Assembly (NCBI GenBank): GCA_963665235.2
Contig: CAXXLX010000001.1
Span: 1,248,001 to 1,312,000 of the forward strand
Length of the DNA: 64,000 nt
Direction: 5' to 3'
Source of the DNA: Candidatus Poribacteria bacterium
Lineage (GTDB): Bacteria > Poribacteria > WGA-4E > WGA-3G
Shown: in pieces, positions 1 through 64,000 of the stretch
Layout: every line of letters starts with the position of its first letter
Position numbering within the stretch: position 1 is the stretch's first letter
Made by a program: the position numbers and the translations under genes
The notes under the pieces: generated by a model
The model's input: only the letters and a program-made list of their open reading frames with translations
Told to the model about the DNA's origin: nothing
The model's database searches: none

Positions 1-175
1 GACATTTTCAATTAGAAATGGTATTACAAGCTTATTTTTCGCGGGTATAGGTATCGTTTTTTCACATAATTTAAAACCTGTTGTAGACGAACACCGTATC
101 GGCGGTGTATCCCCTATGTATTAGACATTATGCCGGTTTAATTGTAGCATTCTAGTTCGTTAGCAGTGGCGGTGC

Positions 176-242
176 GTAGGGGCGGGGTCCCCCCGCCCGA
201 TTTGAAGCCCTGGTCATAGGGCGAGGTGACCTCGCCCCTACA
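176..242. repeat. GTAG-type REP doublet (REPIN/BIME-like)
   Basis: GTAG followed by palindrome gggcgggg-tc-ccccgccc, then an inverted copy gggcgagg-tga-cctcgccc-CTAC. Confidence 0.75.
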
Positions 243-532
243 ATGATGATATGGTTTCTAAAAGGTATCAGGTAGACGATTTATGAGATAAACTGTAAAC
301 ACATTAACTTCCCCAAAACACAACCCCTTAATCACAAAACTATGCTTGTTGCGTATTCATCACGATTGCAACGCCGTATTGTTTCGTTTAACTTGAAATA
401 TGTTGTTGGATGTGTTAATATGTTTTTAGGAGAGTCAATAAGAGTTGTATACTTGCTCCATTGTCCTATATTAATCCCAACTCCAGAGACTCGGGTTTTA
501 GATTTCCTAAAGACTAAAGAGATAATCACACT

Positions 533-1735
533 ATGCGTATACTCTGTGCCAATGTAGGTAGTACCTCGTTCAAATACCAAATTATTGATATGACCACTAC
601 CACCTCGCTTGTCAAGGGGGGTGTAGAACGTATCGGAAATTCACCATCCGCTTTCATGCATGCAGTGCCGGGCAAACCGATGCGCGAAGGTGAAATAGAT
701 GCCGAGACACATACAGACGCGATTGCACACGCCATTCAGCTCATCACCGATACTGAAGTCGGGTGTCTGGAGGACTTGTCACAATTGGATGGCGTTGGGT
801 TTAAAACCATTCTCGCTAAGGGCTATTGGCGTTCGGCCCGTATTACTGAAGATGTCATCGCTGCGCTAGAGGCATCTACACCGCTAGCTCCGATGCACAA
901 TCCCGCTTACATTTCAGCTATCCGTGCTTTTCAGGAGCTGCTGCCAACAACCCCGCTTGTCGCTGTTTTTGAGACGTGGTTTCATCAAACCCTCCCGGAT
1001 TACGCCTACGAATTCGGTGTGCCACGTTTTTGGGTAGAAAAACATGATATTCGGCGATACGGTTTCCACGGTGCCTCCCACCGTTACATCTCCGAACGCG
1101 TGCCACAGCTGCTTGGGCACAACGCGGACGCGCCTCTTCGGCTCATCTCTTGTCACCTCGGCGGCAGTTCTTCCATCTGTGCAATCAAAGATGGAAAATC
1201 TATTGATACCTCTATGGGCGCGTCAACGCAATACGGCATGATACAATCTACACGCTGCGGCGACTTAGATGCGTTTGCGGTGCTATATCTGATGGACAAG
1301 GAGGGATTCTCTACGGATGAGATACGTCGTCAGTTGATTGCGGAAGCGGGTGTTAAAGGCATCTCCGGTACCAGCGGGGACATGCGGGATGTAGAAGCAG
1401 CAATAAAAGCTGGCAACGATAACGCACGCTTAGCTCTACAGACATACATTTACGGTGTGAAGAAGTATATCGGCGCGTATATTGCCGCCCTCGGAGGTGT
1501 TGATGTCCTTGCCTTCGCGGGGGGTATCGGGGAGAAAAGTACTGCCACCCGTGCACAAGTCTGTGAGGGCCTTGAATGGTGCGGTATCCACTTAGACGCT
1601 GAAAAGAATGAAAAATCAATTGGAGAAGCCGACCTCTCTGCGGAGAACAGCCGTGTTAAAATTGTAGTCGTTTCCACGAATGAAGAAATTATCGTATCAC
1701 GTGAAACTGCCCGTGTGCTTAAGTCGGGCAAATAA
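533..1735 (+). CDS. ackA: acetate/propionate kinase
   Basis: N-terminal ANVGSTSFK, APMHNP, RRYGFHGASH, CHLGGSSS and TNEE motifs. Confidence 0.93.
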   Translation: MRILCANVGSTSFKYQIIDMTTTTSLVKGGVERIGNSPSAFMHAVPGKPMREGEIDAETHTDAIAHAIQLITDTEVGCLEDLSQLDGVGFKTILAKGYWRSARITEDVIAALEASTPLAPMHNPAYISAIRAFQELLPTTPLVAVFETWFHQTLPDYAYEFGVPRFWVEKHDIRRYGFHGASHRYISERVPQLLGHNADAPLRLISCHLGGSSSICAIKDGKSIDTSMGASTQYGMIQSTRCGDLDAFAVLYLMDKEGFSTDEIRRQLIAEAGVKGISGTSGDMRDVEAAIKAGNDNARLALQTYIYGVKKYIGAYIAALGGVDVLAFAGGIGEKSTATRAQVCEGLEWCGIHLDAEKNEKSIGEADLSAENSRVKIVVVSTNEEIIVSRETARVLKSGK

Positions 1736-1765
1736 GTGGCGTGAATTCGATAGAGATGATGCTTC

Positions 1766-2557
1766 TTAACCCGAATACTCCCGGTCCTGAAAAATTCGAA
1801 TAGCAAGCCACATCGCACCTACCACTATCAAACACAGCACTAACACCGCTCCCCACTCCGGAGGTGGGGCATCTCCTAAGAAATCTCTGAGCATTCCTCT
1901 GGCCATTTTGAAATCCGGAAATAACGTCAGGAGATAGTGTGAAAAAGAGAGCCGCTTGACACCCATCGGCATCGACGGAATTAACGTAATCCTTTCCCAA
2001 CCGAACACGAAAAGCAATCCCCATAGCACAGGATACTTGAACCGAACGGATAGAAGCACACCGAAGGCACCGTAAACGAGTAGTGCCAATGTGAGGGTGC
2101 CCATATATTGAAAACTCAATCCTAACACTAATAGACGTTCTCTTAGCTTCGGATGTGTTTGGATAATCCCTGTTAAAAGGAGGTGAGATGCTCCAATTAG
2201 GACAATGCTCCCGAGCAGGTATGCCGCAAATTTGCTAAGCAGAATCGATGATTTCCGAAGGGGCCGCATCTGGAGATATGTCAAACCTTTTCCGTCGATT
2301 TCATCAGAGATAATAGCGGTCCCGTAAAAAATGGCACACAAATTCGTCACAAACCCATAAAGAAAAAATGTTATGTGTGGGATAAAACTGTTCACGGTGC
2401 CTGAACCGCGTGCGGTGAAACGTAATATGAGCGCGATGCCAAGCGGCAGCACACATCCAATCAGAATCAGAAGGGCACGCCGACTCCAGAACAGCTGGCG
2501 GAGCGTCACTTTAAATAGAGCAAAATAGGCAGGGAACGAGTTTAGTTTGAGAGGCAT
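1766..2557 (-). CDS. ABC-2 type transporter permease
   Basis: About 6 hydrophobic segments and an ISDEIDGKGLTYLQMRPLRK motif. Confidence 0.8.
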   Translation of the reverse strand: MPLKLNSFPAYFALFKVTLRQLFWSRRALLILIGCVLPLGIALILRFTARGSGTVNSFIPHITFFLYGFVTNLCAIFYGTAIISDEIDGKGLTYLQMRPLRKSSILLSKFAAYLLGSIVLIGASHLLLTGIIQTHPKLRERLLVLGLSFQYMGTLTLALLVYGAFGVLLSVRFKYPVLWGLLFVFGWERITLIPSMPMGVKRLSFSHYLLTLFPDFKMARGMLRDFLGDAPPPEWGAVLVLCLIVVGAMWLAIRIFQDREYSG

Positions 2558-2684
2558 TCTATGAGCGTTTTAATCCTTGAATGTTTTTGAGTATCATGGT
2601 ACTATTTTAACATAGAATCAGGATGGACGCAAATTCAGAAGGGACCGAAGTTAGCAACGGCAATTATGAAAATTTAGGTGATAT

Positions 2685-3524
2685 ATGCTCAAAATCATTG
2701 ACACACACCAACACCTCTGGGATACCGCCAACTTAGAATATCCTTGGTTAGATGGGTTTGACCTACTTCAGCAGCGATATACTCCAGACGATTATAGAAA
2801 AGCTATCGGGGACCTTAACGTGGTTAAATCGGTCCACGTTGAAGGCGACCCGGCTGAGACGGATGTCGTTCAAGAGGTGGAATGGTTAACCGACATTGCA
2901 GAAACAGATGGCATGATAGGCGCGATAGCCGCTGCCGCTCCACTTGAAAAACCGAACGTTGAAGCTGTCCTTGAACAGCTCACAGCGTTTGACCGCGTTG
3001 TCGCAATCCGCCGGATGGCATGGCACCAGCCCAACAATCGGTTTTATGCTACGCCTGAACTGATTAACGGTGTGAAATTGTTGGCGAAATATAATCTCTC
3101 CTTTGAACTCTGTGCGAAACAGGACCAACTTCCCGCCGCAATTGAGCTAGTCAAAGCTACACCGAACATAAGGCATGCTGTTAACCACTGCGGCGGTCCA
3201 AATATAAAAGACAGCGAATTTGAACCGTGGGCAACCCACATGCACAAACTCGCTGCCTTTGAGAATGTCCACTGCAAAGTGTCCGGAATTGTAACGACTG
3301 CCAGCGAAAATTGGACACCTGAGGACTTAAAACCTTATATCCAACACCTTGTTGAGACGTTCGGTTATGGCCGGCTCATGTTTGGAAGCGATTGGCCTGT
3401 CTGCACCTTAGCTGCCGAGTATCAGGCGTGGGTGGATGCGCTCCTTTGGGCACTTGATGGCGCGTCCGATGCGGAGAAAGACCATCTGTTTTACGAAAAT
3501 GCTGCGGCGTTTTACAAAATATAG
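2685..3524 (+). CDS. amidohydrolase_2 family protein, L-fuconolactonase-like
   Basis: IDTHQHLW, NHCGGP, KVSG and MFGSDWPV motifs. Confidence 0.85.
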   Translation: MLKIIDTHQHLWDTANLEYPWLDGFDLLQQRYTPDDYRKAIGDLNVVKSVHVEGDPAETDVVQEVEWLTDIAETDGMIGAIAAAAPLEKPNVEAVLEQLTAFDRVVAIRRMAWHQPNNRFYATPELINGVKLLAKYNLSFELCAKQDQLPAAIELVKATPNIRHAVNHCGGPNIKDSEFEPWATHMHKLAAFENVHCKVSGIVTTASENWTPEDLKPYIQHLVETFGYGRLMFGSDWPVCTLAAEYQAWVDALLWALDGASDAEKDHLFYENAAAFYKI

Positions 3525-3616
3525 CAGGTTTTGCTGTCCAAACGGGTGTGTTATGTTTATAGAAGCAACAACACCCTAATCTATAATCACAAAACTTGGG
3601 GTGTTACGCACCTTAA

Positions 3617-3660
3617 AATCCGCGCAATCCGATAAATCCGCGATAATCCGCGATTCAGAC
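3617..3660. repeat. short tandem AATCCGC-type intergenic repeat
   Basis: aatccgcgc-aatccgata-aatccgcgat-aatccgcgattcaga; related reverse-strand copy at ~37832-37878. Confidence 0.6.
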
Positions 3661-3679
3661 AACTAAAATTGTCCAAAGT

Positions 3680-4585
3680 TTAGTCCATTAATACCTTGTA
3701 ATCGATGTTGACAAGTTCAATTCCATAAAGTGCCAATCTTTCCATAATAACTTCTATTGCAGGTATATTGCAATCAATTAAAATTGAGGAACGACTGTGC
3801 AGTGCTGCAGCTTCTCCAAGCGTCCCACTGCCAGCAAAAAAATCTAAAAGGGTATCGCCTTGTTCTGAATGCACCTTGACGATGCGATTAAGAACCCCGA
3901 GCGGTTTTTGGGTCGGATAACCGGTCTTTTCACTTCCATTGGTACTGACGATGGTATGCCACCAAACATCGGTTGGTGTTTTGCCACGCGCTGCCTTCGC
4001 TTTGCCGACCAACCCAGGGGCCATATATGGAATTCTATCCATCTCATCGAAATTGAAGGTGTAATGCTTCGGTGTTTTCGCGTACCATAAAATGTTATCG
4101 TGTTTCGCGGGCCAGCGCGACTTGGGTCTGCCGCCGTAATCGTAAGCCCAAATAATCTCGTTGATAAAGGAGTCTCGACCGAAAATTCCGTCAAGTATCA
4201 CCTTACAATAGTGCACCGCGCGATAATCAATATGAAGGAAGAAGCTACCATGAGGATGCAGCACTCGATATGCCTCCTCAAAACGGGGACGTAAAAACTG
4301 CAAATAGTCATCTAAACTTTCAAACTTATCGGTATAATATATGGTTTTAACTTTGCGAGTTCGGTAGGTCTTGCCTTGGAAACCCACGCGGTCGCCTTGG
4401 GCATCCGGTTCAACTTTAATTTCAGTGCGCTGTTGAAGTTTTCCGGTGTTAAAGGGCGGGTCAATGTAAATCAAGTTGACGCTCTCGTCAGGAACATGTT
4501 CCTGAAGAATCGAGAGGTTATCACCATAATAGAGTTGATGATTGCATATTTGATTGTCTTCTTTAAACGCGATAGGTAATTGCAC
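3680..4585 (-). CDS. N6A/N4C DNA methyltransferase (beta class), orphan
   Basis: DPPF catalytic motif precedes YPTQKP and DFFAGSG SAM-binding motif; no adjacent endonuclease. Confidence 0.9.
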   Translation of the reverse strand: MQLPIAFKEDNQICNHQLYYGDNLSILQEHVPDESVNLIYIDPPFNTGKLQQRTEIKVEPDAQGDRVGFQGKTYRTRKVKTIYYTDKFESLDDYLQFLRPRFEEAYRVLHPHGSFFLHIDYRAVHYCKVILDGIFGRDSFINEIIWAYDYGGRPKSRWPAKHDNILWYAKTPKHYTFNFDEMDRIPYMAPGLVGKAKAARGKTPTDVWWHTIVSTNGSEKTGYPTQKPLGVLNRIVKVHSEQGDTLLDFFAGSGTLGEAAALHSRSSILIDCNIPAIEVIMERLALYGIELVNIDYKVLMD

Positions 4586-4710
4586 AACTTGCTACCTTTC
4601 CATTGTTATATTATGGTGGAATTATAGCAGCGTTACGATAATTTATCAAATCGTCCACGGAGGCGAAGGTGGCAACTTAGGTTATGATATGCAATCAGTT
4701 TTGATGTATC

Positions 4711-4748
4711 TAACAGATATAGCGTGACTTTTTACGCTATATCTGTTA
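4711..4748. terminator. long hairpin downstream of the SPOR gene
   Basis: taacagatatagcgt / acgctatatctgtta perfect 15-bp stem. Confidence 0.6.
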
Positions 4749-4789
4749 AAATACCTTCGCCAAAAGTTCAAACCGTGGCAAGATAACAC

Positions 4790-6700
4790 CTATTGCAGCG
4801 TAATTAACATAGGTTCAACACCTTGCGACTCTTGGATTTGCTGCTTGAGTGTTGCTGCGTCCGTTCGCGCGGCGAATTCTCCAATTGTCACGCGATGCCT
4901 CGTTTTCCCTTCAACCGCTACAGTGTATATCTTCACCTTATCACTGGGGTATAACTGTTGTAGATTCTCGACGAGCATATCGGCATTGTGTCGTTCGGCG
5001 AAAGAGCCAACCATCAAGCTAAATTTCGGCTTCGTCACCGGTGTCTGGGAGGCTGTGCCCAATTGCAACTGTGTTTCTTGGGCACTCTGATTACCAGCTA
5101 TGTCTTGAACGCTCAGTTTGCAGGTGTATGTTCCCGGGGCCAACGTCGGAATCTTTGTGAGTGCAACCGAGGCGGGGGGTGAACCGTCCCCTTCAGTTTT
5201 TTCGAGCAGCTCTTTAGCTGCATTGAAAATCTCAAGTTTCCAATTGACAAGCGGATTGATATCCCACACTTTTATACCGACACTTGCTGCAGTCTCCTGA
5301 AAGATTTCCAGGGTTGCTGGTATCAGGTCAACCGTAACTTTTTCACTCTTTCTCAGTTGGGGTGTGCCTTGGGCATCAAAAACGTAAAATTCCACTGCGT
5401 AGTCGCCATCAAGTACCAATTTGCCCGTATTTCCGGTGCCGTCCCAGACAATGTCTTCCGAGGGAGGCCCGGTGCCAGATTTTTCCCAAACCGTTTCTGT
5501 ATATTCATCCCGCAGTATCAACTGCCATTTATCGTTAGGGTTGACACTAAAACGAAATGTGGTGCTATCTGCAATACCATCGTTGTCTGGTGAGATTGCG
5601 CGTTCGGAGAGTTGCAATTCGCCAGCAGGTATTTCAACAACCGGTGTATCTGGTGTAATCTTTTTAGGCATCAGAATTGGCGCGGTTTCAGCTGGTTTTG
5701 CAGCATCTACCTGCTTTGTGTCCGCGGCAGGTGCTGGTACAAATGCCTCGCGAGGACCACCCCATCGGAGTGTCGCAGAAATCCAGTGTAACCCGGCTTC
5801 TAACTCGTTGCCATTGACATAAGCGTAATCCAACTGACCTGCTGAATTTCGGAGGCTTAATCCTTGTGTCCATTCGCCTTGGCTGAATCTATTAACAGCT
5901 GTCAAGGCGGTATATCCTACCCGTGCGCCGAGATGTCCATGCAGAAACCACCGTTCCGCTCCGAAATGTAACCGAACCCGTTCTCCCCAATTAGCGACAT
6001 CGTTTTGTCCGCGGATAACCATGTCGGCGGAGAATAGGGTTTCACTGTTTAAATTATAGATTGTTCCGAACCGCGCCGCTAGGGGCGCGTTCTCAACTAA
6101 TTTTCCCGCCTCACGAATCCCGTTGCTCAACTCCGATAGGTTAACACCTACTGTGAGAGAGTCGCCAAATTTTTTTAACGGATACGCGAACTGCATGCCC
6201 AAATCTAAACTCCACAAAAAGTTTTTCCGAAGTGACGTGTTGTTCTGGTAGTAGCGCAGGTTCATACCTGCTGAAGCACGTGGACTTAAGGCAAAACCGT
6301 ACCCTAAAAGGACAATCTGGGTTGATTCGGTGGCGTTTCTATCCCATCCATCAAACCAGGATGCTGCGGAGAGATTTCCGATATTTCTTTTCGTCAACCC
6401 TAAGGTATAAGGATTTGCCGACAGTGAAAATGCCCGGGATGCCCCAGAAGGTGCCCCCGAGAAGGGAATACCGCCCATGTTCAGTTCCAACCCATCCATA
6501 AAACCGAGAGAAGATGGATTCCACAAAAACCCGCTGCTCGTTGAAGGGCCAGCGGTGAACGCACTTCCCATACCGACTGCTCGCGCACTCGCCCCAACAA
6601 AAATATCACGATGACTGATGCCAGAAGCTCCAACCGTAACCGAAACGTTTCCTAACATCATAACCAAAAAACTGATAATACCTAGAATTTTTAATTGCAT
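4790..6700 (-). CDS. secreted protein: PorV/FadL-like N-terminal barrel, FlgD-Ig-like region and C-terminal SPOR domain
   Basis: Signal peptide; GASARAVGMGSAFTA..WNPS; ISPDNDGIAD and WDGT..G.LV.DGDY; VGSF....NA and HRVTIGEF. Confidence 0.7.
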   Translation of the reverse strand: MQLKILGIISFLVMMLGNVSVTVGASGISHRDIFVGASARAVGMGSAFTAGPSTSSGFLWNPSSLGFMDGLELNMGGIPFSGAPSGASRAFSLSANPYTLGLTKRNIGNLSAASWFDGWDRNATESTQIVLLGYGFALSPRASAGMNLRYYQNNTSLRKNFLWSLDLGMQFAYPLKKFGDSLTVGVNLSELSNGIREAGKLVENAPLAARFGTIYNLNSETLFSADMVIRGQNDVANWGERVRLHFGAERWFLHGHLGARVGYTALTAVNRFSQGEWTQGLSLRNSAGQLDYAYVNGNELEAGLHWISATLRWGGPREAFVPAPAADTKQVDAAKPAETAPILMPKKITPDTPVVEIPAGELQLSERAISPDNDGIADSTTFRFSVNPNDKWQLILRDEYTETVWEKSGTGPPSEDIVWDGTGNTGKLVLDGDYAVEFYVFDAQGTPQLRKSEKVTVDLIPATLEIFQETAASVGIKVWDINPLVNWKLEIFNAAKELLEKTEGDGSPPASVALTKIPTLAPGTYTCKLSVQDIAGNQSAQETQLQLGTASQTPVTKPKFSLMVGSFAERHNADMLVENLQQLYPSDKVKIYTVAVEGKTRHRVTIGEFAARTDAATLKQQIQESQGVEPMLITLQ

Positions 6701-6877
6701 TGTATAGACTCCACTGTTGTTTTTAAACTTAAGTAAGATTTTTCCCCTTTACTTAAAACGTTAAAATTACTAATATGGGTACAAATCAGCTAAGAATGTA
6801 TGTGACCGAACGGTGAAATGAGAATTGTCCGAATTTCGGGACGCCCTCTGATTGCCGAGTCAATCCCCAAAAAATAA

Positions 6878-6905
6878 TGCAACCTTTCTTTCTTTAAAAC
6901 TCGTC
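6878..6905 (+). promoter_or_regulatory. putative ECF-type promoter upstream of the ECF sigma gene
   Basis: tgcAACc - 17 nt - CGTC, about 40 nt upstream of the ATG; GGAGG RBS follows. Confidence 0.5.
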
Positions 6906-6945
6906 ACTATATTTAAAAAGGACCTTACAGCGCAGGAGGATTTTT

Positions 6946-9900
6946 ATGGAAATTCATGATGCTGAACTGATTCAACGGACACTGGCCGGTGACCAAACAG
7001 CATTTACCGCCCTTGTGGAAAGATACTATAAGGGAATTCATGCACTTGCATGGCGGAAAATTGAGGATTTTCATATCGCCGAAGAAATTACACAAGATAC
7101 CTTTCTCAGAGCTTATGAACGACTCAAAACTTTGAAAGACCCTAGCTTATTTGCAGGATGGATATATGTTATTGCTACTCACCTCTGCACCGAATGGCAC
7201 CGAAAAAAACGACTCCCGATGCAATCTCTAGAGGCTACGAATCCCATAGAACTTGAGGAGGTGGCACACGCACAATACATGGTACAAAAACGAGACGCTG
7301 AAATTGCCGAAACCCGCCGTGAAGTCGTCCAAAAACTGCTCCAAAAACTACCGGAAAGTGAGCGCACCGTCATGACGCTCCATTACCTCGGAGAAATGAC
7401 ATGTGAGACGATTAGCAAACTACTCGGGGTATCACCGAATACCGTTAAAAGCCGGCTCAGTCGCGCACGCAACCGGTTACGGGAAGAGGAAGAGCTGCTC
7501 CAAAAAAATCTCAGCAGTTTTCAACACTCACCCCGACTTGTAGAAAACATTATGCGGAGAATCTCACAGCACAAGCCCGCCGACCCTGTGTCAAGCAAAC
7601 CTTTGGTACCATGGGGGCTCTCTGTTACCTCTGCTATTTTAGTCCTATTGCTGATGGGTATCGGTGTGCAATATCTGTTGCTTGCCCGCCAACCTTACGA
7701 TGTCAATCCCGAATCAGTCCTAGCGGTTGAAATTATTGACGCGCCTACCCGTTTTGCAAATGAAATAAAACCTGCACTGCGTAATTCTCCCGGGAACACC
7801 GATATTCCTAATAAAAGCCGAGGCACTGGCGAGAAAACGGATTTGCCTGAAAAGGCACAGCTGACTGAGGTTGCTCCAATACTTGAAACAGAACCGCCAC
7901 GTCCAAGAAACCGATGGTCCCAACTTGACAGTCCTGAGGCGACAAAAGTCAACACACTTTTTACAACAGACGCAAACGACCTTTACGCGGTAACGCAAAC
8001 GGGTCTTTATAGACTCGCAGCTGATGACAAAGGATGGCATCTCATTAACAGTAGCCTCCCAATTACGCCGCATAATAGAATGCCGATGGCTGAACACAAC
8101 GGCATGACCTATATTGTAACTGATGATGCAATACTCACCTCACAGGATAAGGGGGAGACGTGGAAACCGCTCGGGCACCGTCCGAAGGGGCGACCCATCG
8201 GTTTGATAGTCCGAGAGGACACTCACAACGTTATTGAACTTTACCTCGCCCTCATCCCCGGTGTATTCCGTTCTGATGATGGCGGAAACTCATGGAAACT
8301 GCTGAACAACGGGATGGTAGACAGAAAAATCTATCTACTCGCTTCTCATGAAAACACCCTCTTTGCCGGAACCGACAGCGGACTCTTCCGTTTAAACTTG
8401 AAGCCAATAGCGGAAAACCGTGATGTATGGGAACAATTACCGGTAGCCGAATCTAAACCCATTCATTCATTCGCAGTGTCCGGGCCCCAACTTTATGTCG
8501 TGGCAGGAGTCCTCGGAATTCTTGGTGATATGAATCTTATGAATGGAATAAAGACGTTGATGAAAAAAAAGTCTTTATGGACAATTTTCCGTTCAGCGGA
8601 CCAGGGCAATTCATGGACAGATATAACACCGGGAGGCGATTTTCAAAACAGGGCGGGACCGACGAATCTCAAGATTGTTGCTACAGAAAAAACGGTCATC
8701 TTAATTGGGGTAGGAGTCACTTTACGTTCAACCGATGAAGGGAAAACATGGATACCTATTGATAAGGCGGTATCCTCAGGACGTTCCTTAGGGCCAAGTG
8801 TCGTTGCTACTTTGAAAGTAGAAAGTAGCAGTGAATCCGCTAATCAACAGCAATCTACAGATGTCAAGTATCAATTTTACATCGGGGATTCCAACGGAAT
8901 CCATCTGTCAACGGATAGCGGCAATTCGTGGAAACAATTTAATACCGGCTTAGGGGGCAAAATACATAATCTCACTGTTTTTAATAATAACCTCTACGCA
9001 ATAGCGAATTACCAACTCATTACATCAACCGATGGTGGTCAATCATGGGAAGCAATTTTTGTGGAATTAGGCGGTACACATATTACGCTTAAGGACAAAA
9101 AGATACCCCTAACCAAAGCAGACGTCCGACAAATAACGGACGCAGATGGAATCCTTTACGCAAAAGGGGATATAGGATTGGAACTGAGACTCTTTCGCTT
9201 GGATGAAGAAAATAGAGTGCTTATCCCTATCCAAGGTGTTCCTACCCTTGGTGAAAGGAATCCCATAGTAGCATTTATGAAGATGCTACAGACATCTATG
9301 GCGGATGATGCGGAAAATGCTGCCAATAATCTTCAATCGAAATTTCTTAGCATGGGAGCAGATATCTTCGGAGCATTTGCTATCAGTGGAAGGACATTCT
9401 ATGTTGAGCATAAGCGGAAACTTCTAATATGGCACGTTTCATCGCAAACGAACAACGATATAGAGTGGTCCGATACCAATATAGCGGATACTCGCGACCT
9501 TGCAGACCTCGCTTCATTTAATAGTTTCAAGTTAGCCGTTTCTGGCGACACCGCTTACGTTGGCAAACCTGATGGCATTCTATTGCGCTCCGTTGATGGC
9601 GGAAACAGTTGGGAAACCGTACCGCTGCCGATGCCAGTTGATTCTTTCAAACAAATTCTCATCGCCAACGCAACCGTTTATGTCGCCACTGACAAAGGGG
9701 CTTTTCATTCAAGCGATGGCATTAACTGGCGGCCCATCATCGATTCAGATGGACGACACCTTATAATAGACTGTTTTGCTACGGATAGGACAACTTTGTA
9801 TGCTATGGCGACTTCAAAATATGAAAAGGGGGGTGTCTATCGATTGACAAGTACCGATACCACTTGGAAACGGATTGCCTCAGATGCCCCAGACAATGTT

Positions 9901-10062
9901 AACTCTATTGCTGTCGCGGATGGCACGGTTTATGTCGGTACAGAAAGTAGCGGGTTGCAACGCCTCGCGCTTGACGACTTGTCAGGCAAAGGCAATCTCA
10001 AACATGCGGCGACAGGTCTACAGAAACGCGACCCCGGACAAATAGAGTTGGAAACGGATTAA
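6946..10062 (+). CDS. ECF sigma factor fused to a TM helix and a BNR/Asp-box beta-propeller
   Basis: sigma2 (AEEITQDTF..AY, FAGWIY) and sigma4 (LPESER..GVSPNTVKSRLSRAR); TM near aa 222-246; repeated SxDxGxxW. Confidence 0.88.
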   Translation: MEIHDAELIQRTLAGDQTAFTALVERYYKGIHALAWRKIEDFHIAEEITQDTFLRAYERLKTLKDPSLFAGWIYVIATHLCTEWHRKKRLPMQSLEATNPIELEEVAHAQYMVQKRDAEIAETRREVVQKLLQKLPESERTVMTLHYLGEMTCETISKLLGVSPNTVKSRLSRARNRLREEEELLQKNLSSFQHSPRLVENIMRRISQHKPADPVSSKPLVPWGLSVTSAILVLLLMGIGVQYLLLARQPYDVNPESVLAVEIIDAPTRFANEIKPALRNSPGNTDIPNKSRGTGEKTDLPEKAQLTEVAPILETEPPRPRNRWSQLDSPEATKVNTLFTTDANDLYAVTQTGLYRLAADDKGWHLINSSLPITPHNRMPMAEHNGMTYIVTDDAILTSQDKGETWKPLGHRPKGRPIGLIVREDTHNVIELYLALIPGVFRSDDGGNSWKLLNNGMVDRKIYLLASHENTLFAGTDSGLFRLNLKPIAENRDVWEQLPVAESKPIHSFAVSGPQLYVVAGVLGILGDMNLMNGIKTLMKKKSLWTIFRSADQGNSWTDITPGGDFQNRAGPTNLKIVATEKTVILIGVGVTLRSTDEGKTWIPIDKAVSSGRSLGPSVVATLKVESSSESANQQQSTDVKYQFYIGDSNGIHLSTDSGNSWKQFNTGLGGKIHNLTVFNNNLYAIANYQLITSTDGGQSWEAIFVELGGTHITLKDKKIPLTKADVRQITDADGILYAKGDIGLELRLFRLDEENRVLIPIQGVPTLGERNPIVAFMKMLQTSMADDAENAANNLQSKFLSMGADIFGAFAISGRTFYVEHKRKLLIWHVSSQTNNDIEWSDTNIADTRDLADLASFNSFKLAVSGDTAYVGKPDGILLRSVDGGNSWETVPLPMPVDSFKQILIANATVYVATDKGAFHSSDGINWRPIIDSDGRHLIIDCFATDRTTLYAMATSKYEKGGVYRLTSTDTTWKRIASDAPDNVNSIAVADGTVYVGTESSGLQRLALDDLSGKGNLKHAATGLQKRDPGQIELETD

Positions 10063-10313
10063 ACGTGTAGAACGAACGCAAAGAGATTCCCCGTTCTACG
10101 GGGATATGAGAGATGCCCAATGCCTCTGGTGTATAAACGGATAGGGCACCTGAAGTTTACCAGAGAAATCTGGAGCGTCAGAGGCAAGGGCATGTCTCTT
10201 TTATTGAATAGACTACGTCTCCAAAAACGGAGAATAGACTCATCTAGTCAACCCGTATAATGAGACTCGATTATTCATTTGGCGGAAAAAACAAAAGGAG
10301 ATTTTACTCTGAT

Positions 10314-10874
10314 ATGTACAAAAATTTAGGTAAACAAAACGGCCTTACATTATGCATGTTAGCCGCTCTTATTTTCACAGTGTGTTTCACGCTAGGGTGC
10401 GAAAATGTTTCATCAACAGCTCTGCTTAACGCATTTAGCGAAAGTGATGATTTCGACATTAATATAAGTCGGACGGTTACGGTAACACTCCAAGAACCGG
10501 CTGAAGGATGGAAGTGGTATTACCGGCAAAGCGACTTTCACAGAATATAGCAGCAGCTCGAGCGTTTAGCGCAATTCTGAACTTTGATATTGAGATTCAG
10601 AATGCAGTTCCGGACCGCCGATATGTCGCACATATCTATTCTGGTAACAGCTGTGACGCGCCCGGTAGCATCTGGCAAAATATCAGTTCAGCCTATTCGG
10701 AGTTTCACAGCTGATGAAAACGGTATTGGGAAACTCGACTTTCCCACAAGCCTCACTATTGACACCAATCCGGAAACTGATATACTCGGTAAAGTGATTG
10801 TTATTCACGGCGGCGTTGAAACCGACGATTTAGCAGGGGGCACACTCGTGAGTTGTGGTGTCATAACCCAATAG
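10314..10874 (+). pseudogene. frameshifted Cu/Zn superoxide dismutase-like lipoprotein
   Basis: LGC lipobox; GSGITGKATFTE, AHIYSGNSC and ILGKVIVIHGG..AGGTLVSCGVI segments lie in successive frames. Confidence 0.65.
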
Positions 10875-11028
10875 ATTTCAATTTAATGGCGTGCTTTGTA
10901 AGCGCGCCATTCCCTCCATTCTTCTATCCTTCCATTTTTTCCTTTCTCCTCTTTGTAAAGTCGCGAGCCCAGCTCGCTCCTACAGAAGAAAAGTAAAATA
11001 TTTACGTACCTTACAAACGAAAAAAAGC

Positions 11029-11056
11029 TTGCATTTTTTCACATTTATGGTATAAT
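11029..11056 (+). promoter_or_regulatory. sigma70 promoter of the molybdo-hydroxylase operon
   Basis: TTGCAT - 16 nt - TATAAT with extended TG. Confidence 0.6.
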
Positions 11057-11086
11057 TTTTTTTAATATCTAAAGCGAAAGGAGATT

Positions 11087-11971
11087 GTGATTATGCAAGC
11101 ATTTGAGTACGTGGCGGCTAAAACGGTATCCGAAGCTGTCGCCCTGCTTGATGAAAAAGGGGAGCAAGCCCGAATTCTTGCAGGCGGCACCGACCTCATC
11201 GTTCAAGCAAGAGAAGGAAAACGAACCGTAGACTGGATGGTCGACATTAAATCCATACCTGAAGTCAACGTAATAGCGTACGATACCGACACCGGGTTAG
11301 TGCTTGGTGCAGCGGTCCCGTGTTATCAGATTTATGCTGTCGATGCAATTTGCGATGCGTATCCTGGGCTAATTGATGCAACCAAAATTATCGGTGGCAC
11401 AGCAATTCAGGGACGTGCAGGGGTTGGTGGAAACCTATGTAACGCTTCCCCCGCAGCGGATTGTATCCCCCCCCTAATTGTGCTCAACACAACGTGCGTT
11501 ATTGTCGGGCCGAGCGGTGAACGCGAAATACCTGTTGAACAGTTCTGTACCGCTCCTGGGCAGACGGTGTTGGAGAGAGGCGAAATGTTAGTCAGCCTCA
11601 AGATACCAGCCCCCCAGAAAAATTCAAGTTCCTACTATCTCAGATTTATCCCACGCAACGAGATGGACATTGCAGTTGTTGGCGCGGGGGCTGCTGTTGT
11701 TCTGGATGATGCTAAACAGCGGATTGTTTCTGCCCGTATTGCATTAGCAGCTGTTGCCCCGACACCGCTCTTTGCAGAAGAAGCTAGTGCACTTCTCACA
11801 GATAGAGAAATTTCCGATACCGCAATTGACGAAGCCTGTAGGGCCGCTCAAGAAATTGCGCGTCCTATCACCGATATGCGCGGCACGGCAGCTCAACGGA
11901 CACATCTCGTCGGCGTGCTAACCCAACGTGCCCTTAAAGGTGCAATTCAGCGAGTGTTGGACACAACGTAA
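11087..11971 (+). CDS. xanthine dehydrogenase/CoxM family FAD subunit
   Basis: LAGGTDL, GGNLCNASPAAD and ITDMRGTA motifs. Confidence 0.9.
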   Translation: MIMQAFEYVAAKTVSEAVALLDEKGEQARILAGGTDLIVQAREGKRTVDWMVDIKSIPEVNVIAYDTDTGLVLGAAVPCYQIYAVDAICDAYPGLIDATKIIGGTAIQGRAGVGGNLCNASPAADCIPPLIVLNTTCVIVGPSGEREIPVEQFCTAPGQTVLERGEMLVSLKIPAPQKNSSSYYLRFIPRNEMDIAVVGAGAAVVLDDAKQRIVSARIALAAVAPTPLFAEEASALLTDREISDTAIDEACRAAQEIARPITDMRGTAAQRTHLVGVLTQRALKGAIQRVLDTT

Positions 11972-12010
11972 TCGCGATAACTGCCGAAAACGCTGTCTGA
12001 CAGTCCACTT

Positions 12011-12040
12011 GTAGGTCGGGTTGAACCTAGCGAAACCCGA
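12011..12040 (+). repeat. GTAG REP-like hairpin
   Basis: gtaggtcgggtt...aacccga; similar units at 14837, ~10963 (inverted), 18308, 18377 and ~39433. Confidence 0.55.
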
Positions 12041-12074
12041 TAAATCCCTAACAACTTAAAAAGGAATACACACT

Positions 12075-12545
12075 ATGGCAAGAAAAACCCACGTTCAAAC
12101 CACAATTAATGGTGAAACGGTAGAACTTCTCTGTGAAGCCCGGCAAAGTCTATTAGAAGTGCTCCGAGACGAGCTTCATCTCACAGGTGCCAAGGAAGGA
12201 TGCAATAATGGGAACTGTGGGGCATGCAGTGTCATTCTCGATGGCCGGCTTGTCAACTCATGCCTTGTCCTCGGCGTGGAGGCGGAAGGGAAGGCTGTTG
12301 AAACGATTGAAGGGCTCGCGGAACCTGATAAACTGCACCCTATCCAAGAGGCGTTTTTAGAACATGCTGCGCTCCAGTGCGGTATTTGCACCCCTGGCTT
12401 TATCCTGAGTGCTAAGGCACTCCTAGATAGCAACCCATCCCCAACTGAACATGAGGTTCGCTATTGGTTAGCGGGCAACTTGTGCCGATGTACCGGCTAC
12501 GATAAAATTGTGAGAGCTGTCCTGGATGCCGCTACCGCTGCTTAA
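12075..12545 (+). CDS. CoxS-like [2Fe-2S] subunit
   Basis: GCNNGNCGAC, QCGICTPG and NLCRCTGY. Confidence 0.93.
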   Translation: MARKTHVQTTINGETVELLCEARQSLLEVLRDELHLTGAKEGCNNGNCGACSVILDGRLVNSCLVLGVEAEGKAVETIEGLAEPDKLHPIQEAFLEHAALQCGICTPGFILSAKALLDSNPSPTEHEVRYWLAGNLCRCTGYDKIVRAVLDAATAA

Positions 12546-12563
12546 ATGGGAGGTATATCCGTA

Positions 12564-14819
12564 ATGTCTGAAAAGAAAGAATATAAAGTCATCGGCACCC
12601 GGCCGATACGCCACGATGGTGTCGACAAAGTCACCGGGCGCGCGCTTTACGGCGCGGATTTTCAAATCACCGGGCTCCTACACGGTAGAGTGCTTCGCAG
12701 CCCGCATGCCCATGCTCGAATTGTCGCTATTGACACAAGCCGTGCGGAAGCGTTCCCCGGCGTTAAGGGAGTCGTTACCGCAAAAGACCTGCCCACAGCG
12801 GAGGATAAAATCGCCAACCTTGGGGAGGGGCCCGTCAATCTTAAACACCTCTGCGATAATATTTTAGCAAGCGACAAAGTCCTCTATAAGGGCCATGCTG
12901 TCGCCGCTGTCGCTGCAACGAACCCACATATTGCAGAAGAAGCTTGTGAGCTGATTGATGTTGAATATGAGGTGCTATCCCCCGTGCTTGAGGTCCGACA
13001 GGCAATGGAACCGGATGCACCGCTCCTCCATGAACATCTGAAAACGAGTTCTATGGGGGAAACGGCTGACGAACCGAGCAACGTTGCAAGTCATCTCCAG
13101 TACAAGAAAGGGGATGTTGACAAAGGTTTTGCCGAGGCTGACGTTGTTATTGAACAGGAGTTTGTCACAGGCACCGTTCATCAAGGTTACATTGAGCCTC
13201 ACAATGCAACTGCACTTTACAATCCTGATGGGCAGTTGACGGTGTGGTGCAGTACACAAGGCGCGTTTACTGTGCGAGAACAGCTCTCTGAAATCCTTCA
13301 ATATCCTATTTCCAAAATTAAGGTCGTCCCGATGGAAATTGGTGGTGGTTTCGGGGGCAAAATTAACGTGTACATTAAACCTGTGGCTGCGCTCCTTGCG
13401 AAGAAAACCGGAAAGCCGGTTAAGGTTTTGATGAACCGCGCCGATGTGTTTGAAGGCACCGGCCCCACCCCCGCCTCTTATATACGCGTCAAGATGGGAG
13501 CTAACCAATCCGGGAAACTGACTGCTGCTGAAGCATATCTCGCTTTTGAAGCGGGTGCGTACCCCGGTTCTCCTGTTGGCCCTGGGGCGATGTGTATCTT
13601 TGCCCCCTATAACATTGAGAACGTTCTGATTGATGGCTACGATGTTGTTGTGAATAAACCGAAAACTGCACCTTACCGTGCTCCGGGAGCAACGAATGCC
13701 GCTTTCGGTTCAGAGACTGTCCTCGACGAGATTGCTGTGCAATTAGAGATAGACCCGTTGGAAATCCGATTGCAAAATGGTGTAAAAGAGGGGGACCGGC
13801 GCGCAGATGGGCCCGTCTATCCACGCATCGGTTACATTGAAACAGTTGAAGCAGCGAAAACGCATGCACACTACGCCACCTCAAACGGTAAAAAACACCA
13901 TGGACGCGGTGTCGCCTCCGGTTTCTGGTTTAACATCGGTTTAGCATCTAGTGTAACGATTAGCGTTAATCCGGATGGCACGGTGAACCTCGTTGAAGGG
14001 TCCACGGACATCGGGGGTACCCGTGCTTCGATTGCGATGCAAGCAGCTGAAGTCTTAGGCATATCCGCGGAATCTGTCAATCCGACGGTTGTTGATACCA
14101 ATTCCATCGGTTACACGGCTGTCACTGGGGGCAGTCGGACAACTTACGCGACAGGCTATGCGGCTTATGAAGCAGCACAAGATGTCAAAAATCAGATGAT
14201 TGCTCGAGCTGCGACACTGTGGGAGGTTGACGAGGCAGATGTCCAGTTTGCAAATGGTGAATTCTCCTGCGTCAACGGCAAAGAGGAGCAGATGAGTTTT
14301 CGTGACCTTTCCGCGAGGCTTGGTGAAACCGGTGGCCCTGTTGTAGGCAGAGCTGCTGTGAATCCGACAGGCGCGGGAGGTGCATTTGCAACCCATATTG
14401 TTGATTTGGAGGTTGACGCGGACACCGGGAAGGTTACGATTCTTCGCTACACTGCGACGCAGGATGCCGGCCGCGCCATTCATCCGAGCTACGTCGAGGG
14501 ACAAATACAGGGAGGTGTTGTCCAAGGCATCGGTTGGGCACTGAATGAGGAATATATCTATAACGCTGAAGGGGAAATGGTTAACGCCAGCTTCCTCGAT
14601 TACCGAATGCCGACATGCTTAGATTTGCCGATGATTGACACTGTCATCGTTGAAGTTCCCAATCCAGGGCACCCGTTCGGTGTACGTGGAGTCGGAGAAG
14701 TTCCGATTATACCGCCTCCGGCCGCAATTGCCAATGCCATCTACGATGCAGTCGGAGTTCGGATGCTGGAGCTGCCCATGTCGCCTGACCGGCTCTTGAA
14801 GGCGATGGGGAAAATCTAA
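12564..14819 (+). CDS. xanthine dehydrogenase family molybdopterin-binding subunit
   Basis: DKVTG, GGGFGGK, YRAPG, GQIQGG and GVGE; start placed after the GGAGG RBS (ORF track start 12546). Confidence 0.92.
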   Translation: MSEKKEYKVIGTRPIRHDGVDKVTGRALYGADFQITGLLHGRVLRSPHAHARIVAIDTSRAEAFPGVKGVVTAKDLPTAEDKIANLGEGPVNLKHLCDNILASDKVLYKGHAVAAVAATNPHIAEEACELIDVEYEVLSPVLEVRQAMEPDAPLLHEHLKTSSMGETADEPSNVASHLQYKKGDVDKGFAEADVVIEQEFVTGTVHQGYIEPHNATALYNPDGQLTVWCSTQGAFTVREQLSEILQYPISKIKVVPMEIGGGFGGKINVYIKPVAALLAKKTGKPVKVLMNRADVFEGTGPTPASYIRVKMGANQSGKLTAAEAYLAFEAGAYPGSPVGPGAMCIFAPYNIENVLIDGYDVVVNKPKTAPYRAPGATNAAFGSETVLDEIAVQLEIDPLEIRLQNGVKEGDRRADGPVYPRIGYIETVEAAKTHAHYATSNGKKHHGRGVASGFWFNIGLASSVTISVNPDGTVNLVEGSTDIGGTRASIAMQAAEVLGISAESVNPTVVDTNSIGYTAVTGGSRTTYATGYAAYEAAQDVKNQMIARAATLWEVDEADVQFANGEFSCVNGKEEQMSFRDLSARLGETGGPVVGRAAVNPTGAGGAFATHIVDLEVDADTGKVTILRYTATQDAGRAIHPSYVEGQIQGGVVQGIGWALNEEYIYNAEGEMVNASFLDYRMPTCLDLPMIDTVIVEVPNPGHPFGVRGVGEVPIIPPPAAIANAIYDAVGVRMLELPMSPDRLLKAMGKI

Positions 14820-14885
14820 TATTTGAGACGGAACCCGTAGGCGGGGTTTCAAACCTTGCTTACCGATAAGGGGGCATCCACCATA

Positions 14886-15167
14886 ATGCCTATTGTAGCT
14901 ATCCCATCCCTCATGCGGAATCTAACCGCGGGCAAAGAGCATGTCACCGTCGAGGGGACCACGCTCCGGGAGGTGATTAACGATTTAGAGAGGCTTTACC
15001 CTGGCACAAAAGTGAAGTTTTGTGAAGGCGACCGCATCCGTCCAGGCATCGCTGTCTATGCAGACGGTATTCTTATCAGAAGGAGTCTAGGCGAACTTGT
15101 TGATGAGAATGCAGAAATTCATTTTCTTCCGGCTATCGGTGGTGGTATCGATGTCAATTCGGCTTAA
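14886..15167 (+). CDS. MoaD/ThiS-like sulfur carrier with C-terminal extension
   Basis: Beta-grasp pattern IPSLMRNLT..TLREVI..FLPAIGGG followed by IDVNSA. Confidence 0.8.
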   Translation: MPIVAIPSLMRNLTAGKEHVTVEGTTLREVINDLERLYPGTKVKFCEGDRIRPGIAVYADGILIRRSLGELVDENAEIHFLPAIGGGIDVNSA

Positions 15168-15558
15168 CACGCCTCCGTCAAATCCCCATGCTTTAGCTTG
15201 TGGGATGTAGACGGCTCAGGGCGTTGTTGAAAAATTTAATTTGACTTTTACCGAAAAATGTGAATTATATCAGCATCGTGGACAGCATTCTCAGACTACA
15301 CTCTCATGTAGTTGCTGTCCCTCAACCCTGAGAAGTTGCGTGATGCTGGTGCGAAATCACTGAAAACATTTCGGGATACACCGACGCTACATGTGGAGTA
15401 GAATCCCAGTCAACAGTGTGTATCCCCTCAATTCTATTCTAAAACGGGCAGGCTTAGCTGCCCTAAGTGGAGACGATGTAAGACGAGTTATCCCTCAGGG
15501 GTAACCGCTGTTGTCGAGGAAGCACAAGCCCCCACCTTTAGGTGGTGGGTACTATGAC
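15168..15558 (+). mobile_element. non-autonomous IS200/IS605 element (left-end hairpin + non-coding cargo + omega-RNA right end)
   Basis: Both ends match the TnpB element at 55437-56958; preceded by TTAA; ends in TATGAC. Confidence 0.85.
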
Positions 15559-15580
15559 AGTTAACCTTTTGGCGGAATAC
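15442..15580 (+). ncRNA. TnpB omega-RNA (reRNA) scaffold plus flank-derived guide
   Basis: About 7 differences in ~115 nt against the reverse complement of 55437-55553; guide length is assumed. Confidence 0.7.
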
Positions 15581-15765
15581 GGTATCGATGTCAATTCGGC
15601 TTAAAATCGACTTTTTGGGAAAACTTGATGTGCGCGCGGGTAGGTTTAAAATTTGTCATGAATTGCATTTGCGCGTAAAAAAAGCGAATTTTAGGAAAAA
15701 AATGTAAAAAAAGTGGTTTTTTTACCAAAATTTGTCAAATTTGTGCATTTTTTTTACATTTTAAC

Positions 15766-15794
15766 TTGACAAACGGTAATTTAGCGTGTATAAT
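15766..15794 (+). promoter_or_regulatory. rRNA operon promoter; boxA at ~15825-15836
   Basis: TTGACA - 17 nt - TATAAT, then TGTTCTTTGAAA. Confidence 0.85.
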
Positions 15795-15913
15795 TAATAT
15801 TACCTTTTGAAAGAAAGGTGAAGTTGTTCTTTGAAAGTTAAATAGTGAACGTGACGTGCCTATTAAATAGCTTGTGAGTGCACCTCATTTTTTTGAGAAT
15901 GTACTTCATTACT

Positions 15914-17471
<1,558 letters not shown>

Positions 17472-17579
17472 CACTAATAGGTATATTCTCACACAATCTG
17501 CCTATTCAGCTCTTAATCTTACAAGACACGCACAATCGCTGTTTTAACTTTCAAGGACACTCTTCCTATCACCTCACAC

Positions 17580-17653
<74 letters not shown>

Positions 17654-17807
17654 TCCTTTTTTCCCTTGTTATTCAGAAAATCCCCTCCCCAAAAAAATTA
17701 TAGTAAACTTTAGAACTAATCGGGCATAATGAAGTTTAAATAACTATTTCGGTGATTGACAGGCAATGAATGGTTTCCCTACTCCTAGCCCTCTTGTTGG
17801 TAGTAGG

Positions 17808-17963
17808 ATCTTTATAGAAGCAGAGGGACACGCCCCAAATCTTAGTCCCATCGGGACGCTATCTTTATAGAAGCAGAGGGACACGCCCCAAATCTTAGTC
17901 CCATCGGGACGATACCTTTATAGGGGTTAGTGCAAACCGACATTTATTATCAAACTCACGTTG
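17808..17963 (+). repeat. 53-bp tandem palindromic repeat with conserved tail
   Basis: ttagtcccatcgggacg.tatctttatag units; same family at 25319-25491 and inverted at ~18195-18275. Confidence 0.8.
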
Positions 17964-18600
17964 CACTATGATAAATGGAAGGGTGGAAGGGTGGAAGCGG
18001 GGCAGGGTGGATTTCGCGTGTGTTGTCAGAATGCCCGTCGCATTTGGGCGAGGATGCCGCAAAGTGCGGTGGACACAGCGGACACAGCGGACGCGGAAAA
18101 AAGAGGTTTGTTGCTAACATCTACGCATTTTTTGCTGAATCAAGGAAGGTGCGGAGGACGCGGCGGAGGCGGAAAGAAGCGGGGTTTGGGTAACATCTAT
18201 AACCCTATCGCCCCGCTGGGGCTATTTTGTGTTTTGTTTGGGTTTTCTATAAAGATACCGCCCCGCTGGGGCTAAGAGCGGACTGTTCCCCTCAAGTTAC
18301 GTTAGGAGGTCGCGTGCGAAGCAGGTTTCTACATAAGATGAATGTCGGGATTCCAGACAGGTCGAGGGGTGCCAGTCGCGTGCGAAGCACACTCCTACAT
18401 AAGACATCGGACTGTTTGTACAAAAACTTTACACACCCGTTGTTAGAAATGAAACGGAGAACGGAAGACCCAAACTGGAAGTTTATGCTACAAGAAAGAG
18501 ACATTTTCAATTAGAAATGGTATAACATAACAGAACGCCGAACCATTTTACGGAGGAAAGCGGTGCGTTTTGCAACTCACCTGATTATCCCCCGATAGCG

Positions 18601-19053
18601 TTTGTGTCAAAAAGTGTAACATTTTTACCGGAACCGCACGAAAAAGTAGGAGGCAGAACGGTAAAAATCAGGAACGACTGATACCCGAAAACCGTCAGTT
18701 GAAATGACACATTTTGTTTTTTATGTGTTGCGAAAAAGAGAGGTCAAAACCGCTTACAAACATAGATGGGGCGTGCGTTCAGGCACATTCAGAACCGTGA
18801 ACCGGATGTTACACTTTGTGTCGAAAGTGTAACATTTTCACACAAATAGCACAAAAAAGTAGGAGGCAGAACCGTCCGAAAAGTAGGCGGAACAGATACC
18901 CGAAAACCGGCAGTTGAAATGACACATTTTGTTTTTTTATGTGTTGCGAAAAAGAGAGGTCAAAACCGCTTACAAACATAGATGGGGCGTGCGTTCAAGC
19001 ACATTCAGAACCGTGAACCGGATGTTACACTTTGTGTCAAAAGTGTAACATTT
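18601..19053. repeat. ~215-bp tandem duplication (about 2.1 copies)
   Basis: Units start at 18601, 18815 and 19031; junction palindrome atgttacactt/aagtgtaacat. Confidence 0.9.
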
Positions 19054-19092
19054 ACACCGGTTTTGTACAAAAACTTTACACACCCAATTTGC

Positions 19093-19312
19093 AAAATAAA
19101 TTTGACAATGCTCATATTTTGTGGTATACTATATACTGAAATTAGGGATATAACACAGAAAATCCCATTTTTTTCAAAATAAATTTGACTTTTGTCGGAT
19201 TTTATGGTAGAATTAAGCAAAATAAATTTGACAACGCCCATATTTTGTGGTATACTATATACCGTTGAAAATAAATTTGACAATGTTCGGATTTTGTAGT
19301 ATACTATATATC
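19093..19312 (+). promoter_or_regulatory. four tandem sigma70 promoters upstream of tRNA-Ala/23S
   Basis: TTGACA/T at 19102, 19185, 19228 and 19277, each 17 nt from TATACT/TAGAAT. Confidence 0.85.
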
Positions 19313-19320
19313 ACGTGTTT

Positions 19321-19393
19321 GGGGGTGTAGCTCAGATGGGAGAGCATCTGGTTTGCAACCAGAAGGCCAGCGGTTCGATTCCGCTCATCTCCA
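19321..19393 (+). tRNA. tRNA-Ala(TGC), CCA not encoded
   Basis: G3-U70 pair, anticodon loop TTTGCAA. Confidence 0.95.
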
Positions 19394-19486
19394 TCGCCTC
19401 ATCGAATGTATATTTCGGTTAAAGAGGCAATGTTCTTTGACAACTGTATAGAGAGGGTAAATCGGTAGAATATAAAGATATCACCT

Positions 19487-22529
<3,043 letters not shown>

Positions 22530-22616
22530 ATTTATCTTTACCTACCGACACCTTCAAACCTATACAGTTGTCAAATATTCTTGGAATGGCTCAACCCCAG
22601 AGCCGTACGAAAAACT

Positions 22617-22734
22617 TTCCGGTGGTAATAGCGAAGGGGCCACACCCGTATCCATCCCGAACACGGTAGTTAAGCCCTTCAGCGCTGATGATACTTCGGG
22701 GGAGACCCCGTGGGAAAGTAGGTCGCTGCCGGGA
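22617..22734 (+). rRNA. rrf: 5S rRNA
   Basis: CACCCG..CCATCCCGAACAC, GTGGGAAAGTAGGTCGCTGCC; paired ends. Confidence 0.96.
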
Positions 22735-22888
22735 ACCCCTCCAATAAAGGGCAGACACAAAATCTGCCCTTTGGCAAAATTTGCCTTTTAGATAGATATT
22801 ATTCAATTGTCCTATAGAATTTGTCCAAAGCATTCAATTTCGGATATCTAGGAGATATGGCGAAGCATCAGGGGACCCTAAAATTTGA

Positions 22889-23216
22889 ATGAGCATAACG
22901 CTAGTAATTTACCAAGACCAATCTGGAAATGCACCTTTCGAAAAATGGCTCTCTAATATTAAAGACAAAAAGACAGAAATAATAATTCGTAGTCGCTTAA
23001 GTAAGGATTGAAGAAAGTGGGAATTTAGGCGATCATAAGTCATTAAAGGATGGCGTATTTGAATTTCGGATACATTATGGAGCAGGGTATCGAATTTACT
23101 TCGGCAAGATAGATAGTGATACTATTCTGCTATTAGGGGGCAGCGACAAACGTTCACAAAAGCAGGACATTAGAAAGGCAAAAATACATTGGAAAGAACA
23201 CAATTCAAGCAGGTAA
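22889..23216 (+). pseudogene. RelE/HigB addiction-module killer toxin, frameshifted near 23000
   Basis: APFEKWL..IRSRL in one frame and GNLGDHKSLKDGVFEFRIHYGAGYRIYF..LLGGSDKRSQ in the next. Confidence 0.85.
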
Positions 23217-23219
23217 AAA

Positions 23220-23603
23220 ATGCGTAACTATAGAAAATTTAAAAACTACCACATTGAACGACTACGAAATCCAGAAGACGCAAAGATGTACCTCTCTGTC
23301 GCGCATGAGGATTATAAAGAAAATAAAGACATAGACGCTTTCCTACTGGCGGTCAAAGATGTAGCAGAAGCACAAGGCAATATGTCTAATGAATATCGTG
23401 GTAGTAGTCTGGATGATCTTCTCAAAGAGATAGGCATCTTTGAGGAAGTGTCTGCACTCACCAAGGGGCGTTTGGAAGCTCTACAGAATGGGGAAACAGT
23501 TGAGCTAGAGGATACTTCTGAGCTGCCTGATAAGATGCTTAAACCCATTGGCGGATTTTTCCAACGACTTCGAAAAACGCTTCTACGACAAACTGCTGAT
23601 TAG
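23220..23603 (+). CDS. chimeric antitoxin (antidote N-terminus + HTH-less HigA-like module)
   Basis: YL..A..AFLLAVKDVAEAQG followed by YRGSSLDDLLKE.GIFEEV and GGFFQRLRK. Confidence 0.7.
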   Translation: MRNYRKFKNYHIERLRNPEDAKMYLSVAHEDYKENKDIDAFLLAVKDVAEAQGNMSNEYRGSSLDDLLKEIGIFEEVSALTKGRLEALQNGETVELEDTSELPDKMLKPIGGFFQRLRKTLLRQTAD

Positions 23604-23613
23604 TGAGCTCCAT

Positions 23614-23702
23614 ATACGGCAGTTAAAAGATCTTCCTAGGTCCTTCGGAGAAGACCCCGTGGGAAAGTAGGTCGCCGCCGGGAACCCTCCAATAAAGGGC
23701 AG
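23614..23702 (+). repeat. degenerate copy of the 5S rRNA 3' half and downstream flank (att-like)
   Basis: agaccccgtgggaaagtaggtcgc.gccgggaacc..ccaataaagggcag matches ~22703-22754; followed by a hairpin and T-run. Confidence 0.9.
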
Positions 23703-23804
23703 GTTAATAACCTGCTTTTTTTCATGCAATTTGCAGTTTTCTTGACTCGACACCCCAAATTATGTTACAATTTCCTTGTTTACAGACATATCGGTTACTG
23801 TGCC

Positions 23805-24143
23805 ATGAACGAACAACCTAGACTCCGTGTCGTCTTCTTTCGATCAGAAGCGGGAAATGAACCCGTGCGAGAATGGCTCCGAGGACTTGATAAAGCGGAT
23901 AAACAGAGAATTGGAGTGGACATAGAAAAAGTTAGGTTTGGTTGGCCTGTGAGCATGCCGCTTGTCCGGAAATTGGAAACCGGTTTATGGGAGATACGTA
24001 GTAATCTTCCAAAGAAACGTATAGCACGGATTTTGTTTACGCTTGAAGATAATGAAATGGTACTTCTGCACGGTTTTATCAAGAAAACCCAAAGAATACC
24101 ACGGAGAGACTTGCATCTGGCGCGAAAACGAAAAGATATATAG
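23805..24143 (+). CDS. RelE/HigB (Gp49-like) toxin
   Basis: FFRSEAGNEPVREWL, GWPVSMPLVRKL..GLWEIR and LLHGFIKKTQ. Confidence 0.9.
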   Translation: MNEQPRLRVVFFRSEAGNEPVREWLRGLDKADKQRIGVDIEKVRFGWPVSMPLVRKLETGLWEIRSNLPKKRIARILFTLEDNEMVLLHGFIKKTQRIPRRDLHLARKRKDI

Positions 24144-24160
24144 AAAACCGAGAGAGTAAT

Positions 24161-24373
24161 ATGCAAAAAAACAAATATAGTGGAAGTGACTTTGATGATT
24201 TCCTTAAAGAGGAGGGCATATATGAAGAAGTTAAGGCCCTCGCGCAAAAGGAATTAGAGGCCTTGCGTTCTGAAGAGCCCCTTGAATCGGACGATACTTA
24301 TGACCTCCCTGAAGAGCAGCCAGGCCACCTCGTCAGGTTTTTCCAATGGCTCCGACACGCTATCAACTCCTAA
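24161..24373 (+). CDS. HTH-less HigA-like antitoxin
   Basis: KYSGSDFDDFLKEEGIYEEV, acidic linker, LVRFFQWLRHAI. Confidence 0.7.
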   Translation: MQKNKYSGSDFDDFLKEEGIYEEVKALAQKELEALRSEEPLESDDTYDLPEEQPGHLVRFFQWLRHAINS

Positions 24374-24397
24374 AGAACAAAGGTAGGAGATAATAGT

Positions 24398-24604
24398 ATG
24401 AATAAGCATAGGGGACGCGACGTTGACGAGTATCTCAAAGAGCGTGGCATATTTGAGGAAGTGGAAGCACTTACACAAAAAGAGTTGGAGGCTTTACGCG
24501 CTGAAGAACCACTTAAACCAGGGGAGGCTTATGAAATTACCGAAGATTCGCCTAGCCGCCTCGTCCGTTTTTTCCAATGGATTCGGCACGCTATCAGCCT
24601 TTAA
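24398..24604 (+). CDS. HTH-less HigA-like antitoxin, tandem paralog
   Basis: AGGAG RBS; clearly similar to 24161-24373. Confidence 0.7.
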   Translation: MNKHRGRDVDEYLKERGIFEEVEALTQKELEALRAEEPLKPGEAYEITEDSPSRLVRFFQWIRHAISL

Positions 24605-24635
24605 AGATAAACCTACATCTATAAGAAGTCCACAC

Positions 24636-25163
24636 ATGAATCGTCTAAATAGTTCTCTCTCAGCAATTGCTGTTTTATTGATAATTGTCATCGGTTGTTC
24701 AAGAACGACAAAACCCGCAATGGACGAAGGCGATGAAGAATCCGGCACACAACTTGCCCTGAGCGAAACCTACGACAAGGTTCGAAAGGGTGCCCGACTC
24801 ATCTTAAATTACGACGCACAGAGCAATACCTTTAAAGGGACCGTCGAAAACACCACTGACGAAATCTTGAAGCAGGTTCGCGTTGAAGTCCATTTGTCCA
24901 ACGGGAAGGAGCTCGGTCCAACAACCCCGGGCGACCTCGCCCCCGGTGAAAAAAAGGAAATTCAACTCACCGCAACAAGCACGGACTTTGAGGGATGGAC
25001 TGCACATCCCGAAGTGGGCAGTGGTGAGCAGGGCCACGGTGAAGAAGGCGACAGTGAGCATGGTGACGGCGAACATGACCGCGAGGGCGGTAACAGTGAA
25101 GAAGGTGCCGGTGAACGGGGCGAGGGCGAACATGAACGAGAAGGTGAAAACGAACACCAGTAA
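24636..25163 (+). CDS. lipoprotein with FxLYD-like Ig domain and Glu/Gly/His-rich tail
   Basis: VIGC lipobox; GTVENTT..VRVEV..GDLAPGE. Confidence 0.7.
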   Translation: MNRLNSSLSAIAVLLIIVIGCSRTTKPAMDEGDEESGTQLALSETYDKVRKGARLILNYDAQSNTFKGTVENTTDEILKQVRVEVHLSNGKELGPTTPGDLAPGEKKEIQLTATSTDFEGWTAHPEVGSGEQGHGEEGDSEHGDGEHDREGGNSEEGAGERGEGEHEREGENEHQ

Positions 25164-25318
25164 CCGTTATCTTGAAAATTCTTGAACTCAACGTGAGTTT
25201 GAAAAAAGTTTTCCCTAGTATGAGGAGCGGGCTGCTTGCCCGAATATTGGTTAGTCCTATAGGTAAAATCATCGGGTTGCGCTATGTCTAAATAGGTTTC
25301 TGCTTGCCCGAATACTGG

Positions 25319-25491
25319 TTAGTCCCATAGGGACGATATCTTTATAGAAAACCGTTTCCGCCCCAACTCTTAGTCCCGTAGGGACGATATCTTTATAGAA
25401 GCAGACGTTTCCGCGCGGTCTCTTAGTCCCATAGGGACGATATCTTTATAGAGGTTAGTGCAAGCGGACATTTATTATCAAGCTCACGTTG
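25319..25491 (+). repeat. three palindromic repeat units (51-53 bp period) with conserved tail
   Basis: ttagtcccRtagggacgatatctttataga at 25319, 25370 and 25423. Confidence 0.85.
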
Positions 25492-25536
25492 AACTCAAGA
25501 ATACCTGTCTAATCCCTTTTTCTGAACGGGGACTCG

Positions 25537-25893
25537 ATGCTTGATGTCATCTTTTTTCGCACCCATCACGGAAATGAACCGGTCCGAGAATGGCTTAGCG
25601 ACTTTGATGAGGAAGATGGAAACATACTTGATACTGATATAAACACGGTCGCACAACATTGGCCCCAGGTCTTGGGCACGAACCTTGTTAAGAAGATACA
25701 TGCGGAAGAAAAACTGTGGGAAGTCCGTAGTCGTATCAGTCGAGGGAAACGTATAGCGAGAATTTTGTTTACTATTGAGGAGGAGAAAATAATCCTTCTG
25801 CACGGTTTTATCAAAAAGTCTCAAAAGACTCCACGCAAGGATTTATGGTTGGCACGAAAACGAAGGAAACTATCAAGAACTCGGAGTGTGTGA
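25537..25893 (+). CDS. RelE/HigB (Gp49-like) toxin
   Basis: GNEPVREWL, LWEVR, RIARILF and LLHGFIKKSQKTP. Confidence 0.9.
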   Translation: MLDVIFFRTHHGNEPVREWLSDFDEEDGNILDTDINTVAQHWPQVLGTNLVKKIHAEEKLWEVRSRISRGKRIARILFTIEEEKIILLHGFIKKSQKTPRKDLWLARKRRKLSRTRSV

Positions 25894-25894
25894 C

Positions 25895-26101
25895 ATGAAT
25901 AAACATCACGGAAGCAAGTTTGAGGATTATCTCAAAGAAAAGGGCACGTTTGAGGAAGTGGAAGCACTCACCCAAAAACGTTGGGAAGAGCTGCAAACTC
26001 AAAAATCGTCCGATACGTCTGAAAATATTGAAGCGTCCCCTGGACGCATCCACAGATTTTTTCAATGGCTCCGGCATGCCATTAATCAACTTATTTCATA
26101 A
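25895..26101 (+). CDS. HTH-less HigA-like antitoxin
   Basis: KHHGSKFEDYLKEKGTFEEV and IHRFFQWLRHAI. Confidence 0.7.
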   Translation: MNKHHGSKFEDYLKEKGTFEEVEALTQKRWEELQTQKSSDTSENIEASPGRIHRFFQWLRHAINQLIS

Positions 26102-26119
26102 CTCGGAGCTATACCTCTT

Positions 26120-26734
26120 ATGAAAATCCTATTCACATTCCTATTGATATTCGCGTTCACAGCGGTAGCATACACCGTGGAACCGCCCGAAAATATCCTC
26201 AAAAACGGTGATTTCGACCTTAACCTTGAGCATTGGCATAACTGGGCACATGCCGATGCTATCGTACTCTTCCAGATTGAGAGCAAAAGGGCAGAGCCGG
26301 TCGTTGGAAAAAACGCTGTCCACGTCGCAATTAACAATGCAGGCGATGCAATATGGCACATCCAATTCTATCAACAACCCTTCACGTTGGAGAAAAACAC
26401 AACCTATACCTACAGCTTGTGGGCAAAGAGCGAAAAACCGAGAAGCGTCGTAATGCGCATCCTGCATCAAGGTGACCCGTGGAATGAATACGCCAGACAG
26501 AAAATTAACCTCTCCGAAGAGTGGAAAGAATTCTTCATCACCTTCCAAATGCCTGATAATGATGCCAATTCACGCGCAGGCGTAATTATGGGCACAGAAA
26601 AAGCGGATGTCTGGCTCGACCACATTCGTCTCTACGTGGGCAAATATGTCAGCGATATTGAAGGGGCAGAACCGCACCCCGTTGAACCCGCAGACAAACT
26701 AGCAACGACCTGGGCAAGACTCAAACAAATGTAG
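26120..26734 (+). CDS. secreted CBM4/9-like protein with C-terminal VEP.DKLATTW motif
   Basis: Signal peptide; NILKNGDF, WHIQFYQ, YTYSLWAK and VWLDHI. Confidence 0.8.
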   Translation: MKILFTFLLIFAFTAVAYTVEPPENILKNGDFDLNLEHWHNWAHADAIVLFQIESKRAEPVVGKNAVHVAINNAGDAIWHIQFYQQPFTLEKNTTYTYSLWAKSEKPRSVVMRILHQGDPWNEYARQKINLSEEWKEFFITFQMPDNDANSRAGVIMGTEKADVWLDHIRLYVGKYVSDIEGAEPHPVEPADKLATTWARLKQM

Positions 26735-26749
26735 GATAGAAACGGTTAT

Positions 26750-29362
26750 ATGAAATTATCACTTATTCTCATCATAGCACTTTTCATAGCATACATCCCC
26801 GTTACGGATGCGCTGCCCCCGGATGCAGAGCTTCAAGACGCGATACAGACCGCCCGAAAGTTTGCCAAACTCAAACCACGGTACACTCTGAACGAAGTTA
26901 CGGAATGTGCAACCGATAGTTTTGTCACCCTCGCCAAAAATTGGCGAAACCTTCCATCCACCTATAAACGCGAACTCAAAGGAATTTTCCTGAGACCCGG
27001 GCTCCCCGGCAGCTTTTTCGGTGAGGTAGAACTACCAGAACAATTCAACACCACCCATTTCCGACTTCATTACACACGTGTCGGCCCGCATGCCCCCCCG
27101 CTTGAGGATTTTCACCCACGTAACGGTGTCCCCGATTATGTCGACCTATGTGCCGATGCCATGGAACGCTCGTATCGTGTCCAAATTGACCTGATGGGAT
27201 TCAAGGCACCTTACACCGATTTTTGGGCGGAGCAGAACGGCGGCGACCATAAATATGATGTTTATCTTTTTACATTCCCCGCATTTGGTATTACGACTGC
27301 CGACTGGTTTGAAGGGCGCGTGTTATCTACAGTGTTGACAATTGCCCCCTATTTCATGATTAACGCTCGCATCTACGATTATGTCGGAAAATCTGAGGGA
27401 ATCCGGTATCTGGAGACAACCTGCGCCCATGAATTCCTGCACGGCATTCAGTTCACCTATAACGCCTATATGCCGACGTGGTTCATGGAAGCCTCCGCAA
27501 CATGGATAGAGGTTATGACCTACGATGGCGGGGTCATTGACGATGGCGACACACTTCCCGACCCGGATGAACCGAACGAGACGAATGCCTATAACTATTA
27601 TATCCATCAACTCCGCCGCTGGCTTCACATCCCCGATATCTCCCTCGAAAGCCGCATCGGGGACCACGAGTACGGCTCCGTTATTTGGACGTTGTATCTG
27701 GCGGAAAGATTCGGTTATGACATCGTCCGGCAATTTTATACACATACGACTGAGGGAAGTTATCGCGAGATGGGCAATTTCTACGACATCTTTATTGACA
27801 ACGGCACTACGCTTGCTGAGGCGTTCAAAACTTTTACGGTATGGAATTATTTCACACATACCCGTGCCGGTACACATCCCACGCTGCCGGGCTATAGAAA
27901 CGCGCACCGCTTTCCCCCAGTTGCCATTCATCCGAACAGTGTCCACGCCGCCTATCCTATTCGTGTGGATTTCAATTCGGAATCCATGCCGGAGCATTTT
28001 GCATCGCGATATATTGTCTTCCGTCCGGTGGGGATTACCCCTGAATTTGCTATCAAAATAGATGGGGCAGACCTCGCCCCGGTAGATATGAGCCGCCTTA
28101 CAGGGATTGACCAGACGCGTATACAACAGGAACTTTCACGGCACAGGAACACCGGCTTGCGCGGGTGGGCAGCCAAATTTATCGTCAAAAAACGCAACGG
28201 AAGCACCGAAGTCAGAGAAGCATTCACCTATCAACGCTCACAAGAAGCACAGCTGACGTTCACAGATTTCGGTGGGGACATTCAGGAAATTGTACTTATC
28301 CTTATCAATATGCACCCTGATGTTGAGCAGGTTATCATCCCTGGCGGCACTTTCGGCGGGAGTGTCAGTTATATCGCAGGGGTGCCACCGGCTGGTCAAC
28401 TTTCAAACGCGCAAGTCTCACAAGGCAGCATCGGGCCACTCGTCAAATGGACAGTTGATGACCCTACCGACATTCAGACAGTCGCTATCGTCAGAAAACG
28501 TTATATATTAAACAGTGAAACGGATACGCCTGAACCCTTTCAAACCGACGATGAAGTCCGGGCCGCTGTGGATAGAAACGGGGATGGCATCCCTGAAGAC
28601 GATATAACTGTCGTTGGATACGCGGGATTGACGCAAACCCAATTTGAAGACACGACTGTCTTTCAAGACGTTAATTTGGACAACATCGACCCAGATAGGG
28701 TTCACTGGATTCACTACGCTTATGCGGTTGTTCCTGTTAGCGCATCCGGTATTATGGGAACACCTATCATTGTGCCAGAGAGTATTGCGCCGAGCGTGGA
28801 TACCGCAAACGGTGCGCCTGCCTTCTTTATCAGCACACACCCACACGGTACAGGCGAGTGGCATGTGGAAGTTCAAAGTACACAGCGCCTGCAAAGCGCG
28901 CCGCTCCTGACAGTGGAAACGCCTAAGCGAGACAATTACACCATTGTTTTAACACAAGAATCCGCAACAAAATGGCGTGGAACTTTGCAAACAAACGGAT
29001 TTCCACCGACTGGCAGCTATCTCTATAACATTATCGGGCAAACACCTGCCGGTATAACAGGAACGCAAATTTGGCAAGGCAGAATCTTCAATTATGTCGA
29101 AAATATCGCAAGCCGGCGCGTTTTAGTCGCACCAAACCCACTCCGAGCGGGAAACGGAGACCAACACCTGACCTTTTATCCGAAGGGCTTAACCGTCGAA
29201 ATCTACGATATCCTCGGAAATTTAATTAAGGTCATGAATAACGCATCCCAGTGGGATTGCACAAACCAACGCGGTGAAAAAGTTTGCACCGGGCTATACT
29301 TTTTCCGAGCAACCGATGGGAACGGTTTTCAAAGCACAGGAAAATTTACCATAGTGAAATAA
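26750..29362 (+). CDS. secreted zinc metalloprotease (MXAN_6640-like) with FlgD/T9SS-like C-terminal domain
   Basis: HEFLH..WFMEA; APNP..EIYDILG..WD...RGEKV.TGLYF..GKFTIVK. Confidence 0.8.
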   Translation: MKLSLILIIALFIAYIPVTDALPPDAELQDAIQTARKFAKLKPRYTLNEVTECATDSFVTLAKNWRNLPSTYKRELKGIFLRPGLPGSFFGEVELPEQFNTTHFRLHYTRVGPHAPPLEDFHPRNGVPDYVDLCADAMERSYRVQIDLMGFKAPYTDFWAEQNGGDHKYDVYLFTFPAFGITTADWFEGRVLSTVLTIAPYFMINARIYDYVGKSEGIRYLETTCAHEFLHGIQFTYNAYMPTWFMEASATWIEVMTYDGGVIDDGDTLPDPDEPNETNAYNYYIHQLRRWLHIPDISLESRIGDHEYGSVIWTLYLAERFGYDIVRQFYTHTTEGSYREMGNFYDIFIDNGTTLAEAFKTFTVWNYFTHTRAGTHPTLPGYRNAHRFPPVAIHPNSVHAAYPIRVDFNSESMPEHFASRYIVFRPVGITPEFAIKIDGADLAPVDMSRLTGIDQTRIQQELSRHRNTGLRGWAAKFIVKKRNGSTEVREAFTYQRSQEAQLTFTDFGGDIQEIVLILINMHPDVEQVIIPGGTFGGSVSYIAGVPPAGQLSNAQVSQGSIGPLVKWTVDDPTDIQTVAIVRKRYILNSETDTPEPFQTDDEVRAAVDRNGDGIPEDDITVVGYAGLTQTQFEDTTVFQDVNLDNIDPDRVHWIHYAYAVVPVSASGIMGTPIIVPESIAPSVDTANGAPAFFISTHPHGTGEWHVEVQSTQRLQSAPLLTVETPKRDNYTIVLTQESATKWRGTLQTNGFPPTGSYLYNIIGQTPAGITGTQIWQGRIFNYVENIASRRVLVAPNPLRAGNGDQHLTFYPKGLTVEIYDILGNLIKVMNNASQWDCTNQRGEKVCTGLYFFRATDGNGFQSTGKFTIVK

Positions 29363-30192
29363 TGAAAAATTACAACGTGTTTATATCTTATTACATCGCT
29401 GCCCTTTTCTTACTGCTTCTCGTCAGTTGTGGCGAAGAGGGACTGCTTGACCCGCATGGTGAAAACACACTGCCCTCTCCGTATACACCAGATGCCTTGT
29501 ATGCCATTGATTTTCCGACAGATGCAGGGTCGGCTTGGACCTACCTTAATGTTGACAGCAATCAGGAATTCACGCTTCGCGTTGAAGGTACACGCGACAT
29601 TAGTGGGACAACGCATCGGCAGATGACGGTCAGCGAACTCCTCCCTTTCGACTCCAGTCAATTCTCGGTTGAGCACTTGGCAGCGAACGCATACTACCTG
29701 CGATATTTTGAGACCGATTTCATAGGCGTTACACTGCCGATTTTGTCAACCTACTTTATTAAGACCCCGCAAACGTTGGTAGAATCCGCGTTTGATATCT
29801 TTATCCCTTTGCTGCCCAATCCTGTATTTCACGAAAAACATTTTCCACCCCGCCGTCTATGGGATTTTCCGTTGGAGGTCGGAAAAGAGTGGGTCGTATT
29901 TGAAAAAACTGCCGGAATACCTGTATCTGTGACCCGTTTCGTCGCGGAGAAGAATGTTTCGGTTACTGTACCTGCTGGCACTTACAGTACTTATGTCGTT
30001 TACGAGGAGGTCGTTTACGGTGTCAGCGACGACCCATCAATTCGCCTGATTAGTCCCCCCGCAGTTTATTGGGTTGCGCCATCAGTCGGGGTTGTCAAGT
30101 ATAGATACAGCCGTTACCGTGCTACCGATACTTTGGCTTCACGTACCTTCGCGCTGAAAAGCTTTTACTTACCAGGGCCGAATACGGATTAA
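29362..30192 (+). CDS. hypothetical lipoprotein
   Basis: LVSC lipobox; VTVPAGTY..YWVAPSVGVVK; ATG overlaps the upstream stop. Confidence 0.7.
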   Translation: MKNYNVFISYYIAALFLLLLVSCGEEGLLDPHGENTLPSPYTPDALYAIDFPTDAGSAWTYLNVDSNQEFTLRVEGTRDISGTTHRQMTVSELLPFDSSQFSVEHLAANAYYLRYFETDFIGVTLPILSTYFIKTPQTLVESAFDIFIPLLPNPVFHEKHFPPRRLWDFPLEVGKEWVVFEKTAGIPVSVTRFVAEKNVSVTVPAGTYSTYVVYEEVVYGVSDDPSIRLISPPAVYWVAPSVGVVKYRYSRYRATDTLASRTFALKSFYLPGPNTD

Positions 30193-30195
30193 AAA

Positions 30196-31422
30196 ATGAA
30201 AACGCTTGCTCACCGAAATATTCCTGTCACTATCATCGGTGGGGGGATACACGGCATCTCAATTGCACATCGGCTGCTACGCGATATGCCAGCCGCAGCG
30301 AAACATCTTGCAATTGTGGATAGGCATCCCCAGCCGCTTGCACAATGGAAACGCAAAACGGAACGCCAAGGCATGACGTTTCTCCGCTCCCCTGTAGTAC
30401 ATCACATCACGCCTGAGGCTTTGGGTATCGTTGAATATGCCGAACGCCACAACCGAACCGCTGAATTGGCACCGCCATATTCGCAACCTTCTACCGCGCT
30501 TTTTTGGGATTTCTGTGAGGAGACAGTGTCGAAAATCCGGTCTATAGGTCATGAAGTCTATTATCGGTTTGAGGTGGCTAAATTACGGTGGGACAAGGGG
30601 GCAGACAGATTTCCGTTCCGCCTGATTTCAACGAACAATCAAGGGTTTCGCAGCAGCTGTGTTATCCTTGCCATCGGCTCCGACGACTGTGCTTATGTCC
30701 CACCAGAGTTCACCGAATGGCAACGCCAACACCCTGAAAAGATTTTACATGCATCACAATTTTCCGTGAATTTAGATGATAACGGTAAAATTGTGATAGT
30801 TGGCGGCGGATTAACAGCAGGAACGTTTGCAAGAAGCCTTAGCGAACAGGGACATCACGTCGTGTTAATTGCTCGAAAGCAGTTGAAAACCGAACAGTTC
30901 GATTTTCCACCGAGATGGCTAGGGCCCAAAGCACTTGCTGAATTTGGGAGGGAGTCTCTTCATTTTCGGCAGCGATACCAGATTATTAAAGAAAATAGGG
31001 GAGAAGGCAGCATAACCCCCGATGTGATGGAAACTTTGAAAAATACCGCAAACGTGCATATCTATCCCGAAACCTATATCTGCAACATCGTTGCTGCGAA
31101 AGATAACAGCTTACAAGTTGAAACAACGCGCGGGAGAATTGCAGACGTATCTCGCGTTATTCTTGCAACAGGGTATAGATTTAACCTGCACCGGTACGGC
31201 TTTTTGACAGAGTTAATCGCACAACACAGGATTCCGCTTGTCTGTGGTTTACCTTGCCTCGATGTAGATTTACAACTCCATCCGATCCAGAATCTGTTTG
31301 GCTCTGGAACGATTGCGCAGCTTCAGATAGGCCCGGCAGCAGGCAATATTGCCGGGGCACGCCTCGCTTATGAACGTTTTCATGAAAAGTTGCTCGCGCA
31401 CATTCCACAAACAACGTTCTGA
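30196..31422 (+). CDS. FAD/NAD(P)-dependent oxidoreductase (lysine N6-hydroxylase-like)
   Basis: GGGIHG, LRSP, GGGLTA and LATGY. Confidence 0.8.
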   Translation: MKTLAHRNIPVTIIGGGIHGISIAHRLLRDMPAAAKHLAIVDRHPQPLAQWKRKTERQGMTFLRSPVVHHITPEALGIVEYAERHNRTAELAPPYSQPSTALFWDFCEETVSKIRSIGHEVYYRFEVAKLRWDKGADRFPFRLISTNNQGFRSSCVILAIGSDDCAYVPPEFTEWQRQHPEKILHASQFSVNLDDNGKIVIVGGGLTAGTFARSLSEQGHHVVLIARKQLKTEQFDFPPRWLGPKALAEFGRESLHFRQRYQIIKENRGEGSITPDVMETLKNTANVHIYPETYICNIVAAKDNSLQVETTRGRIADVSRVILATGYRFNLHRYGFLTELIAQHRIPLVCGLPCLDVDLQLHPIQNLFGSGTIAQLQIGPAAGNIAGARLAYERFHEKLLAHIPQTTF

Positions 31423-31425
31423 GAA

Positions 31426-32313
31426 TTATCGCGTTAGGGCATAAGCCACAACGTTCATTCCCTGTTCAAATGCCCAAATTCGCTGCTCCTCACCGCCAGG
31501 CTCACACAGTCTTCCTTCCCATGCACAATTCAGGTCACTTGGGCAGAAGTAGACCATCACCTTGTCATCGTCCATGATTGCCTCATCATACGCAAATTTC
31601 TCAATCAGTTTATCACCACCGAGATACTCGTTATGCGGGTACAGGGTGTGGTAAATCGGATGACTTATATCCAAACGTTCGAATTTCTTTTCGGGATAAA
31701 CCCGCTGCATCATCCTGACAATTTGCGGTCGGAAATAATCAAAACGGATGTCGCAATCCTCGACGTGAAGGAAACCGCCGCGTTCAAAGTATTCCCGCAA
31801 CTTACGCACCTGCATATCGGAAATTTGCAGTCCGCGGCGTGTCCTACCGTGGCCTGTCATGAAGATAAACGGATAATCAAACAACCATGCATCATCAATG
31901 TCTATATACTGCGGGTGTCTGCGAACGTCAACATCAATAGCAGTGTTCGCGTGGAGCAGCTGCGAAAACTTCAAATCTGACTGCCAAAGATAGGTGTTGA
32001 CAAGGTTAGTATACCAATCGCCCCCGGGATATTTGAGTCGGACAAACGTGAATTTTTCGCCTGTCGGCTCCATACCGGGGTGGTGATGTTCAATGATTTC
32101 CCGTCTGCCAGTGCGTGAGCTATAGCCCCAGTGGATATCGTTTTTAGAATCGTAGGGGATATATTCCCCGAACTGCGACTGCGCCTGCACGGACCGAATC
32201 AATCCACCGCCAGCGGCAGCAGACGTGGCAAGCCCCACACCGCTTTTGATAAAAGCACGTCGTGAAAAACGACGGGTATTTTTCTTATCTGTTTGGCTCC
32301 TGTTAATTGACAT
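31426..32313 (-). CDS. DUF4159 family protein with Tat signal
   Basis: SRRAFIK; YPFIFMTGHG, YFERGGFL and GMNVVAYALT; start placed after GGAG RBS. Confidence 0.8.
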   Translation of the reverse strand: MSINRSQTDKKNTRRFSRRAFIKSGVGLATSAAAGGGLIRSVQAQSQFGEYIPYDSKNDIHWGYSSRTGRREIIEHHHPGMEPTGEKFTFVRLKYPGGDWYTNLVNTYLWQSDLKFSQLLHANTAIDVDVRRHPQYIDIDDAWLFDYPFIFMTGHGRTRRGLQISDMQVRKLREYFERGGFLHVEDCDIRFDYFRPQIVRMMQRVYPEKKFERLDISHPIYHTLYPHNEYLGGDKLIEKFAYDEAIMDDDKVMVYFCPSDLNCAWEGRLCEPGGEEQRIWAFEQGMNVVAYALTR

Positions 32314-32357
32314 GTGTTTTCTCCTTAGCGTAGCTGCCAATAGAGGGGTCAAGTTTT

Positions 32358-33968
32358 CTAATACGGTTTACCTAAAAGTTCAAACGTAACGCTCTGTGCT
32401 GCGCCGCCTTGCATTTTGGACGAAGTTCGGTCACTTGCGATAGCCCGGATGCGATGTGTTGCGATGCCGAGTTGGCGGAGAGCTTTCGCCGCCGCTTCAG
32501 CCCGTTGTGAAGCAAGAATCCTATTCGCCGCTGGGTCACCCTCCTTCCGCGTGTGTCCAACGACCCGGAGGTAATATTGCGGAAACGATTTCAGGTTTGA
32601 TGCAATGTCTGCCAGCGCACGTTGGCTCCCGGGCAGAATGCGAGCATTCCCCCTGCCAAATTGGATAGGGTCTATTTTCATCGCCGCGACAGGGGCGAGC
32701 GTGTTCCAATTTGCATCGGATAGCGGATTTAGCGATGCCGTTTCACGCACCTGTTCGGATGCTACTGGTACCGCCTCAACAAAAATATCGTCTAACCCAT
32801 TCGTGTTATTTGGGTTCAGCTTACCCGGATGGAATTTGTCGTGATGAAGGGAACGCAGAATGCCTTCAAAGAAGAGACGCTCATAGTTGCCCGATAATGG
32901 GTCGGCAGGAAGCGATCTTGTCTTCACTAACACCTGCATTATTTTACCAATCATCGTCTCTAATTTTTCAGAGGTTTTCGCTTCCGCTCCAGAAATCACA
33001 CCGAAATGCGCGTAATTCTCAACGGTGTTACGCCATTCAATCCCCTTAACGAGTTTGTTCGCCTCATTTCGGTTAAGCGAATCGCCATACTGCTTCGCAT
33101 CCGACTCAATTAAGGTGAGCAATCCATCCGGTTGGTTATTGTAGTCATAATTTGCGCGGAGATACGCTTGTACGACCTGCGTGACGAGTTCGCTTTGGGC
33201 ATCCAAGAACTCACGTTGTACCACAAGCACATCTACGATATATCCCTTTAGTTTTGAGCTGTCTAATAGCAGATGTACTCCATCGATTGTAAGTGCCTTT
33301 GTCACGTAAGGCTCCCACAGCACATAGGCAGTTGGCTGATCCGGATCGGCGGATTTGAGCTTTTTATAGACAGCTTCTGCCCCATCAGCCTCCGATGCCC
33401 AAGAGGCAGGCAGGCTCGGCAAACTCATCGTGTTAATCATAATCCGCGCCAACGTTTCACTGGGGGAATCCGGTGTCAGGACGATGCGTGCCTGCGGATT
33501 GCTCAAGCTGGGAATTTGTGGAACCCCCCGTTTATGTGCGACAATTGCATCTGCCCCCTTCGATTCATCTATAACCAGCACAATTGAACCGGGGAACTCA
33601 CCGATAGCACTGCCAGCTTTGAGATATGCATCAATCGTGAAGACCGCCATTTGCACCTTTCCGCTTTTCAGGGCGCGCGCCCGCTTTACGTAGTCCGCCT
33701 TATCGTCAACGAAGGTGAGTTTAATCGCTTGTTGGTCAAGTATGTTCTTGACTGCCGGAGAACGCAGGATGGCATACCCCGGAAAAGAGTCATGTGCCAC
33801 TTTGATTTCGTGGTCATAACGTTGTGTGCTTGTCTTTTCAACGAGTTTTTCGTGTTTTTTACCAAGGCGCGGCTCAACGACGAACTTATACACAAGCCCA
33901 ACTATCCCGACGATAATGAGCCAGCATGCCACCATGATGATTTTGCTTCTTTTCGCTTTAGCTTCCAT
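32358..33968 (-). CDS. NMT1/ABC substrate-binding domain fused to OmpA-like domain
   Basis: N-terminal TM; DESKGADAIV, LWEPY, VVGHT and LASQRAEA. Confidence 0.8.
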   Translation of the reverse strand: MEAKAKRSKIIMVACWLIIVGIVGLVYKFVVEPRLGKKHEKLVEKTSTQRYDHEIKVAHDSFPGYAILRSPAVKNILDQQAIKLTFVDDKADYVKRARALKSGKVQMAVFTIDAYLKAGSAIGEFPGSIVLVIDESKGADAIVAHKRGVPQIPSLSNPQARIVLTPDSPSETLARIMINTMSLPSLPASWASEADGAEAVYKKLKSADPDQPTAYVLWEPYVTKALTIDGVHLLLDSSKLKGYIVDVLVVQREFLDAQSELVTQVVQAYLRANYDYNNQPDGLLTLIESDAKQYGDSLNRNEANKLVKGIEWRNTVENYAHFGVISGAEAKTSEKLETMIGKIMQVLVKTRSLPADPLSGNYERLFFEGILRSLHHDKFHPGKLNPNNTNGLDDIFVEAVPVASEQVRETASLNPLSDANWNTLAPVAAMKIDPIQFGRGNARILPGSQRALADIASNLKSFPQYYLRVVGHTRKEGDPAANRILASQRAEAAAKALRQLGIATHRIRAIASDRTSSKMQGGAAQSVTFELLGKPY

Positions 33969-34009
33969 AGTTTCCGTTTCCTTAAATACGTGTGGGTTTT
34001 CACATCTCT

Positions 34010-34849
34010 TTATCGGTTATTAAGTTGTGCGCGAACTTTTTCTATTTCAACCTCGAGTTCCTGTATGCGTTGCGCTTCCGCCGCAGCGGTTGCCTCCGCG
34101 TTTCGCCTGCGTTGTGCTTCCTCCGCAGCGGTTGCTTCTGCGTTTTGTCTGCATTGTGTTTCCTGCTTCCTGAGGCGCGCTTCCTCCATAGAAGTCGTCA
34201 GAGGTGTCCCATCCGGCAAATAGGTCCGTAATAACCTAATACCATCTACACGTTCCTCCCAACCGAACCAGAGATTCAGTGCCCTGCTGAACAACTCACC
34301 TTGTACATTCGGCTTGAGCTCCTCAATGTTCCCTGAAACCGTTCGCCGCCACCCGCGAAACTCCACAGGCTCCGCAGGGTCAGGTTGATGGACGTAGTAT
34401 TCCTGAGCCCCCATCTCTGACAGATAGATGTGCCGCTTCTCTACCTGATGCTGCTCCGATGTGTTATAGTCCAGAAACTCAAACACAGCAATAGGAGGGA
34501 CACCCTCCGCCCAAGTATAAAAACTATACCGCAGCGGAGTTTTACTCACGCCAAATACAATGAAGAGATCCGGCACAACGTACTTTGTCACATCATCTTC
34601 ACGGTAATACACGAAGTTGTTCATACCTACGTATACATTCGGCTCGTCCATATAATAGCGAATGAGTTGCTCGAATAGGATTGCCATCTGTTGAACGTGA
34701 ATCCCTGTCACTCCCATAGGTTCATCATCCTCATAAGGATAACCTTCGATGTAAACGGTGGGTTTGCCCTTCGCCATTGGAAAAGTGGGAATATACTTTC
34801 TTCGTTTGGCATCGAAATCGTTGATAAGATCCATAATTTTCTCCAACAC
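34010..34849 (-). CDS. Uma2 family (PD-(D/E)xK) endonuclease-like protein
   Basis: YP..DDEPM, VVPDLFIVFGV, P.AVFEFL; coiled-coil repeat tail. Confidence 0.85.
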   Translation of the reverse strand: MLEKIMDLINDFDAKRRKYIPTFPMAKGKPTVYIEGYPYEDDEPMGVTGIHVQQMAILFEQLIRYYMDEPNVYVGMNNFVYYREDDVTKYVVPDLFIVFGVSKTPLRYSFYTWAEGVPPIAVFEFLDYNTSEQHQVEKRHIYLSEMGAQEYYVHQPDPAEPVEFRGWRRTVSGNIEELKPNVQGELFSRALNLWFGWEERVDGIRLLRTYLPDGTPLTTSMEEARLRKQETQCRQNAEATAAEEAQRRRNAEATAAAEAQRIQELEVEIEKVRAQLNNR

Positions 34850-34881
34850 GTATCAGGTGTGCCTTCCACTTTCGGTCAACC

Positions 34882-35802
34882 CTACCTACGTGTCCGCCTG
34901 AATACGACAAAACTGATGATTCCCAACAAAACAGCGATTACAACGATCCAGCCCGTGCTGTTTTCATCGCTTTGTTGCTGCTGCGGTGCAGGTTGTGTTG
35001 ATTGTGTAGGCGGCGTTGTCGGTTGTGGTGGTATTTTCTTCACAGTTGCACTAATAGCAGTATTGCTCGGCGGTCTTGTGAGGTGTGCAATGAGGTCTTC
35101 GGCAATTTCTGAGGAGAGCGGTGCAATGTATTCAAACGCATCTTCGCCATTGCTGTCAGTCGCGGTGCCACCAGTTTCAGCAAGGATTTGCGAAACTGCC
35201 GCCACAAGTTCACCGGGGTTATCTGCTTTCCGATAACTGTCTACATCCTTTGCTAACATGTGGTCGGTTTTCATATCAACGCCGATAACATCAACCCGAA
35301 TTTGTCGGTTGAGAATTTCCGGTGTGTACTGCTCCACTTTTCCTGGGTCTTGCGCCTCACCATCTGTCACGACCAACAACCGATAGGTGCCATAGTTATA
35401 CTGTTTTTCGCGTTGTTCAAGGAGACGGTTTGCTCCGATGCGCATGTAAGTGCCAAGTGGTGTCCCCCCTCCAGGCTGCGGTAAATTTATCGCAGCCATT
35501 AGCTGAGCGGTATCCTTCGGACCGAGGGGATAGACCCATGCGTCTCGGATATTATTACCGCTGAAGACAAGCAACCCGATATTGGTGCCCTCTGGTACCT
35601 TCGCCAATACCCCCTGGAGGGCTGTCTTGGCAGCCTCCATTTTCGACTTCGTCATATCGGCACGGAATTTATCCTTCATTGAACCAGAGGCATCCAGAAT
35701 CACCACGATATTATCGGTATGAACAGCGTTCTGTGCAAGACCTATCTGAATAAATATAGACACGCTTACAAGGAGTAGACACACTATTTTTACCTGTTTC
35801 AC
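34882..35802 (-). CDS. vWA domain membrane-anchored protein
   Basis: DASGSM, GGTPL and VTDG MIDAS motifs; C-terminal TM. Confidence 0.88.
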   Translation of the reverse strand: MKQVKIVCLLLVSVSIFIQIGLAQNAVHTDNIVVILDASGSMKDKFRADMTKSKMEAAKTALQGVLAKVPEGTNIGLLVFSGNNIRDAWVYPLGPKDTAQLMAAINLPQPGGGTPLGTYMRIGANRLLEQREKQYNYGTYRLLVVTDGEAQDPGKVEQYTPEILNRQIRVDVIGVDMKTDHMLAKDVDSYRKADNPGELVAAVSQILAETGGTATDSNGEDAFEYIAPLSSEIAEDLIAHLTRPPSNTAISATVKKIPPQPTTPPTQSTQPAPQQQQSDENSTGWIVVIAVLLGIISFVVFRRTRR

Positions 35803-35857
35803 AAGAGACTCCTAAAAATGGCGGCGGTAGCAATTCGCTACAGCCGACAGCTATTCG

Positions 35858-37735
35858 CTAAAAATCAAAATCGGAGGCGGCGACAGCTTCCGCCGAGACC
35901 TTGACGAGTGCAAACTCAACCCGCCGGTTTTCTGCTGCCTCAGCCGGACTTGTCGGCTTCGCAATAACGGGCTCCTTGATACCAACACCTACAGGAACAA
36001 TCTGTTCAGCATCGATACGCGCATTTTTACTTTGCGCATAACCGAGAATCGCTTGTTTAACCGCCTCTCCCCGCTGCTCCGAAAGTTTGAGTGCTGCCCG
36101 CATCACCTGATACGGACTTTCAACGTTGCTCCCATCGTCAAATTTTTTCTGCTCAATCAAACGAATCAGTTCAGCCGTATTCTCGAGGCTAAACGCTTTG
36201 CCGCCCATAAAATATTTGTAGTTCCCACGGGTCCCCGTCCTTTTTAAAATCCCTTTTTGGAGACCGGTCTTAACGAGAACACTCAGCGTTCGCGACGGGT
36301 CGCTATGTCCCTTAATAGCGATAGCAGCGTTACCATATTTAGAAGCCAGTTCAACGACTCTATCAAATTCGCTGCTGTATTGCGTAGCACTAAACGTGTT
36401 CTGATTCGCATCAAATTGAATTGTGAAGGAGATAAGCGTTTTTTCGTCAAGCACTGCATCCTCATTGAATGCCTCTATTTCCGCTCTGACATTCTCCTTT
36501 TTGAAACGGGTCTGTTTGAGCTGTGTCGGTGCATCTACGGTTGTGGTCAGCAGGTTTTTAAAAGTTTTTGCGTTGAAATTCAGGTCAGAGGGGAGAAGGG
36601 CGTAGCGTTGCGCTGCGAACCCCCAATTGACTGCCATATCCAACCCCGCTTTGTTAAAACCTTCAAACCCCGTGATGGTGTTGCTGGGGTCATTGAAAAA
36701 GGCGATGTTGCCCGGTTGTCCGACAAACGTGCAATCGGCAATGAGCCCATGGGCATCCTCCTCAAGCGTTGGGAGCACGTCTTGCCCGTAAATGGTTTGC
36801 ATCCTCTGCAGCAATTGCGTGTATTGTGCTGAACCGCCTTTTTCGTAAGCCTTTTTTAGTGCGATGACCTCTTCAGCCCCCTTCAAGTACCCTGCAAAGA
36901 ATCGTTCAATGAAAGGCTTGTAATTGTCGTAGAAATCCTTACGGCATGCGTAAACGTCCGCAATAGAACGTGAAAGTGTAGCTGTGCTGACAACGACACG
37001 CGCTCCTTTGACTGTGCCTTCTGCACCTGTCCCAATATTTTCCGGCCCGCCTGTCAGTCCAATCATATCTGGTGTGATAACGAAACACCCCGCGATAGTA
37101 GGGTCGTTTCGGAAACGTTCCGCTGGTCCCTTTGCACCCGTTAGTTCGTCAACCCATACGATTTGGACATTCGCTTTAGAGAGCCTAGCAGTTTTCAACA
37201 TATCGTAAAGCATCCCGACGTGGGGACCGCCCTTTTGAATAGCAATCTTTTTGCCGCTCAGATCAGAAATTTTGCGAATGCTTTCGCGTCCGACGAAATG
37301 GTCGCCTGCGGACCAGGTCAATTGTCCAAAGACAATAGGTTTTGTTCTTTCATCGCGGCCCACTGCCTCACTTGCCTGCGCTATCATTCTAAACGTCCCG
37401 CGTAGGATAGGGGATTTTCCCGAAAGATAATCGCGTACCTGTTGCTCAAAATTGTCGCCTGGGACCAATTTGAGATTCATTCCGAGTTTCTCCATGATTG
37501 TGCCCGGTTGTGTTGTCAACCCGCCGTTTGCATGGAACAAAGCGGATTCTCCCCCCCACGTAATATACGGTACAACTAAGGGGGATGTTGATGTTACCTC
37601 ACCAACCGTAACGGGCCCGACAGCATCGACGAACCGTTCTTGGGCATTCGCTGAAAACACAAGACAGAAGAGTAGCACCCAAAATAGATTATATTTCAAA
37701 AACGGGTGGCACCGCAAAATAGTATCCTTTTTCAT
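35858..37735 (-). CDS. NMT1/ABC substrate-binding domain fused to OmpA-like domain
   Basis: WSAGDH, GHSDP, LSEQRGEAVK and NRRVEF. Confidence 0.8.
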   Translation of the reverse strand: MKKDTILRCHPFLKYNLFWVLLFCLVFSANAQERFVDAVGPVTVGEVTSTSPLVVPYITWGGESALFHANGGLTTQPGTIMEKLGMNLKLVPGDNFEQQVRDYLSGKSPILRGTFRMIAQASEAVGRDERTKPIVFGQLTWSAGDHFVGRESIRKISDLSGKKIAIQKGGPHVGMLYDMLKTARLSKANVQIVWVDELTGAKGPAERFRNDPTIAGCFVITPDMIGLTGGPENIGTGAEGTVKGARVVVSTATLSRSIADVYACRKDFYDNYKPFIERFFAGYLKGAEEVIALKKAYEKGGSAQYTQLLQRMQTIYGQDVLPTLEEDAHGLIADCTFVGQPGNIAFFNDPSNTITGFEGFNKAGLDMAVNWGFAAQRYALLPSDLNFNAKTFKNLLTTTVDAPTQLKQTRFKKENVRAEIEAFNEDAVLDEKTLISFTIQFDANQNTFSATQYSSEFDRVVELASKYGNAAIAIKGHSDPSRTLSVLVKTGLQKGILKRTGTRGNYKYFMGGKAFSLENTAELIRLIEQKKFDDGSNVESPYQVMRAALKLSEQRGEAVKQAILGYAQSKNARIDAEQIVPVGVGIKEPVIAKPTSPAEAAENRRVEFALVKVSAEAVAASDFDF

Positions 37736-37895
37736 GTTTTTTTCCTTTTTGTTGAGAGCCCCATGTTCAAATTAACTTTCTTTTTCTAAATTTTAGCATA
37801 ATTCAGCGAAAATGTGCAATAAATTTGTTTTTTCTGAATCGCGGATTATCGCGGAGAACGCAGAGAACGCGGATTTTAAGCGTTTAGCCAACATG

Positions 37896-39272
37896 CTATA
37901 AGACATGAATCGCGCGCGCATACGCCGCCTCAGCCGACTCCATTAGCATCTCGGAAAGCGTTGGGTGTGCATGAACGGTATGTGCGATATCCGCTGCTGT
38001 TGCCCCTAGGCGGATAGCTACGGCTGCCTCGTGGATAAGGGTTGAGGCATGCGCTCCAACAATATGAACTCCGAGGATGTCTCCGCTGTCAGCATCGGTA
38101 ACAGTTTTAACAAATCCATCGGACTCATGCATACCGAGTGCCATTCCACTCGCAGCGTACGGAAACTTACCGACCTTAACCGCGTACCCCTCATCTGTCG
38201 CCTCCTTTTCGGTCATGCCGATGTGGCCAATTTCGGGTAAGGTGAAAACACACCACGGGATAACTTGATAGTCCATTTCAGCTGTTTCTCCAAGGCAGTT
38301 TTGTGCGGCGACCTTGCCTTCAGCAGATGCAACGTGTGCTAACAGATAACGGCTGGCGACATCGCCGACAGCGTAAATGCTGGGGACGTTCGTCTGCATC
38401 TGTTCGTTGACTATAATTTTCCCGTTTTCTGTAGAGACCCCTACCGTTTCCAAACCGATGTTCTCTGTATTGTAACGCCGCCCGATAGAGATGAGCAGTT
38501 TGCGCGCGGTAATTTGTTCGCCGGATTCCAACGTTGCGGTGATACCGGTATCGGATTTTTTGATGTGTGTTAATTTTGTGCTTGTGTGGAATTGGATGCC
38601 TTTCCGTTTCATAAAGAGCTGTATGTGGCGGATAACCTGAACGTCTTCGGTTGCCAAAATAGTGGGTAGCAGTTCGACGATGGTTACGCGGCAGCCGAAA
38701 GCGGCGAAGATAGAGGCGAATTCACATCCGGAAACACCGCCGCCGACGATAATTAGACTTTCGGGAATTTCTGTGAGGTTAAGAATGCCCGTTGTCGTCA
38801 ACACATCGGTTTCATCAATTTCAAAACCGGGGGGTGCAGCAGGTTCAGAACCGGTGGCGATGATTATGTTTTGGACGTTCACCTGTTCGGTTGTGCCATC
38901 CGTTTTGGTCACAGCAATCGTCCTTTTACTGGTAAGTGTTGCGGTACCGTTGAGGGTGTGTATCTCATTCCGTTTGAGAAGTTGACGAATTCCGCCTTTC
39001 AGTTTTTCGATAACTTCTGTCTTATGTGCAAGTACCCGTGGGTAGTCAAGGGTCGTGTTTTGGGGGTTGAGGATAGATGTATTTTGAACCTGCTCGACGA
39101 GATGTGCAGCAGCAAAAAGGGTTTTGGTTGGAATACACCCGCGATTGAGGCATGTTCCGCCCCATTCGTCTTTTTCTATGAGACATACGGTGCCGCCGAG
39201 TTGTGCTGCCCTTATGGCGGCGACGTACCCGCCCGGGCCCCCGCCGATAATTCCGATATTGTATGTAGTCAT
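37896..39272 (-). CDS. lpdA: dihydrolipoyl dehydrogenase
   Basis: GGGPGGY, GGTCLNRGCIP and HAHPTLSE. Confidence 0.93.
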   Translation of the reverse strand: MTTYNIGIIGGGPGGYVAAIRAAQLGGTVCLIEKDEWGGTCLNRGCIPTKTLFAAAHLVEQVQNTSILNPQNTTLDYPRVLAHKTEVIEKLKGGIRQLLKRNEIHTLNGTATLTSKRTIAVTKTDGTTEQVNVQNIIIATGSEPAAPPGFEIDETDVLTTTGILNLTEIPESLIIVGGGVSGCEFASIFAAFGCRVTIVELLPTILATEDVQVIRHIQLFMKRKGIQFHTSTKLTHIKKSDTGITATLESGEQITARKLLISIGRRYNTENIGLETVGVSTENGKIIVNEQMQTNVPSIYAVGDVASRYLLAHVASAEGKVAAQNCLGETAEMDYQVIPWCVFTLPEIGHIGMTEKEATDEGYAVKVGKFPYAASGMALGMHESDGFVKTVTDADSGDILGVHIVGAHASTLIHEAAVAIRLGATAADIAHTVHAHPTLSEMLMESAEAAYARAIHVL

Positions 39273-39329
39273 AACTGTTGTTCCTCTACGTCTATCTATA
39301 CGTAAGTGAAATTAACCACTTCTGTTATT

Positions 39330-39476
39330 ATAACCTAAGTTGCCACCTATAAATTTTTAGGCTTGGAAACGCGGCTTTTAGTCAAAAACTGCTGATAATT
39401 ATACCGTGAACTTCTATGTTGCACGCTTATGCCACAAACTAGGAAGTTTGTGCTACTATGTGGCAACTTGCGTTAT
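39330..39476. mobile_element. MITE-like element with 17-bp terminal inverted repeats
   Basis: ataacctaagttgccac / gtggcaacttgcgttat; lone matching end at 4669-4685. Confidence 0.6.
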
Positions 39477-39578
39477 TATACAGCAGTAAGGTTGGGATGT
39501 CAACCTATTTTTTCGATTGTCAGAAAAGGCGGAGGATGCTATAGTGAAGTTGGCAAAAATTTTAGAGGTGATTTTTTC

Positions 39579-39607
39579 TTGACGATTTGTTAAATTTAAG
39601 GTATACT
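39579..39607 (+). promoter_or_regulatory. sigma70 promoter of gltB
   Basis: TTGACG - 17 nt - TATACT. Confidence 0.65.
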
Positions 39608-39850
39608 ATATAAATGCAGAAAAAAGCTAACTGAAATTTAAAAATAGAAAACAGGAAAAACTGAGCGTTCCTTATAGACGCGGTATCCGAATTTGTTTTA
39701 ATGCTTTTTTAACGACGCAAGGCTTAATCGTAAATTAATTCAAGCCGTTAGGAGATTGCGCTACAGTTGTTACGCGTGTTACGAGACACGAAAGTTGTTC
39801 CTTGCCCTTGCGTAGAAAACGGGTGCCCAAAAATCTTGAATCCTTGGAGT

Positions 39851-42800
39851 ATGAGTTTACAAATGCACGACAATTTATATGAAAAAGATGCTTGTGGAGT
39901 CGGTTTTGTTGCGAACCGTTCAGGGAGCCGGAGTCATGCTATCCTGAAGATGGCAATACAAGCGGTTACAAATTTGACGCATCGTGGTGCGGTGGCAGCA
40001 GATGCAAAGACTGGCGATGGAGCAGGTATTCTGACACAAATTCCGGAGAAACTATTTAGAAAAGAGCTGGAGAAGCTTGGAGGACACGTAGCGTCAATTC
40101 ACGACCTTGCCGTTGGCATGATTTTTTTCCCGGGGGATGCCCCTGCTGCACAGGAACGGGGCCGTACAATCGTTGCGGATATGCTAAAGCAGTATGGTTT
40201 TCCGCTGTTAGGGTGGCGTTCGGTACCGGTGGATACTTCCGCCCTCGGCGAGCAGGCGTTGGCAACCCTACCGTTAATTGAGCAAGTCCTCATTGGAAGG
40301 CCCTCTCATATCCCAACAGCTCGGTTTGAACAACGTCTCTATCTCTTATGTAAGGAATTGGAACATCGGATTACAGAGGAGGCACTTGATGGATTTCACA
40401 TCGCTTCCTTTTCAAATCGCACGATTGTCTATAAAGGGTTGCTTGTTGCACCACAATTGGCACACTTCTATCCGGACTTACGCGACCCCGATTTTGAAGC
40501 AGCTTTAGCAGTTTTCCATCAACGTTATAGCACAAACACCTCTCCAACATGGGCACTTGCACAACCGTTCCGGATGCTGGCGCACAACGGTGAGATTAAC
40601 ACATTGATGGGAAATCGGAACTGGATGCGTGCCCGTGAAGGGGCCTTAGAGTCTCCTGTATGGAACGAGGATATTCAGAGACTTGTCCCAATTATCACTC
40701 CGCACGGCAGCGACTCCATGAGTCTTGATAATGTTCTGGAACTGTTGGCGCATTCTGACCGAAGTATCCTCCATTCAATGATGTGCCTAATGCCAGAGGC
40801 ATACGAGCAAATTCCGGATATGTCGGCAGAGCTGAAAGCGTGCTATGAGTACCTTTCATGTGTAAGTGAACCGTGGGACGGTCCGGCTGCTATAGCGTTC
40901 ACCGATGGTTACATTGTTGGCGCCAGTTTGGATAGAAACGGTTTGCGGCCTGCCCGTTATAAGGTAACCGATGAAGGTATTGTGGTGATGGGGTCCGAGG
41001 TGGGTATTATTGAATTGGACGATAAGTGTATCGTTCAGAAGGGCCGCCTGGGGCCCGGCCAGATGATTGCCGTTGACACAAGCAGGGGACAATTGCTCAC
41101 AAACACCACTATCAAAGATGAGGTGGCTCATCAGAAACCTTACACGGCTTGGGTGAAACAGGGCATTCTGATGGAGACACTCACCCCAGAAGCCCCCGGT
41201 ACTCTGACACCGGTTCCAGAAAATTTGGCGCAGCAACAGAAGGCATTTGGGTATATGATTGAAGACGTGGAGCGTTTCATCAAACCGATGGTAACACAGG
41301 TTAAAGAGGCGGTCGGCTCCATGGGCGATGATACGCCGCCTGCTGTGATTTCACGGCATCCACGGCTGCTTTACCATTACTTCAAACAACTGTTCGCCCA
41401 GGTTACCAACCCGGCCATCGATTCTCTCCGGGAACGGTTAGTGATGTCGCTAACAACATGCTTGGGAAAACGGCACAGCTTGCTCACGGAAACCGAGGCA
41501 CATGCACATTTAATTCGGTTGACTTCGCCGGTGTTAACATCGGAGGAGTTGCGAGCGTTGCAGACGCAAACCCTTCCCGATTTTCGGACGGCGACTCTCC
41601 CCGTTCGTTTTCCGGTTGACTCAGGACCGCAGGGGTTGGAAAAAGCCCTAGACACGTTGTGTGCCAACGTGTTAGACGCTGTCAATTCCAGAAAGACGCT
41701 TATAGTCTTGAGTGACAAGGGGGTCAATGCCGAATTTGCACCGATTCCGATGCTGCTTGCAATCGGGAGCGTTCATCATCATCTGATTCGTGAAGGCAAA
41801 CGGATGCAAGTTAGTTTAATAGCAGAGGCAGGAGACCCGCGGGAGGAACACCATTTCTCGGTTTTGCTTGGATATGGCGCGGATGCTATCAATCCTTACC
41901 TCGCTTTTGCTACGATTGCCGAGCTTGCCGAGCAGGGCGAACTTGAGGACCTCTCCGCAGCACAAGCTATTCAGAACTATAAGTCGACCGTCGAAAAAGG
42001 CATTTTGAAGATTATGGCGAAGATGGGCATCTCCACGGTGTCAAGCTACCGCGGTGCCCAAATCTTTGAGGCAATTGGAATCAATTCAGCGGTGATTGAG
42101 CGGTGTTTTACTGGGACTCCCTCGCGGTTAGGTGGTATCGGTTTTGAGGACATTGCTGCTGAAACGCTCCATTTCCACACGAAAGCGTTTCCGGTAGCAG
42201 ATGCCCCTGAACCCTTAAAAGAGGCAGGTTATTTTCGATTCCGCAGACACGGTGAATTCCACGCCTTTAACCCAACCGTATTTAAGGCGTTACACAAATT
42301 TGTTAAGAGCGGAGAGGCTGAAGATTACATGCAATACGCCGCTGCAGTGGAAGAAGGGGAACCCTCTAGCTTACGCGATTTACTCACTTTCAAACCGGGC
42401 ACCTCTATCCCAATTGAAGAAGTAGAATCGGCGGAGGATATCGTCCGCCGCTTTACCACTGGGAGTATGTCTTTCGGTGCGTTGAGTCGTGAAACACACG
42501 AAACGCTAGCGGTAGCGATGAACCGGCTGGGTGCGAAATCCGGAAGCGGAGAAGGCGGTGAAGACAGCGGCCGCTTCAAAGAACGTCCAAATGGAGACCT
42601 TGCTTCTAGTGCTATTAAGCAGGTTGCGTCCGGACGGTTTGGCGTAACGCCACAGTATCTCGCCTCCGCAAGAGAATTAGAAATTAAGATGGCACAAGGT
42701 TCGAAACCTGGCGAAGGCGGTCAGATTCCGGGGCACAAAGTGACATCAGAAATTGCGAAGATTCGACACTCTATCCCGGGGGTGCCCTTAATTTCGCCCC

Positions 42801-44344
42801 CGCCGCATCACGACATCTATTCAATTGAAGATCTTTCACAGCTCATCTATGACCTGAAGCAGGTCAACCCGCGTGCGAAAGTCGCCGTAAAATTGGTATC
42901 GGAATTCATGGTTGGAACGATTGCATCGGGTGTTGCGAAGGGTTATGCAGATGTTATTCAAATTAGTGGGCATGAAGGTGGTACGGGGGCTTCACCGCTC
43001 AGCTCCATCAAAAATGCTGGTACCCCCTGGGAGCTGGGGCTTGCTGAAACGCAACGGAGTCTTGTAGAAAATGAATTACGCGCTCGGGTTGTGCTACGGG
43101 TTGATGGCGGCATGCGGTCCGGACGGGATATTGTCATCGCGGCGATGTTAGGGGCAGAGGAATACGGCTTCGGCACAACAGCGATGGTAGCTACCGGATG
43201 TATAATGGCGCGGCAATGCCACTTGAATACCTGTCCGGTAGGTGTTGCTACGCAAGACCCGGCACTGCGTGCGAAGTACCCTGGCACGCCTGAAATGGTT
43301 GTCAACTTTATGCTCGGTGTAGCGAATGAGGTTCGGGCAATTCTGGCAAATTTAGGGCATACCTGCCTAGACGATGTGATTGGCCGCCCGGAATTGCTGG
43401 AACTTGCTGACTTAGGGGAGCATCCAAAGGCAACGAAGCTCGATTTGGCAGAAATTCTGATGCCAGCGGATGACACCGGAACGCAACCGAGACATCATAC
43501 CCAAGAACGAAACGAGCGGATTGACACACCCTTGGACGACCGAATTCTGACAGATGCCGAGGCAGCAATTGCAAACAAAACCCCTATTCAGTTGTCATAT
43601 CCGATACGGAACATCCACCGGACAGTTGGCGCGAAGTTATCAGGTGAAATAGCGTTCCGATATGGGGATACCCCGTTGCCCAAAGCGACTATTCGGTGCC
43701 ACTTTAAGGGCAGCGCGGGGCAGAGCTTCGGGGCATTTTGTATCAACGGGGTTCAACTCGTTTTAACAGGTGAAGCGAACGATTATGTCGGAAAAGGCAT
43801 GGCGGGTGGTGAAGTTGTTATCAAACCGTCGCCTGATGCAAATTTCCAAACGCACCGAAACGCGATTATCGGGAACACCGTGTTATATGGTGCAACAGAT
43901 GGTGCTCTCTACGCAGCGGGCAGGGCAGGCGAACGGTTCTGTGTTCGGAACAGTGGAGCCACCGCGGTTATCGAAGGAATTGGCGACCACGGGTGTGAAT
44001 ATATGACAGGGGGCGTTGTTGTCATTTTAGGCGAAACGGGACGGAACTTCGGGGCAGGCATGACAGGCGGGGTCGCCTACGTGCTTGACGAAAACCACCG
44101 ATTCGAGAAAAAATACAACGCGCAACTCGTTACGTTAGAACGTGTCACGGAAAAAGTGGACACAGATAAACTGATGAGGCTGATACAGAAGCATTTAGAG
44201 CTGACAGGCAGTCAGCGCGCGGCGGACATTCTGACGCATTGGGATACGTTCTGTTCAGACTTTTGGAAGGTTGTCGTGCCACCGCCGCCGCCGCTCCCTG
44301 CACAAACGCCACGGCTGCGAAAACGCACCCCTCGGAAGCGTTGA
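39851..44344 (+). CDS. gltB: glutamate synthase large subunit
   Basis: DACGVGF, HQRYSTNT, HNGEINT, KMAQGSKPGEGG and C..ARQCHLNTCPVG; start uncertain. Confidence 0.95.
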   Translation: MSLQMHDNLYEKDACGVGFVANRSGSRSHAILKMAIQAVTNLTHRGAVAADAKTGDGAGILTQIPEKLFRKELEKLGGHVASIHDLAVGMIFFPGDAPAAQERGRTIVADMLKQYGFPLLGWRSVPVDTSALGEQALATLPLIEQVLIGRPSHIPTARFEQRLYLLCKELEHRITEEALDGFHIASFSNRTIVYKGLLVAPQLAHFYPDLRDPDFEAALAVFHQRYSTNTSPTWALAQPFRMLAHNGEINTLMGNRNWMRAREGALESPVWNEDIQRLVPIITPHGSDSMSLDNVLELLAHSDRSILHSMMCLMPEAYEQIPDMSAELKACYEYLSCVSEPWDGPAAIAFTDGYIVGASLDRNGLRPARYKVTDEGIVVMGSEVGIIELDDKCIVQKGRLGPGQMIAVDTSRGQLLTNTTIKDEVAHQKPYTAWVKQGILMETLTPEAPGTLTPVPENLAQQQKAFGYMIEDVERFIKPMVTQVKEAVGSMGDDTPPAVISRHPRLLYHYFKQLFAQVTNPAIDSLRERLVMSLTTCLGKRHSLLTETEAHAHLIRLTSPVLTSEELRALQTQTLPDFRTATLPVRFPVDSGPQGLEKALDTLCANVLDAVNSRKTLIVLSDKGVNAEFAPIPMLLAIGSVHHHLIREGKRMQVSLIAEAGDPREEHHFSVLLGYGADAINPYLAFATIAELAEQGELEDLSAAQAIQNYKSTVEKGILKIMAKMGISTVSSYRGAQIFEAIGINSAVIERCFTGTPSRLGGIGFEDIAAETLHFHTKAFPVADAPEPLKEAGYFRFRRHGEFHAFNPTVFKALHKFVKSGEAEDYMQYAAAVEEGEPSSLRDLLTFKPGTSIPIEEVESAEDIVRRFTTGSMSFGALSRETHETLAVAMNRLGAKSGSGEGGEDSGRFKERPNGDLASSAIKQVASGRFGVTPQYLASARELEIKMAQGSKPGEGGQIPGHKVTSEIAKIRHSIPGVPLISPPPHHDIYSIEDLSQLIYDLKQVNPRAKVAVKLVSEFMVGTIASGVAKGYADVIQISGHEGGTGASPLSSIKNAGTPWELGLAETQRSLVENELRARVVLRVDGGMRSGRDIVIAAMLGAEEYGFGTTAMVATGCIMARQCHLNTCPVGVATQDPALRAKYPGTPEMVVNFMLGVANEVRAILANLGHTCLDDVIGRPELLELADLGEHPKATKLDLAEILMPADDTGTQPRHHTQERNERIDTPLDDRILTDAEAAIANKTPIQLSYPIRNIHRTVGAKLSGEIAFRYGDTPLPKATIRCHFKGSAGQSFGAFCINGVQLVLTGEANDYVGKGMAGGEVVIKPSPDANFQTHRNAIIGNTVLYGATDGALYAAGRAGERFCVRNSGATAVIEGIGDHGCEYMTGGVVVILGETGRNFGAGMTGGVAYVLDENHRFEKKYNAQLVTLERVTEKVDTDKLMRLIQKHLELTGSQRAADILTHWDTFCSDFWKVVVPPPPPLPAQTPRLRKRTPRKR

Positions 44345-44364
44345 GCCGCGTCCCTCGTTGCAAT

Positions 44365-44396
44365 AAAAAAGGGCAGCATTCGCTGCCCTTTTTTTA
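44365..44396. terminator. bidirectional intrinsic terminator
   Basis: aaaaaagggcagc-attc-gctgccctttttt. Confidence 0.85.
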
Positions 44397-44470
44397 TTCC
44401 ATGTGAAAATGTGGCATCAGCGTACGGTTTCGTAGGCAAGTAATGCCAAACCTTTCGGGTTAGAGAAACC

Positions 44471-44896
44471 TCACTGATCTTGTTCCGCGACGGCGAAAGC
44501 AATTTCTAGACCTTCCCTTTTGGCCGAGCGCATCTTTGCTCTTTCGACCACGTCAATGACAACGCCATGTTTCGCCCGCTTATCAGCCTTTATAATTAAA
44601 GTGCTAATTTGATGTTCGTGTGCGGCGATAAAAATTTCCATGTCCTCTAAGGTTAACATCTCTTGGTCATCAATAGCGATTCGGCCGTCAGTGCTGATAT
44701 GCAGATTATATTTTTTACGCGGAAATTCGTGTTGGGTTGAGGAATCCGGTAATGTGATAGTAAAAGGCGGGGGTACCCGCATAATGGCAGAAACCATGAA
44801 AAAGATGAGCAATAGAAAGACACAATCAATCATAGGTGCCATCGGTATATCATCATCACTAGAAGTATTCCGTCTGCGTTTCATCTGGAGTGCCAT
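44471..44896 (-). CDS. exbD: ExbD/TolR family protein
   Basis: APMIDCVFLLLIFFMV and IKADK. Confidence 0.9.
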   Translation of the reverse strand: MALQMKRRRNTSSDDDIPMAPMIDCVFLLLIFFMVSAIMRVPPPFTITLPDSSTQHEFPRKKYNLHISTDGRIAIDDQEMLTLEDMEIFIAAHEHQISTLIIKADKRAKHGVVIDVVERAKMRSAKREGLEIAFAVAEQDQ

Positions 44897-44934
44897 GTGC
44901 GTTCTCCTTTGCTAAGTGTAGTCGGTAAGGTATG

Positions 44935-45384
44935 TCAGTTTCGGGCGACAACAGCGAACCCAATTTTATCGATACCTGACTGTTTGGCGATATCCATGAC
45001 TCGGACGATTTGTTCATGAAGTACATCGCGTTCGGATTGGATGATGAGCATGTTTTTTTCTTCATCGGTTGAGTTGATAAAGCGGTTAAACATTTCATCA
45101 AATTGTACAACGTCTTCATTTAAGACCATAGTGCCTTCAAGTTGTCCGGGGTCAGGATTAGCGATTCTGACAATAAGTCCTTTCGGTTTATCGGTAGAAG
45201 GTTTTCCCGGTGGGGGCAGTTGGACTCGGAGTCCCGGCATGGGTGCGAAAGTTGTCGAGACCATGAAGAAAATCAGGAGCAGGAACACACAATCAATCAT
45301 AGGTGCCATACTGAGGGTAGGTGCTTTCCGTTCGCGCATTCGTGTTGCTAGTAGGCTCAATTTGGCTTCACCGAGTTGTTGCAT
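44935..45384 (-). CDS. exbD: ExbD/TolR family protein
   Basis: APMIDCVFLLLIFFMV and VRVMDIAK. Confidence 0.9.
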   Translation of the reverse strand: MQQLGEAKLSLLATRMRERKAPTLSMAPMIDCVFLLLIFFMVSTTFAPMPGLRVQLPPPGKPSTDKPKGLIVRIANPDPGQLEGTMVLNEDVVQFDEMFNRFINSTDEEKNMLIIQSERDVLHEQIVRVMDIAKQSGIDKIGFAVVARN

Positions 45385-45445
45385 TTCAGGTTTCTCCTTT
45401 CATATTTGGGTATGGGCGAGCAGTTAAGGCTCGCCCTGCCATAGA

Positions 45446-46522
45446 TTAAGCGTTAGCGTCTCCATCCCCGATAACGAGCTGGTTGACAATTTCTGTGGAA
45501 ACCTGCGAAATTTCAACCATGTGTCTATTAACCCAGCTATCAAAGAGTTGGAAGAAAATGAGGCACGGGATAGCAATTGTTAAGCCACCTGCGGTTGTGA
45601 GCAGTGCCTGTGAGATACCACCTGCAAGCTGTTGCGGGTCTCCAGTCCCCTCAAGGGCGATAGTCGTAAAGGCATTAATCATACCTGTCACAGTACCGAG
45701 GAGTCCAAAGAGCGGTGATACAACAGCAACTGTGCCCAGTACGGGGAGGTTTCTTTCCAATTCGGGAATTTCGAGAAGACTTGCTTCTTCAATAGCTTCT
45801 TGGATTTCCTCTTTGGTGATGTCCCGTTCTTCAATTTGGGCTTGACTGTATCTAAGCAATCCGGCTTTGAGTACGTTGGCAAGTGGGCCTCCGGCTTCTT
45901 CACATGTTGATACCGCTTCCATAATATTTTCTTGTCGCAATGAGTCGGCAATACTTGCGATGAACTGTTCTGTACCGATTCTGGAACGGCTGCGTACAAA
46001 GGTGAAAAGCCTTTCAATAATGAAGGTTAACGCTGTGACAGAGCAAATTGCCAATGGCCAAAAGACGAATCCAAATTTCTGGAAAAATGAGAGGATTGTG
46101 TCTTTTTTGGTCATTTTGAGTTGGACGTAGTGGTCACCATTGTTTACAACCGTGACAGCTTTACCGAGTCGTTCATTGTAGTTCTCTCTGAAGATGCTGA
46201 TCAGGTAGCGTCCAGCAGGAATGCTGGAGTGTTCAAAGGTGCCAGTATCATCAGATGTTGCAGTAAATTTTTGCTCGTCGGTTCCGACGATTTCCACGGT
46301 AACGCCTTCGATGGGGTTTCGTTGTGGGGTGGTATCAAAGATTTCACCTCGGACTGTCCCGCCGGTGCCCATAATGTCGCCAACCACTTCGGCTTCACCG
46401 GCTTCACCGGCTTCACCGGCTTCACCGGCTTCTTCGGTGGGTGCTTCCTCTTGCGCGATGGCGATTCCAAAGGACATACCGATACAAGCAATTAGCATTA
46501 AAATTAAACTCAAACGTTTCAT
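45446..46522 (-). CDS. exbB: ExbB/MotA/TolQ protein with N-terminal periplasmic beta-sandwich
   Basis: SPLFGLLGTV.GMI..F and GGISQALLTTAGGL; signal peptide; EAG x4 from a 9-bp repeat. Confidence 0.88.
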   Translation of the reverse strand: MKRLSLILMLIACIGMSFGIAIAQEEAPTEEAGEAGEAGEAGEAEVVGDIMGTGGTVRGEIFDTTPQRNPIEGVTVEIVGTDEQKFTATSDDTGTFEHSSIPAGRYLISIFRENYNERLGKAVTVVNNGDHYVQLKMTKKDTILSFFQKFGFVFWPLAICSVTALTFIIERLFTFVRSRSRIGTEQFIASIADSLRQENIMEAVSTCEEAGGPLANVLKAGLLRYSQAQIEERDITKEEIQEAIEEASLLEIPELERNLPVLGTVAVVSPLFGLLGTVTGMINAFTTIALEGTGDPQQLAGGISQALLTTAGGLTIAIPCLIFFQLFDSWVNRHMVEISQVSTEIVNQLVIGDGDANA

Positions 46523-46725
46523 TCGTTCTATTCCTCCTTTAAGGAACTTTCTGATGTTTGCTAGTAAGTCTTTAAGTTAAAACACCTGAGTGTTTGAAAA
46601 GTTACGGACTTTTCTGTCAGGTTTCAGTTAGTTTTGAAACAAATAGGATTGCGGATTAGCTGGACATGTAATTGTAGAGCGTGTGTCCAGCTATCCACTG
46701 TTGCGAAAATGTTTGTTTCCTCGGT

Positions 46726-49700
46726 TTAGAATCCCATCATTGCTCTAACGAAGGTAGTATTACTAGTAGCGTTTTTGAGCAAGACAGTTGTATTTCTGTA
46801 TCCTGCGAGGATAACGATATTGAAACCGAGCCAGTCTCCTCTATTGATGGCTTGAATTTCAAAGATACGGGTTCGAAGGTCCTGTCGGAAGCGGTCTGGT
46901 GCTTCTTGGTCGGCAGGGAATTTCGACAGATATTCTCTAAAGTTTTTATCCCTATTGGTAAATTTCCTATATTGGAATCCGCCGAGGATGTTCATCCGCT
47001 GTGTGAACTGATAATCTAGTCGAACTCCGAGTACATCTTCTCTACTTCTGCGATTGAATCGGAGGTATTCAATAGGTTCATCATCAGTTGGTTGGAAGAA
47101 TCGCGGGTTAAGTACCGTAGGTATTTCTTCAGCAGTTCTGTCGAAGGCACGGTCCCAAATGTATTTGACCATGGGTGTTAGGGTTAGGTCTTCGCCGATT
47201 CTGTCAACAAACGGTAGGTCTCCGAGCGGTATTTCATATCTTGCTTTGAGAATAGTTTGTTGGCTGCGAACGTTTCGTTCTGGGTACCGTCGTCCTTTCC
47301 AGTTTCCGGAGTCATATATTAATCCGGTATCATCTGGATTGAGGGCGTTTAATCCGTGGTCAGGATAAAACGGGAATTCGCGTATGCCGCCGGATGTTCG
47401 GACCTGCTCAATAGGTACGAGAAAGTCAACGCGTTCATCCGGTTCAAAGTCGCCTGTAACTTCATCGTGTTCGACATCTAGGAAGATTGCTTCCTCTTGT
47501 TCCTGCTCAAGTTGTTTTTGAAGGATAACAAGGAACTTGGCTTCAAGGGTCAAGTTAGGTATAGCGGTATAAAGGAATTGAAGCGTTGTGGTATTGACAC
47601 GCGCATTATAGAAATCCAATTCGTCTGAGACTTGGGTTTCATTCAATTCAAAGGGCCGCAGGGTGTATGTATAATCCGGGATATCGTCTCGTACGCGGAC
47701 GAATCGGTTTTGGAAGATAATTGTTCCAAAATCGGGTATATCCCGTTGATATGTTACGTGTAGGTATCTGGAGTCGTTTTGGCGTCGGCTTGAGACCTCA
47801 CTTTCGTTGAGCCATCCGAGCCGGAGGGAGAGGTTATCAAGCAAGTCATATTCTACAATAAGATGATATCCTTCTCGGTCGATGCCGTATTCATATTGGG
47901 GTTCAAAATCGTCCTCAAGAGAATCGATGACACCATTGTTATTAAGGTCAATGAGGTCGGTGTAAATAGGCGGATCGGCTTCAAAGATAAAGAAATCTTC
48001 TTGGAAGTCTAATCTCCCGTTTTGGTCTCTGTCATCTGCGCGGGGGAGGACTCCATCAAAGTCGACATCATCTGGCCAATCATCATCATCATCGTCATCT
48101 TCGATGAGCGTATAATTGGTCAGGTCCCACGGAGCTCCATCTAATGTCGGCGGGGTTCGTGGTAAATTATAGAGTTCATCCCTTGCGCCGAAAGCCCCGA
48201 AGTTGAGATAAGTGGTTGTGTACCCTGGGTCGATATGGTACCAAACCCCTTCCAGATAAAGTTTTCCGAATCGGGATTTGAGCTGTACGAACCAGGCGGT
48301 TTCTCTACCGAGTTGTCCATCGCCATCCACATCTGTTCCATCTCCGCCGAGGTGTGCTTCAAAACGTTCCCCTTCGGTTTCGGAGTAGGTTGGTATTCCA
48401 CTTGCATCTACTGGGAGTCCGGTGGCGGGGTCAATAGAAATGCCGGTGGGCTGTTCATCAGTCGCGTCCCCGATAATGCTATCCTCAACCTGAATGGTCT
48501 CTTTGAGTCGAGAGAATCCGATTTGGTTTTTGGGGATGGTCGGGTACTGTTTGTATTTCCCGTTAATGGAGTAGTGTGCCCTGATGAACACATTTCCAAC
48601 GGTTCCCTCAAGATCGAGCCCGTAAAGGAGGGCGGCACGCGCTGCTCCGTATCGGTATTGAACTTTCCGGGGTTTACCTTCCCCTTCCCAGGCACTCGGG
48701 TTATCAGCGAGGTTTTCTCGGTTTTCGGTATAATCGGAGGATTGCCCGTAATTCCCAGGTGCCTGAATGATATCGCGATACGGTATTTGAATATGGCCAT
48801 CTTCCGTTTTTATCCATTCCGAATCTTCGGCCCCTTGGTTTGCACTACTTAGCCCGATAACAGCGATATTGTAATCTCCAGCAACGATCATGTCAAAAAC
48901 AACGGATTTGACAGTGCGAGGGTCGATGTCATGGTCATCAAAAACGAGGTCATATTTCATTCGATTGAAACCTTCAGCAATTTTCCATTCGCCATCAACG
49001 GATTCCTTGAGTCTATCACTCGGATCTGCGGGAACGATTTCATCCATGAAAATTTCGAGAGATTGCTTCTCTTCTGGGAGGGTTTCCGGTTCAATACCGG
49101 CATCCCTATCCTCTTGGGTTATTTCTTCAAGTTCTTGGGTGACAATAGTGACTGTAACCTTTCTGACAGCAGCACCGACGCCGCCCTGAATTTTATCGCT
49201 GTGTAGGTCTGCACTGTATCCCTCAAAATCGGTAATTTCAGCGATGTGATTATCTTCGGGGGAATCATCACGGAAGATAAGGGTGATTGTCTCAGGGGGT
49301 GTATTGGCAACGGTTCCGTGCAGTGGATTTTCCACTCGCTCTGGGTGTTCCTTACGTAAGTTGATATAAGTGAATCCAACTCGGAAAACGTCACCTAGGA
49401 GGCCTTGTCCCCGGAAACCGATGAGCCGTGAGTTTTCAAGGTGCCGTACTCCTGCATCTGCGTTGAGTCCATTTCGGCGGCCGAGGGAGGGTGAGAGGTC
49501 TGGGGGCTCTCCAATGTTGATTGGGTTAGAGATGCGTGAATTGAGGAGCGTAAAGAGGTGCCGCTCTTGTGCGAACGAGATATCCCACCGAAACCCATCA
49601 AACTCATTTTTGAACATAATATATCTGTTCGGGAATAAGGTAGCGGGCTTGATACGCAAATGGTCTCCGATTGCAAACTCGGTATATCGCCCTCGGTACG

Positions 49701-50043
49701 CATCTTCTGTTAAGATAGTCCGGTCCAATTGAACTGCATAACGGACAGTATCTAACTGGCCGGTGCGCCCAATAATCAATTCACCGTTGCGGTCAAATTC
49801 TTTTTCCTCAACGTATTGATTGACTTCATGTCCTTCCAAAAGCTCTTTTCCGAAGAGGTCATAGAAAAACTGGGGTTCCTCGTTCAATTGGAAGCGGTCT
49901 GAGAATTTAGCATCCGCGTCAATTGTAGGCAAGAGGGGTTCCTGCGGGCCGAGGCTTTGCGCGCCACAACCGTAAAGGATAAATCCACTCAGGATGCAAG
50001 TTAATACAAGTAAAATATCACTTGTTCGTTTTAGCATGTTCAT
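46726..50043 (-). CDS. large acidic putative outer-membrane lipoprotein
   Basis: LYGC lipobox; DxDxDG/DxNxNG motifs; C-terminal Phe. Confidence 0.65.
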   Translation of the reverse strand: MNMLKRTSDILLVLTCILSGFILYGCGAQSLGPQEPLLPTIDADAKFSDRFQLNEEPQFFYDLFGKELLEGHEVNQYVEEKEFDRNGELIIGRTGQLDTVRYAVQLDRTILTEDAYRGRYTEFAIGDHLRIKPATLFPNRYIMFKNEFDGFRWDISFAQERHLFTLLNSRISNPINIGEPPDLSPSLGRRNGLNADAGVRHLENSRLIGFRGQGLLGDVFRVGFTYINLRKEHPERVENPLHGTVANTPPETITLIFRDDSPEDNHIAEITDFEGYSADLHSDKIQGGVGAAVRKVTVTIVTQELEEITQEDRDAGIEPETLPEEKQSLEIFMDEIVPADPSDRLKESVDGEWKIAEGFNRMKYDLVFDDHDIDPRTVKSVVFDMIVAGDYNIAVIGLSSANQGAEDSEWIKTEDGHIQIPYRDIIQAPGNYGQSSDYTENRENLADNPSAWEGEGKPRKVQYRYGAARAALLYGLDLEGTVGNVFIRAHYSINGKYKQYPTIPKNQIGFSRLKETIQVEDSIIGDATDEQPTGISIDPATGLPVDASGIPTYSETEGERFEAHLGGDGTDVDGDGQLGRETAWFVQLKSRFGKLYLEGVWYHIDPGYTTTYLNFGAFGARDELYNLPRTPPTLDGAPWDLTNYTLIEDDDDDDDWPDDVDFDGVLPRADDRDQNGRLDFQEDFFIFEADPPIYTDLIDLNNNGVIDSLEDDFEPQYEYGIDREGYHLIVEYDLLDNLSLRLGWLNESEVSSRRQNDSRYLHVTYQRDIPDFGTIIFQNRFVRVRDDIPDYTYTLRPFELNETQVSDELDFYNARVNTTTLQFLYTAIPNLTLEAKFLVILQKQLEQEQEEAIFLDVEHDEVTGDFEPDERVDFLVPIEQVRTSGGIREFPFYPDHGLNALNPDDTGLIYDSGNWKGRRYPERNVRSQQTILKARYEIPLGDLPFVDRIGEDLTLTPMVKYIWDRAFDRTAEEIPTVLNPRFFQPTDDEPIEYLRFNRRSREDVLGVRLDYQFTQRMNILGGFQYRKFTNRDKNFREYLSKFPADQEAPDRFRQDLRTRIFEIQAINRGDWLGFNIVILAGYRNTTVLLKNATSNTTFVRAMMGF

Positions 50044-50507
50044 TAGTTTAGTCTTCCTCCTTAGGGAATAATTAGCTCAGATATTCGGTTACCTGCCTTC
50101 GGCAGCTAAGATGTGATGCCGAGTTGAAGGTAGGCCGGAGTCCGGCTCCAAAAAACCTTAAAAATGGTCAGATTCTATAATGTTTGTAAACGAAGAGCAG
50201 CAGATATCCGTTATTAGCTACAGAAAAACTACTATGCCCTGAATCGGTAGAACACACTCTTCGATTTACACGGGTGTTGCCTAATTGATGATATGATACT
50301 CGGATTGAAAATCACGCTTGTCCCGTGTTCCGTTCATCAGTTAGTAGTGATATCAGTATCTTCGTTTTGGCAACACCCTTCAATTTGCAGTATACCTTAA
50401 CTTCACTTCCCGATTGTGAGAATGCAGGTGTCTGCAAGCAAGTTCCTTTCCACTGAATTAAGGGGTCGTCTTAGCAGAAATTGACAAAACTTCCACAAAA
50501 GAACTAT

Positions 50508-50878
50508 TTGACATACTCTCCCAGCTAAAGCGAGGGAGATTCTTTTGAAGGATTTCCATAGCTTTAGCTATTGGATTGTGGTATCATCGAGCGTTGCTTG
50601 CGCGTTGCTGTCCAAAAAGGACTTCATAGGACAGGTCTAACACGCTCTACTCCAAAGGACAATGCCCTGCCCTTGTGCTTTCGCACCTTATTTTAGGAGC
50701 GGCCTGTTGGTTTCCCTGTAGTCGGAAACCCTCCCGCTCCTCTTACTGTCCGAATCGATGCTTTGGTATCTAATGCAGCATTACCCATGTTTTAAATACC
50801 GATAGTAAGCACGATTTCAACTTATGCACCGCTACTACATCCCCTCCTAAAGGACGAGGTTTTGTAGCGGAGGATTTG
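50508..50878 (-). mobile_element. second non-autonomous IS200/IS605 element with omega-RNA-like right end
   Basis: Left-end hairpin ccgctac..cctcgtcctttaggagggg..gtagcgg after TTAG; right end gaatctccctcgctttagctgggagagtatgTCAA. Confidence 0.75.
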
Positions 50879-50889
50879 CTAACATATTT

Positions 50890-50918
50890 AAAATAGCATA
50901 GATACAATTTTTCGTCAA
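50890..50918 (-). promoter_or_regulatory. promoter reading into the element and the exbBD operon
   Basis: TTGACG - 17 nt - TATTTT with extended TG. Confidence 0.5.
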
Positions 50919-51082
50919 GAAAAAAAAGATTGAATTCCAGGGTTATTTAGTTTTGGGTTTTTCCAAGCGAATTGAACCGATTGTTGCAAGCACAGTTCGC
51001 TCTTGAGAAGCGGGCTGCTTGCCCGAATACTATAAGAGAACACTTGAAAAGACGACGAAAAATATGAAGATTCAATTTAATT

Positions 51083-52489
51083 TTAACTCGCCTCTGTGTG
51101 TTTCCTAAAATATTCAATTAAGAGGGCGAGGGTCACGCCCAGGCATAACCCAACAATGCCTGAAAGGATAACAATAAATTTGAACTGCGGTGCGACCGGA
51201 ATTTTTCTGGGGACCGCAATGTCAACGATTTCAATACCGCCTTTTTGTGTAACGGTTACGTCAGCCTCAGTGCTTAAGATTTCAGCCTCAAGGGCCCGCT
51301 TGGCAATTTCTTCCATCATAGTGTTCGCGAGTTGAAGTTTCGCGTTGAGTTGAACGAAATTATGCTGTGCTTCCGGAATTTTGTCTATTAAGTGTTGTAG
51401 CTGTTTTTCGGTTGTGTGCAATTTCTGTTTAAGTTGTTCGGTTTCGGCTTGATACCCTTCAATAGCTGGGGGCAATTCAATCAGCTGATTTTGTATATAA
51501 GTATAATGCGGTGATGTCCCATCCGTTGTAGCGGTCGCCATTTTCGGTGTTTCATCGGTTTTCTTTTTAATTTCATCAATTTGCGCGTTAAGTCCTCTGA
51601 TATCGGACGCGCTTTTTCCGATCTTTTCTGTATCAGCAATGCGCTGAGTTTCCAATTCAAATAACTTTTCTTGCTGATATAACCAAATAGGGTTGTGATT
51701 GCTCGTTTCCGAAATCTGTGTCTGTTTCGGCAGTATATCTTGCTGTTTTTGCAGGTGCATCAGTCGGAGTTGTGCTGTGCGAAGTGTACGTTCAGCGGTT
51801 CCGAGCCGTTCTTGCAAATTTTGGTGCTGCGCTAATAAATTTGTTAGCGTAGGGGACCATATCTCCGGACTTCCGTTTTCTTTGACAAATTGGAGTATAT
51901 CCTCGATAATTTTTCCGGTTTCTTTCCTAATTTCGCCCTGTTTTCGGTTGAGGAAGCGTTGATGTTTTGCTAAGTTGGCTTTTTCATTTTCGCTTCGGAG
52001 TGTTTGCATGTCCCGTGCAAGTTGGTTAACTAAAAGTGCAGCGTTGCGTTCACCCCCCTCTGTTTCTGTCAATTGTAGTGAGAGTTGAATATAGTCAGCA
52101 TCTGGTCGAATTTGCGCGCTTATATTTCGCTTGAGATTTCCGATACCCGGAAAGTGCCTTAAGCCTTTCTGTCCATCCTCTTCAAGCGTCTCTATTGCAG
52201 CTGTGAGCATGGATTCGGTAGCGAATCGCTCGCTGATTGTTGCCATTTCTCTGCGGTCTACTCCGCCGGAAAAGACCGTTTGAAACAAATTGGCGGATGA
52301 CATAGAGGAGGCGGGGTTCGATCTGACGAGCTGCATCAACGTGGAAGCGGAATAGGTTTTAGGTAAACGGAGGGAAATAGTAAGAGCAGTCCCTAAAACC
52401 GATAAGGTGCTTAAGCAAATAATAAAAGCGTACTTCTGTATAAATTGAAGATAGTCTTGCAAGGACTCCTCTTTCTGAGACATAAGCAT
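51083..52489 (-). CDS. Wzz/GumC-like polysaccharide co-polymerase
   Basis: Two terminal TMs, PKTYSAST, long coiled coil, IVDIA.P..PVAP. Confidence 0.8.
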   Translation of the reverse strand: MLMSQKEESLQDYLQFIQKYAFIICLSTLSVLGTALTISLRLPKTYSASTLMQLVRSNPASSMSSANLFQTVFSGGVDRREMATISERFATESMLTAAIETLEEDGQKGLRHFPGIGNLKRNISAQIRPDADYIQLSLQLTETEGGERNAALLVNQLARDMQTLRSENEKANLAKHQRFLNRKQGEIRKETGKIIEDILQFVKENGSPEIWSPTLTNLLAQHQNLQERLGTAERTLRTAQLRLMHLQKQQDILPKQTQISETSNHNPIWLYQQEKLFELETQRIADTEKIGKSASDIRGLNAQIDEIKKKTDETPKMATATTDGTSPHYTYIQNQLIELPPAIEGYQAETEQLKQKLHTTEKQLQHLIDKIPEAQHNFVQLNAKLQLANTMMEEIAKRALEAEILSTEADVTVTQKGGIEIVDIAVPRKIPVAPQFKFIVILSGIVGLCLGVTLALLIEYFRKHTEAS

Positions 52490-52622
52490 AAGTTTCCGCT
52501 CGGATGTTAAGACGAAAAAACCATCCTTTCATTTAAGTAAGATTTTTAGGACTATCGGACTTACGGATATCAAAAAAACCGTGGGTTTAAGGTTCGCGTT
52601 CCGTATCGGCGTAAGTCGTGGT

Positions 52623-53183
52623 TTATAGGTTATTTGCGGCGCGAATTTCTTCGTCGCTGAAAGCTTCATCGTGCCATTCAGTGATTCGCCATTCTCCGTT
52701 TCTTTTTTCGAAAATAAAGAGGTTATCGCCTTCAGCGAACCAACCGAGATACCCGCCTTCTAGAGATTCGCCATCAGCGACGAACCCTTGAATACGGTAA
52801 TGATTTCGGACCTCCGCCTGATTTCCATCTTCATACAGTTCTATTTCAGGCGGAGCCGAGAGTTCTATTTCGATATCTTGATACCGGGAAAAGACACGAG
52901 CTGCTGCCTCCCGCTCCTGTCGAATATCATCGAACTCAAGGTCATCGGTTGTATCACCATCAGTGCCCATGTCTGAGACGTATAGAAACCCTGTTTCCCA
53001 ATAAGCACTCATATAGGTTTCAACATCTTCAGTTTCATAACCTTCACGCCACCTTTTTAAAACCTCATTAATTTTCAAACGGTCTTCGACAGGTATCTGA
53101 TTTAATTTATCAACGTCTCCGCAGCTCACAAAACATGCGATTAAGACGAACATACCGATTATTTTGGGTAAAACCTTTAACAT
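52623..53183 (-). CDS. NTF2/SnoaL-like lipoprotein
   Basis: FVSC lipobox; W..GYE.ED...YM..Y and FEKRNGEWRITEW. Confidence 0.7.
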   Translation of the reverse strand: MLKVLPKIIGMFVLIACFVSCGDVDKLNQIPVEDRLKINEVLKRWREGYETEDVETYMSAYWETGFLYVSDMGTDGDTTDDLEFDDIRQEREAAARVFSRYQDIEIELSAPPEIELYEDGNQAEVRNHYRIQGFVADGESLEGGYLGWFAEGDNLFIFEKRNGEWRITEWHDEAFSDEEIRAANNL

Positions 53184-53201
53184 GAATCCTCACCTCTAAA
53201 C

Positions 53202-53762
53202 TTAAAAAGTCTTAACGACTCCCAAATAGAGCCGCGATGGGGTGACTCCAACTTGGAGTCCCGATTTTTCGAGCTGCTTTGCATCTTCCTGAATTGAATG
53301 AATTTTTGATGATGCGTTGTAAAAGTTTGCGCTGACATAGGAATCCATAATGCTATAAACCCAAGTACCGAGGGCGGTGTAGATAAAGAACATTCTGAGT
53401 TTGTAGCTCTGATTCGCCTTGTCGTAGCTGGCTAAGACGATTTCAGCATCTTCGGGGGCTATACTTGCGTTGAACACGTAGTCGTTATAATGGTTTGCAA
53501 AAGAACGTTGTGCGAAGTATGCGCCGACAGTTGAAGTAGCCATGGTAAATAGGATGAGTCCGCTCCGGAAATAATTGCGGCTATGAAATTGTCCCCATCC
53601 GGGAAAGAGGGTTGAGCGGACCATAGTTGCAATCGGAGAAATCTGTCTCACGCTCTTTTCAGGTTCCGTCGAATTGGTTTGAGCCTCGATTGTTTCGGCG
53701 AAACTTACGGGTAAACTTAGCGATAACATCAATAGTATCAAAAACGTCAATAAAAAACGCAT
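53202..53762 (-). CDS. DUF5683-like membrane protein
   Basis: RSTLFPGWGQF and YSIMDSYVSA; start uncertain. Confidence 0.7.
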   Translation of the reverse strand: MRFLLTFLILLMLSLSLPVSFAETIEAQTNSTEPEKSVRQISPIATMVRSTLFPGWGQFHSRNYFRSGLILFTMATSTVGAYFAQRSFANHYNDYVFNASIAPEDAEIVLASYDKANQSYKLRMFFIYTALGTWVYSIMDSYVSANFYNASSKIHSIQEDAKQLEKSGLQVGVTPSRLYLGVVKTF

Positions 53763-53861
53763 GTGGGTTCTCATCCAATAGAGGTACGAGTTATATTGAC
53801 AAGCCTTACGCAAAAGTTGCGTAAGGCTTGTTGTCCAAGTGGGTTGCCCTAAGCATCTCGT

Positions 53862-55412
53862 TTATCTTTTTCGACTTTGTATGCGTCGGGTTGACCGTCG
53901 CCTATCCTCATCATCATCATCGTCATCTTTACTACTTGTCTTTGAACTTGAGGAACTTGAGGAGCGTGTCGCTGTTGGACGCGTCCGCGTGCTAGATGAA
54001 GAAGAACGAGTAGTACTCCGTGATTTAGGCTGCGTTGTTCTGGAGTTGGATGGCGTTACCGACGGGGTTCGCTGCTGTTTCCATTTATCAAGACTACGTT
54101 GACTTGGAAAAGGCGAAGAACTGCTCCGGTTTCGCGAGGAGTTTATGGACCACGTTCTCCGTTCCGTGCTCGAGGGACTATACCTTCTGGATGTATTCCC
54201 ATCTGTCCGTGAGTCAAGACGTTGTCCGTTCTGTCTTTCTGTCGTCCGCGTAGAATAACTGGAGCGGTTCGTATACCGTCGGGGTTGCAGTGTCGATGTG
54301 TTCCTCACGACGCGTCTTTGATGAATAAGCGTGCTTCGAGAGGCCCGTTCTGTTGTCGAAGGTATCCGTTTCCGATGGTCTTGAATAGTGCTACGGACAT
54401 CGGTTTGTACGGTGGTTCGTTCTTTTGCTGGAAGTTGTGCCGCTAATCGGCTCCGGGTGTACCGTTTCCGTGTATTTTCATGCGCTGCGCTCCATTGATT
54501 GAACTGCGTCCGTTTATGGGCCCCCCGATGTGATGAGCGATAATCATCATAGTATGGGGAGTGCCAATGGCCGTAAAGTGACGGGTGACGCGAGCGATAA
54601 CGGACGAGGTAGTTCCCATAATAGGAACGAATGGAGAGATAACGATGGTCATAGACAGGATAACTCCATCGGAAATAGGCATCGTACCCATCTGTGTAAT
54701 AAAAGGGACCGTCGTAAAAGTAGAGATAGGTGTATCGATGCCAGGGACGCCAACGGTAGGTAGGCGTATAGCGATGAATGACACGAACTTTGGGGGCTCT
54801 ACGATACGTTGTGACCTCAATATATTCAACATCAAGTTGTTCGCCCCCTTCGGCGACGATATGAAGTTCCATCCAGCCGTTTTCGACATGTCCGGCGGCA
54901 GGAATTTTGATGGTTTCAGAACGTCTATTTGCTCTAAGTACAAAGGTGTCGCCGTATCGAGTTTCAGCGGCACTTTTGTCATGATATCCGCGTCGCGTTG
55001 CTTCTCGCCGAATATTCCGCACCCAAAGTTTACCGGCGATGGGTTCATCGTAATCCTGAATTTCGAATGTGTGCGGCTCTCCTTTGTATCGAACCAAAAT
55101 CTCAATAGACTGGGCACCTTGCGGGATTTCAAACAGGTATACCCCGCTTGCAATCGCAAATTCGTAGTTATCCATATCACGAGATGTACTTGCCCAGGCG
55201 GTAAGCCGCATTCCCTCCTCAAAGAGCGGGCTGGCGGTAATCGTCGCGTTGCCGCGTTCAATCCATTCATCTACGTCACTTGCAACCCGATGTTCTCGAC
55301 TCATTCGGTCAGCGTAATAACCGGAATCGGCGTAACTTGCTGTTACCAACGCTAGGCTTAATAAACAGCTAAGAAGTCCGGCGATTGTCAATTTGAAAAT
55401 GCGATTCGTCAT
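53862..55412 (-). CDS. secreted hypothetical protein with Tyr-rich middle and Ser/Arg/Thr-rich tail
   Basis: AGGAGG RBS before MTNRIFK; signal peptide; the upstream ORF extension lies inside the IS end. Confidence 0.7.
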   Translation of the reverse strand: MTNRIFKLTIAGLLSCLLSLALVTASYADSGYYADRMSREHRVASDVDEWIERGNATITASPLFEEGMRLTAWASTSRDMDNYEFAIASGVYLFEIPQGAQSIEILVRYKGEPHTFEIQDYDEPIAGKLWVRNIRREATRRGYHDKSAAETRYGDTFVLRANRRSETIKIPAAGHVENGWMELHIVAEGGEQLDVEYIEVTTYRRAPKVRVIHRYTPTYRWRPWHRYTYLYFYDGPFYYTDGYDAYFRWSYPVYDHRYLSIRSYYGNYLVRYRSRHPSLYGHWHSPYYDDYRSSHRGAHKRTQFNQWSAAHENTRKRYTRSRLAAQLPAKERTTVQTDVRSTIQDHRKRIPSTTERASRSTLIHQRRVVRNTSTLQPRRYTNRSSYSTRTTERQNGQRLDSRTDGNTSRRYSPSSTERRTWSINSSRNRSSSSPFPSQRSLDKWKQQRTPSVTPSNSRTTQPKSRSTTRSSSSSTRTRPTATRSSSSSSSKTSSKDDDDDDEDRRRSTRRIQSRKR

Positions 55413-55490
55413 GAGAATCCTCCTAAGTTTATGTTCGTCATAGTACCCACCACCTAAAGGTGGGGGCTTGTGCTTCCTCGACAACAGCGT

Positions 55491-56642
55491 TTATCCCTGG
55501 GGGACAACCCGTCTTATGTCGTCTCCACTTAGGGCAGCTAAGCCTGCCCGTTTGATGTTGATTGCAGCGTTGACATCTCTATCGTGGTCTGAACCACATT
55601 CAGGACATGTCCACTGCCGATCTAAAAGAGTTAGTTTTTTGTTATGGTATCCACAATCACTGCAAGGTTTCGTCGTTGCTGTCCACTGACCAATGGACAC
55701 AAGTTCTTTACCGTGCTTTGCACACTTCTGTTCGAGTATCAGCAGGAATTGATAGAACGCGTGGTCAGAAACTTTGCGTCCCCAGAGGCGTTTCATACCG
55801 TCTATGTTCAGCGTCTCAAAACAGAGTATATCAAACTCGGTGCAAAGTTGCGTAGCAAGTTTCCATTGCCAATCGAGACGTTGATTTGTTATTTTTCGGT
55901 AAAGTCTTGCCAAAGCACGACAGGCACGATACCAATTACCGGAACCTTTGACTTTACGGCTAAGGGCTTTAGACAAAGAGCACAACTTGTTGAGGGATTG
56001 CTTGGAAAATTGTGGGGATTCTATTGTGTTGCCTTCGTCGCTTGTTAGAAATGTTTTGATACCGAAGTCAAAACCAGCACTCTTACCTGTCTTAGGTTTC
56101 GGTTCGGAGGCGTCAACATTATCGCAAGAAAAACATATCCAATAATCCCCGCATCTATCACGTTTGAGGGTGATCATTTTGATGGTACCGCATATTGCGC
56201 GATGTTTATGAAATGAGAACCAGGTGTCTATACAGTTGATTTTGATACGGTTCCCTTCAAGTTTATACCCTGCTTGTGTGAAGGTCATAGAGCTATATTT
56301 ATGACGCGGTTTGATGTGAGGTAATCCTACTTTACGTGTCGTTTTGCCTGCTTCCCTTTCTTTGATATTCCTAAAAAACGCATCATATCCTTTGCCCATA
56401 CGCAACACAACGTCTTGAATAACTTGACTCGGCAACTGATTCCAATGAGGCTTTGTCCGTTTTTTGAGTTTCACAATATGCGCATTCATACGAGACAGAG
56501 AAATATTTTTGCGGTAGATGCGGTAATACCTTTTCTGCAAACGCATAATATGCAAGTGTATCTGCCACATATCGTCAATCATATTACCAATCTTTAGCGT
56601 GTTAGATTGATCCTGAAGTTTGAACTTGTAAGATTTTCTCAT
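55491..56642 (-). CDS. tnpB: RNA-guided endonuclease TnpB
   Basis: RuvC residues in GFDFG, FETLN and DRDVNAA; zinc finger CSDC/CPEC. Confidence 0.95.
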   Translation of the reverse strand: MRKSYKFKLQDQSNTLKIGNMIDDMWQIHLHIMRLQKRYYRIYRKNISLSRMNAHIVKLKKRTKPHWNQLPSQVIQDVVLRMGKGYDAFFRNIKEREAGKTTRKVGLPHIKPRHKYSSMTFTQAGYKLEGNRIKINCIDTWFSFHKHRAICGTIKMITLKRDRCGDYWICFSCDNVDASEPKPKTGKSAGFDFGIKTFLTSDEGNTIESPQFSKQSLNKLCSLSKALSRKVKGSGNWYRACRALARLYRKITNQRLDWQWKLATQLCTEFDILCFETLNIDGMKRLWGRKVSDHAFYQFLLILEQKCAKHGKELVSIGQWTATTKPCSDCGYHNKKLTLLDRQWTCPECGSDHDRDVNAAINIKRAGLAALSGDDIRRVVPQG

Positions 56643-56777
56643 TGACCGCTTTGACCTTCAAGGTAGTCTTTGATAACCTTCAGTGGCACACCGCCACAAG
56701 AGCTCACAAACTTCGAACGGGTCCACAAAGTGAGTTGTTCGGTAATCACGCTTGTTGTTAGAGAGTTTCAGTGGCAT
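56639..56777 (-). pseudogene. tnpA: internally deleted Y1 transposase
   Basis: MPLKLSNNKRDYRTTH joined out of frame to LWTRSKFVSSCGGVPLKVIKDYLEGQ; HUH motif absent. Confidence 0.85.
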
Positions 56778-56810
56778 AATATATTACCTGTCTATTAGAG
56801 CGTATAGGAG

Positions 56811-56839
56811 ATTATACCACATTTTGATTAGATTGTCAA
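56811..56839 (-). promoter_or_regulatory. IS-internal sigma70 promoter
   Basis: TTGACA - 17 nt - TATAAT with extended TG. Confidence 0.8.
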
Positions 56840-57134
56840 GTCTTTTTTTTATATCACGCACTTCGCCGTCTACATCCCGCAAGCTTCGGAAGTAAAACAA
56901 ATGAGCTTCGCCTCATCCGTTTTACTTCCGTAAAGCATGGGGATTTGACAGGGGAGTGTTAAAATACATTCAATTGATAGGATGTCGGTCCTTATTTAAT
57001 TTAATATATTCCGCTTAATGTTCATTTGTGACAAAAATTATACAATTTTTTTTAGCAATTGTCAAGAAAGAATTTAGAGCACTGCCCTTCGTTGCTTTAA
57101 GAGGGCCCGAGAATTGTCAAGAGGCTAAACGATA

Positions 57135-57881
57135 TTAGTGCCCGGCTTTAGCTATAAGTTTAATACCCCGTTTTTGTGCGTGGTCACGGGCAAGCGGTGT
57201 TACGACTGCCGGGGTAGCGTAGACCAGCTCTGTCACATCAGATGCCAGTTTTTCGATAACAGCGGCACTAATGACAGGCGTTTGCACACTTTCCCGTCCG
57301 GGTGTGTGTATTTCGCTAATAGTTGCTGCGAGGTGCTCAACCGCTATCCATTGAACGCCAAACTCAGATAAAACGTTGACATGCTCGGGTTCAATTGTGT
57401 CAAGGTGCGGCTTTTTATGAGGCACCTGTTTCTCTGAATTTAGCGGGTTCGATGCTACGATGACGGGTTTACCTCGGCGCAGTGCTTCGAATACCAAATA
57501 GGTAGCAGGCGTATCAACTAACTTCAAAGCGAGCTTCGCGGCCATCGGATAAGAGAGAGCAGGCAAGACAATCGGCGAATGATTGTCCACTAAAGTCGGT
57601 ATATCGGTCAGTCCGTTCTCTTGCAAGATGTTTTCTTCGCCAAACGTTGTGTAAATCGGCTTTAGGTTTAGCACTTTGGGTGCAAGTTCCGATAGCACGA
57701 TTTTAATTTTCCATCCATCTTGCATGCACGTCTGCAACTGCTGGAGCGGCTGTTCTAATTCGATGTGCGTAGCCCCAATTATGGCGAGTAGTCGCTTTTC
57801 AGGGGGTGCCGCTTGCTGTCGGTGCGTTTGGATGACTCTTTCGACAATTTTGGCGATTTGTTCAATCTGCTCAGGTTTCAT
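57135..57881 (-). CDS. BMC-associated flavoprotein-family protein
   Basis: N-terminal encapsulation-like helix; AAKLAL..DT..ALRRGKPV; VVTPLARD.A..RGI. Confidence 0.7.
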   Translation of the reverse strand: MKPEQIEQIAKIVERVIQTHRQQAAPPEKRLLAIIGATHIELEQPLQQLQTCMQDGWKIKIVLSELAPKVLNLKPIYTTFGEENILQENGLTDIPTLVDNHSPIVLPALSYPMAAKLALKLVDTPATYLVFEALRRGKPVIVASNPLNSEKQVPHKKPHLDTIEPEHVNVLSEFGVQWIAVEHLAATISEIHTPGRESVQTPVISAAVIEKLASDVTELVYATPAVVTPLARDHAQKRGIKLIAKAGH

Positions 57882-58591
57882 GTTTGGTCGCGTAAGAGTT
57901 CAACGGCTTCACCGCCTTTCAAACCGGCGGCATTTGCATCGTCAGTATCGAGATGCATCTGAAGCACATAAGATTCATGAATTTTCGGTCGAATATTTTC
58001 AAAAATTAGTGCCCGCTCTCCTGGGATACGGATTTTTAGGAGCTCAGTTTCGCGGATGCCTAGTGCTTGTGCCTGGGCTGGGGTCATGTGAATGTGTCGT
58101 GTTGCACAGATTGCTCCCTCCGCTAAATAGATGCTTCCCGCTGGGCCGATGAGGGTTATGGCTTCGGCCCCGGCGAGGTCTCCTGAATCCCGGATGGGTG
58201 GATTTAAACCGAGTCGAATTGCTTCAGTCTGTGCGACTTCTACCTGTGAGTAGTCGCGTACAGGGCCGAGAATTCGGACATGTTCAATTGCACGCATCCG
58301 TTTCCCGACGACAGTGACCGTCTCTTCCGCCGCGAATGCACCCGGCTGATAAAGTGGGGCGTAAACGGTGAGTTGGTGTCCGGGACCGTAAAGTATTTCC
58401 AGGTCAGCCTGTGTCACGTGTGCATGCCGGGCGGAGACTCCGATAGGAATTTTTTGCTGCTCGGTAACCGTATCACATGCTCGGTTGCCAGCAGGACAGG
58501 TCCGCAAAGCACATCCGCCACACGGCTGTTCGGTATTCAACCGACTCACTACACGGCGGGTAATTAATTCAACTAAGGCTTGGTCATGCAT
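57878..58591 (-). CDS. pduL: phosphate propanoyltransferase
   Basis: GVSARHAH, RILGPVR, RHIHM and HLDTDDANAAG. Confidence 0.93.
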   Translation of the reverse strand: MHDQALVELITRRVVSRLNTEQPCGGCALRTCPAGNRACDTVTEQQKIPIGVSARHAHVTQADLEILYGPGHQLTVYAPLYQPGAFAAEETVTVVGKRMRAIEHVRILGPVRDYSQVEVAQTEAIRLGLNPPIRDSGDLAGAEAITLIGPAGSIYLAEGAICATRHIHMTPAQAQALGIRETELLKIRIPGERALIFENIRPKIHESYVLQMHLDTDDANAAGLKGGEAVELLRDQT

Positions 58592-58651
58592 CTCGGATTC
58601 GCCTTTTCTATTCGATTCGGGACATTTCCCAAAAGCGGTTGTTTACAATTG

Positions 58652-58927
58652 CTACGTTTTTTGCAAGATAGTTTCAACTTCAGCGTGCGGTCGTGGAATG
58701 ACATGTACGGAAACGACTTCGCCGACGCGTGCTGCGGCTTCAGCCCCCGCATCGGTAGCCGCTTTCACAGCACCGACATCTCCCCGGACCATAACGGTCA
58801 CATAACCGGCACCGATTTTCTCGTACCCAATAAGCTGTACGTTCGCAGCTTTTACCATGGCATCCGCAGCTTCAATGCTACCTACCAAACCTCTCGTTTC
58901 AACTAAACCCAACGCTTCTCCAGTCAT
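58652..58927 (-). CDS. BMC-H shell protein (EutM/PduA-like)
   Basis: [27 protein letters not shown] and HVIPRPH. Confidence 0.95.
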
Positions 58928-59042
58928 ATCGCTTCTTACATCCTCCTTGTGAAATTTAAAATAGTGAGCGTATTGCTTCGCTTATGATAGGGTGCTGCTC
59001 TTTTGAGATACACCCGATATCTCAAGCACGTTTTATAGTATA

Positions 59043-59816
59043 TCAGAAATTTTTAATTTTTTCAAGTAAAAATTGATATAAAAGCTGATTAAATTTTTTC
59101 ATATCGCTGTGTGCCTCGTCAAAACGGGCCAATTTTTGATTAACAACGGCACGCCAAAAGTATGCAAGCGCGGAACGTGGTTCCAGGCGGATAGTCTCAT
59201 CGAAGTCTGCTAAAGCGTTTGTGAGATGTTCCGCTTCTGGCTGCGCTGCTATAGACAAATGGTAATATGCCTTCCCCCGTGCATAATGGACAGCAGCGGT
59301 CGGTCGCCGTTTAATGAGCTGTTGATAGTCCGCCATTGCTCGGTCGATTTTATTTAATTCAAAATAGATTTCTGCGCGTTTCAAGAGGACGCCGGCACTC
59401 CATCTTTTTTTGAGAGATGCGGTGTAATCCGCAAGAGCTTGCGAAACGTTGCCTAAGGCACGATAGACATCTCCACGGCTTGCGTGAGCGTCGGCAAAAT
59501 ATCTTTTAAGTGCTAAGGTTTGATTATAATCCGCTATAGCCGAATCGTATTGTGATAGGTGGTAATAAGCGAGCCCACGCTTCATGTAGGCACTGGCATA
59601 TTTAGGGTCAATTTCAATCGCCTGCGTTAGTGCCGCGGCAGCTTGGTGCATATCCCCGGTTTTGAGAAACTGTGTGCCTGTGTTTAGATGTTTTAAAGCC
59701 TCCCTGTCTGTGCCTTTCAGTTGTTCCCATGTTACAAATCGGGATGCTAGAAAGAGGGCGAGGATTAACACCGGTGCCATTACGTAAATCAGCGGTTTCA
59801 TAATATAACCTATCAC
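59043..59816 (-). CDS. TPR protein
   Basis: Repeated AY..RG..Y......A..DY. Confidence 0.85.
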   Translation of the reverse strand: MIGYIMKPLIYVMAPVLILALFLASRFVTWEQLKGTDREALKHLNTGTQFLKTGDMHQAAAALTQAIEIDPKYASAYMKRGLAYYHLSQYDSAIADYNQTLALKRYFADAHASRGDVYRALGNVSQALADYTASLKKRWSAGVLLKRAEIYFELNKIDRAMADYQQLIKRRPTAAVHYARGKAYYHLSIAAQPEAEHLTNALADFDETIRLEPRSALAYFWRAVVNQKLARFDEAHSDMKKFNQLLYQFLLEKIKNF

Positions 59817-59817
59817 C

Positions 59818-60795
59818 CTATTTCGGATAGAGTTGATGAATGTTAACCTCTAATTTGAGTTCACTAACGGAGGTATACTTTTTGGATAAATCGATTTCAA
59901 TATAGGTTTGTCCTCCTCGGAGTCCGCCGTACCCGGTGGAAAAAATGAGCTGGTTTTCGCCAAGTCGAGCGACCCCATCCTTGACATTTTTTCTTGGAAA
60001 ATAAACGAGTGGCGTGTGCCCAACGACGAGAAAATTCGCTTGGAGGACTTCGAGAAAATTTTCAGTATGTTTTAACGTATATCCGCCAATAGATACGACA
60101 CTCGGACGGTGCCAAAGCAATTCTTCTAATGTTTTAGGCCCGGGGTCAATAAGGTCGGCTAGGCTGATAATAGTGCGGGCAGGGCCGGCGTGAATGCCGA
60201 CGAACCCGTTCTTGCCGATGACGACTGTGGGCAGTGCCATGAGGAATTTGAAATGTTCATCTGTCATGCGTTCGATGAAATTAAACTGTTCATAATAACT
60301 GCCGTTCGGGCCTCGATATAACGTCTCAATGAATTCTGCTCGATTTTGGTCGGTCATGCCGTTACTTTTGAGCATGGCGTACGCGTCTGCTGCTGCAAAT
60401 TCGTGGTTGCCTCGGAGGTAAATAAATCTTTTGCCTTTATCTCCAAGTTGCTGCTGTAGCTCAATGACTCGGTCAACAAGCTGGATATCGCCGTAAGGGG
60501 GTTTGCGAGGTTCGCCCGGTTTGTAGTCGATGGAATCGCCGAGGAGCAGTCCGTAGACATCTTCGCCTGCCTTAATTCGTTCGACAAGCTGGGTTCGTTG
60601 GAGCCACTGATTAAAGTCGTCCCACCGCGCATGTAAATCTGAGACGATATAAACTGTGCCGTGGTCAGGCAGCACAATGACGTGTCCATCGCGCGTAAAT
60701 TGATTAGGGTACTGCGCGAGGTGCTTAAGTTGACCGACGGCTGCGAACGTAAAACAGAAAAAGCAAAACGCGATGTGAATTAGATAGATTTTCAT
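59818..60795 (-). CDS. secreted metallophosphoesterase
   Basis: SDLH, LGD..D, RGNHE and VGHT. Confidence 0.88.
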   Translation of the reverse strand: MKIYLIHIAFCFFCFTFAAVGQLKHLAQYPNQFTRDGHVIVLPDHGTVYIVSDLHARWDDFNQWLQRTQLVERIKAGEDVYGLLLGDSIDYKPGEPRKPPYGDIQLVDRVIELQQQLGDKGKRFIYLRGNHEFAAADAYAMLKSNGMTDQNRAEFIETLYRGPNGSYYEQFNFIERMTDEHFKFLMALPTVVIGKNGFVGIHAGPARTIISLADLIDPGPKTLEELLWHRPSVVSIGGYTLKHTENFLEVLQANFLVVGHTPLVYFPRKNVKDGVARLGENQLIFSTGYGGLRGGQTYIEIDLSKKYTSVSELKLEVNIHQLYPK

Positions 60796-60801
60796 GAGGG
60801 G

Positions 60802-61719
60802 TTACACCTTAAAGAATGCATCAACAGTTTCCTCCTGTTGTGCGAGTTTATTTAGTTGTCTACGTCTGCGATTCCAGCAGACGAGGTAGCCGAGGAGTGC
60901 TAAGGCCCCAAGGCCTCCCCAGAGGACGTAGGGACTAGATAGGAGTGCTGCCCAATGATAACGTTTCGGCAGGGAAGCCCGCCAGAGTTCATCATAGGTT
61001 GCCAAGTCGTAACCGAGGACTATTTCAAAAGCGGTGTTGAGACTATTTCCAAGATGGAGCTGTTCAATAAGTGCCCATAACGTTCCATTGCCGTTTTCTT
61101 CAACCAACCATCGGAGTGCGTCTTGGCTTTGTGCATAGGCTAAGTCTGCTCCGGTTGCGGACTTCGGAAATCGCTTGGTTAGCTCGTGGAGCGGTCTGAT
61201 AGATTTTGCGAAAACGTTTTTCAGCAAAGTTTCATGGCGACTCGGTACCCACTCCTTCGAGAAGTAGATAGCGATGCCTTCTACAAACCATAACGGGATT
61301 TCTTTAGCAGCCTTTCGCGTATACTGCCCAAAGAGCACATGCGCGATTTCGTGACGCAGGACCTGTGCTAGCTGAAGTTCCGCTAAGGCAATCTCTGTTG
61401 GGTTTTTTATAATGATACGTCGACTTAACGGAAATGCACACCCGACTGCCCAGTCCTGAATGGGGGCATGGACGGAGGCCTGAAACGCCTTTTGTGTATC
61501 ACAGACCCAAATGTCGATGACTTCCGCTGGCATCCGGTGTGTGAAACCGGACATTTCGGCATAGAATCCTTCAGCAATCTCAAGAATGCCCGTAGGGTCA
61601 ACTGTCTTTGATTGATAGTAGATGCGGAAGTGCTGACTTTCTGCTAATTTCCAAGAGGCATTTGCCGAAAACAGCGGGAAAAGCAATAAGAGAAAAACAA
61701 CACTTTTTATTCGGCTCAT
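60802..61719 (-). CDS. peptidase MA-like metalloprotease
   Basis: HEIAH..PLWFVEG.A. Confidence 0.85.
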   Translation of the reverse strand: MSRIKSVVFLLLLFPLFSANASWKLAESQHFRIYYQSKTVDPTGILEIAEGFYAEMSGFTHRMPAEVIDIWVCDTQKAFQASVHAPIQDWAVGCAFPLSRRIIIKNPTEIALAELQLAQVLRHEIAHVLFGQYTRKAAKEIPLWFVEGIAIYFSKEWVPSRHETLLKNVFAKSIRPLHELTKRFPKSATGADLAYAQSQDALRWLVEENGNGTLWALIEQLHLGNSLNTAFEIVLGYDLATYDELWRASLPKRYHWAALLSSPYVLWGGLGALALLGYLVCWNRRRRQLNKLAQQEETVDAFFKV

Positions 61720-61733
61720 CGTACATGTTCTAC

Positions 61734-63002
61734 CTACGGTTCCACGAGAGTGCCCATAAACAGCACTGTTTCTGTCTCGTTATCACAAATTGCGAAGAAA
61801 AACGGACGGTCGGCGATGAATTCCGGTGGGGGCGGGGGAATTGATGTGACAGCAACACCTATTGTTGTCGCTGCTGCAGCTTCAGTGCCCTCCTCGTTGA
61901 CCTCTACAAATGCTTTATGCTCAACTTTGGAGATAAACAAATTACTTTCTAAACTTGCCCCATCAGGGAGCATCCGGCTGAAGTCTGCTCTCTCTCGCTG
62001 GAATGCTATTCCCATACCGAGCGTCTCCAAAACGTCTGTAAGCCCGGTTCCATATTCCAATTTAAATTTTGGTATTTGGACACGCACCTCTAGTGTATGT
62101 AATTGTGAAATCCAATTTTTCCAACGGGTCGCGTTCAACGTCTTTAAAAAGCTGTTGAGGTTAGACTCACGAGCAGGCAGGAAAATATACATACTCATCC
62201 TTCCATCGCCGTAAGGGAGGCTGATTGCTTGGAAATCTTCTGTCTCATAGTACGGATAATCGCCTGTTCTTGTCATCATCGGGACCTGTTTTTCGTCGCC
62301 GGTTGTGAGGTAAAAAGGGCCATCGCGTGTGTCTGCTGGGTCAAATTCGGTTTGCCATGTTCCTTTGAAATAGATAGCATTAATCAGGAATAGGACCTCA
62401 TCGGCTGATATTTGTTCAAGAATTTTTGGAATTTTACCGTTGGTATTGGTATCTACCCATTGATTAATTGTTTTGAGAGAATTTTCTTCGTCTGTAAAAT
62501 CGAGTGATGCGATTTCGGCTCCGAAGAATTGGGTGTTTCGCTGCAGGAAATCGGAGTTGAAGGTGAAATCTTGGCGGGTCCAGAGCGAGTTTGCTATCGT
62601 GAGTCGGACTTTCGGGTCTGATACTAGAAGTGTTTGATGTAATCGCGCATAGTCTAGGTTAATCGCGTCAGCATCGATGCTTTGTAGTTGTAAGGTGTTA
62701 ATCATCGCCTGTTCGGTTTCGCCTGCTGCGCCGTTTAGTGCCATTGCTAAAGCAACGGAAATGCTGAACGGGGAGATAAAGATATTTTGATTTTCCTCGG
62801 TTTTTCGGATTTCGTTGAATAGGTTAAAACCAAATTTTGTGTTAGCCGCTACGACATCTGAATTAATGGGGCCGGTCAAATTCACCTTATCTGGAATATC
62901 CGCGTCACGCGCGCAGCCGATGCAGATAGATAGCATCAAGCTGCACATCACGAGGATAATGCTTAATGTATACCGGGGTTTAAATTCTTTCATTTTGAGC
63001 AT
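61734..63002 (-). CDS. serpin (lipoprotein)
   Basis: SPFSI, NAIYFKG.W, EEGTEAAAAT and ADRPF. Confidence 0.95.
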   Translation of the reverse strand: MLKMKEFKPRYTLSIILVMCSLMLSICIGCARDADIPDKVNLTGPINSDVVAANTKFGFNLFNEIRKTEENQNIFISPFSISVALAMALNGAAGETEQAMINTLQLQSIDADAINLDYARLHQTLLVSDPKVRLTIANSLWTRQDFTFNSDFLQRNTQFFGAEIASLDFTDEENSLKTINQWVDTNTNGKIPKILEQISADEVLFLINAIYFKGTWQTEFDPADTRDGPFYLTTGDEKQVPMMTRTGDYPYYETEDFQAISLPYGDGRMSMYIFLPARESNLNSFLKTLNATRWKNWISQLHTLEVRVQIPKFKLEYGTGLTDVLETLGMGIAFQRERADFSRMLPDGASLESNLFISKVEHKAFVEVNEEGTEAAAATTIGVAVTSIPPPPPEFIADRPFFFAICDNETETVLFMGTLVEP

Positions 63003-63006
63003 GCTC

Positions 63007-63972
63007 CTATTTTTTGTAAAGATGCGCTACAGACTCACCGTAGCCGTTGTATATCACTGTCGGATGTCTTTCCCGAGTGCCAATCATCCATTCGGTTGCT
63101 TGCGACCAGCGCGGGTGCGGTACGTTGGGATTGACGTTCGCTTCAAAGCCGTATTCCCCCGGAATCAGCACGTTCCAGAAATTTCTGGGTTTACGATTAG
63201 TGAGCTCAATGCTGACAATGGATTTGATACTTTTAAATCCGTATTTCCAGGGTACAATCAGTCGGATAGGCGCGCCGTGTTGGGGCGGCAAGATATGTCC
63301 GTAGATGCCGACGACGAGCAGCGTTAGCTCGTTCATCGCTTCTGCAAGTGTTAACCCCTCAAAATAGGGCCACGGCATTCGTTTATCTCTCTGCTGCGGT
63401 GCTATATCGGGGTCTAAAAACGTGGTCATCCGTACGTATTTCGCTGAGGATTTCGGTTGGACCTTTTCAAGGAGTGCTTTCATCGGAAACCCTATCCATG
63501 GCACTACCATCGCCCACGTTTCGACACAGCGAAAACGGTAGATACGTTCTTCAAGCGGCATCTGTTTGATTAATTCATCCACATCTAAGGTCATGGGCTT
63601 TTCGACGAGTCCAGATATTTTAATTTCCCACGGCCGCGTTTTAAAACGTTCAACCCTTTTCCAGACGGTACTTTTAGAACTTGTGAACTCATAAAAGTTG
63701 TTGTAAGTTGCAGCGACAATCTCATCGGTCATCTGGCGGGTGACGGTATAGTCCGCGTTTTTCTCCGCCTCAAGGGGGAGTGCTTGATAAGGTGCAAGCT
63801 GTTTTGCCACCGTGTTCGCCTGCGCGGAGGCGTTTGTACCGAAAAGCGACAAAGCACCAGCCCCTGCTATGCCAAGGTCTTTGATGAACTTCCTGCGGTT
63901 TATGTAATCGGATTCAGGGGTGACCTGGTTTTCTGGGATTTCCCATCCCTTGGGAATTTTTATGTATGCCAT
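63007..63972 (-). CDS. msrP: protein-methionine-sulfoxide reductase catalytic subunit
   Basis: Tat NRRKF; YNNFYEF, RCVETW and PWKYGFKSIKSI. Confidence 0.93.
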   Translation of the reverse strand: MAYIKIPKGWEIPENQVTPESDYINRRKFIKDLGIAGAGALSLFGTNASAQANTVAKQLAPYQALPLEAEKNADYTVTRQMTDEIVAATYNNFYEFTSSKSTVWKRVERFKTRPWEIKISGLVEKPMTLDVDELIKQMPLEERIYRFRCVETWAMVVPWIGFPMKALLEKVQPKSSAKYVRMTTFLDPDIAPQQRDKRMPWPYFEGLTLAEAMNELTLLVVGIYGHILPPQHGAPIRLIVPWKYGFKSIKSIVSIELTNRKPRNFWNVLIPGEYGFEANVNPNVPHPRWSQATEWMIGTRERHPTVIYNGYGESVAHLYKK

Positions 63973-64000
63973 CGGAGGCTCCTCTGTTGTGATTTGTTAA

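What the first reader, a model, noticed from the sequence alone, without database searches (positions are those of the whole stretch)
15168..15558. Protein-free IS605 element: omega-RNA plus an unknown structured RNA cargo, with its cognate TnpB 40 kb away
Seen: this 391-bp element shares its left-end hairpin, TTAA site and last ~115 nt with the TnpB element at 55437-56958. Changes in the gttatccc/ggggtaac stem keep pairing. In place of tnpA-tnpB it has ~170 nt (15270-15430) with no visible similarity to those ORFs: outer stem cagcatc/gatgctg, stem ggacagca/tgctgtcc with a bulged ttctcag complementary to downstream ctgagaa (pseudoknot or kissing loop), ggtg-cgaaat-cact, and stem gggatacac/gtgtatccc. 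Known: TnpB uses a right-end omega-RNA with a flank-derived guide. Inference: this is a parasitic or domesticated guide cassette that borrows TnpB in trans and carries a separate ncRNA (ribozyme, riboswitch-like or processing module).
Basis: partly seen in the sequence, partly recalled or inferred. Interest (0 to 1): 0.85.

Follow-up and report, generated by a model that had tools for sequence, protein, structure and literature searches.

The report
ORF-less IS605 guide-RNA element with leader
This is a small, protein-free relative of an IS605 transposon in a Poribacteria genome that still carries a guide-RNA module for the TnpB nuclease, and its "mystery RNA" is a variant of a conserved, knotted leader RNA that precedes tnpB genes in this bacterial group.

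Summary
Window 15168-15558 is a 391-bp ORF-less IS200/IS605 derivative (a PATE). It shares its left end, its TTAA site and its last 117 nt (94% identical) with the tnpB element at 55437-56958.

A guide cassette that must borrow TnpB and TnpA in trans is a known concept (Meers 2023).

The "unknown cargo" is not foreign.
- Domain D1 (15271-15348) is a three-way junction with a 7-bp bulge-loop pseudoknot. It is followed by a remnant of the tnpB start (GTG CGA AAT).
- D1 is a variant of a leader RNA found between the promoter and the start codon of many Poribacteria tnpB genes. A model built only from those leaders finds it (E 3e-5).
- Covariation is strong: 24 of 35 pairs in 38 PATE copies, and 24 of 33 pairs in 21 tnpB leaders.
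- The PATE-type variant was seen only in ORF-less elements (59 contexts).
- It is in 56 of 151 related genomes and has no Rfam match.

The function of D1 is inferred, not shown. Most likely it is a 5'-terminal folding or stability domain for the guide transcript. In full-length elements it may gate tnpB translation. Interest is moderate.

The parts
15164..15167 (+). TTAA target site / presumed TAM abutting the left end; overlaps the stop codon of the ThiS-family ORF 14856-15167
   Evidence: The same TTAA flanks the left end of all 5 other A-type copies examined and of the tnpB elements. Its role as a TAM is inferred.
15168..15558 (+). Whole ORF-less IS200/IS605 derivative (PATE), 391 bp
   Evidence: Own-genome copies: C1:494616-495010 (98%), C1:851216-851603 (81%), C1:101957-102775 (carries an inserted tandem repeat).
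15175..15214 (+). Left-end subterminal imperfect hairpin (CCGTC..ATCCCCA..TGTGGGAT..GACGG)
   Evidence: Read from the sequence. It is shared with the tnpB element, where an extra hairpin is inserted in its loop. About 20 further own-genome matches to this part.
15241..15268 (+). Sigma-70-like promoter, weakened in this copy (TTGACT-16-AATTAT, 9 of 12) by a 4-bp deletion in the -10
   Evidence: The 98% twin copy has TTGACT-17-TATAAT with a TG extension, 11 of 12. 37 of 59 D1 contexts have a site of 9 of 12 or better whose -10 ends about 5 nt before P1.
15271..15348 (+). D1, a structured leader domain. P1 15271-77/15342-48; P2 15280-87/15313-20; pseudoknot 15288-94/15328-34; P3 15295-15300/15307-12; P5 15323-26/15335-38
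   Evidence: Covariation. Model R1 matches in 56 of 151 genomes. Leader model R2 hits 15267-15371 with 25.9 bits, E 3.2e-5.
15349..15363 (+). Remnant of the tnpB start: GTG CGA AAT CAC TGA (MRNH*). The first 12 nt also form the 3-bp 'P4' mini-hairpin
   Evidence: Compare tnpB starts GTG/ATG CGA AAC/T AC. AAA CA. (MRNTKH). The segment is nearly invariant in 38 copies.
15373..15426 (+). D2, a long hairpin (GGGATACAC/GTGTATCCC) with an inner hairpin CTAC..GTAG. PATE-specific and variable between subfamilies; absent in C1:1653k
   Evidence: D2 of 7 PATEs from relatives (the window copy was not among the queries) has no match in tnpB loci or the own genome at E<1e-6.
15436..15504 (+). Remnant of the last 22 tnpB codons plus stop (ILKRAGLAALSGDDVRRVIPQG*), overlapping the omega-RNA
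15442..15558 (+). Omega-RNA scaffold and right end: hairpin 15446-63, GTGGAG box, stem 15487-94/15498-15505, RE hairpin 15529-36/15541-49, terminal TATGAC
   Evidence: 94% identical to window 55437-55553(-), 93% to C2:528790-528906, 92% to C1:3904362-3904478. Helices covary among A-type copies (by eye).
15559..15578 (+). Flank that would supply the guide (AGTTAACCTTTTGGCGGAAT)
   Evidence: Inferred from the known TnpB/omega-RNA arrangement (Meers 2023 passages). The guide length is assumed.
55437..56958 (-). Cognate tnpB element. tnpB ORF at 55491-56642 (383 aa); its 5' UTR holds a tnpA C-terminal remnant, not a D1-type leader
   Evidence: Pfam OrfB_IS605 and Cas12f1-like_TNB. PDB TnpB chains at E 6e-43, with GFDFG / FETLN / DRDVNAA and CxxC..CxxC motifs visible.
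15581..15604 (+). Second copy of a 24-bp direct repeat (first copy at 15144-15167), 22 nt after the right end
   Evidence: self-match of query 545-568. Unexplained. Not seen at the other copies.

Best explanation
The element is a non-autonomous, ORF-less derivative of an IS200/IS605 tnpB element (a PATE) in a Candidatus Poribacteria genome. In effect it is a mobile guide-RNA expression cassette.

Layout:
- Left-end hairpin.
- Own sigma-70 promoter.
- A compact 5' leader domain, D1: a three-way junction locked by a 7-bp bulge-loop pseudoknot.
- A remnant of the tnpB start codon.
- A PATE-specific hairpin, D2.
- The omega-RNA scaffold, the right end, and a guide read from the 3' flank.

How it works:
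- Y1 TnpA made elsewhere would move it to sites 3' of TTAA.
- TnpB made elsewhere would load its omega-RNA and cut the emptied TTAA-plus-guide site so that the copy is restored. The nearest cognate is window 55491-56642.

What D1 is:
- D1 is not foreign cargo. It is the PATE-lineage variant of a leader RNA that sits between promoter and start codon of many Poribacteria tnpB genes.

What D1 does:
- In full-length elements the leader probably gates tnpB translation. Its P1 5' strand is also complementary to the start-codon region.
- In PATEs, which have no ORF, its conserved fold most likely serves the transcript itself. It would be a 5'-terminal, base-paired folding and stability domain that keeps the long guide precursor intact until TnpB binds.

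Shown versus inferred:
- Shown: the anatomy, the copies, the covariation, the kinship to tnpB leaders, and the lack of an ORF.
- Inferred: transcription start, mobilisation and TnpB use in trans, and the stabilising role. I put the stabilising role alone at about 0.4.
For: Ends and omega-RNA:
- They are shared with an intact tnpB element.
- TnpB has both Pfam domains and visible RuvC and zinc-finger motifs.
- 8 uninterrupted Y1 transposase frames are in the genome.
- No ORF above 40 aa lies in the element.

D1 structure:
- 24 of 35 pairs change on both sides in 38 copies, with 0 of 500 shuffles as high. The pseudoknot and P5 were not in the aligning model.

D1 equals a tnpB leader:
- 23 of 27 tnpB loci from relatives show promoter, then P1-P2-PK-P3-P5, then ATG CGA AA. 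(by eye).
- In 21 aligned leaders, 24 of 33 pairs change on both sides, including 7 of 7 pseudoknot pairs.
- The leader-only model R2 hits window 15267-15371 in register, E 3.2e-5, with filters off over 801 nt.
- R2 finds 7 own-genome sites, 5 of them directly upstream of tnpB.

PATE-type D1 occurs only without an ORF:
- 0 of 59 contexts have a TnpB match within 1.4 kb, beyond the C-terminal remnant in 2 of them.

Promoter:
- 37 of 59 contexts have a site of 9 of 12 or better, whose -10 ends about 5 nt before P1.

Strand:
- About 70 G-U cells against about 28 non-pairs show that the sense strand is the one that folds.

P1 5' strand and start region:
- Cognate complementarity is -6.4 kcal/mol against -4.3 kcal/mol for non-cognate pairs, with 0 of 5000 permutations as low, n = 21.

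Expression hint:
- Metatranscriptome contigs match 15314-15471 and 15316-15459 exactly, while the flanks have depth 0-3.

Prior knowledge:
- PATEs that carry omega-RNAs for TnpB in trans are described (Meers 2023 preprint, passages read).
Against: Kinship between D1 and tnpB leaders:
- The two models do not cross-detect with default filters. R1 on 32 tnpB loci gave only E 0.2-3.4. R2 on 26 PATE sources gave no D1 hit.
- So kinship rests on one filters-off hit plus architecture and position. Convergence, or a very old split, is possible.

Expression and binding:
- Nothing shows a transcript 5' end, a processed omega-RNA, or TnpB binding.
- The RNA evidence is contigs only. DNA carry-over and the 98% twin copy cannot be excluded. 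No run, DNA included, covers 15252-15308.

This particular copy:
- Its -10 is damaged by a 4-bp deletion (9 of 12), so it may be poorly expressed.

Promoter generality:
- 22 of 59 contexts scored below 9 of 12 in my promoter scan.

Alternative pairing:
- The alternative P1 pairing is not supported by column-wise covariation (80.8% paired; 337 of 500 shuffles as high).
- The permutation test that does support it is inflated by kinship, with about 6 independent P1 types.

Open points:
- The stabiliser role has no direct support.
- D2 has no identified origin.
- A 24-bp direct repeat around this copy does not fit scarless IS200/IS605 insertion.
Confidence: 0.72

Rival explanations
1. D1 is a sensor or operator domain. 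It binds a trans factor, either TnpB itself or a small molecule. In tnpB elements, binding decides whether the P1 5' strand closes the domain or pairs with the start-codon region, which gates TnpB translation. PATEs keep only the binding domain so that their guide transcript captures TnpB made by other elements.
For: - Riboswitch-like layout in full-length leaders: the P1 5' strand is complementary both to P1' and to the -10..+7 start region. Cognate pairs are better than non-cognate ones: -6.4 against -4.3 kcal/mol, 0 of 5000 permutations as low, and the diagonal is best for 6 P1 types.
- Junction nucleotides are invariant or nearly so in 21 leaders: TTGG, CC, GGG and an A-rich J5/1.
- The D1 fold stays under selection in elements that have no ORF to regulate.
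Against: - The column-wise test of the alternative helix is no better than shuffles.
- PATE D1 has very few conserved unpaired nucleotides, unlike known ligand pockets.
- There is no sequence likeness between D1 and the omega-RNA scaffold that TnpB binds (read).
- No binding data exist.
Confidence: 0.18
2. One reading: the 170 nt are an independent ncRNA cargo (self-cleaving ribozyme, riboswitch or processing module) carried by a minimal IS605 shell.
For: - It is a real, strongly covarying pseudoknotted fold.
- It has its own promoter.
- It has no similarity to the window's own tnpB element.
Against: - It has the same architecture and position as tnpB 5' leaders and is found by a leader-only model.
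- It is followed by a tnpB start remnant.
- It was never seen outside IS605 ends in 59 contexts.
- It matches no Rfam 15 family, ribozymes, riboswitches, group I introns, IS605-orfB-I and HEARO included.
- It is almost all helix, with few conserved unpaired bases.
Confidence: 0.05
3. D1 and D2 are functionless leftovers of a deleted tnpB element. They hitch-hike on PATEs that are selected only for their ends and omega-RNA. The apparent covariation was inherited from full-length ancestors or spread by gene conversion.
For: - The element is plainly a deletion-type derivative: start and last-codon remnants are present.
- Mosaic copies exist. C1:851k has A-type ends with a B-like D1. Identical LE and promoter carry two leader types at C1:2325.6-2327.6k.
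- D2 is dispensable in C1:1653k.
Against: - The R1-type D1 was found only in ORF-less elements (0 of 59 with tnpB). Yet it shows 202 cells with changes on both sides and 97.9% pairing across subfamilies with different ends, in 56 of 151 genomes.
- The unconstrained neighbouring loop and linker sequences vary freely.
Confidence: 0.1
4. The fold acts in single-stranded DNA, not RNA. It would be a top-strand structure that helps TnpA-mediated excision or integration of the element.
For: - IS200/IS605 elements move as single-stranded DNA and use hairpins in the top strand (established knowledge; Meers 2023 passages).
- The folding strand is the top strand (G-T tolerated), which is the same as the RNA sense strand.
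Against: - D1 starts about 5 nt after a consensus -10 in most copies. In tnpB elements it sits precisely between promoter and start codon and is complementary to the start region. That points to RNA.
- About 70 G-T wobble cells and a 7-bp long-range pseudoknot are less plausible in DNA.
- Known TnpA recognition needs only the subterminal hairpins. This last point is recalled, not tested here.
Confidence: 0.05

Closest known systems
PATEs (palindrome-associated transposable elements) of IS200/IS605, e.g. the ORF-less ISGst-like elements of Geobacillus stearothermophilus (Meers et al. 2023 preprint, PMC10055086; passages read)
   Same: - Minimal non-autonomous elements with IS605-type left and right ends and no protein gene.
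- The paper states that PATEs 'often encode omega-RNAs' that must be used in trans by TnpB from other elements.
   Different: - The Poribacteria elements carry a conserved internal promoter plus a pseudoknotted leader domain (D1) and a second hairpin (D2) upstream of the omega-RNA.
- I saw no mention of such modules in the passages read. I did not read the extended-data figures or the supplements.
TnpB omega-RNA (reRNA) at the right end of IS605-family elements
   Same: - Window 15442-15558 is 94% identical to the region that overlaps the last tnpB codons and runs to the right end of an intact tnpB element.
- It has covarying hairpins and ends at the transposon boundary, so the guide comes from the flank.
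   Different: - It is expressed, if at all, from its own promoter about 290 nt upstream, behind two extra structured domains, rather than as the 3' part of a tnpB mRNA.
- It does not match Rfam IS605-orfB-I (RF03065) or HEARO (RF02033). That these two families are in Rfam 15 is from PMC11701678 (passages).
IStrons (group I intron in the 5' part of an IS605/IS607 tnpB element; Zedaveinyte et al. 2023 preprint seen as a search listing only; review PMC13565253, passages read)
   Same: A structured RNA occupies the 5' untranslated part of a TnpB-family element, and an omega-RNA occupies the 3' end of the same transcript.
   Different: - D1 is about 80 nt and has a different helix order from the group I core (helix order recalled).
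- It has no Rfam intron match.
- No splice-site logic is evident.
Translational control of transposases by 5' UTR structure (the IS200 tnpA leader stem-loop occluding the ribosome-binding site; recalled, not read here) and riboswitch P1/anti-start competition
   Same: In full-length Poribacteria tnpB elements the leader's P1 5' strand can pair either with P1' or with the start-codon region.
   Different: - The structure is far more elaborate than a single occluding hairpin.
- It is kept in elements with nothing to translate.
- No ligand or factor is known.

Membership tests
IS200/IS605 non-autonomous element (PATE/MITE) | Subterminal imperfect hairpins at both ends, resembling those of a resident autonomous or tnpB element | tested here: met
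   LE at 15175-15214 and RE at 15529-49 are shared with the element at 55437-56958.
IS200/IS605 non-autonomous element (PATE/MITE) | Insertion 3' of a conserved short target sequence, without target-site duplication | tested here: inconclusive
   TTAA abuts the left end in all 6 A-type copies and the tnpB elements looked at, and 5 copies show no duplication. The window copy has an unexplained 24-bp direct repeat (15144-67 and 15581-15604), offset 22 nt from the RE.
IS200/IS605 non-autonomous element (PATE/MITE) | No transposase or nuclease gene inside; several copies per genome; transposase available in trans | tested here: met
   Largest internal ORF is 40 aa. There are 12 D1-bearing sites in the genome. 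8 uninterrupted Y1_Tnp frames are present. Which TnpA recognises these ends was not determined.
TnpB omega-RNA | Lies at the right end, overlaps or follows the tnpB 3' end, and runs into the flank | tested here: met
   117 nt are 94% identical to the tnpB 3' region and RE of 55437-55553. The last 22 tnpB codons are retained.
TnpB omega-RNA | Transcribed, bound by TnpB, and directs TAM-dependent cleavage | not testable with these tools
   Only metatranscriptome contigs cover parts of the element. There are no read ends and no binding data.
Poribacteria tnpB 5' leader RNA (defined here, model R2) | P1 enclosing a P2/P3 arm and a P5 hairpin, with a 7-bp pairing between the P2-P3 bulge and the P5 loop | tested here: met
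   All helices are present in the window and covary. R2 aligns 15267-15371 in register, 25.9 bits, E 3.2e-5.
Poribacteria tnpB 5' leader RNA (defined here, model R2) | Located between a sigma-70 promoter and the tnpB start codon | tested here: met
   The promoter-like site at 15241-68 is weakened here and intact in the twin copy. The start remnant GTG CGA AAT follows at 15349. The ORF itself is gone.
Poribacteria tnpB 5' leader RNA (defined here, model R2) | Detected by the family model under standard search conditions | tested here: not met
   With default filters, R2 finds no PATE D1 in 26 sources, and R1 finds no tnpB leader at E<0.2 in 32 loci. D1 is therefore a diverged variant, not a typical member.
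Known Rfam families (riboswitches, self-cleaving ribozymes, group I/II introns, IS605-orfB-I, HEARO) | Match to a curated covariance model | tested here: not met
   In 15100-15650 at E<=10 there was only a chance Xist_exon1 hit at E 5.7. In 12 PATE and tnpB loci at E<=0.1 there were only two chance microRNA hits on the opposite strand. The window at gathering score gave rRNAs and tRNAs only.
Riboswitch or ribozyme in general | Highly conserved unpaired core nucleotides; for riboswitches, an expression platform | tested here: inconclusive
   PATE D1 has few conserved unpaired bases. tnpB leaders have some and a possible anti-start pairing. That pairing was not confirmed column-wise.

The most novel reading that the evidence does not exclude
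The leader is a genuine regulatory RNA domain of the OMEGA/TnpB system. It would be a pseudoknotted sensor that binds TnpB, or a metabolite. In tnpB elements it would switch translation on or off through competition between P1 and an anti-start pairing. An old lineage of ORF-less elements has kept and reshaped this sensor (the R1-type D1) to capture TnpB made by other transposons. That would be molecular parasitism of an RNA-guided nuclease through a dedicated recruiting RNA.
Probability: 0.18. Interest if true: 0.8.

Novelty: new variant of a known kind. Interest (0 to 1): 0.55.

Why it matters
TnpB/omega-RNA systems are the ancestors of Cas12 and are being developed as compact genome editors. 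How their expression and RNA loading are controlled in nature is poorly known.

This locus exposes an abundant and apparently undescribed RNA motif family tied to tnpB in Poribacteria.
- The tnpB leader model hit 99 of 151 genomes of the phylum, with well over 1000 matches listed.
- The PATE variant hit 56 of 151 related genomes.

ORF-less elements keep the fold under selection, so it does something beyond regulating tnpB translation. If it stabilises or delivers guide RNA it could be a useful natural 5' module for engineered omega-RNAs. If it is a switch, it would be the first leader-based control of TnpB.

The basic idea of a protein-free guide cassette is already in print.

Tried and rejected
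Rfam
- Three searches found no family for D1, D2, the omega-RNA or the tnpB leaders.

Decayed coding sequence
- tblastn of the window TnpB against 59 D1 contexts hit only the last about 22 codons, in 2 of them. A weak extension over D1 (33% identity over 96 aa, with a stop) rests on those codons.
- A shared 10-mer, GTGGACAGCA, between D1 and the tnpB coding region seemed possibly due to chance by a rough mental estimate that I did not run as a call.
- R1 also gave weak hits (E 0.2-3.4) inside the N-terminal coding region of one tnpB clade, because GTGCGAAAT occurs twice there. I could not decide which copy the PATE segment descends from.

Origin of D2
- blastn of D2-to-RE segments of 7 PATEs from relatives matched tnpB loci and the own genome only from query position 71-84 onward, which is the omega-RNA part. 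The window's own D2 was not among those queries.

Cross-detection of the two models with default filters failed.

Alternative P1 helix
- The column-wise test failed.
- A first duplex test (n = 24; -7.9 against -5.1 kcal/mol) was confounded, because its window included part of P1'. I repeated it with a -10..+7 window on 21 leaders. I dropped L118, L126 and L035, whose start codons did not sit at the assumed place.

RNA-seq
- One look-up found 3 RNA runs of one study and 4 runs of unknown kind from a second study.
- Laying X1-X4 gave contigs only. No starts, ends or strand can be read from them. 15252-15308 is uncovered in all four runs. The window flanks have depth 0-3 in the RNA runs. I treat this as a weak hint only.

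Orthologous empty site
- ThiS-like genes of 5 relatives end with different short tails and have different downstream neighbours, so the 24-bp repeat stays unexplained.

Literature
- Searches for a tnpB leader or pseudoknot, for Poribacteria plus TnpB (0 papers) and for Poribacteria-1 / IS605-orfB (only the Rfam 15 papers) found no description of this motif.
- A 'Poribacteria-1' motif is something I recall from earlier motif surveys. I could not check it beyond the absence of any Rfam hit.
- Supplements of papers were not opened. Extended-data figures of Meers 2023 may show PATE anatomy that I did not see.

Not used
- Complex prediction, structure prediction and the protein-cluster tools. No protein-protein claim is made.
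Full report
**What is there**

- It begins right after a TTAA at 15164-67. That TTAA overlaps the stop codon of a ThiS-family ORF.
- It ends in ...GGTGGTGGGTACTATGAC at 15558.
- Aligned with the reverse complement of 55400-57000, it shares the left-end hairpin region and the last 117 nt.
- The own-genome search puts that 117-nt match at 94% identity. It also finds two more tnpB-linked copies, at 93% and 92%.
- The partner at 55437-56958(-) encodes a 383-aa TnpB.
- That TnpB has Pfam OrfB_IS605 and Cas12f1-like_TNB domains.
- It matches solved TnpB chains 8bf8, 8exa and 8h1j at E 6e-43. That these chains are ISDra2 TnpB is recalled.
- Its GFDFG, FETLN and DRDVNAA motifs and two CxxC pairs are visible in the sequence and alignment.
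- The small element has no ORF above 40 aa.
- The host is a Candidatus Poribacteria genome. A strict D1 pattern scanned over one genome per 185,579 species hit 28 stretches, all titled Candidatus Poribacteria.

**Copies and anatomy**

The genome (5.3 Mb, 4 contigs) holds 12 sites that match a covariance model of the first cargo domain (R1). I read ten of them. They fall into at least two subfamilies with different ends.
- Subfamily A: TTAA|CAC... to ...TATGAC.
- Subfamily B: TTTAC|GGG... to ...TATCAC.

Both subfamilies share the same internal order:
1. Left-end hairpin.
2. A sigma-70-like promoter (typically TTGACT-17-TGTGGTATAAT).
3. Domain D1.
4. An almost invariant GTGCGAAATCAC.
5. A variable hairpin D2, absent in one copy.
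6. An omega-RNA-like scaffold with a GTGGAG box.
7. The right-end hairpin.

The window copy has a 4-bp deletion in its -10. It scores 9 of 12 and lacks the TG extension. Its 98% twin at C1:494616-495010 scores 11 of 12 with TG. So this particular copy may be weakly expressed.

**D1 is a real structured RNA**

D1 has these elements:
- An outer helix, P1.
- An arm made of P2 and P3.
- A short hairpin, P5.
- A 7-bp pairing between the P2-P3 bulge and the P5 loop.

Covariation:
- On nine own-genome copies, 97.5% of cells pair and 12 of 31 pairs change on both sides. No shuffle in 500 reaches that, and slid controls pair at 28-49%.
- On 38 copies from 30 genomes, 97.9% of cells pair and 24 of 35 pairs change on both sides (0 of 500 shuffles).
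- That includes 5 of 7 pseudoknot pairs and 3 of 4 P5 pairs. The aligning model contained neither helix, so these two cannot be artefacts of model fitting.
- About 70 G-U cells against about 28 non-pairs show that the sense strand is the one that folds.

The whole presumed transcript (15266-15578) folds with z = -3.0. The fold reproduces D1, D2 and the omega-RNA hairpins.

Distribution of R1:
- It matches 56 of 151 related genomes.
- That is 54 of 90 in the same family, 1 of 29 in a second family, and 0 of 31 in the others.

No Rfam 15 family matches D1, D2 or the omega-RNA.

**The turn: D1 is a tnpB leader, not foreign cargo**

First I looked at what lies upstream of the genome's other tnpB genes.
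- Two of them, C1:602305 and C1:331171, have a 5' UTR with the same helix order: P1, P2, pseudoknot strand, P3 hairpin, P2', P5 around the second pseudoknot strand, P1'.

Then I fetched 30 tnpB loci from relatives with one clade's protein.
- I read 27 upstream regions, and 23 show the same pattern (by eye).
- The pattern is promoter, then this fold, then 10-20 nt, then ATG CGA AA. (MRN...).

An alignment of 21 such leaders supports the fold:
- 24 of 33 pairs change on both sides.
- That includes 7 of 7 pseudoknot pairs, 7 of 8 in P2 and 6 of 7 in P3.
- 0 of 500 shuffles reach this.
- P1 pairs at only 80%, because four sequences are misaligned there.

A model built only from these leaders (R2) gave:
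- With filters off over 801 nt, a hit at window 15267-15371 at 25.9 bits, E 3.2e-5, with every helix in register.
- Matches in 99 of 151 genomes of the phylum, 88 of 99 in the same family.
- 7 own-genome sites, 5 of them directly upstream of tnpB.

The segment after D1 matches the first codons of those tnpB genes, with small indels.
- The segment in PATEs: GTG CGA AAT CAC T.A AAA CAT.
- The tnpB gene starts: GTG/ATG CGA AAC/T AC. AAA CA..

At the other side, the element keeps the last 22 tnpB codons, ILKRAGLAALSGDDVRRVIPQG. So the element reads as a tnpB element that has lost its ORF.

Against a simple recent-deletion story:
- The two models do not find each other's members with default filters.
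- The PATE-type D1 lacks the spacer before the start codon.
- At C1:2325.6-2327.6k, two elements with near-identical left ends and promoters carry the two different leader types. One is a PATE. The other has an internally deleted tnpB.
- None of 59 D1 contexts has a TnpB match within 1.4 kb downstream, apart from the C-terminal remnant in two.

I therefore read the R1-type D1 as the mark of an old ORF-less lineage. That lineage has exchanged ends with different tnpB families. Its covariation arose while there was no ORF to regulate.

**D2**

- Its stem has three fully compensated variants: GGGATACAC/GTGTATCCC, AGGACGGAC/GTCCGTCT and GGAATGCAC/GTGCATTCC (by eye).
- In other subfamilies it has a different but conserved form.
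- blastn of D2-to-RE segments of 7 PATEs from relatives matches tnpB loci only from the omega-RNA part onward. The window copy was not among those queries.
- Its origin is undetermined.

**How it most likely works**

Shown:
- The ends and the TTAA target.
- The omega-RNA homology.
- An intact cognate tnpB.
- 8 uninterrupted Y1 transposase frames elsewhere in the genome.
- A promoter-like site whose -10 ends about 5 nt before P1. It scores 9 of 12 or better in 37 of 59 contexts, and 10 of 12 or better in 31 of 59. The other 22 score lower, and many of those come from one high-copy family in two genomes.

Inferred:
- Transcription starts at or within a few nt of P1 and runs through D1, D2 and the omega-RNA into the flank.
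- TnpB made elsewhere binds the scaffold and uses the flank as guide against the TTAA-adjacent empty site.
- TnpA made elsewhere moves the element.

This guide-cassette-in-trans idea is already stated for PATEs (Meers et al. 2023 preprint, passages read).

For D1 I commit to a 5'-terminal folding and stability domain of the guide precursor, at about 0.4. My reasons:
- It is a compact, almost fully helical fold that begins at the transcript's 5' end.
- It is under selection where nothing is translated.

In full-length elements the leader probably also gates translation.
- The P1 5' strand is complementary to the -10..+7 start region.
- Cognate pairs score -6.4 kcal/mol against -4.3 kcal/mol for non-cognate pairs, with 0 of 5000 permutations as low. 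The diagonal is best for six P1 types.
- But kinship inflates that test, and the column-wise count is no better than shuffles.
- A sensor or TnpB-recruiting role is the main rival, at about 0.18.

**Expression**

- Three metatranscriptome runs of one study hold contigs that match parts of the element.
- Two contigs match 15314-15471 and 15316-15459 without a single difference. They bridge D1, D2 and the start of the omega-RNA.
- The flanks show depth 0-3.
- These are contigs. DNA carry-over and the twin copy cannot be excluded. 15252-15308 is uncovered in every run.
- This is a weak hint only.

**Comparison and novelty**

- The kind, an ORF-less IS605 element with an omega-RNA, is known.
- The leader motif family appears undescribed. 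That covers both the tnpB-linked form and the PATE form, and the PATE-specific promoter-D1-D2-omega-RNA layout.
- There is no Rfam match.
- Three literature searches found nothing.
- Those searches cover only the held library, and I opened no supplements.
- I rate it a new variant of a known kind, of moderate interest.

**Loose ends**

- A 24-bp direct repeat brackets the window copy: 15144-67, and 15581-15604, which is 22 nt beyond the right end. It does not fit scarless insertion, and comparison with five orthologous loci did not explain it.

Noticed in passing
window 15144-15167 and 15581-15604: A perfect 24-bp direct repeat (the 3' end of the ThiS-family ORF, including its stop and TTAA) brackets the element plus 22 extra nt after the right end. 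IS200/IS605 insertion should leave no duplication, and the other copies have none.
   Followed up: partly
G000:C1:~102090-102410 (L004) and G000:C1:~892830-893130 (L032): Two PATE copies carry internal tandem-repeat arrays. One is a 32-bp unit repeated about 10 times between two promoter-like sites. The other is a 17-bp unit repeated about 19 times inside an omega-RNA hairpin. The C1:892k copy also has a 31-nt duplication inside D1.
   Followed up: no
G000:C1:2325668-2326080 and ~2326850-2327560: Two elements flank an Fe-S subunit gene and have near-identical left ends and promoters. The first is a PATE with the R1-type D1. The second has the R2-type leader and a tnpB with a large internal deletion, which may be an intermediate or a recombination partner.
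   Followed up: partly
G000:C1:691779-691888 (-): A solo promoter plus R2-type leader, with no recognisable IS end or tnpB, lies upstream of a dnaA-like ORF.
   Followed up: no
tnpB leaders, loci L098-L121 (e.g. L098:1383-1512): In many full-length elements the P1 3' strand is repeated just before, or across, the start codon (for example CTTGATAC TTGATATACC ATG, or CTATGCT..AACTATGCGA). The repeat follows the sequence of the P1 5' strand across about six P1 types, which suggests a translational switch.
   Followed up: partly
window 56643-56800 (-), 5' UTR of the tnpB element: The full-length element's 5' UTR contains the C-terminal remnant of a Y1 tnpA (..LWTRSKFVSSCGGVPLKVIKDYLEGQ) fused behind the promoter, instead of a D1-type leader. 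Its left-end hairpin loop also holds an extra inserted hairpin (56885-56930).
   Followed up: no
window 15766-15794; loci L066 and L031: PATEs often sit just upstream of highly expressed genes and point the same way: the rRNA operon here (its own TTGACA-17-TATAAT is at 15766-94), a tuf-like gene in L066, and a thioredoxin-like gene at G000:C1:185k.
   Followed up: no
L061 (G015:C3), downstream of D1: In one D1 copy the leader is followed by an ORF of roughly 100 aa of unknown kind (MSEKTKASRPKK...), in place of D2 and the omega-RNA.
   Followed up: no
window 53862-55484 (-): A 540-aa ORF whose start overlaps the right end of the tnpB element. Its C-terminal half is extremely Ser/Thr/Arg-rich and of low complexity.
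   Followed up: no
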